DNA of 32,671 nt from Gammaproteobacteria bacterium (GTDB lineage: Bacteria > Pseudomonadota > Gammaproteobacteria > GCA-001735895), in contig JBFGQE010000003.1 in NCBI GenBank assembly GCA_041564355.1, positions 1 to 32,671 on the forward strand, in the 5' to 3' direction. Under the pieces are notes generated by a model. The model worked only from the letters and a program-made list of their open reading frames with translations, made no database searches and was not told the origin of the DNA. Positions 1 through 32,671 of the stretch are shown piece by piece. The position numbers were made by a program, and so were the translations under genes. The stretch's first letter is position 1. Each line of letters starts with the position of its first letter.

Positions 1-987
1 CAGGGAGACTACCGGCTGGCGCGAGCGATCGAATATGTTGCGCTGAAAGCCCCTGGCAAGCTGGTCGAATTCATGCCGCTGGCCGCTCTGCTCGGCAGCA
101 TGCTGAGTCTTGGCGCGTTGGCGGGCAACAGCGAGATCATCGCGATGCAAGCTTCCGGAGTCTCGTTGCCGCGATTGCTTGCCTCGGTCATGCAGGCAGC
201 GCTGGTGCTTGCACTGATTACCTGGCTCGTCGCGGACTGGATTGTGCCCGCCAGCGAGACCGGCGCCAAGCGCATCAAAAACCGGGTGCAGGAAGAAACC
301 TCGGTGCTGAATTCGCAGCAGGGAATCTGGATCAAGGACGAATCGCGAGTCGTGCATATCGGTTCGTTGTTGCCAAACGGCTACGCGCGCGACGTCGAAA
401 TCTTCGAACTCGATGCGCAGGATCGTTTGCTCGAGGTGCTGCGGGCCGCGAGCGCGGTGCCGCTCGACCGGGGCTGGGAATTGCACCAGGTGGAACGCTC
501 GATCATCGGGGGCGATGAAATCGGCTCGGAGCGCCTGGACCGACTGGTTTATCGGGGTAACCTGTCGCGTGACCTGTTACAGGTATTCATGACCGAACCG
601 CGCTGGATGTCGAGTTTCGACCTGCATGCTTATTTAAATTTTCTCGACGAGAACCGGCTGGACGGGAGAGTGGAAAGACTCATTTACTGGCAAAAGCTGT
701 TTGCTCCGCTAACCATCGTTATCATGTGTCTGCTCGCTTTGCCGTTCGTGCTCGGTGCGCAGCGGCAATCCAATGTCGGTCAACGCCTGCTAGTCGGGAT
801 TCTGCTCGGACTTGCTTTTGTCGTCGTCGACCGACTGCTGACCCAACTCGGAAATCAGTTCGCGCTAAACGCTCTGTTAACGGCGATGTTGCCCAATCTC
901 GTTTTTTTATCGGTTGCAATCTACCTGCTGATTACAAAACAGTCACACGCTGTCGGTGTCGCTTCGCGCGTCCCGGTGAAGCGCTGA
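1..987 (+). CDS. lptG: LPS export ABC transporter permease LptG (5'-truncated by window edge)
   Basis: Frame is open from base 1 (QGDYRLARAIEYVALKAPGKLVEFMPLAALLG...). It has the LptF/G motif 'LGALAGNSEIIAMQASGVS', a periplasmic middle domain and C-terminal TM helices. An RDD gene follows convergently, as at typical lptFG loci. Confidence 0.9.
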   Translation, partial: QGDYRLARAIEYVALKAPGKLVEFMPLAALLGSMLSLGALAGNSEIIAMQASGVSLPRLLASVMQAALVLALITWLVADWIVPASETGAKRIKNRVQEETSVLNSQQGIWIKDESRVVHIGSLLPNGYARDVEIFELDAQDRLLEVLRAASAVPLDRGWELHQVERSIIGGDEIGSERLDRLVYRGNLSRDLLQVFMTEPRWMSSFDLHAYLNFLDENRLDGRVERLIYWQKLFAPLTIVIMCLLALPFVLGAQRQSNVGQRLLVGILLGLAFVVVDRLLTQLGNQFALNALLTAMLPNLVFLSVAIYLLITKQSHAVGVASRVPVKR

Positions 988-1404
988 TATATCGACAATG
1001 CGAGTCTGGCTAAGCCTGTCGTGCCAGGTGTAGGGGCGAAACAGGCGCCACAGGTAACCGAGGCCAAAACAGCCCAGCGAGAGCAGCGCAAAGCACAGGC
1101 GCAGGTATGCTATCCCCCAGCTTGGATTACCACCAAACTCGGAAACGATACGAATTTTCCAGGCGCGCATTCCGAGCGTCTGTCCCGATTTGTGCCAGAA
1201 CCACGCGTAGAACGTGAAGACCACCAGCAACAGGTATAAAGTGAAAAGCGGATTGGCCTCGATGGCTTCCCCACGGTTCAGAACCAGGGCAAGCCCGGTC
1301 GCCACGAACAGCACCGAAAAAATCAGAAAACTGTCATACACCATTGCCGCGAACTGTTTCAGCAAACTGGCAGACGGACAGGCTTCGACAGACTCCTGCG
1401 ACAT
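943..1404 (-). CDS. RDD family membrane protein
   Basis: 'AAMVYD', 'GQTLGMRAWKIRIV' and 'WHDRLSQT' motifs. The 3' end overlaps lptG by 45 bp. Confidence 0.88.
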   Translation of the reverse strand: MSQESVEACPSASLLKQFAAMVYDSFLIFSVLFVATGLALVLNRGEAIEANPLFTLYLLLVVFTFYAWFWHKSGQTLGMRAWKIRIVSEFGGNPSWGIAYLRLCFALLSLGCFGLGYLWRLFRPYTWHDRLSQTRIVDISALHRDARSDTDSV

Positions 1405-1544
1405 TTTTTTTCCGCGTATTGAATGGCGCGAATTGTAAAAGAAAAACTGAACTTCGACAGCGAAAAAAAAGCAAATTTTTTTTCGTGCAAACTATACTTC
1501 GGCTGTGTAATGCGCAAGCGTTTGCAATTAATACAGGATGACTA

Positions 1545-1572
1545 TTGTATTATTGCAAATGGTTTTTATAAT
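1545..1572 (+). promoter_or_regulatory. Putative sigma70 promoter of the histone-like gene
   Basis: TTGTAT (1545-1550)-N16-TATAAT (1567-1572), in an AT-rich region with A/T tracts upstream. A GAGGAG RBS precedes ATG 1603. Confidence 0.55.
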
Positions 1573-1602
1573 GAACTCGGTAAGTAAACGTGAGGAGAGT
1601 GG

Positions 1603-2046
1603 ATGATGGCGACAGCAAAGAAAGCAGCCAGGCCGAAGGCGAAGGCCAAGAGACCTGCAGTAAAGAAAAAAGCAAGTAAGCCCGCAGTAAAAAGGAAAGC
1701 GGCAAGACCCGCAGTTAAAAAGAAAACCGTAAAGAAAAAAGCTGCTCGCCCGGCGGTCAGAAAAAAAGCAGCCCGACCCGCGGTGAAGAAAAGAACCACA
1801 GCGAAGAAGACGGCGGGTTCGGCATCCAATGCGCGAGTCAGGGCTTTGACCGCAAATATTGCCGCGTTGAAAAAACAAATTCAGGGATTGAAGAACGAAG
1901 TCAAGGCAGCGAACAAGAAAGCCGATGCGCTAGGTAAGCTCAGCGCCAAACGCGGCGCGGCGATTGCCAGGTTTGTCAGTGGGTGGGATAGGAAGGCTAA
2001 CGCGGCGGCCGCGAAATCGGCCAGGCCGAAGAAAAAGAAAAAATAA
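1603..2046 (+). CDS. Histone H1-like, Lys/Ala/Pro-rich basic protein with C-terminal coiled coil (putative nucleoid-associated protein)
   Basis: 147 aa with five (R/K)PAV(K/R)(K/R)(K/R) units and only three acidic residues. Heptad pattern V79-L82-I86-L89-I93-L96-V100. Strong RBS, a candidate promoter and a downstream terminator support a real gene. Confidence 0.75.
   Translation: MMATAKKAARPKAKAKRPAVKKKASKPAVKRKAARPAVKKKTVKKKAARPAVRKKAARPAVKKRTTAKKTAGSASNARVRALTANIAALKKQIQGLKNEVKAANKKADALGKLSAKRGAAIARFVSGWDRKANAAAAKSARPKKKKK
1651..1794 (+). repeat. Degenerate ~27-bp (9-aa) coding tandem repeat, 5 copies
   Basis: RPAVKKKAS/KPAVKRKAA/RPAVKKKTVKKKAA/RPAVRKKAA/RPAVKKR. Synonymous positions differ between copies. 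Confidence 0.8.
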
Positions 2047-2072
2047 CGGAAACCCATGGCAATATCCGGACT

Positions 2073-2102
2073 AAAGGCACAGCGAGCTGTGCCTTTTTTT
2101 TT
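2073..2102 (+). terminator. Rho-independent terminator after the histone-like gene
   Basis: Stem AAAGGCACAG (2073-2082), loop CGAG, CTGTGCCTTT (2087-2096), with the T run continuing to 2102. Confidence 0.85.
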
Positions 2103-2105
2103 GTC

Positions 2106-3017
2106 TTGAGCAAGGCTGACCCGATACCAAGCGCGGGCGCAATCGATCACTTTATCGATACGCTGTGGGCGCAGAAGGGACTGGCCGAGCTGACCTTGCG
2201 CGCTTACCGCCAGGACCTGACCCAGTTCGACCGCTGGCTTGGGCAACGCGGCCAGCGACTCGACTCGGCCGCTAAGTCCGTGATCCAGCAATTTCTCTCC
2301 GAGCGATTCGATGCCGGGTCATCGGCGCGCTCGAACGCACGCATGCTGTCTTCGCTGAAACAGTATTACCAGCATCTGGTCAAGATCGGCGAACGGCGCG
2401 ACAACCCGACCGCATTGGTGCAGGCGCCGAAAATTCATCGCAGCCTGCCGCAGACCCTGGGCGACCAGGACATGATCGGCCTGCTCGAAGCGCCCGACCT
2501 CGAAAGTCCCTACGGCTTGCGCGATCGTGCGATGCTCGAGCTGATGTATGGCTCCGGCTTGCGCGTCAGCGAACTGGTCGGGCTGGAACTCAACCAGATC
2601 AATACCAACCTCGGCCTGGTTCGCCTGGTCGGCAAGGGCAGCAAGGAGCGGGTGGTTCCGGTGGGAGAAGAGTCCTTGCACTGGCTGACCCGTTACCTGC
2701 GCGACGCACGCCCGTTATTACAACGGCAAAGCCGGCTTGACGGTGCGCTGTTTTTATCCAGTCGCGGCAGCGCGATCACGCGCCAGGCTTTCTGGCAAAA
2801 TATCAAGAAGCATTTACGCAAGGCCGGAATCAAAATGGTGTTTTCGCCGCATTCGCTTCGGCACGCTTTTGCCACCCACCTGCTTAATCATGGCGCGGAT
2901 CTGCGCACGGTGCAAATGCTGCTCGGTCACAGCAGCCTGTCGACAACGCAGATTTATACGCATGTCGCGCAGGCCCGTCTCGCCGCCATTCACGCGAAGC
3001 ACCATCCGCGCGGATAG
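2106..3017 (+). CDS. xerD: Site-specific tyrosine recombinase XerD
   Basis: 'LRDRAMLELMYGSGLRVSEL', 'SPHSLRHAFATHLLNHGADLRTVQMLLGHSSLSTTQIYTHV' and the C-terminal 'HHPRG' typical of XerD. TTG start. Confidence 0.95.
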   Translation: MSKADPIPSAGAIDHFIDTLWAQKGLAELTLRAYRQDLTQFDRWLGQRGQRLDSAAKSVIQQFLSERFDAGSSARSNARMLSSLKQYYQHLVKIGERRDNPTALVQAPKIHRSLPQTLGDQDMIGLLEAPDLESPYGLRDRAMLELMYGSGLRVSELVGLELNQINTNLGLVRLVGKGSKERVVPVGEESLHWLTRYLRDARPLLQRQSRLDGALFLSSRGSAITRQAFWQNIKKHLRKAGIKMVFSPHSLRHAFATHLLNHGADLRTVQMLLGHSSLSTTQIYTHVAQARLAAIHAKHHPRG

Positions 3018-3251
3018 TTGCCAGGTTTGCGAATCGGTTTTTCACGTGGGGGGCGCGGAGAATGGTTTGTTTGTGGCGGCTCGGAGACTTGATACGAGCG
3101 ATCATGTTCGATAAAGGCGCGCCGTCGGCCCCGGTTTTTCCTGATCTTCCGATCTGAAAAACGAGCATTGGGTAATGGTCGAACCGCGCCGTCAACACGA
3201 TCAGGAAAGACCCTGCGCACCCCGCGTCTCTGCGTGAAACATTTTTCGCAA

Positions 3252-4115
3252 TCAGTGCAGCAGGGTAAACAGCTTGCGTCGGTACTTTTGCACGCTCGGG
3301 TGTTCGCCGCCGAGCAGATCGAAGAGGCCAAGCAGACCCTTGCGTCCGGCGTCATCCTCGTATTCACGATCGATGCGCATGATCTCGAGCAGGCATTCCA
3401 TCGCGTCGTCGTACTCGTTGCGCGCGGCGAGGTGGCGGCTTTTCTGTAACAGCGCCTCGAGGTCCCGAGGATTTTTTTGTAGGCGTTTTTCGATGTCTTC
3501 GAGCGCCGGCAGTTCGGCGAGTTGCGCGGCGAGATCGATTGCGGCTCGCAGCCTGATCGCGGCGTCGAGTTTACTGCCTTCTTCGTCGAGACTGTCGAGT
3601 AAGGCGACCGCGCTGGTTTCATCTCCCTCGGCGTAAACCAGTTCGGCGATCTGGACTTTAAGCGCGGCGTTATCGGGATCCTTTTGCAGCGCATGGTTGA
3701 GCATTTCGAGCGCCTGCTCGGTATGGCCCTGCGCGTAAGCCTGCATCGCGGCCTCCATGAACTGGTCGCTCTCCGAGACGAGGTGCCGGTCTATCATCGC
3801 ACGAATATCGGCTTCCTGGGCAAGGCCCGAACGCTCGTCGACCAGCTGCCCCTGGAAAAACAGCTTCATTGTCGGCAGGCTCTTGATGCCAAAATGCGCC
3901 GCCAGTTCGCGCTCTTCATCGGCGTTGATCTTGGCGACTTCGAACTTGCCGGCGTATTCGTCAGCCAGTTTTTCGAGTATCGGCGAGAGACTTTGGCAGG
4001 GTTGGCACCAGTCGGCCCAAAAGTCCACCAGAACCGGCTTGGTCATCGACTTTTCCAGCACCAGAGCCTGGAAATTCTGCATGCCGACATTGTGAATATT
4101 AGGGGACTCGCTCAT
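3252..4115 (-). CDS. cnoX: Thioredoxin-TPR chaperedoxin (CnoX/YbbN)
   Basis: N-terminal thioredoxin domain 'PVLVDFWADWCQPC', then helical TPR-like repeats, ending 'YRRKLFTLLH'. Confidence 0.9.
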   Translation of the reverse strand: MSESPNIHNVGMQNFQALVLEKSMTKPVLVDFWADWCQPCQSLSPILEKLADEYAGKFEVAKINADEERELAAHFGIKSLPTMKLFFQGQLVDERSGLAQEADIRAMIDRHLVSESDQFMEAAMQAYAQGHTEQALEMLNHALQKDPDNAALKVQIAELVYAEGDETSAVALLDSLDEEGSKLDAAIRLRAAIDLAAQLAELPALEDIEKRLQKNPRDLEALLQKSRHLAARNEYDDAMECLLEIMRIDREYEDDAGRKGLLGLFDLLGGEHPSVQKYRRKLFTLLH

Positions 4116-4217
4116 AATAGAGAACCTGACGAAAGATGCGCATTATATCAGGCCGACGGCCGTGAATTACAAGGGTTGGCCACCGCACCCGCTTGAATTA
4201 CTCAGGAACCACCACCT

Positions 4218-6104
4218 TTGAAAAATCAGTACGATGCTGCCTCGATCGAAGTCCTGACGGGACTCGAACCGGTCAAGAAACGGCCGGGCATGTATACCGA
4301 CACTACCCGGCCCAACCACCTCGCACAGGAAGTCATCGACAACAGCGTCGACGAGGCGATTGCCGGTTACGCAACCCAGATCGGCGTGATCCTGCATGCC
4401 GACCAGTCACTCAGCGTGATCGATAACGGGCGCGGCATGCCGGTGGACGAACACCCGGAACAAAAGATGCCCGGGGTAGAGGTCATCCTGACCAAGCTGC
4501 ATGCCGGGGGCAAGTTTTCGAGCAAGAATTACCAGTTTTCCGGTGGCCTGCATGGAGTTGGCGTGTCGGTGGTCAACGCGTTGTCGAAAAAGCTCGACGT
4601 GCGCGTGCGACGCGGCGGCAAGGAATACACGATCAGCTTCAATAACGGTGACAAGAAGGACCCGTTGAAGCAGACCGGCACGGTCGGTAAAAAAAACTCG
4701 GGTACCAGCCTGCGATTCTGGCCGGATCCGAAATATTTCGACAGCGACAACTTTTCGGTCGCGCGATTGAAGCACGTGTTGCGTGCCAAAGCCGTGCTCT
4801 GCCCGGGCCTGCGGGTCAAGTTTTACGTCGAAAAAACCAAGGAATCGGCGGAGTGGCTGTACCAGGAAGGGCTCGCCGATTACCTGATCGAATCGCTACA
4901 GGATTTTGAGCTGTTGCCGCCGCAGCCGTTCGTCAATTCGCTCCAGGGAGAGCACGAGGCGGTGGACTGGGCGGTTGTCTGGTTGCCCCAGGGTGGCGAA
5001 GCGATAACCGAGAGTTACGTCAACCTGATCCCGACATCGCAGGGTGGCACCCACGTGAACGGTTTGCGCACCGGGATTACCGACGCCATTCGCGAGTTCT
5101 GCGAGTTTCGCAACCTGCTGCCACGCGGCGTCAAGATCGCGCCGGACGACGTCTGGGACAGGGTCAGCTACATCCTCTCGGTAAAAATGGAAGACCCGCA
5201 GTTCTCCGGGCAGACCAAGGAGCGGCTGTCATCGCGCGAGAGCGCGGCCTTCGTCTCCGGCGTGGCCAAGGATTCGTTCAGCCTTTGGCTGAATCAGCAT
5301 GCCGACATCGGCGATCAGCTTGCGCAGATGGCGATCTCCAGTGCGCAGAGTCGGCTCAAGAGCGCGAGGAAGGTGGTGCGCAAAAAAGTCACCAGCGGCC
5401 CCGCGCTGCCGGGCAAGTTATCCGATTGCTCGAGCCAGGACGTCGCCCGCACCGAGCTTTTTCTGGTCGAGGGCGATTCCGCCGGCGGTTCGGCGAAACA
5501 GGCCCGCGATCGGGCGTTCCAGGCGATCATGCCGCTGCGCGGAAAGATTTTGAATACCTGGGAAGTGCCGTCGGACCAGGTGCTCGCGTCGCAGGAAGTG
5601 CACGACATCTCGGTCGCGATCGGCGTCGAGCCGGCCTCGGATAATCTCGCCAACCTGCGCTACGGCAAGATCTGCATTCTCGCCGACGCGGATTCGGACG
5701 GGGCGCATATCGCAACCTTGCTCTGTGCGTTGTTTCTGCGACATTTCCGCCCGTTGGTGGAGAAAGGGCACGTATTCGTCGCCAAGCCGCCGCTGTACCG
5801 CATCGACATCGCCAAGGACAAGTACTATGCCCTCGATGAAGCCGAGCGTGACGGCATACTCGATCGCATCGCCGCGGAGAAGCGCAAGGGCAAGATCAGC
5901 GTAACGCGCTTCAAGGGTCTCGGTGAAATGAATCCGCTACAGTTGCGCGAAAGCGCGATTGCGCCAGAGACCCGGCGGCTTGCGCAGTTGACCATCGCCC
6001 CGGGTGACAAGACCTTCAAGATCATGGACATGATGCTGTCGAAGAAACGCGCGCCGGACCGCAAGGACTGGTTGCAAAGCAAGGGAGACCTGGCCGAGGT
6101 ATGA
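4218..6104 (+). CDS. parE: DNA topoisomerase IV subunit B
   Basis: GHKL ATPase motifs ([21 protein letters not shown]) and TOPRIM motifs 'VEGDSAGGS', 'PLRGKILN', 'ADADSDG'. 628 aa, without the GyrB insert. Confidence 0.97.
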
Positions 6105-8353
6105 GCGAAAACCTGGAATTGAACTACGAGGGTATCGAGCAGCAGCCGCTGCACGTTTACACCGAAAAGGCTTACCTCGACTACTCGATGTACGTCATCC
6201 TCGATCGCGCGCTGCCGCATATCGGCGACGGGCTGAAGCCGGTGCAGCGGCGCATCATCTACGCCATGTCGGAGCTCGGCCTGTCGGCGAGTTCGAAGCA
6301 CAAGAAATCGGCGCGCACGGTCGGCGACGTGCTCGGCAAGTACCATCCGCACGGTGACACGGCCTGCTACGAGGCGATGGTGCTGATGGCGCAGAACTTT
6401 TCCTACCGCTACCCGCTGATCGACGGGCAGGGAAATTTCGGTTCGCCGGACGATCCGAAATCGTTCGCCGCGATGCGCTACACCGAGTCACGCCTTTCGG
6501 CGTTCGCGCGCATCCTGTTGCAGGAACTCGGCCAGGGTACGGTCGACTGGGTTTCGAACTTCGATGGCACGATGCAGGAACCGTCGCTACTGCCGGCGCG
6601 CCTGCCGCACGTGTTACTCAACGGCACCACCGGAATCGCGGTGGGCATGGCAACCGACCTGCCGCCGCATAACCTGCGCGAGATAGGCAAGGCCTGTATC
6701 GCGCTGCTGGACAAGGCGAAGACGCCGCTGGAAACCCTGCTCAAGCAGGTCAAGGGACCGGATTATCCGACCGAGGCGGAGATTATTACGCCGGCGGACG
6801 AACTGCGTGGTTTGTACGAAAGCGGCCACGGTTCGATTCGCATGCGCGCGGTATACGAGCGCGAAGACGGCGACATCATCGTCACCGCGCTGCCGCACCA
6901 GGTCTCGGGTGCGCGCGTGATGGAACAGATCGCGCAGCAGATGCTGGCGAAGAAGCTGCCGATGGTGGATGACCTGCGGGACGAGTCCGATCATGAAAAC
7001 CCGACGCGCCTGGTCATCGTGCCGCGCTCCAACCGCGTCGATGTCGACGCGCTGATGGGCCATCTGTTCGCGACCACCGATCTCGAGCGCACCTACCGGG
7101 TCAACATGAACATGATCGGCACCAACGGCCGCCCGCAGGTCAAGAACCTGAAACAGATTATGCAGGAATGGATTGCGTTTCGCGTCACCACGGTGCGCCG
7201 CCGCCTGCAGTGGCGGCTGGACAAGGTCGATGCGCGCCTGCACGTGCTCGAGGGCCTGTTGATTGCATTTTTGAACCTCGACGAGGTGATCCGCATCGTG
7301 CGCAACGAGGACGATCCGAAGGCGGTGCTGATGAAGACTTTCAAAATCAGCGAAATCCAGGCCGAAGCGATTCTCGAGACCAAGCTGCGCCACCTGGCGA
7401 AACTCGAGGAGATGAAAATACGCGAAGAGCAGGAAGCGCTTAGCGAGGAGAAGCAGGAGCTGGAAAAACTGCTCGGCTCCGAGCGCCGCATCAAGACCCT
7501 GATCAAGAACGAAATCAAGGAAGACATGGAGGCCTACGGCGACGAGCGGCGTTCGCCGATTGTCAGCCGCGAGGCGGCGCGCGCGCTGGACGAAACCGAC
7601 CTGCTGCCCTCCGAGCCATTGACCGTGGTACTGTCGAGCAAGGGCTGGGTGCGTGCCGCCAAGGGTCACGACATCGATGCGCGGGCGCTGAACTTCAAGT
7701 CGGGCGACCGGTTCCAGGACATGGCGCAGGGCAAGAGTAACCACAGCGTCGTATTCCTCGATTCCAACGGTCGCGCCTATTCGCTGGCCGCGCATTCGCT
7801 GCCGTCGGCGCGCGGCCAGGGCGAACCGCTGACCGGACGCTTCAAACCCACCAGCGGCGCCGAGTTCAGGAGTTGCGCGATGGGCAACGACGACGATCAG
7901 TTTCTGCTGGCCTCGTCCCACGGCTACGGGTTTATTTGCCGCTTCGGTGACATGCTCACCCGCAACAAGAACGGTAAGGCGCAGATCAGCCTGTCGAAGG
8001 GTGCCCAGCTACTGCCGCTATCGGCGGTCAACGATTATCAAAAAGATCAGCTGGTGTCGATTACCAGCGACGGCTACATCGCGCTGCTCGACGTCAGGGA
8101 AATTCCGCAGCTCGCCAGGGGCAAGGGTAACAAGATCCAGGGCATACCGCCCAAGCGGATCAAGGAAGGGCTCGAGGAAATTGCCTTCATTGCCTGTCTC
8201 GGCGGTAAACAGAAACTGATGATTCATTGCGGCAAGAAATACAAAACGATGAACCTGAAAGAGCTCGAAGAGTATCGCACGGAGCGCGGCAAACGCGGGC
8301 GCAAGTTGCCGCGTGGGTACCAGAATGTCACCGCGATAGAAATCGTCGACTGA
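6101..8353 (+). CDS. parC: DNA topoisomerase IV subunit A
   Basis: '[10 protein letters not shown]', '[14 protein letters not shown]', catalytic 'AAMRYTE'. 4-bp ATGA overlap with parE. Confidence 0.97.
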
Positions 8354-8372
8354 AAGACAAAGCCCCGGTCAG

Positions 8373-8400
8373 CTTGAAGTTTTTACCCGAGAACGCATAT
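8373..8400 (+). promoter_or_regulatory. Putative sigma32 (RpoH) promoter of htpX
   Basis: CTTGAA (8373-8378)-N14-ACGCATAT (8393-8400) resembles the CTTGAA-N13/15-CCCCATAT consensus. htpX is a known heat-shock gene. Confidence 0.5.
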
Positions 8401-8439
8401 AGTCGGGTAAGGAGTCCTGTCTAGCGGGGGTATAGTGAC

Positions 8440-9333
8440 ATGGCCATCATTTCCCGGATCTTTCTGTTCCTGCTCGCCAATTTCGGCGTGCTCGCGGTGC
8501 TCAGCCTGTCGATGCGCCTGCTCGGAGTCGATGCCTATCTGGCCAGCCAGGGCGGCGCGTTTCAGCTGAACGGATTGTTACTGATGGCGGCGATCATGGG
8601 TTTCGCCGGTTCGTTTATCTCGCTGGCGATGTCGAAGATGATGGCCAAGCGCGCGATGGGCGTGCAGATAATCGAGGAACCCCGGCGCGAGGTCGAACAG
8701 TGGCTGGTGTCGGTGGTGCGTCGCCAGGCCAGCGCGGCCGGTATCGGCATGCCCGAGGTGGGGATTTTCGATTCGCCGACGATGAACGCATTCGCCACCG
8801 GTATGAACCGGGACGATGCGCTGGTCGCGGTCAGTACCGGCCTTTTAAGCAAGATGTCTCGCGATGAAGTGGAAGCCGTGCTCGGTCACGAGGTATCGCA
8901 CGTGGCTAACGGCGATATGATTACGATGGGCCTGTTGCAGGGCGTGCTGAACACCTTCGTCATCTTTTTCTCGCGCCTGATCGGAATCTTGATCGACCGT
9001 GTCGTGTTTCGTATCGAACGCGGCATCGGCCCCGGCTTCTGGATCGGTTCGATCGTTGCCGAGATTATTCTCGGTATTCTCGCCGCGATCATCGCATCCT
9101 GGTTCTCGCGTCGGCGCGAGTACCGCGCGGATGCCGGCGGCGCGCGGCTGGCCGGTCGTGGCAAGATGATCTCCGCGCTGCAGCGGCTGCGCCAGGCCCA
9201 CGACGAGTCGTCCCTGCCCGGAGAAATGGCCGCTTTCGGAATTATCGGCGGACCCTCGTTGAAACAGCTGCTCAGCACCCATCCGCCGCTGGAAAAGCGG
9301 ATTGAGGCGCTGATGCGGGCTACGGCCGGCTAG
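8440..9333 (+). CDS. htpX: Membrane zinc metalloprotease HtpX (M48)
   Basis: HExxH in 'LGHEVSHVANGDM', plus 'NAFATG', 'FSRRREYRAD' and 'THPPLEKRI'. Confidence 0.96.
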   Translation: MAIISRIFLFLLANFGVLAVLSLSMRLLGVDAYLASQGGAFQLNGLLLMAAIMGFAGSFISLAMSKMMAKRAMGVQIIEEPRREVEQWLVSVVRRQASAAGIGMPEVGIFDSPTMNAFATGMNRDDALVAVSTGLLSKMSRDEVEAVLGHEVSHVANGDMITMGLLQGVLNTFVIFFSRLIGILIDRVVFRIERGIGPGFWIGSIVAEIILGILAAIIASWFSRRREYRADAGGARLAGRGKMISALQRLRQAHDESSLPGEMAAFGIIGGPSLKQLLSTHPPLEKRIEALMRATAG

Positions 9334-9382
9334 CGGGCGAAGTCGCAGTCACTCCCGCCGGCGGATCCCGGCGTCCCGGGTC

Positions 9383-9976
9383 TCAGGACAAATCGGGCAG
9401 GTCGTCGAACTCGGATCGCAGCCGTTTCCATTTTGCTTCGAGGTCTTCGCCGTCGCCATACTCGAGAAACTTGTGGTAGCGAGAATGCAGCACCGCTACC
9501 TGGTGGGCGTGCTTGATCGGACACCAGTACTGCTCGGTGCGCGCGGCGATTTCCTGCACGTAGGCGATCAGGCCGTTAAAATATCCGCAGTAAACACAGT
9601 TCAGCTTCTCCACCAGGTTCAGGTATTGCAGGTTGTGACGGTCGATGATGATATAATCCGCGCGCCGGGCCCGCGGAATGCCGTACACTCGAAAACACAC
9701 GGCCTGAAATACCGACACGAACAGATCGAGCAGCAGCGCCGGAATGATGCAGGCGTAGATAATCGGCGAGGTCAGGATATGCAGCAGCGGCGCGTCGGCG
9801 AAATAGGCGCGCAGTGTTTTTTTCAGCGTCCGGTGGTGACGACGGGTTTCTTCCTCGAACTGCACCCGCTTGCCCCTGATGATATAGAGATATTCCTCCT
9901 GCTTCTGCTGCAATTCCACCAGCAGCTCGCGCTGCAGTTCGCGGATGTCCGCGATTATTTCTTCGATTCTGGTCAT
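9383..9976 (-). CDS. Hypothetical membrane protein with CxxC and YWCPIKH motifs
   Basis: 197-aa ORF with an N-terminal coiled region, one long hydrophobic segment and 'LNCVYCGYFNG...EQYWCPIKHA'. It fills the gap between htpX and the FimX-like gene. Confidence 0.75.
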   Translation of the reverse strand: MTRIEEIIADIRELQRELLVELQQKQEEYLYIIRGKRVQFEEETRRHHRTLKKTLRAYFADAPLLHILTSPIIYACIIPALLLDLFVSVFQAVCFRVYGIPRARRADYIIIDRHNLQYLNLVEKLNCVYCGYFNGLIAYVQEIAARTEQYWCPIKHAHQVAVLHSRYHKFLEYGDGEDLEAKWKRLRSEFDDLPDLS

Positions 9977-10159
9977 TAGGGTTGCCGCCGATAGCCTGTT
10001 TCAACTCGGAGCACTATAAAGGTTTCGGGGGGTATTCGATAATTTTTAACGGTTTTACTTGGGCACGAAGCGGAGCGGAGATCTCGCCAGGGGTCGCGGC
10101 ATCGGATTTGCAGGCTCGCCTGAGCCAATATGCCGCCTCGGCGGCAAACGATCCCGCGC

Positions 10160-12244
10160 CTACATCGAGCTGAAGTCGTAGTTCAGTTCTTTTTGCGGCG
10201 GCTGCAGGAAGTCGCCCTGGACGAAGTCGACGTTCAGCGTCCATAGCACGCTCAGGATCGCCGCGTCGGTAACGCCCGGGGTTATCGTGTTGATATTCAA
10301 ATCGCCGGCCTGATAGGCGAGTTCGCGGATGCTGCCCTGGTTGTCCTTGTTCTGCGTCAGGTTGTCCATGTAGGCGTGGTTGATACGCAGGTAATCGGCC
10401 TCGATATGCTTGATCAACTGGAACGGGTTCAACCCGGTGCCGAACTCGTCGATGGCAAACTGGCAGTGAATCTGTTTGAGACCCTTGAACAAGGTTTTCG
10501 CCGCCTTCAACTGGCTCACCGCGTGCGCTTCGTTGATCATGAAAACCAGTTGTTCGCCGCTGACCTTGGCCTTGGACAGGTTTTCCGCGATCCAGTTGGC
10601 AAGCCCGGGATCCTGGATCGAGTCTGCGCTTAGCGGGATGAAAAACTCGATCTTGCGGCCGCGTCGCAACGTGTCGGAAATTTTCTTGATCGCGTGCAAC
10701 ACCTTCCAGCGGTCCAGCATTTTCGCCGTGCCGGTGCGCTCGGCGGCACCCTGGTATTCGTCGGCGCGAATAATCTGACCGTTTTCCGAGGAGATTTCGA
10801 CGCTGGATATATAGCGTTCGCCGCCCTGCGCCTTGACCCCGACGATGGGCTGATAAAGCCCCCTGATACGATTGTGATTGAGCGCATCCTTGATCAGATC
10901 GGCGGTGATTCCGTCTTCCTCTTCCTGCGTCATTTCCCCGGCTTTCGGAATAAAAGTCTTTGCACCGTTGCCTCCCTGCGCCTGGACCTCCTCGCAGGTG
11001 CGTTCGGCGCGGGAGATCAACTCGTTCGGGTTGTCCGGGGTATTCTCGTCGATGAAAAGGACCGATGCGCTGCAGGTTGCGGTGACCGACTGCTCCCCCA
11101 CCTCGGAGATGTGCTGCTCGACCAGTTGGGGAAGTTTCGCGGCGAAAGCCTCGACCTTCTGTCGTTCGTCGATCTTTCCGAGGCAGGCATAGTGGCTGGC
11201 GCCGAAGCGAGCCACCAGGAAATCCGGGTCGGCATTTTCCGCGATGATCTTGCCGATATCCGCGATCAGGACGTCGCAACCCGAAATACCGATTCGATCG
11301 CGGATCTCCTGAAAATTGTCGATCGCAACATACACGATCGCCGACTGGTGCATACCGTTGACCGCCTGCGTCACCGCGGTTTTGAGTTCCTCCATGAAGT
11401 GCTGGCGATTGTACAGGCCGGTGACGAGATCGTGCTGGTGCAGGTAATTGATCTGCTCCTCGAGTTCCGAGGTGTCGGCGCGGGAGCGGATCAGGATCTG
11501 CGTGCAGGGTTCGCCATCGTAGCTGGCGCGGGAAAATTCCAGGGTTGCGGATATTTTTTCGCCACTGCTGTGGATCAGCTGCAGTTCGAGCTCGTTGCTT
11601 TCGTTTTCCTGCTTGCTCAGGTTGCGCAGAAACTGCTTCAGTTCACCCTGCTGCGACGAGTCGACCATGTCGATGATCGGTGTACCTTCGAGTTCATCGA
11701 GGTCGGTGTTGCCGAACAGGTCCATGTAAACCTGGTTGGCGAATACGTGCATGCCCTCATGCACGTAGGCGACCGCGTCCTTGGAGTTGGCGAGCAGGTT
11801 CTGGCAGCGCTTTTCGCTCTCCTGGTAGTCCATTTCGAGACGCATCGCGCGACGCCAGGTTTCGATATCGCGCGCCTCGCGCTTGATAACCTGAATCAGG
11901 TGTTCGAGGCAGTCGGCCGCGACCACGTCACGCGCGCCCTCGTTGATTGCGCTGACCCGCAGCTGGTCGTCTACTTTTTTGGCGATCGCGATCAGGCTGA
12001 CGTGACGCCCGCATTCACGAATCAGATGTTCGGCCTGCGATATCGTGAAGCCGGGCAGATCGAGCGAGAACAGCACCAGATCCAGGGTCTTGTTCTCGAG
12101 GATCTCGCACATGTCCTCGTCGTCCTCGGCGAACTCGGCGCGCACGTGCATGCCGGTGGCGCGCAACGAACTGGTGATCTGCTCGGCCTTGTGAAAGCCT
12201 TCGTCGACGATCAACAGGCGGATGAGCTTGTTATCCGATTCCAT
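10160..12244 (-). CDS. fimX: FimX-like REC-PAS-GGDEF-EAL signalling protein (degenerate catalytic motifs)
   Basis: Likely start is ATG 12244 (MESDNKLIRLLIVD). The PAS entry 'EKRCQNLLANSKDAVAYVHEGMHVFAN' closely resembles FimX. 'HDLVTGLYNR' marks the GGDEF entry; the EAL domain has 'LYQPIV', 'IDEFGTG' and 'DFVQG'. Confidence 0.8.
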   Translation of the reverse strand: MESDNKLIRLLIVDEGFHKAEQITSSLRATGMHVRAEFAEDDEDMCEILENKTLDLVLFSLDLPGFTISQAEHLIRECGRHVSLIAIAKKVDDQLRVSAINEGARDVVAADCLEHLIQVIKREARDIETWRRAMRLEMDYQESEKRCQNLLANSKDAVAYVHEGMHVFANQVYMDLFGNTDLDELEGTPIIDMVDSSQQGELKQFLRNLSKQENESNELELQLIHSSGEKISATLEFSRASYDGEPCTQILIRSRADTSELEEQINYLHQHDLVTGLYNRQHFMEELKTAVTQAVNGMHQSAIVYVAIDNFQEIRDRIGISGCDVLIADIGKIIAENADPDFLVARFGASHYACLGKIDERQKVEAFAAKLPQLVEQHISEVGEQSVTATCSASVLFIDENTPDNPNELISRAERTCEEVQAQGGNGAKTFIPKAGEMTQEEEDGITADLIKDALNHNRIRGLYQPIVGVKAQGGERYISSVEISSENGQIIRADEYQGAAERTGTAKMLDRWKVLHAIKKISDTLRRGRKIEFFIPLSADSIQDPGLANWIAENLSKAKVSGEQLVFMINEAHAVSQLKAAKTLFKGLKQIHCQFAIDEFGTGLNPFQLIKHIEADYLRINHAYMDNLTQNKDNQGSIRELAYQAGDLNINTITPGVTDAAILSVLWTLNVDFVQGDFLQPPQKELNYDFSSM

Positions 12245-12354
12245 AAAGTGACAGCGGTGGTGACTACTATTGCTTGCAGACGTTAATAATAGCGGATAAC
12301 TACGAATCAAACATGGATTCCGGTATCATTATGTTTTTTTTGACCGGGGCGTTC

Positions 12355-12924
12355 ATGGCCAGTTACAGCACCAACGAATTTCGCAGCGGGCTGAAAATCA
12401 TGCTCGATGGCGATCCCTGCGCGATCATCGAAAACGAGTTCGTCAAGCCGGGCAAGGGGCAGGCCTTCAATCGGGTCAAAATACGCAACCTGAAGACCGG
12501 TCGCGTTCTCGACAAGACTTTCAAGTCGGGTGAAACCGTCGACGCTGCGGACGTTATGGATACCGAAATGCAGTATCTTTACAGTGACGGCGAGTTCTGG
12601 CACTTCATGGATCCGCAGACCTACGAGCAACAGGCAGCCGATGCCAACGCGGTCGGCGATGCCCACCTCTGGCTCAGGGCACAGGACAGTTGCGAGGTTA
12701 CGCTGTACAACGGCAGCCCAATCGGCGTGACGCCGCCAAACTTCGTCGAACTCGAAATTACCGATACCGATCCCGGCCTGAAGGGAGATACCGCCCAGGG
12801 CGGAACCAAGCCGGCCACGCTGGAAACGGGCGCGGTGGTGAAGGTGCCCCTGTTCCTCGAAATCGGGGAACGGGTCAAGGTCGATACGCGCACCGGCGAA
12901 TACATGTCACGGGTTAAAAAGTAG
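12355..12924 (+). CDS. efp: Elongation factor P
   Basis: Start ATG 12355 ([14 protein letters not shown]), conserved 'VKPGKGQAF' loop and 'DTRTGEY'. 189 aa. Confidence 0.97.
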
Positions 12925-12928
12925 CGCG

Positions 12929-13861
12929 ATGCCCTGGCAGCCGCGCGCCAGTCTGCGCGTCATTCACGAGCGCGCCCGCGTATACCGGCAGATTCGCGCG
13001 TTCTTCAATAACCGCGGTTGTCTCGAAGTCGATACCCCGCTGCTGCTGCCGACCACGAACACCGACGTCAATATCGATTCGGTGGAACTGCGTCTCGGCG
13101 GGAAGACTTTTTATCTGCAGACGTCGCCCGAATTCGCGATGAAACGCCTGCTCGCCGCCGACACCGGCTCGATCTTCCAGATCTGTCACGCGTTTCGCGG
13201 CGGCGAGTCGGGTCGGCTGCATCACCGCGAATTCGCGCTGCTCGAATGGTACCGGGTCGGATACGACTACCGGCAGTTGATGGACGAGATCGAGCTGTTG
13301 ATTACGACGCTCAGTCTTCGTCAGTGCGAGTTCAAGCGGATAAGCTACCGCGACCTGTTTCTCGACGAACTCGACATCGACATCGACCGCATCGAACTCG
13401 ACGCGTTACGCCGCTTCAGCGCGCAACGGGTGAGCGGCACCGACAGCAGCAGCTTCGACGCGGATCAATGCCTGGACCTGTTACTCGGCATGGTGATTGC
13501 GCCGACAATCCGGGGTTACCTGTTTGTCTACGATTACCCGCGGTCGCAGGCCGCGCTCGCGCGGATCAGCGATGCGGATGAACGCGTGGCCGAACGTTTC
13601 GAACTGTTCCATGACGGAATCGAGCTGGCCAACGGCTTCTCCGAGCTGACCGATGCGATCGAGCAGCGCGCGCGATTTCAACGGGATAACGAACGCCGGC
13701 TGGCCGAGGGTCAGACGGCCTATCCGGTGGATGAAAACCTGCTCGCCGCGTTATCGTCAGGCATGGCTTCCTGTGCCGGTGTCGCAATCGGGCTCGATCG
13801 CCTGCTGATGGTGTTGCTCGGCCTGGAAAAGATCGACGACGTGTTGACCTTTATCGATTAG
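12929..13861 (+). CDS. epmA: EF-P beta-lysyl ligase EpmA (PoxA/GenX)
   Basis: LysRS-like catalytic domain only: 'LQTSPEFAMKRLL', 'ERFELF', 'ELANGFSEL', 'GVAIGLDRL'. Directly follows efp. Confidence 0.95.
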   Translation: MPWQPRASLRVIHERARVYRQIRAFFNNRGCLEVDTPLLLPTTNTDVNIDSVELRLGGKTFYLQTSPEFAMKRLLAADTGSIFQICHAFRGGESGRLHHREFALLEWYRVGYDYRQLMDEIELLITTLSLRQCEFKRISYRDLFLDELDIDIDRIELDALRRFSAQRVSGTDSSSFDADQCLDLLLGMVIAPTIRGYLFVYDYPRSQAALARISDADERVAERFELFHDGIELANGFSELTDAIEQRARFQRDNERRLAEGQTAYPVDENLLAALSSGMASCAGVAIGLDRLLMVLLGLEKIDDVLTFID

Positions 13862-13876
13862 ACCGGCGGGACCGAT

Positions 13877-14740
13877 TCAGGTCGGGAAGTGACCGATCAG
13901 CTGACCCATCTTGACCTTTTGCCCGGCGCCGATATGCGGTAACCACTGAACGTTGTCGCCGGCGAGCAGGATAACCGTCGACCCCATGTTGAATCGCCCC
14001 ATCTCATCGCCCTTGGATATTTCCTTGCGCGTGTGGCGATAGTCGTACTCGCTGATCTTCTTGCCGCGTGGCGGAATCACGAGGCCGCTCCACACGGTCT
14101 CGATCGCGGAGACGTTGATCGCGCCGACCAGCACCATCGCGAAGGGTCCGGCGGCGGTATCGAACAGGCAGACAAGACGCTCGTTGCGCGCGAACAGCCG
14201 GGGAATCTCTTCCACCGTCCACTCGGCAACGCTGAACAGGCGACCCGGCACGTGGATCATGCGCGTGAGGTTCGCGTCGAGCGGCATATGCACGCGGTGA
14301 TAATCATGCGGCGCCAGATACAGTGTCGCGAACCTGCCGTTGGCAAAATCGGCCGCCGCGGTCTTGTCGCCGCCAAGCAGATCGAGCGCGCTGTAGCCGC
14401 GCCCCTTGGCCTGCATGATCGCGCCGGCGCGCACGTCGCCGGCCTGGGAAACCGTGCCATCGCAGGGGCAGGCCAGCGTATTCTCGCCCGGCGCGATAGG
14501 CCGTATCCCGTGTCGCAGCGGGCGGATGAAGAATTCATTGAAGGTCTGGTAGTAGCCAATCTCGGGCTCTTCGGCTTCGCTCATGTCGACACCGTAGCGT
14601 TCGACGAACCATTTGATCATCGGCTTGACCTGAGGGCCGCGCAGACGCGTCAGCAGGTATACCACGCGCGATATCGCGTGATGCGGGGTGCTGAAAAACA
14701 GGAACTTCAGAAACTTCTGCTTGCGCGTCAATTCCGCCAT
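13877..14740 (-). CDS. psd: Phosphatidylserine decarboxylase proenzyme
   Basis: 'TFNEFFIR', 'YLAPHDYHRVHMP', 'RNER' and the self-cleavage motif 'MGSTV'. Confidence 0.95.
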   Translation of the reverse strand: MAELTRKQKFLKFLFFSTPHHAISRVVYLLTRLRGPQVKPMIKWFVERYGVDMSEAEEPEIGYYQTFNEFFIRPLRHGIRPIAPGENTLACPCDGTVSQAGDVRAGAIMQAKGRGYSALDLLGGDKTAAADFANGRFATLYLAPHDYHRVHMPLDANLTRMIHVPGRLFSVAEWTVEEIPRLFARNERLVCLFDTAAGPFAMVLVGAINVSAIETVWSGLVIPPRGKKISEYDYRHTRKEISKGDEMGRFNMGSTVILLAGDNVQWLPHIGAGQKVKMGQLIGHFPT

Positions 14741-14741
14741 T

Positions 14742-15152
14742 TTATTTTTTCACCATCATCTCGATGACCTGGTTGCTGCCGTCGGCATAACGCAGCCTGA
14801 TTGCAATGACATCGCCGGGCCGGGTGGGGTTGACCGTCTGCATCATCATCAGGTGCAGCCCGCCCGGCTCGAGGCGCAGTCGCGCGCCGGGCTCGATAAT
14901 CAGTTCTTCGACCGGTTCCATGCGCATCATGCCTTCCTGCTCGATTGTACGATGCATTTCGATCCGGCCGAATGCGGGGCTATCGATATGGCGAACGATC
15001 TGCTGCATCGTGGTCGGATTGTACAGGGTCAGGTAGCCGGCGCGAACCGGGATCGATGGCGGCAGGTTCTTGATCCAGGCGTCGCTGATCTCGAGTTCGG
15101 CAATCGCGGCCGACGATAAGCCCAGCGAGAGCAATAGACACAGGAAACGCAT
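14742..15152 (-). CDS. Periplasmic copper chaperone PCu(A)C
   Basis: Signal peptide from ATG 15152 (MRFLCLLLSLGLSSAAIA). Cu-binding His/Met pattern 'EMHRT...GMMRM...PGGLHLMM'. Immediately downstream of SCO. Confidence 0.9.
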   Translation of the reverse strand: MRFLCLLLSLGLSSAAIAELEISDAWIKNLPPSIPVRAGYLTLYNPTTMQQIVRHIDSPAFGRIEMHRTIEQEGMMRMEPVEELIIEPGARLRLEPGGLHLMMMQTVNPTRPGDVIAIRLRYADGSNQVIEMMVKK

Positions 15153-15165
15153 CAGGCAGTTCTGC

Positions 15166-15789
15166 CTAGTTATGTTCAATAATGCGAGTCATGTCCCGCG
15201 CCATCGCGAGCGCGTCCTGTGGCGAGCTGAACAACCCGGCGAATTCCGCCTGCGGGTTGATCAGCACGATTGCGCCGCTATGTTCGACAGCATAGTCCGG
15301 GCTGCCTTCGACCCGGTTTACGATCGAGTGCGCAATGCCCAGCGAACCGGTCAGCACGCGCAGTTTTTCCATCGGCGCGGTGGCGCCGGTGAACTCGGGA
15401 TGAAAATAAGTCACGTAGTCGCGCAGAACCTCGGGCTGGTCGCGCTCGGGGTCGACCGAGACGAAGTAAACCCGCAGTGCCCCGTTGACGTCGGGATCAT
15501 CGATCGCGTTGACCATGTTGCTCAGGGTTTGCAGGCCGATCGGGCAAATATCGGGACAATGGGTAAAGCCGAAAAACACCAGGCTCCACTGATCGTTCAG
15601 GCTTGCGCGGGTCAGCGGTTTGCCGCTATGGTCGATCAACTCGAACTCGGGCAGCGCCCGCGCCTGTTCACCGAACCAGAGCCCGGCTTCGAGTTCGACG
15701 GGTCTTTGCTGCGCGACGTACCAGGACGCGGCAAAGCCGATGGCAAGCGCGACCAGCGCGACGAGGGCAATAGTCGATTTATTCATCAT
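15166..15789 (-). CDS. SCO1/SenC family copper chaperone
   Basis: N-terminal TM anchor, CxxxC in 'FGFTHCPDICP', 'SVDPERD' and a conserved His in 'YAVEHS'. Confidence 0.93.
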   Translation of the reverse strand: MMNKSTIALVALVALAIGFAASWYVAQQRPVELEAGLWFGEQARALPEFELIDHSGKPLTRASLNDQWSLVFFGFTHCPDICPIGLQTLSNMVNAIDDPDVNGALRVYFVSVDPERDQPEVLRDYVTYFHPEFTGATAPMEKLRVLTGSLGIAHSIVNRVEGSPDYAVEHSGAIVLINPQAEFAGLFSSPQDALAMARDMTRIIEHN

Positions 15790-15823
15790 GGCTATCGTGT
15801 AAAATCCGCGGCATTATATTGTA

Positions 15824-16768
15824 ATGGGTAACAAACTCAACGTGAGCATTCCGGAACCTTTGCGGGTACTGACCACGATTCGGGATTTCGTCCGCTGGGG
15901 CTGCAGCGAGTTTCGGCGTCAGGAACTCGTCTTCGGGCACGGTTTCGACAATGCCTTCGACGAGGCCAGGTACCTGGTGCTGTTCGCGCTGTCGCTGCCG
16001 CCCGACTGGCCGCGCGACCAGGACCTTGCGGTGCTGACCCTGGCCGAACGCGAGCAGGTATTCGGGCTATTACGAGAGCGTATCGATACGCGCCGCCCCG
16101 CCGCTTACCTGACCAGGCAGTCCTGGTTTTGCGGGCTGGAATTTTTCGTCGACGAGCGCGTGCTCGTGCCGCGCTCGCCGATTGCCGAACTGATCGCGAA
16201 TCGGTTCGAACCCTGGGTCGACAGTAATCGCGTCAACCGCATTCTCGATTTGTGCTGCGGTAGCGGATGCATCGCGATCGCCGCGCAGTACGCGTTTCGC
16301 GATGCCGAGGTGGTCGCTGCCGATCTGTCGCGCGACGCGCTCGACGTCGCTGCGCTCAACCTGGCGCGGCATGATTTGAGCGGCAGAATCAAGCTCGTCG
16401 AGTCCGATTTGTTCGCCGCGATTCCGCGCCGGCGATTCGATGTCATTCTGTGCAATCCGCCCTATGTCGACGCCGAGGACATGGCGGCGCTGGCTAACGA
16501 GTTTCGCCATGAGCCCGCGATCGGGCTGGGCGCCGGCGACGATGGTCTCGACCTGGTCGATCGCATCCTGGTCACGGCCGGCGAGTACCTCGACGATGAC
16601 GGGAACCTGTTTCTCGAGGTCGGCAATTCGCAGGCCGCGCTGGAAGACAAGTATGCGTTCTTGCCGATGACCTGGATCGACTTCGAATTCGGCGGCGCGG
16701 GTGTTTGCTGTATCGCGGGAAGTGATCTGCAGCGTTGCCGCGCGGAAATCATCCGCATCGCCAGCTAG
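15824..16768 (+). CDS. prmB: 50S ribosomal protein L3 N5-glutamine methyltransferase
   Basis: 'FGHGFDNAFDEA', 'VDERVLVPRSPIAEL', 'LDLCCGSGCI', NPPY motif and 'EVGNS'. The start could alternatively be GTG 15842. Confidence 0.94.
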   Translation: MGNKLNVSIPEPLRVLTTIRDFVRWGCSEFRRQELVFGHGFDNAFDEARYLVLFALSLPPDWPRDQDLAVLTLAEREQVFGLLRERIDTRRPAAYLTRQSWFCGLEFFVDERVLVPRSPIAELIANRFEPWVDSNRVNRILDLCCGSGCIAIAAQYAFRDAEVVAADLSRDALDVAALNLARHDLSGRIKLVESDLFAAIPRRRFDVILCNPPYVDAEDMAALANEFRHEPAIGLGAGDDGLDLVDRILVTAGEYLDDDGNLFLEVGNSQAALEDKYAFLPMTWIDFEFGGAGVCCIAGSDLQRCRAEIIRIAS

Positions 16769-16780
16769 CGCGCAAAGAGT

Positions 16781-17623
16781 ATGGCCAGTAAAGTAGATTC
16801 AAAAGAAGTCGGCCTCGTCGCCGGGCTGAACCTGTTTCATTTTTTTCTTGGCAGCAAGGACCTGCATTACGGTTTCTGGCAGGACGACCTCGAAGTCTGC
16901 ATCCAGAATCTGCCGCGGGCGCAGAAATGTTACTCGGACTTCCTGATCGGTCATATTCCAGAGGGCGTCAGCCGCGTGCTCGACGTCGGCTGCGGCGCCG
17001 GCGGTGTCGCCAGCGAGCTAATCGAACGCGGTTATCGTGTCGAGGGCGTGTCGCCGAGTCCGCTGCTTTCCGAGGCGGCGCAGAAGCAGGCCGGCACCGG
17101 TTTCAGGATTCATCACGGTCGCTTCGAGGACATCGAATTCGATAACGACGACAAGTTCGACCTGGTGCTGTTCAGCGAGAGCTTCCAGTACATTCCGCTA
17201 GACCACGTGCTCGAGAACGCCAAACGGCGGTTGAACCCCGGCGGTTACGTGCTGATTTGCGATTTTTTCAAGACCGGAGCGCCGGGGCGCTCGGTGATCG
17301 GCGGCGGCCACCCGATCGACAAATTCAGGGCAACGCTCGCGACCTCGGGTCTCGAGGTGCTCGAGGACAAGGACATCACGCGTGAAACCGCACCGAATCT
17401 GGATATCGTCAACGCGATGGGTCGCGACCTGTTCTTGCCGACTTTTCGCCTGATCGGTTACGCCTTCGACAGTAACCACCCCTGGCTGGCCAGGCTGTTT
17501 CGCTGGAAGTACCAGAAAAAAATTCGCAAGATAACGCGCAAGTACCTGAGCGGTGAGCGCAGTGGAGAGAATTTTGCGCGGTTCAAGGTGTACCGCCTGC
17601 TGCTGCTGCGAGTGCCGGAGTAA
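16781..17623 (+). CDS. Class I SAM-dependent methyltransferase (sterol/tocopherol/N-methyltransferase-like)
   Basis: 'LHYGFW' upstream motif, 'VLDVGCGAGG' motif I, 'FDLVLFSES' motif II, 'LNPGG' motif III. Confidence 0.85.
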   Translation: MASKVDSKEVGLVAGLNLFHFFLGSKDLHYGFWQDDLEVCIQNLPRAQKCYSDFLIGHIPEGVSRVLDVGCGAGGVASELIERGYRVEGVSPSPLLSEAAQKQAGTGFRIHHGRFEDIEFDNDDKFDLVLFSESFQYIPLDHVLENAKRRLNPGGYVLICDFFKTGAPGRSVIGGGHPIDKFRATLATSGLEVLEDKDITRETAPNLDIVNAMGRDLFLPTFRLIGYAFDSNHPWLARLFRWKYQKKIRKITRKYLSGERSGENFARFKVYRLLLLRVPE

Positions 17624-17628
17624 AGCGG

Positions 17629-18399
17629 ATGGCCTGGTGGGGCAAGGCGCTTGGTGGCGCATTCGGATTTACCATCGGTGGGCCGCTCGGGGCGCTGCTC
17701 GGCATCGCGCTCGGGCACAGCTTCGACCGCGGTCTCGGACAGGTCACAGGGGCTAGCGCAGAGGCCGACCAGGAGCGCATCCAGGCCGCGTTTTTCACCG
17801 CGACGTTTTCCGTCATGGGTTATATCGCCAAATGTGACGGACGCGTGTCGCGCGATGAAATAAAGCTTGCCGAGGCGGTCATGGATCGTCTTGGCCTCAA
17901 CGCGGAAATGCGCGCCTCGGCGAAGAAACTGTTCAACGAGGGTAAAGCCCCCGATTTCCCGATTGGCGATGTCATCGAGCAGTTTCGCCGCGAAACCCAT
18001 CGTCGCACGACCTTGATGCAGATGTTTCTCGAGATCCAGCTGCAGGCGGCCTATGCCGATGGCGTGATGCACCCGGCGGAAAAGGATGCCTTGCAGGATA
18101 TTTGCCGTCGTCTCGGCATTCCGCTGTCGCGTCTCGAGCGCCTCGACGAAATGCTTCGTGCCGGCTTCGGCGGTGGCGAGGCCACGGCGTCGCTGGACGA
18201 TGCCTACCGGATCCTGGGGGTCGACACTTCGACCAGTGACGCCGAGTTGAAAAAAGCCTATCGCCGGCTGATGTCGCAACACCATCCGGACAAGCTGGTG
18301 GCAAAAGGTCTGCCCGAGGAGATGATCGAGGATGCAACCGAGAAGACCCAGCAGATCAAGTCCGCCTACGAACTGATTCGCAAATCCCGCGGCGGATGA
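17629..18399 (+). CDS. djlA: Co-chaperone DjlA
   Basis: N-terminal 'WWGKALGGAFGF...GHSFD', TerB-like middle domain and C-terminal J domain with 'HHPDK'. Confidence 0.94.
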   Translation: MAWWGKALGGAFGFTIGGPLGALLGIALGHSFDRGLGQVTGASAEADQERIQAAFFTATFSVMGYIAKCDGRVSRDEIKLAEAVMDRLGLNAEMRASAKKLFNEGKAPDFPIGDVIEQFRRETHRRTTLMQMFLEIQLQAAYADGVMHPAEKDALQDICRRLGIPLSRLERLDEMLRAGFGGGEATASLDDAYRILGVDTSTSDAELKKAYRRLMSQHHPDKLVAKGLPEEMIEDATEKTQQIKSAYELIRKSRGG

Positions 18400-18701
18400 A
18401 AAAACTGTACACCCACGAAAACCGGATGATCCTGTATAACGTCAGGAACCTGTTGCACGAACAGGGAATCGAAACCCTGGTGATCAACGAGTTTGCCGGC
18501 GGAGGCGTCGGTGATCTTGCCGCTTTCGAAACCTGGCCCGAGCTCTGGATCGAGGACGAAAGCCGCTTCGCCGAGGCCGATGCAATCGTGCAGGGGATCA
18601 TGCGGCGCAATGATGAATCGCACTGGTTTTGTCGCGGCTGCCAGGAAAAAAACGATGCGTCTTTCCAGCTGTGCTGGAAATGTGGCCGCGCCTGCGATTG
18701 A
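18396..18701 (+). CDS. DUF2007-like protein with C-terminal RanBP2-type zinc ribbon
   Basis: 'NLLHEQGIE...WPELW' followed by 'WFCRGC...CWKCG'. ATGA overlap with djlA. Confidence 0.8.
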   Translation: MKKLYTHENRMILYNVRNLLHEQGIETLVINEFAGGGVGDLAAFETWPELWIEDESRFAEADAIVQGIMRRNDESHWFCRGCQEKNDASFQLCWKCGRACD

Positions 18702-18714
18702 CCAGGAGAATAAG

Positions 18715-19071
18715 ATGAAACGAATTCTGCCGTTATGGCTGTTGCTGCCGGCAGTCGCGAGTGCCGGCGAGGTTACGATCAGGGATGTCAGGGTCGAATG
18801 CCCGAGCAGCTGCACGTTTTCGGTGACGCTGGAGCATGCTGACCAGGGCTGGGGGCATTACGCCAACCAGTGGGACGTGGTGACGATGGATGGCGTATTG
18901 TTGAAGTCGCGCGTGCTGCATCACCCGCATGACGACGAGCAACCGTTTACGCGCTCGCTCTCGGGAGTGCTGGTGCCGCAAGGCATGAGTCAGGTAAAAA
19001 TTCGGGCGCGCGACTCGAAACACGGCTACAGTCCCCGCGAGGTCATCGTCGATATCCCGGGTCGAAATTAG
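18715..19071 (+). CDS. Secreted His-rich hypothetical protein (118 aa)
   Basis: AGGAG RBS then ATG 18715. Signal peptide MKRILPLWLLLPAVASA; motifs 'HADQGWGHYANQW', 'HHPH..EQPFTRS' and 'DSKHG'. Confidence 0.8.
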   Translation: MKRILPLWLLLPAVASAGEVTIRDVRVECPSSCTFSVTLEHADQGWGHYANQWDVVTMDGVLLKSRVLHHPHDDEQPFTRSLSGVLVPQGMSQVKIRARDSKHGYSPREVIVDIPGRN

Positions 19072-19133
19072 CGGCGCCGGTATCCCGCGCGGCGCGGATC
19101 TGACCATCGCGCGCAGTCCGCCAGAGCCGGGTT

Positions 19134-20537
19134 TCAGCAGCCTGCTTTCTTTGCCAGGGCGCGCGCCGCGACGAACGCGGCAACCGAGCGCGAGACGTCA
19201 TCCGCGGTGGTTGCCCAGGAGCAGACACTGACGCGAATCACGTCGCGCTCGCCCCAGCGGGTGCCGCCCACCCAGCATTCCCCGGATCGCTGGATATGGC
19301 CGATGGTCGACCGGGTCAGCGCATCGGAGTCGCAGGCAACCAGCACCTGGTTAAACACCACGTCATTGAGAATCTCGAAACCCTGTTTCTCGAGTTCCTG
19401 CGCGAACTGTGCCGCGCGCTGGTGCAAACCGTAGACCAGGTCGTTGATACCCGATTTACCCAGGTAGCCGAGCGTGGCCCAGAGTTCGACCGCGCGCGCC
19501 CGGCGCGACATTTCCGGCGTGTGCAGCATGCCGTCGCGCTGATCGCTGTAGACGATGTAGGCGCCGGACGCGTGCAACGCGCCGACCAGCGCGTCGCGGT
19601 CACGACACATGATCAGGCCGCTGTCGTAGGGCGTGTTCAGCGTTTTGTGGCCATCGAAGGACCACGAGTCGGCCAGCTCGATGCCGCGGGTAAGCGACGC
19701 GAGGCGAGGGCTTGCCGCGGCCCACAGGCCGAACGCGCCGTCGATATGGACCCAGGCCCTGGCCTCGTTTGCCCGCCGGCAGAGCGTCGCGAAATCGTCG
19801 AACGCGCCCGAGTTGACGTTGCCGGCCTGCAGCAACAGGATCGAGCTCGCGTCCAGCGACGGCACGCCGTTCGCGTCGATTCGCCCCTGGTCGTCGGCAT
19901 CGACCCATTCGACGTTGTCGATGCCGATACCGAGCAGCGCGATCCCCTTGGTTACGGTAGCGTGCGCCTGTCGGCTCGCGACTACGCGGATGCGCGGCGC
20001 ATCGACGAAGCCGTGTCGATTAATATCCCAGCCCTGTTGTTCGAAGGCGCGAAACCTCGCCGCGGCAAGTCCGCAGAAAATCGACATCGACGATCCGCTG
20101 ACATAACCCGCGACGCTGCCGTCGGGGAGGCCGAGCAGATCACGCAGCCAGCCCTCGGTAATTTCCTCGAGCTTCGATGCGATCGGTGAAGACAGGTACA
20201 GCGGCGTGTTCTGGTCCCAGAAGTCGGTCAGCCAGCGTACCGCGAGCGCTGCCGGAATCACGCCGCCGTTGACCAGGCCGAAGTAACGACCGCCGATTTG
20301 CGCCACCGTGGCCGGAGATCCAAACTCGTCCAGCCGGCGCAGAATCCCGAGCGCGTCGCCCGGTTCGTCGGCCAGCGGCCGTTCGAATTGGGACAGATTT
20401 TCGATTGCCTCGGGCGTCGGGAAAACCGCGCGTTCGGGAAGCCCGTCGGCGTAAGCATAGGCCGCGTCCCGCGCGAATTCGAATATTTCCCGTTGCGCCA
20501 TTTCGGCGAACATGCGCTGACGTATCGAGTCGTTCAT
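19134..20537 (-). CDS. PLP-dependent amino acid decarboxylase (group II, aromatic-L-amino-acid/glutamate decarboxylase-like)
   Basis: 'WVHIDGAFG', PLP-lysine motif 'DSWSFDGHKTLN', 'SRRARA' and 'IRVSVCSW'. Confidence 0.88.
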   Translation of the reverse strand: MNDSIRQRMFAEMAQREIFEFARDAAYAYADGLPERAVFPTPEAIENLSQFERPLADEPGDALGILRRLDEFGSPATVAQIGGRYFGLVNGGVIPAALAVRWLTDFWDQNTPLYLSSPIASKLEEITEGWLRDLLGLPDGSVAGYVSGSSMSIFCGLAAARFRAFEQQGWDINRHGFVDAPRIRVVASRQAHATVTKGIALLGIGIDNVEWVDADDQGRIDANGVPSLDASSILLLQAGNVNSGAFDDFATLCRRANEARAWVHIDGAFGLWAAASPRLASLTRGIELADSWSFDGHKTLNTPYDSGLIMCRDRDALVGALHASGAYIVYSDQRDGMLHTPEMSRRARAVELWATLGYLGKSGINDLVYGLHQRAAQFAQELEKQGFEILNDVVFNQVLVACDSDALTRSTIGHIQRSGECWVGGTRWGERDVIRVSVCSWATTADDVSRSVAAFVAARALAKKAGC

Positions 20538-20867
20538 GAATATTCCTGTGGCGACAGCTTGTTGAGACGAACCCGGAGCCCGGAAGGCGGAGCGTTAGTC
20601 GTCATCCGATTTCGGGCCGATCCTGGCGGGCCGCGGCGACGCGATCCCCGTCGTGATTGAGACCCCACTTTAACGGCAGAATAATTCCGCTTCAACCGGT
20701 GACGCGCAGTGTCGCGATTGTTTCGCTTCGGGACGAGGTATGGCTGCGGGTCAATTTAATCGCAAAATCGTTGCGCCGCGTATATACCTGGGCGGATACT
20801 GCGGTCTGCCTTGCGCTCGAGCGCTCGCGACGCGGCATCCGAAAGACTCTAGACGGGAGAATTGATA

Positions 20868-21254
20868 ATGAAAGTTTTACTGCTGGTCGCGCATGGCAGC
20901 CGAAAGGAGGGCGCTAACGAGGAAGTCGTCCGGCTGGCCGAGCGTGTCGCGGAACTCGGTGCCGGGGATTTCGACAGAATCGTTCCGGCGTTTCTCGAGT
21001 TTGCCGAGCCCGATATACACAAGGGTATCGATTACTGCGTCGAGCTTGGCGCTGACGAGGTTGTGGTGGTGCCTTACTTTCTCGCCGCGGGAAACCATGT
21101 GCTGCGCGATATCCCCTCCGAACTCGCCTGTGTCGGGCAGAAATACCCGCAACTCAGCATCCGGACCGGTGCGCACATTGGAGCGTCGGAGGTCATGGGT
21201 GAACTGGTGCTGCATAACGCGCAAACGGCCGCGGGAGCGGCGCCGGTCGCCTGA
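20868..21254 (+). CDS. Single-domain CbiX/SirB-type chelatase
   Basis: Class II chelatase His motifs: 'LLVAHGSR', 'AFLEFAEP', 'VVPYFLAAGNHVLRDIP'. 128 aa from ATG 20868. Confidence 0.87.
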   Translation: MKVLLLVAHGSRKEGANEEVVRLAERVAELGAGDFDRIVPAFLEFAEPDIHKGIDYCVELGADEVVVVPYFLAAGNHVLRDIPSELACVGQKYPQLSIRTGAHIGASEVMGELVLHNAQTAAGAAPVA

Positions 21255-21372
21255 AGTAACCGCGCCAACCCGGTCCCCCGACGGTGAAGTGTTTATTCGG
21301 GGGGCAGAATACTTATAATACGGTCTTTGACGCGCTGCCAGTGCGTCCCATCCCGACCAGCGAGTCCGTCCA

Positions 21373-22725
21373 ATGAATGCCCCGCTCAGCAATAGCGCTT
21401 TGATCGAAAAAGACCAGGAACACATGATCCACCCGTTGCACCATAATCCGGCGCACGCCAACGGCAAGGTCTGGGTCAAGGGGGAGGGGTCGCACCTGAT
21501 CGACGCGGACGGTAATCGCTACATCGACGGCCTGTCCTGCCTGTGGAACGTGAGTTGCGGTCATGGCCGCGAACCGCTGATCGACGCCGCGCAACGCCAG
21601 ATGAGGCAAATGGCGTTTTGCTCCAGTTATAACGGCAGTTCCAATCCGCCGGCGATCGAACTCGCCGAGCGCCTTGCCGATCTGTGCTACCCACGAATCA
21701 ACAATTTTTACTTCACCTCCGGTGGGGGCGAGTCTACAGACAGTAATTTCAAGCTGGCGCGTTTCTACTGGAAGGCGAAAGGCAAGCCGAAAAAAACGCG
21801 CGTCATCAGCCGTATCTGGGGCTATCACGGTGTCACGTTTGCCGCCATGTGCGCTACCGGCATCAAGGGTTACTGGCCGTCTTTCGAGCCGCTAATCCCG
21901 GGCTTCAGTCATATTCCCGCGCCCGATCCCTACCACTACCCGGCGCCCGCAGACGGTAGCTCGGTCGGTATTGCGATGGCTAACGAACTCGAGCAGGAAA
22001 TCCTGCGCCAGGGAGCGGAAAACGTCGCGATGTTCATTGCCGAGCCGGTGCAGGGCGCCGGCGGCGTGATCGTGCCCCCGGATGACTATTTTCCGCGCAT
22101 CCGCGAAATCTGCGATCAATACGAAGTGTTGCTGGTCGCCGACGAGGTAATTACCGGTTTCGGTCGCACCGGCAAGCTGTTCGCGCTCGATCACTGGGGC
22201 GTACAGCCCGACCTGGTCCAGTTCGCCAAGTCGATAACCTCCGGCTACCTGCCGCTCGGCGGTATCGGAATGAGCGACGAGATTGCGGCCACCGTGCGCG
22301 ACAGTAACTCGCCGTGGATGCATGCCTATACCTACAGCGGTCATCCGACCACCTGCGCGGTCGGCCTTGCGACGCTGGATTTTATCGAGCAGCAGGGAAT
22401 CGTCGAGCAGGCGGCGAGCAAGGGGCAGTACCTGTTGCAGCAATTGCATTCGGCGCTGGATGAGCACCCGCACGTGGGCAACATTCGCGGCAAGGGCATG
22501 ATGTGCGGCGTCGAGCTGGTCGAGGACCGCGAAAAGCGCTCCTGGTACGCCCCGGAATGGGGTGTCGGGCCGAAAATGACCAAAGCCTTGATCGATCACG
22601 GTATCTTTACCCGCATGCGCAGCGAAGTGATTTGTATTGCGCCACCCCTGACCACCGACGAAAAGACGCTGGACGAACTGGTGGATGGCGTGCGTGCGGC
22701 CGTCGTCGACGTATTCGGCGACTAG
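21373..22725 (+). CDS. Class III PLP aminotransferase (omega-amino acid/polyamine transaminase-like)
   Basis: 'GYHG', 'FIAEPVQGAGG', 'ADEVITGFGRTG', 'FAKSITSGYLPLG' and 'HAYTYSGHP'. Confidence 0.92.
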   Translation: MNAPLSNSALIEKDQEHMIHPLHHNPAHANGKVWVKGEGSHLIDADGNRYIDGLSCLWNVSCGHGREPLIDAAQRQMRQMAFCSSYNGSSNPPAIELAERLADLCYPRINNFYFTSGGGESTDSNFKLARFYWKAKGKPKKTRVISRIWGYHGVTFAAMCATGIKGYWPSFEPLIPGFSHIPAPDPYHYPAPADGSSVGIAMANELEQEILRQGAENVAMFIAEPVQGAGGVIVPPDDYFPRIREICDQYEVLLVADEVITGFGRTGKLFALDHWGVQPDLVQFAKSITSGYLPLGGIGMSDEIAATVRDSNSPWMHAYTYSGHPTTCAVGLATLDFIEQQGIVEQAASKGQYLLQQLHSALDEHPHVGNIRGKGMMCGVELVEDREKRSWYAPEWGVGPKMTKALIDHGIFTRMRSEVICIAPPLTTDEKTLDELVDGVRAAVVDVFGD

Positions 22726-22754
22726 GGCACGAAACGAAAGCAGCCGGGGCAGGA

Positions 22755-23174
22755 ATGTTCACCCTTCATCCACAACTGGCTGCCGATTGCCTGGTGCTCG
22801 GGCGTTTCCCGCTATGCCAGCTGCTGCTGGTAAACGACAGTCATTACCCGTGGTTCATCCTCGTGCCGGAGCGCGACGGTTTGCGTGAAATATTCGAGCT
22901 CGACGCAGCGGATCGACAACGGCTATTGGACGAATCCTGCCGCCTGTCCGAGTTCCTGATGCGCGAATTCGATGGTGAAAAGCTAAACCTCGCCGCGCTC
23001 GGCAACCAGGTACCGCAATTGCATCTGCACCACATCGTGCGCTACCGCACCGACCCGGCCTGGCCGGGACCGATCTGGGGCCGCCTACCGGCCAGGGCTT
23101 ATACCGAAGTCGAGCTTGCCCTCATGAAAGCGCGGGTCGAGCAGGCATTACTGGCGGATTTCGAACCCGCCTGA
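22755..23174 (+). CDS. HIT domain protein
   Basis: ATG 22755 (MFTLHPQLAAD). 'YPWFILVP' and 'ALGNQVPQLHLHHI' are typical of the proteobacterial HIT-like subfamily. Confidence 0.88.
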   Translation: MFTLHPQLAADCLVLGRFPLCQLLLVNDSHYPWFILVPERDGLREIFELDAADRQRLLDESCRLSEFLMREFDGEKLNLAALGNQVPQLHLHHIVRYRTDPAWPGPIWGRLPARAYTEVELALMKARVEQALLADFEPA

Positions 23175-23233
23175 AGCGGGCCGGTACCGGAAATTTGGAG
23201 GCGCGGGCTATTGCCTGACGTCCGGGGTCGGAA

Positions 23234-24322
23234 TCAATCTTCGGCGCCGCCGCGAGCAGGCAGTTCCTTGATGTAGAGGTCGTGTTGCGAGAACGGGATC
23301 TCGATGCCTTCGGCGTTGAAGCGCTTGTAGATCGCGCCGAGCAGTTCGTGGGTTACGAGCCCGCGCTGCGCCGGTTCCTGGACCCAGCACAGGAGTTCGA
23401 AGTCGAGGCTGGAGCCGCCGAACTCGCGAAAGCGCACGCGATGCGCCGGTTCGTCGCAAACCCGTTCGTTGGCGGTGCCGACTTCCATCAGCACCCGCTC
23501 GACCTGGTCGATGTCTGAGCCGTAGGCGACTCCAACCTTGACGCGAATGCGATACCTCGGGTCGCGCCCGCCGGACTCGTTGATGATCTTGGTGTTGCCC
23601 ATGATCGAGTTCGGCACCGTGACCTCGACGTCGTCGCGCGTCAGCATGCGCGTGCTGCGGATGCCGATGTGCGTGATCGCGCCGCGCTCGCCGGTATCGA
23701 GCACGACGTAGTCGCCGACCTTGTAGGGGGCGTCGGCGAGGATGAAAACGCCCGAAAACAGGTTCGCCAGCGTGTCCTTGGCGGCGAAGCCGACGGCGAT
23801 ACCGACGATACCGGCCGACGCGAGCCACGCGGTCATGTCGACGCCCCAGGCCGAGAAGATCGCGTAAATCGCGATCACGACGATGACGATCATGACCAGA
23901 TTGTTGAACAGCGGCAGTGTTTGCGCGTGGATGATCCGGAAACGCGTGCTCTGCGCGAAGTGCCTGAGCAGCAACTGCAGCAGGCGAATCGCGAACAGCG
24001 TCCAGACGATCAGCGCGATCGATTGCAGGACCGAGAAAACGATGCCGTCGTAAGGCGCGCCGAGCGCGAGCAGGTTGGTCGCGAGCGCGAGCCCGACCAG
24101 CAATACGGTGATGTAGACCGGGCCGTGCAGCATGGCCAGAACCTGGTCGTCGAAAGTCATGCGCGTGCGCGCGAACAGTTTGCGCAGCGTGGTCACGACA
24201 TAGCGATCGATAATCCAGGCGACGAGCAGCGATACGACCACGACCACCAGCGCCTGCAGCCAGACGTTGTCGCCAATCAGTCCGAGGTAAGGCCCGAGCT
24301 TTTCCTGCCATTCATTCAGCAT
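23234..24322 (-). CDS. Small-conductance mechanosensitive channel (MscS family)
   Basis: '[22 protein letters not shown]', 'PYKVGD', 'IGIRST', 'VPNS' and 'GIEIPF'. The start overlaps the sdaA stop by 7 bp. Confidence 0.92.
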
Positions 24323-25695
24323 TCGATTATGTTCACCGCGAGCCCGCCGCGCGCGGTTTCCTTGTACTTGGTTTTCATGTCCGCGCCGGTCTCGCGCATC
24401 GTCTTGATGACCTTGTCCAGCGACACGAAATGCTGGCCGTCGCCACGCATCGCGATGCGTGCCGCGTTGATCGCCTTGACCGACGCCATCGCGTTGCGTT
24501 CGATACAGGGAACCTGCACCAGCCCGCCGACCGGATCGCAGGTCAGCCCCAGGTTATGCTCCATGCCGATTTCGGCCGCATTTTCGACCTGTTCCGGTGT
24601 GCCGCCGAGGACTTCGGTCAGCGCGCCGGCGGCCATCGAGCAGGCGCTGCCGACCTCGCCCTGGCAACCGACCTCGGCGCCGGAGATCGATGCGTTTTCC
24701 TTATAGAGAATACCGATCGCACCGGCGGTCAGCAAGAAACGCACGATACCGTCGTCTTCCGCGGCGGGGTAAAAATGCTGGTAGTAATGCATCACCGCCG
24801 GGATGATGCCGGCGGCGCCGTTGGTCGGGGCCGTGACCACGCGTCCGCCGGCCGCGTTTTCCTCGTTGACCGCGAGCGCCCAGAGATTGACCCAGTCGAG
24901 CGTGGTCAGCGGATCCTTGTAAGTGATCTGCGGCTGGCTGGAGAGCTTGCGGTAAAGGTCCGCGGCGCGGCGCCTGACTTTCATGCCGCCGGGCAGGATT
25001 CCCTCGTTGCGGCATCCGTTTTTAACGCAGGTCTGCATCACGTGCCAAATATCGAGCAAACCCTGGCGAATATCCGCCTCGTCGCGCCAGACCCTTTCGT
25101 TTTCCAGCATCACGTCGCTGATCGACATGTCGTGATTGGCACAATGAATCAACAGGTCGACCGCGCTGTGAAACGGGTAGGGCAGCTGCGTATCATCCTC
25201 GACGATACGATCGCTGCCGGTGGCGGTCTCGTCAACGATAAAACCACCGCCGACCGAGTAAAAGGTGGCACGACGGAGTTCTTTGCCGTCGGCATCCGTG
25301 GCGACGAAAGTCATGCCGTTGGAATGAAACGGCAGCGATTCGCGCCGATGCATGACCAGGCTGGTTTTTTCGATGAAACGAATCGGGTGTCGACCCAACA
25401 GGTTCAAGCGCTGATCGCCGCGTATGGTTTCGAGACGCGCATCGACGAGATCGGTATCCACCGACTCGGGTAGTTCGCCCTCGAGGCCAAGCATGACGGC
25501 CTTGTCGCTGCCGTGTCCCTTGCCGGTTGCGCCCAGGGAACCGTAGAGGTCGGCCCTCACCGACGCAACGCTCTCGAGGAGCCGGTCCTGGTCGAGGCCT
25601 TGCACGAACCGGGCCGCCGCGCGCATCGGTCCGACGGTATGCGAACTCGACGGGCCGATGCCGATCGAAAAAAGATCAAAAACGCTGATAGCCAT
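24316..25695 (-). CDS. sdaA: L-serine ammonia-lyase (Fe-S dependent, single chain)
   Basis: '[14 protein letters not shown]', 'GCQGEVG' and '[19 protein letters not shown]'. Confidence 0.96.
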
Positions 25696-25793
25696 CGCCC
25701 AATCCTATACCAACTGCAGGCTGCTGCATATCGCCAGATGAGGCGCGACGACGGGCCGTTGATCGTTCCCCGGCAGGACGCGCGCTCAGGCGA

Positions 25794-28673
25794 TTACGCG
25801 TCGTCCTCCTGGTAGGCGGACAGCGGTGGACAGGAGCAGACCAGATTGATATCGCCGAACTTGTTATCGATGCGACCTACCGGTGACCAGTACTTGTAGG
25901 CGCGCAGCGAAGCCAGCGGATAAGCGGCCTGTTCGCGGCTGTAGGCGTGCTCCCAGTTGTCCGCGCAAACCATGTCGACCGTGTGCGGCGCGTTTTTCAG
26001 CGGGTTGTCCTCGGCGTCCATGCGGCCTTCCTCGATCTCCCTGATCTCGTTGCGAATCGAGATCATCGCGTCACAAAAACGGTCGATCTCTTCCTTCGAT
26101 TCGGATTCGGTGGGCTCGATCATCAGCGTGCCGGCCACCGGGAAGGACATCGTCGGCGCGTGGAAGCCATAGTCGATCAGTCGCTTGGCAATATCGTCGA
26201 CGCTGGCGTAGTCCTTGACCACGCGCGTGTCGATGATGCACTCGTGCGCGACCAGGCCGTTCGGGCCGGTATACAGGATCGGGAAATGATCCTTCAGGCG
26301 GCTCGCGATATAGTTCGCATTGAGGATCGCGGTGGCGGTCGCCTTGGGCAGCCCGTCACGGCCCAGCAGCGAGATATACGCCCAGCTGATCGGCAGCACG
26401 CCGGCACTGCCGAACGGGGCCGCGGCGACCTTGTTGATGCCGCCGTTGGCCGTCTGGCTGGTAGACGGCAGGAACGGTCGCAGGTGCTCCTTGACGCCGA
26501 TCGGGCCGACGCCGGGACCGCCGCCGCCATGCGGTATCGCGAAAGTTTTGTGCAGGTTGAGGTGGGACACGTCGCCGCCGAACTTGCCGGGCGCGCAAAC
26601 GCCGACCATTGCATTCATGTTGGCGCCATCGATGTAGACCTGTCCGCCGTGCTCGTGCACCAGTTCGCAAACCTCGACCACGTTGTCTTCGAACACGCCG
26701 TGCGTCGACGGGTAAGTGATCATGATCGCGGCGAGGTTCTCGCTATGTTTTTCGCACTGCGCCTTCAGGTCGTCGATGTCGATATTGCCGCTTTTCGCGG
26801 TGCCGACGACGACGACTTTCATCCCCGCCATCTGCGCCGAGGCCGGGTTGGTGCCGTGGGCCGAGGCCGGGATGACGCAAATATTGCGATGGCCCTCGCC
26901 GCGGCTCTCGTGGTACGACTTGATCGCGAGCAGGCCCGCGTATTCACCCTGCGCCCCCGAATTGGGTTGCAGCGAGATCGCGTCGTAGCCGGTGCAGGCG
27001 CAAAGCATCTGCTCGAGCTCGATAATCAGCTGCTGGTAACCCTGCGCCTGGTCCAGCGGCACGAACGGGTGAATGCGGCCGAAGCCGGGCCAGGTGACCG
27101 GGATTAGCTCGGTCGCGGAGTTCAGCTTCATCGTGCACGAGCCGAGCGGAATCATCGAGCGGTCCAGTGCGAGATCCTTGTCGGCGAGCTTGCGCATGTA
27201 GCGCATCAGGTCGGTTTCGGAATGATGGCTGTTGAACACCGGGTGGGTCAGAAAATCGCTGGTGCGCACCAGATCCCCGGGCAGGGCGCTGTCGATCTCT
27301 TCGTCCAACCCGTCGATCGAGACCTCGTAGCCGTGATCGTGGGTAAACACGTCGTACAGTGCGGCGACGTCTTCCTTGGTCGTGACCTCGTCGAACGAGA
27401 TACCGATCGTGTTGGCGTCGACCTGGCGCAGATTGATTTGTTTGGCGCGCGCCGCGGCCATGATGAACTCGGTCGCGTTGCCGGTGTTGACCGTGATCGT
27501 GTCGAAGTAATGCTCGGTCTCGACCTCGACGCCGAGCTTGCGCAAGCCCTCGGCCAGCAGCACCGTCAGCCGGTGCACGCGCTGCGCGATGCGGCGAATT
27601 TCGTCGGGGCCGTGGTAGACCGCGTACATGCTGGCCATGATCGCGAGCAGTGCCTGCGCGGTGCAGATGTTGCTGGTCGCCTTTTCGCGACGGATATGCT
27701 GCTCGCGCGTCTGGAGCGCGAGCCGCATCGCGGGTTCGCCGCGGCTGTCGACGGATACGCCGATCAGGCGACCCGGAAGCGAGCGCTTGAAGGCTTCGCG
27801 CGTGGCCATGAATGCCGCATGCGGACCGCCGTAGCCCAGCGGTACGCCGAATCGCTGCGAGCTGCCGACCACGATATCGGCATCGAATTCGCCGGGTGGG
27901 GTCAGCAGGGTCAGGCTCAGCAGGTCCGCGGCCATCGCGACCAGGCCCTTTTTTTCATGTACCTTCTCGACCAGCTCACGATAGTCGTGTATTTCGCCGG
28001 TCGAGCAGGGATATTGCAGCAGCACGCCGCACAGTTCCGGGTTGTCGGCCGCGTCGAACGGGTCGCCGATCACGCACTTGATGCCCATGTGCCCGGCGCG
28101 GTTACAAACGACCTCGATGGTTTGCGGGTGACAGCTATTGGCGATAAAAAACACGTCGCTCTTGCTCTTCGACAGCCGATGACACATCGCCATCGCCTCG
28201 GCCGCGGCGGTGGCTTCATCGAGCACCGATGCGTTTGCCAGTTCCATGCCGGTCAGATCGCTGACCATGGTCTGAAAATTGAGCAGTGCTTCGAGACGTC
28301 CTTGTGAAATCTCCGCCTGGTAGGGCGTATACGCGGTATACCAGGCCGGATTACGCAACAGGTTACGCTCGATCACCGAAGGCGTCTGGGTGTTGTAGTA
28401 ACCCATGCCGATAAAGGACTTGTAAAGCTGGTTGCGAATCGAGATTTCGTAAAGACGGAGCAACACCTGGCGCTCGCTAATGCTGGACTTGACCGCTAGC
28501 GGCTTGCGTCGCCGGATCGCCTCGGGCACGACCTTGTCGAGCAATTCGTCGACGCTGTCCATGCCTAGCGCCTCGAGCATCGCTGCTTCCTCGGCCTGAT
28601 CCGGGCCGATGTGGCGGCGAATGAAGCCGTGAAAAATATCGAGATCCTTTAGCTTGAGATCGAGATTTGCCAT
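25794..28673 (-). CDS. gcvP: Glycine dehydrogenase (glycine cleavage P protein)
   Basis: '[14 protein letters not shown]', '[16 protein letters not shown]', 'PLGSCTMK' and PLP site 'HLNLHKTF'. 959-aa single chain. Confidence 0.97.
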
Positions 28674-28733
28674 GGTTAGATTTCTCCGTTGTGTCGGCTT
28701 CGAAGGCCCGCTCAGGGTCCCGTAGAATACATG

Positions 28734-29525
28734 CTAATCCTTTTGCGGGTCCAGCGAGAGCACTAATTGATCGCTAATCCACTGTTTCAGGAAACCGGCC
28801 GCGGTGAGCGCAACCTGGGACTCGTCGATCCATTCCAGCAGTCCCTCGCAAATCGTGGCGAAGCTCGCCCCGTCATATGCCGCCTCGATTGCCCAGGCTT
28901 CGTGCACCTCGAGCGAGCGCCAGTGAGTTTTGAATTCCCGGCGCCAGAGCAGCCAGCGTTGCGGAACCTCGCCTCGAATCCTGTCGGGTGCATCGCGCGC
29001 CTGGTCGAGCGCGCTCTCAATCGCGGGGACGTTCCAGTAAAGGTCGAGCCAGCGCAGCGCGGGCTTGAATCGGAAGCCCAGACCGGGCCAGTCCCCGGGA
29101 GGAATCTGCGCCATATCGTCCAGCTGCACCAGTTTGTCGCTGTCGGCCGCGTCGAATACCAGCGATTGCGCCCATTCGTAGCTTGCGAGTTCGGCGAGAA
29201 ATTCACGTTGTTCGCCACGATATTCATCTTTCAGGTAAGCCGGCAGGCCGGCACCGAACCAGCGCACCGAGGGATGGGTCGATGGGTGATGTTCGAGGTA
29301 ACCCAGCGCAAGCGCCTCGAAGGCGGGCCGGCCGAGGTATTTCTCCAGCGCCGAGAAATCCACCGCGAGGCAGTCGATCAGGCGAATTCGATAAGCATTG
29401 TAATAGGTGCCGAGACGATGCTCGGCGAGCGCGTTTTCGGTGCTGACGATATCCTGCCGGATATCTTCCGCGCCGCCGACCAGGTAATCCTGGAAGCGCA
29501 GCTGGAGTTGACGTAGCGGGGTCAC
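28734..29525 (-). CDS. bufC: DUF2063-type MNIO partner protein (BufC/HvfC-like)
   Basis: 'LQLRFQDYL...RLGTYYNAY...HPS...FG...ELASYEWA' pattern. GTG start 6 bp after the DUF692 stop. Confidence 0.82.
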   Translation of the reverse strand: MTPLRQLQLRFQDYLVGGAEDIRQDIVSTENALAEHRLGTYYNAYRIRLIDCLAVDFSALEKYLGRPAFEALALGYLEHHPSTHPSVRWFGAGLPAYLKDEYRGEQREFLAELASYEWAQSLVFDAADSDKLVQLDDMAQIPPGDWPGLGFRFKPALRWLDLYWNVPAIESALDQARDAPDRIRGEVPQRWLLWRREFKTHWRSLEVHEAWAIEAAYDGASFATICEGLLEWIDESQVALTAAGFLKQWISDQLVLSLDPQKD

Positions 29526-29531
29526 CTGCGG

Positions 29532-30371
29532 TCAGACCTCGTAGTAGGGTGCGGCGATGCGACGGGCCCGGTCGAGCTCGGCGAGTACCTGGTCGAGCTC
29601 CGGGATGTTGCCGTCGCGTTCGATCATCGTCGATACCGGGCCGAAACGCTTCGCCGTAGCCTCGTAGAGCTGCCAGACCGGGTCGATCACGTCCTGGTCG
29701 TGAGTGTCGATAATCAGGTTGCCTTCATTGGTGTGGCCGGCCAGGTGATGCTGCCAGACGCGCTCGATCGGCACGCCGTCGAGGTAATCCTGTGGATCGT
29801 AGTGATGGTTGTAACTGCTGACGTAGATATTGTTCACGTCGAGCAACAGGAAACAGTCGGCACGCTCGGCAATCGCGCTGAGGAATTCCCATTCCGGCAT
29901 CGCGTCGTCGCAGTAGGTAATGTAACTCGACAAGTTTTCGATCAGCATTTGCCGACCGAGATAATCCTGCACCCGACAAATACGCTCGGCGACGTGCTTG
30001 ATCGCTTCCTCGGTATAAGGCAGCGGCAACAGGTCGTGCATGTTCTTGTGATCGACCCCGGTCCAGCACAGGTGATCGGAAATCCAGCGCGGCTCGACGC
30101 GCTTCATCAGTTGCTTCAGTTGTCGAAGATAGTCGAAATCGAGATCGTCGGTGCTGCCCAGCGATAGCGAAACCCCGTGCATAACCATCGGATAGTCCCG
30201 TCGGATCGCGTCGAGAAAATAGAGCGGTTTACCGCCATCGATCATGTAATTTTCACTGAGGATTTCGAGCCAGTCGATATTTTTCGGCTTGCGCTCGAGA
30301 ATGTCCTGGTAATGTTAGGCGCGCAGCCCGAGGCCGAAGCCAAGAAAGGGTTTTGCGTCGGACTGGATCAT
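29532..30371 (-). pseudogene. bufB: DUF692 multinuclear non-heme iron oxidative enzyme (MNIO, BufB-like) with an in-frame TAA at codon 19 (true nonsense allele or sequencing error)
   Basis: From ATG 30371 it reads [46 protein letters not shown]..., with the stop at 30317-30315. The remainder is intact, with 'HGVSLSLG', 'SDHLCW', 'IENLSSY', 'LLDVNN', 'HLAGH', 'IDTH' and 'IERD'. Full length would be 279 aa. Confidence 0.88.
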
Positions 30372-30416
30372 GAATCGGTTATTGCGTTCGAAGAAATGCG
30401 ATTGTATCGACTGGGC

Positions 30417-30449
30417 AAAAAAAATGCACCGACGATGTCGGTGCATTTT
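30417..30449 (-). terminator. Rho-independent terminator/attenuator between precursor and MNIO gene
   Basis: Perfect 13-bp stem AAAATGCACCGAC (30421-30433), loop GAT, GTCGGTGCATTTT (30437-30449). The 8-A run at 30417-30424 gives a U tail on the minus strand. Confidence 0.85.
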
Positions 30450-30467
30450 ACTGCTGTTGATCCAGGC

Positions 30468-30719
30468 CTAGGCTTCGAATTTGCCACCGGCTTCTTCACA
30501 CTCAGACTTGGTCCGCTTGACCCAACCCTGACCGGCGCAGGAGTTTTGTCCGGCGCAGCTGGTGGTTGCGGTGGCGCAGGCGCTGGTGCCTTTGCAGGAA
30601 TTGATGTTGAAGCATTTACCGGCCTTTTCGGCTGCGGTGGCGCTCATCGGTGCTACCGCGAACATTGCAGCGGCGGCCGCGGCCAGCGCGACTCCTGTGG
30701 TTTTTTTTGCAGTAATCAT
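30468..30719 (-). CDS. bufA2: Secreted six-Cys RiPP precursor (bufferin group 2/BufA2-like metallophore)
   Basis: Ala-rich Sec signal peptide (~aa 1-29), Cys at 36, 42, 48, 55, 61 and 74, duplicated CxxxNSCxG motif, terminal 'C...GGK'. GAGG RBS; lies directly upstream of DUF692-DUF2063. Confidence 0.85.
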   Translation of the reverse strand: MITAKKTTGVALAAAAAAMFAVAPMSATAAEKAGKCFNINSCKGTSACATATTSCAGQNSCAGQGWVKRTKSECEEAGGKFEA

Positions 30720-30777
30720 TTAATTTTCCTCAAGTTTTTTGAACGTCAATGTACTGGTTTACCCCCATTACGCGCAT

Positions 30778-30805
30778 TTAGAGAAGCCGATTTTGCAGAA
30801 AGTTC
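30778..30805 (-). promoter_or_regulatory. Putative sigmaE/AlgU-type ECF promoter of the RiPP operon
   Basis: Minus strand reads GAACTT (30805-30800)-N17-TCTAA (30782-30778), 58 bp upstream of the precursor ATG, preceded by a T-rich tract. Confidence 0.6.
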
Positions 30806-30846
30806 ACCAAAATATTAAAAAAAAAGGATCGATGCGGTTCCCGGGA

Positions 30847-31359
30847 TCAACGATACAGGCGGATGATAAGCCGGTCACCGCGTTGTACCAGCTCGAAGTT
30901 TTGTAACACGTTCATGCCAAGCAGGACCTCATCGACGCCCATACCCGGAATAATGCTCGCCCTGACGTCATACAGCTCGATCTCGCCGAGCGCGAGTTGA
31001 TCGAGTCGCGTCAGGTAGGCTCGAGTCTGACCGTTTGCGGTCGAAACCGTCGTCGACGGCCCCGCCACCAGGCCCAGGTATTCCTGCAACTCCCCCGGAA
31101 TCGCGGTCATCGTCGCACCCGTATCGACGAGAAAACTGACGCGTCGTCGATTGACTTCACCGTCGAAAACATAATGTCCCTGGCGGTTCCGCTGCAGCAC
31201 GATTTCGCTATAGTCGCCGGTTTGCAATGTCGAAACAGACCGGTTTGGATTGGCCTGGCGGTCGAGAATCTTCGCGAACACAAGCACCAGCACAAAAAAC
31301 CCCGCAATCCACGCGAGCGTGGTGAACATCATGCCGAGTTTTTTAGTAGAATCAGCCAT
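30847..31359 (-). CDS. Retropepsin-like (clan AA, TIGR02281-type) membrane-anchored aspartic protease
   Basis: N-terminal TM helix, 'GHY...G..N', catalytic 'FLVDTGAT', 'TANG' and 'LLGMN'. Likely start is ATG 31359. Confidence 0.88.
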   Translation of the reverse strand: MADSTKKLGMMFTTLAWIAGFFVLVLVFAKILDRQANPNRSVSTLQTGDYSEIVLQRNRQGHYVFDGEVNRRRVSFLVDTGATMTAIPGELQEYLGLVAGPSTTVSTANGQTRAYLTRLDQLALGEIELYDVRASIIPGMGVDEVLLGMNVLQNFELVQRGDRLIIRLYR

Positions 31360-31411
31360 TACAGCGTAACTTAATGGCGAATCTCCAGAATGCAACGCAA
31401 GGGCAGGCTAG

Positions 31412-32518
31412 ATGTCGGGTAATAGTTTTGGCAAATCGTTCGTCGTCACGTCGTTTGGCGAGAGCCACGGCGGTGCGATCGGATGCGTCGTCGACGGTTG
31501 TCCGCCGGGCCTTGAGCTTTGCGAGGCGGATTTGCAGCACGACCTGGATCGGCGTAAACCGGGTAAATCGAGGCATACGACACAACGCCGCGAAGACGAC
31601 GCGGTGCAAATCCTGTCGGGCACTTTCGAGGGTAAGACCACCGGTACGCCGATCTGTCTGCTGGTACATAACCAGGACCAGCGATCAAAGGATTACAGCG
31701 AGATCAAGAATCTGTTTCGCCCCGGGCACGCCGATTACAGCTACACGCAGAAATACGGCTTTCGCAACTATCGAGGCGGCGGGCGTTCGTCCGCGCGGGA
31801 GACCGCGATGCGCGTCGCCGCCGGCGGTATCGCAAAAAAATACCTGTTCGAGCGATATGGCATCCGGGTGCGCGGTTATCTTGCGCAGCTCGGCCCGCTC
31901 AAGCCGAAAAATTTCGACTGGGATCAGGTCGATCGGAACGACTTTTTTTGTCCCGACGCCGGGCTGGTAGCAGAACTCGAAAGCTACATGGACGCGCTGC
32001 GCAAGGAAGGCGAGTCGATCGGTGCGCGCGTGTCGGTCGTCGCGAGCGGTGTGCCGCCGGGACTGGGTGAGCCGATTTTCGATCGTATCGACGCCGAGAT
32101 CGCGCACGCGATGATGAGTATCAACGCGGTCAAGGGGGTCGAGATTGGTGCCGGTTTCGCTAGCGTCGAGCTCAAGGGTACGCAGAATCGGGACGAAATC
32201 ACGCCGCAAGGCTTTCTCTCGAATCATGCCGGGGGCACGCTGGGCGGAATCACATCGGGACAGGACGTGCTGGTCAGCATCGCGCTCAAGCCGACCTCGA
32301 GTATTCATCTGCCGGGCAGGAGCGTCGATGTCGATGGAAAAGCGGTCGATATTCGCACCAAGGGCCGTCACGATCCCTGCGTGGGCATTCGCGCAACCCC
32401 GATCGCCGAGGCGATGCTGGCGCTCGTGCTGCTGGATCATTATCTGCGCCACCGGGCCCAGAATGGCGATGTGGTCAGTGCCACACCGACGATTCCGGCC
32501 GGTCAAGGCCCGTATTAA
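31412..32518 (+). CDS. aroC: Chorismate synthase
   Basis: 'FGESHG', 'RPGHAD', '[10 protein letters not shown]' and 'GRHDPCV'. Confidence 0.97.
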
Positions 32519-32559
32519 GTTCAATTTTGTGACGAAGGTGGCAGTCTGAGGGCCTTGCG

Positions 32560-32671
32560 ATGAAAGAAAATGTCAGCGTTGCAGTAGTGGGCGCGACGGG
32601 CGCCGTGGGCGAGTGCATGCTCGAGATCCTCGCCCAGCGGCAATTCCCGGCCGCGCGCATCGCGGCGCTGG
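32560..32671 (+). CDS. asd: Aspartate-semialdehyde dehydrogenase (3'-truncated by window edge)
   Basis: Not in the ORF track. Translated by hand: [37 protein letters not shown], with the Asd Rossmann motif VGATGAVG. Confidence 0.88.

Follow-up and report, generated by a model that had tools for sequence, protein, structure and literature searches.

Bufferins were described in 2024 and surveyed in 2025-2026, and curated NCBIfam models for them now exist. The founding and experimentally characterised Buf2 system is the buf2 cluster of Caulobacter vibrioides (CCNA_02999-03001), which consists of bufA2, bufB2 and bufC2 and is stated in the founding report to be a cluster that 'lacks a bufD1-like gene' (PMC11626156). 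According to the same report, DoxX is dispensable for the maturation and function of Buf1, and both Buf1 and Buf2 of C. vibrioides carry 5-thiooxazoles, bind copper and protect against copper stress (PMC11626156). In Buf2, CysI and CysVI are unmodified and each of the four central cysteines is changed by -4 Da, with an absorbance peak near 305 nm. The cluster is copper-induced and copper-protective and is controlled by the ECF sigma factor SigF, which is encoded elsewhere (PMC11626156). A later survey reports sigma/anti-sigma genes with Buf1, not Buf2, clusters and DoxX as common in Buf1 clusters, and states that additional conserved genes occur in bufferin clusters in extremely low proportions (PMC12452194).

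We analyzed a stretch of 32,671 nucleotides (the window) from a metagenome-assembled genome of 2.9 Mb that is approximately 75% complete and belongs to an uncultured gammaproteobacterium of marine or sediment origin. The window very probably carries a canonical Buf2-type bufferin (captophorin) operon, in which a TAA codon within bufB is private to this assembly and represents an error or a rare allele. The features of the locus are the following:

30847..31395: aspartyl protease (TIGR02281 family), upstream of bufA2
30778..30805, minus strand: ECF (RpoE/AlgU-type) promoter-like site with the sequence GAACTT-N17-TCTAA, located 86 nt before the ATG of bufA2
30727..30731, minus strand: Shine-Dalgarno GAGGA of bufA2, read from the sequence
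30468..30719, minus strand: bufA2, bufferin-2 precursor of 83 aa, NF050166 BufA2 equivalog
30417..30449, minus strand: intrinsic-terminator-like hairpin in the bufA2/bufB gap, 13-bp stem, 3-nt loop, U8
29532..30371, minus strand: bufB, MNIO (DUF692) bufferin maturase, 279 codons, with one nonsense codon in this assembly
30315..30317, minus strand: in-frame TAA at bufB codon 19, found by translation, inside the motif GLGLRA*HY
28734..29525, minus strand: bufC, DUF2063 partner (PME1 type), 263 aa

The order A-B-C was consistently found in related loci, with bufA present in 75 of 80 and bufC directly after bufB in 79 of 80. The arrangement aroC - aspartyl protease - bufA2BC - gcvP is a conserved chromosomal one, and the cluster was present in 56 of the 79 genomes of the host's family, which comprises uncultured marine and sediment Gammaproteobacteria. 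The aspartyl protease gene was syntenic in 46/80 related loci. It was set aside as a part of the system, since the bufA2 promoter separates the genes, signal peptidase suffices for processing and additional conserved genes are rare in the survey (PMC12452194). Scans of the window with Rfam and for tRNA genes gave no match.

The original prediction had described a group-2 bufferin-like system in a minimal and uncharacterised form, with neither DoxX nor a sigma/anti-sigma pair nearby. The absence of both from the window was borne out by six-frame searches of the assembly, which placed DoxX only on the contigs C326 and C101 and RpoE-like matches only on C194, C317, C86 and C1. Additionally, in related loci none of the 71 ORFs that come next after bufC matched DoxX. 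The idea of a minimal variant had to be abandoned. Caulobacter buf2ABC also lacks DoxX (PMC11626156), and sigma pairs are given as a trait of Buf1 in the survey (PMC12452194). Since the Caulobacter cluster has no bufD1-like gene and the count in related loci is 0/71, the layout of the window is the canonical Buf2 layout. Overall, the locus adds little new to the field.

The precursor BufA2 matched NF050166 with 79.5 bits (cut-off 60) and covered positions 2-78 of the 79 in the model; in a six-frame search of the whole assembly the same model gave 78.6 bits for bufA2. No match was obtained against Pfam at E <= 0.01, and a comparison with solved structures by sequence returned only chance-level lactoferrin matches. 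Judged by eye, the N-terminus is Sec-like: KK marks the n-region, a hydrophobic stretch rich in Ala follows, and A-T-A precedes A30. This architecture is found throughout the alignment. The putative signal peptide spans approximately residues 1-29 (30633..30719) and is followed by a core from A30 to A83, the cleavage site being placed by eye. This core contains six cysteines (C36, C42, C48, C55, C61 and C74) and a duplicated C-x3-N-S-C-x-G, in the form of CFNINSCKG and CAGQNSCAG.

Among 67 BufA sequences, 65 distinct rows were aligned (the row of locus L098 was empty). All six Cys columns were conserved at >=95% of these rows, and so was the pattern C-x3-N-x-CKG-x3-C-x-TA-x3-C-x-G-x-N-x-C-x-G-x-G...C-x3-GG. 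The second repeat reads NSCAG in the host's genus versus N-x-CKG in more distant relatives. The GAGGA preceding bufA2 was kept in 15/16 same-genus rows of an alignment of 18 upstream regions.

The enzyme BufB belongs to the same equivalog level. The ORF that follows the stop (residues 43-279) matched NF050167 with 338 bits (cut-off 310), and reading through the stop raised the score to 385.9 bits. The match to PF05114 had E = 9e-100, and scores against the models for HvfB, ApyH, MbnB and ChrH were all below the respective cut-offs. The nearest solved chain by sequence was 3bww (E = 7e-46). All 86 of the near-invariant positions, as defined over 79 relatives, are kept in BufB. The partner BufC matched PF09836 (DUF2063) with 67.1 bits (cut-off 27.2); a sequence comparison with solved structures gave no match for it. 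The matches of the three proteins to their families greatly exceed what chance would give. A putative C-terminal RRE in BufC has its sole support in the HvfC RRE partner model, which aligned over the full length but weakly (44.6 bits, cut-off 142). HvfC was the only NCBIfam partner model that BufC matched, and the score below its cut-off counts against the assignment of the locus to a canonical Buf2 operon.

These results are in agreement with the greater part of the original prediction. The three genes lie on the minus strand where it had placed them, the six-Cys core with its duplicated CxxxNSCxG is present exactly as it was quoted, and the proposed searches with DUF692, DUF2063 and BufA2 models returned the proteins. 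With the precursor and the MNIO past the NCBIfam equivalog cut-offs and a DUF2063 partner beside them, the assignment to the group-2 bufferins is supported.

In this assembly bufB is not an intact ORF. Codon 19 is TAA, resulting from a single G-to-T difference on the minus strand, and as assembled the gene is predicted to be unable to yield the full-length enzyme, which counts against our preferred reading. Beyond the stop, M43 is the earliest start available. A protein begun there would lack 12 near-invariant positions out of the 86 (from G11 to N41, H20 among them), and a functional BufB from a downstream start was ruled out for this reason.

An alternative genetic code or readthrough at the TAA was ruled out as well, as gcvP, aroC and a methyltransferase gene in the window all end with TAA. 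That a full-length BufB is decoded from the assembled sequence by readthrough or recoding we regard as extremely improbable, even though the frame is otherwise perfect and the gene is conserved before as well as after the stop. In relatives an ordinary codon for Glu stands at this position, and the window is without a tRNA gene. Moreover, the other two interrupted bufB genes that we found (see below) have different stops at different places, and thus there is no shared recoding site.

Among the 44 closest loci, codon 19 was GAA in 21, GAG in 18 and GAT in 4, so that Glu or Asp was encoded in 43/44; one locus had no codon here. Contigs of the public runs X1, X5 and X7, which belong to three studies, carried a C at plus-strand position 30317 and consequently GAA. 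The depth supporting GAA was 7 of 7 in X1 (2 contigs), 15.7 of 15.7 in X5 (3 contigs) and 5.14 of 5.14 in X7 (1 contig), and one X1 contig of 338 nt differed from the window by a single letter. Run X6 had no contig over this position. Selection on the operon was estimated by pairwise dN/dS, which was 0.02-0.07 for bufA2, 0.06-0.13 for bufB and 0.13-0.27 for bufC, with dS near saturation.

Based on the GAA contigs, Glu or Asp in 43/44 relatives, the 86/86 residues kept and dN/dS values of 0.02-0.27, the TAA is private to this assembly, where it reflects either an error in the consensus or the sequencing or a rare allele, and is not a feature of the lineage. Likewise, the interruption of the ORF concerns the assembly and not the lineage, given the GAA in X1, X5 and X7 and the codons of the relatives. 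The runs were compared as assembled contigs, which drop rare variants, and none can be identified with the source sample; the TAA may therefore be real in the source population. The original prediction had implied that the MNIO would need repair. The in-frame TAA at codon 19 is indeed there, but bufB is intact in other metagenome contigs.

A stop that is real and fixed in the strain would mean that the maturase is lost, with BufA2 exported unmodified as a Cys-rich periplasmic protein or with the whole operon decaying. Apart from the TAA read in the assembly itself, this reading draws on two other same-genus assemblies in which bufB carries distinct single-base nonsense codons, at codon 60 in G010/L056 (TAY to TAG) and at codon 154 in G075/L043 (TGY to TGA). 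These differing stops are more than pure error predicts and count against our preferred reading. Nonsense-bearing genes made up 3/63 family matches for bufB versus 0/72 for aroC (one-sided Fisher p = 0.10), and interrupted bufB genes 3/81 versus 0/188 for bufA, bufC and gcvP pooled (p = 0.027), statistics that are weak and drawn from related, non-independent genomes. We nevertheless consider a fixed stop unlikely. The bufB gene has no second defect and keeps every near-invariant residue, frameshifts are absent, the two other genes of the operon are intact, dN/dS values stay far below 1 and GAA was read in contigs of three other runs.

A recurrent and real polymorphism, in which the maturase is lost repeatedly within the host's uncultured genus (TAA at codon 19, TAG at codon 60 and TGA at codon 154 in three species-level assemblies), is likewise an unlikely scenario. 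If it were true, the intact bufA2 and bufC under strong purifying selection would fit cells that keep the precursor and drop a costly iron- and oxygen-dependent modification. The unmodified six-Cys BufA2 might then function alone, or non-producers might profit from producers, and a promoter and terminator that already uncouple expression of the precursor from that of the enzyme would fit such a split. Before a gene of a metagenome-assembled genome that looks broken is called a pseudogene, it should be compared with other assemblies.

Two regulatory elements not contained in the gene content were found to be conserved. A promoter motif was located 78-100 nt upstream of bufA in 43/65 related loci. 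Only 2 further matches to it occurred in 1.2 Mb of related loci on both strands, and the whole 2.9-Mb assembly has only 2 matches in total. The published AlgU/RpoE consensus is GAACTT-N16/17-TCtgA or TCCAAA (PMC10651043, PMC4336711), and the site of bufA2 agrees with this pattern in its GAACTT -35 element, its spacer of 17 nt (16-17 nt in the consensus) and its -10 element of the TC..A type. We infer from this match that a predicted RpoE/AlgU-type ECF promoter drives bufA2. The -10 element of the site is TCTAA as compared with the published TCtgA or TCCAAA, and the promoter call is a consensus match only. The assembly encodes a bona fide RpoE (316 bits, cut-off 236), and the region upstream of its own gene contains GAACTTT-N15-GTCTTTA.

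The second element lies between bufA2 and bufB. Here the RNA fold reached -37.1 kcal/mol with z = -5.33, and none of 200 shuffles was as good. A hairpin followed directly by at least 5 T was found in 54/72 related loci and was present even in distant loci, with unrelated stem sequences. A simple terminator scan missed this hairpin; it was detected by folding. In the text of two bufferin papers the words 'terminator', 'stem-loop' and 'RpoE' are absent, and 'hairpin' appears once, in a cited title. The promoter and the intra-operon terminator are thus two conserved elements added here, and they predict that the operon is controlled by envelope stress and yields more precursor than enzyme.

The fit of the promoter to an envelope-stress sigma consensus and not to a metal-specific regulator would also suit an intact system whose main role is other than copper buffering, namely the handling of another metal or of general envelope or oxidative stress. 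In line with this, a convergent HupE/UreJ-family gene is next after bufC in 7/71 related loci. In the literature, MerC-Buf2 fusions are described and gold and other stresses are raised in discussion (PMC12452194), and MNIO-PME1 clusters are tied to oxidative stress as well as to the metal response (PMC13097082). Such a role appears quite improbable for the window, where the precursor is an equivalog-level BufA2 match. Copper binding is reported for the two bufferins characterised and for those related thiooxazole peptides that have been tested to date (PMC11626156, PMC13097082, PMC12538549).

For a canonical Buf2 operon the following mechanism can be proposed, carried over by homology from the characterised family. 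BufA2 would be synthesised with a Sec signal peptide, and cytoplasmic BufB, a multi-iron oxidase, together with the DUF2063/RRE partner BufC would oxidise C42, C48, C55 and C61 to 5-thiooxazoles. C36 and C74 would remain thiols and form a disulfide. The small folded protein would then be exported, its signal peptide cleaved, and copper chelated in the periplasm. With regard to regulation, sequence conservation suggests that transcription starts from the RpoE/AlgU-type ECF promoter upstream of bufA2 by means of a sigma factor encoded elsewhere, and that the hairpin after bufA2 passes only some transcripts into bufBC, so that the precursor would exceed the enzyme. The value of the locus is modest and lies in the conserved chromosomal cluster, the two regulatory elements and the caution on apparent pseudogenes in metagenome assemblies.

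Among known systems, there is a likeness to methanobactin MbnBC. Both have the MNIO fold family (PF05114) in common, and the PDB chains 7dz9 (E = 7e-10) and 7tcr (E = 1e-6) match BufB, whereas the score of BufB against the MbnB model was 67 bits (cut-off 325). MbnBC has the partner MbnC and not a DUF2063 protein, and its product carries oxazolone-thioamide groups and is secreted for copper acquisition. With the Lys-Cys/EGKCG captophorins (oxazolin HvfABC, fontiphorin, gonophorin and bulbicupramide) the locus shares the logic of an MNIO and a DUF2063/RRE partner and, as predicted for its product, 5-thiooxazoles and copper binding. However, BufB reached 268 bits against the HvfB model, below the cut-off of 360, and their precursors consist of EGKCG-type 5-mer repeats, while the precursor of the window is a folded domain with six Cys and belongs to the 'Cys-Lys' group.

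Bufferin 1 resembles the system in its BufB/BufC-type pair and in traits predicted for the product of the window's operon, namely a Sec signal peptide, Cys-derived thiooxazoles and periplasmic copper chelation. It differs in being a buf1ABCD cluster with DoxX and often SigF/NrsF, and its precursor has four Cys and DUF2282, as opposed to a window precursor without a Pfam match. DUF2282 (PF10048) was not found anywhere in the approximately 75% complete assembly.

The likeness to Caulobacter buf2ABC extends to the precursor, MNIO and DUF2063 partner, the lack of DoxX and of an adjacent sigma/anti-sigma pair in either, and a six-Cys precursor that is putatively Sec-dependent in the window, as compared via the NCBIfam BufA2 and BufB models. 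The host of the window is gammaproteobacterial while Caulobacter is an alphaproteobacterium, and bufB of the window assembly carries a stop. In Caulobacter the cluster has been shown to be under an ECF sigma factor, SigF, whose gene lies elsewhere. The same kind of control is predicted for the operon of the window, whose promoter motif is RpoE/AlgU-like.

The bufferin genes bufA2, bufB and bufC were found head to tail, all on the minus strand. They are part of a conserved gene order consisting of aroC, an aspartyl protease gene of the TIGR02281 family, bufA2BC and gcvP. The window is the entire contig C3 of a 2.9 Mb metagenome-assembled genome with 398 contigs and approximately 75% completeness. 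The following features were annotated:

31412..32518, plus strand, aroC
30847..31395, minus strand, membrane aspartyl protease gene (TIGR02281 family)
30778..30805, minus strand, putative RpoE/AlgU-type promoter-like site GAACTT-N17-TCTAA, 86 nt 5' of the bufA2 ATG
30468..30719, minus strand, bufA2, 83-aa precursor
30417..30449, minus strand, terminator-like hairpin of 13 bp followed by U8, between bufA2 and bufB
29532..30371, minus strand, bufB (MNIO gene) with an in-frame TAA inside
28734..29525, minus strand, bufC (DUF2063 gene)
25794..28673, minus strand, gcvP

The profile searches suggested with the original prediction assigned the precursor to BufA2, the MNIO to BufB and the partner to DUF2063. 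BufA2 reached 79.5 bits with the NCBIfam BufA2 equivalog model (cut-off 60). The BufB portion after the stop passed the corresponding BufB model as well (338 bits, cut-off 310) and scored 385.9 bits when read through the stop, while all MNIO scores with the HvfB, ApyH, MbnB and ChrH models were below their cut-offs. BufC carried DUF2063 (67 bits, cut-off 27.2); over its full length it also matched the HvfC partner model weakly, without reaching the cut-off of that model. In the approximately 75% complete assembly one MNIO, one BufA2 and no DUF2282 were found.

The precursor core was exactly as originally quoted, including the duplicated motif (CFNINSCKG and CAGQNSCAG). By eye, the N-terminus reads as a putative Sec signal peptide, its elements being KK, a hydrophobic stretch rich in Ala and A-T-A preceding A30. 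The six cysteines (C36, C42, C48, C55, C61 and C74) and the pattern C-x3-N-x-CKG-x3-C-x-TA-x3-C-x-G-x-N-x-C-x-G-x-G...C-x3-GG were each kept in at least 95% of the aligned BufA2 rows (65 distinct rows, one of them empty, from 67 sequences). Three related loci (L082, L085 and L103) carried two or three bufA2-like reading frames 5' of bufB. Such tandem precursor genes have already been described for some bufferin clusters (survey PMC12452194).

Using BufB as query, 80 related loci were collected. The order A-B-C holds among them, with bufA identified in 75 loci and bufC in 79. All of the nearest loci came from marine and sediment metagenomes and belonged to uncultured Gammaproteobacteria, among them the Gamma 3 symbiont of Olavius algarvensis. 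In 72 loci the sequence continued for at least 700 nt beyond bufC, and 71 of these offered a usable ORF in that stretch. No match to DoxX was found among the 71 ORFs directly after bufC; 26 were gcvP by Pfam scan, the same as in the window, and by tblastn gcvP was located 3' of bufC in 33 of the 80 loci. The TIGR02281-family protease was present 5' of bufA in 46 of the 80 loci. No functional link of aroC, the protease or gcvP to bufA2BC is evident. Both DoxX genes of the assembly are located on contigs other than that of the window.

The locus is thus a Buf2 member of a known, curated family with canonical layout. The original prediction of a bufferin-like cluster held for the family, but not for the 'minimal form' as a variant, since the cluster on which Buf2 was founded, buf2ABC of C. 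vibrioides, has the same layout. It 'lacks a bufD1-like gene' (PMC11626156), the DoxX-family gene of Buf1 clusters; the same text describes DoxX as dispensable even for Buf1. Sigma and anti-sigma genes, according to a 2025 survey (PMC12452194), are found in Buf1 and not in Buf2 clusters.

In seven of the 71 loci (L060, L064, L065, L068, L070, L073 and L076) a HupE/UreJ_2-family membrane protein gene on the opposite strand converges on bufC. Going by its family name, the protein may transport nickel or cobalt, which would make its gene a second metal-related one adjoining a bufferin cluster.

The one unusual feature of the locus is the in-frame TAA in bufB (30315..30317, minus strand), within the translated motif GLGLRA*HY. 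Elsewhere in the window TAA is an ordinary stop. The 44 closest loci carried GAA (21), GAG (18), GAT (4) or no codon (1) at this position, so the stop represents a single G-to-T difference. Near-invariance, taken as identity in 78 or more of 79 relatives, applies to 86 positions. The first start 3' of the stop is M43, and a product from there would be without 12 of them. Except for the stop the gene is flawless, keeping 86 of 86. Pairwise dN/dS against eight relatives was 0.02-0.07 for bufA2, 0.06-0.13 for bufB and 0.13-0.27 for bufC, with dS near saturation.

Parts of the window stretch were present in 20 public runs, all listed as DNA and, according to their labels, derived from marine, sediment, mangrove and soil metagenomes. 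Position 30317 was compared in contigs of four runs from four studies, and every covering contig read C on the plus strand, resulting in GAA: X1 (depth 7 of 7, 2 contigs), X5 (15.7 of 15.7, 3 contigs) and X7 (5.14 of 5.14, 1 contig), while no contig of X6 covered the position. One X1 contig of 338 nt had this single difference from the window. The stop is therefore private to this assembly and no property of the lineage. Since contigs lose rare variants and the source sample is not known to be among the compared runs, it may reflect either an error of the assembly or a genuine but rare allele.

Two further single-base nonsense codons were found in bufB of the same genus, with bufA and bufC intact: codon 60 in G010 (L056, contig C15; TAY to TAG, replacing Tyr) and codon 154 in G075 (L043, contig C177; TGY to TGA, replacing a non-conserved Cys). 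Matches to bufB were present in 56 of 79 family genomes, and 3 of 63 matches, window included, had an internal stop versus 0 of 72 for aroC (one-sided Fisher p = 0.10). Among the related loci and the window together, 3 of 81 bufB versus 0 of 188 bufA, bufC and gcvP genes had such a stop (p = 0.027). The gcvP gene was frameshifted and split over two reading frames in two assemblies (L040 and L051), so frame errors or real breaks hit housekeeping genes of these assemblies too. With related genomes and small numbers, we regard the excess in bufB as a weak oddity, a lead rather than a finding.

The RNA between bufA2 and bufB folded with z = -5.3, and a hairpin with T-run was found in this gap in 54 of 72 related loci. 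Among these, distant loci had stems of unrelated sequence, and close loci showed paired stem changes (GAC/GTC to GGC/GCC). Judged from sequence, the hairpin probably acts as a terminator. Peptide operons commonly use partial termination 3' of the gene for the precursor. In the text of the bufferin papers checked, 'terminator', 'stem-loop' and 'RpoE' were absent and 'hairpin' occurred once, in a cited title.

Elsewhere in the window, an A-rich stretch (1603..2046, plus strand; GC 0.51, AT skew 0.32) encodes a 147-aa Lys/Ala-rich protein with repeats of the KKAARPAVKK type, which may resemble histone H1-like or AlgP-like proteins. A T-rich hairpin follows 3', and the gene lies just 5' of a XerC/D-type recombinase gene (2106..3017).

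By homology with C. vibrioides Buf2 (PMC11626156) and the thiooxazole work of 2025-2026 (PMC13097082), BufB and BufC would convert the four central cysteines of BufA2 to 5-thiooxazoles in the cytoplasm, and C36 and C74 would form a disulfide. Sec would carry the product into the periplasm, where it would bind copper.

Of the 65 loci whose sequence reached far enough 5' of bufA, 43 carried the GAACTT-TCTAA motif 78-100 nt ahead of the gene, and only two further matches occurred in 1.2 Mb of the loci. The whole assembly contained two matches, and the longer form with CGTA downstream was unique. The only other GAACTT-N15-17-TCTAA site (G000:C53:3787-3813, minus strand) could mark a further gene of this regulon. 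A bona fide RpoE is encoded on another contig of the assembly, with GAACTTT-N15-GTCTTTA lying 5' of its gene. The bufA2 upstream site fits the published AlgU/RpoE consensus (GAACTT-N16/17-TCtgA / TCCAAA; PMC10651043, PMC4336711), which points to regulation by such a factor. ECF links to DUF692 clusters are already in print. In Caulobacter, buf2 is under control of SigF, which is encoded elsewhere in the genome (PMC11626156), and the putative control of bufA2BC by an ECF factor encoded away from the cluster would parallel that arrangement.
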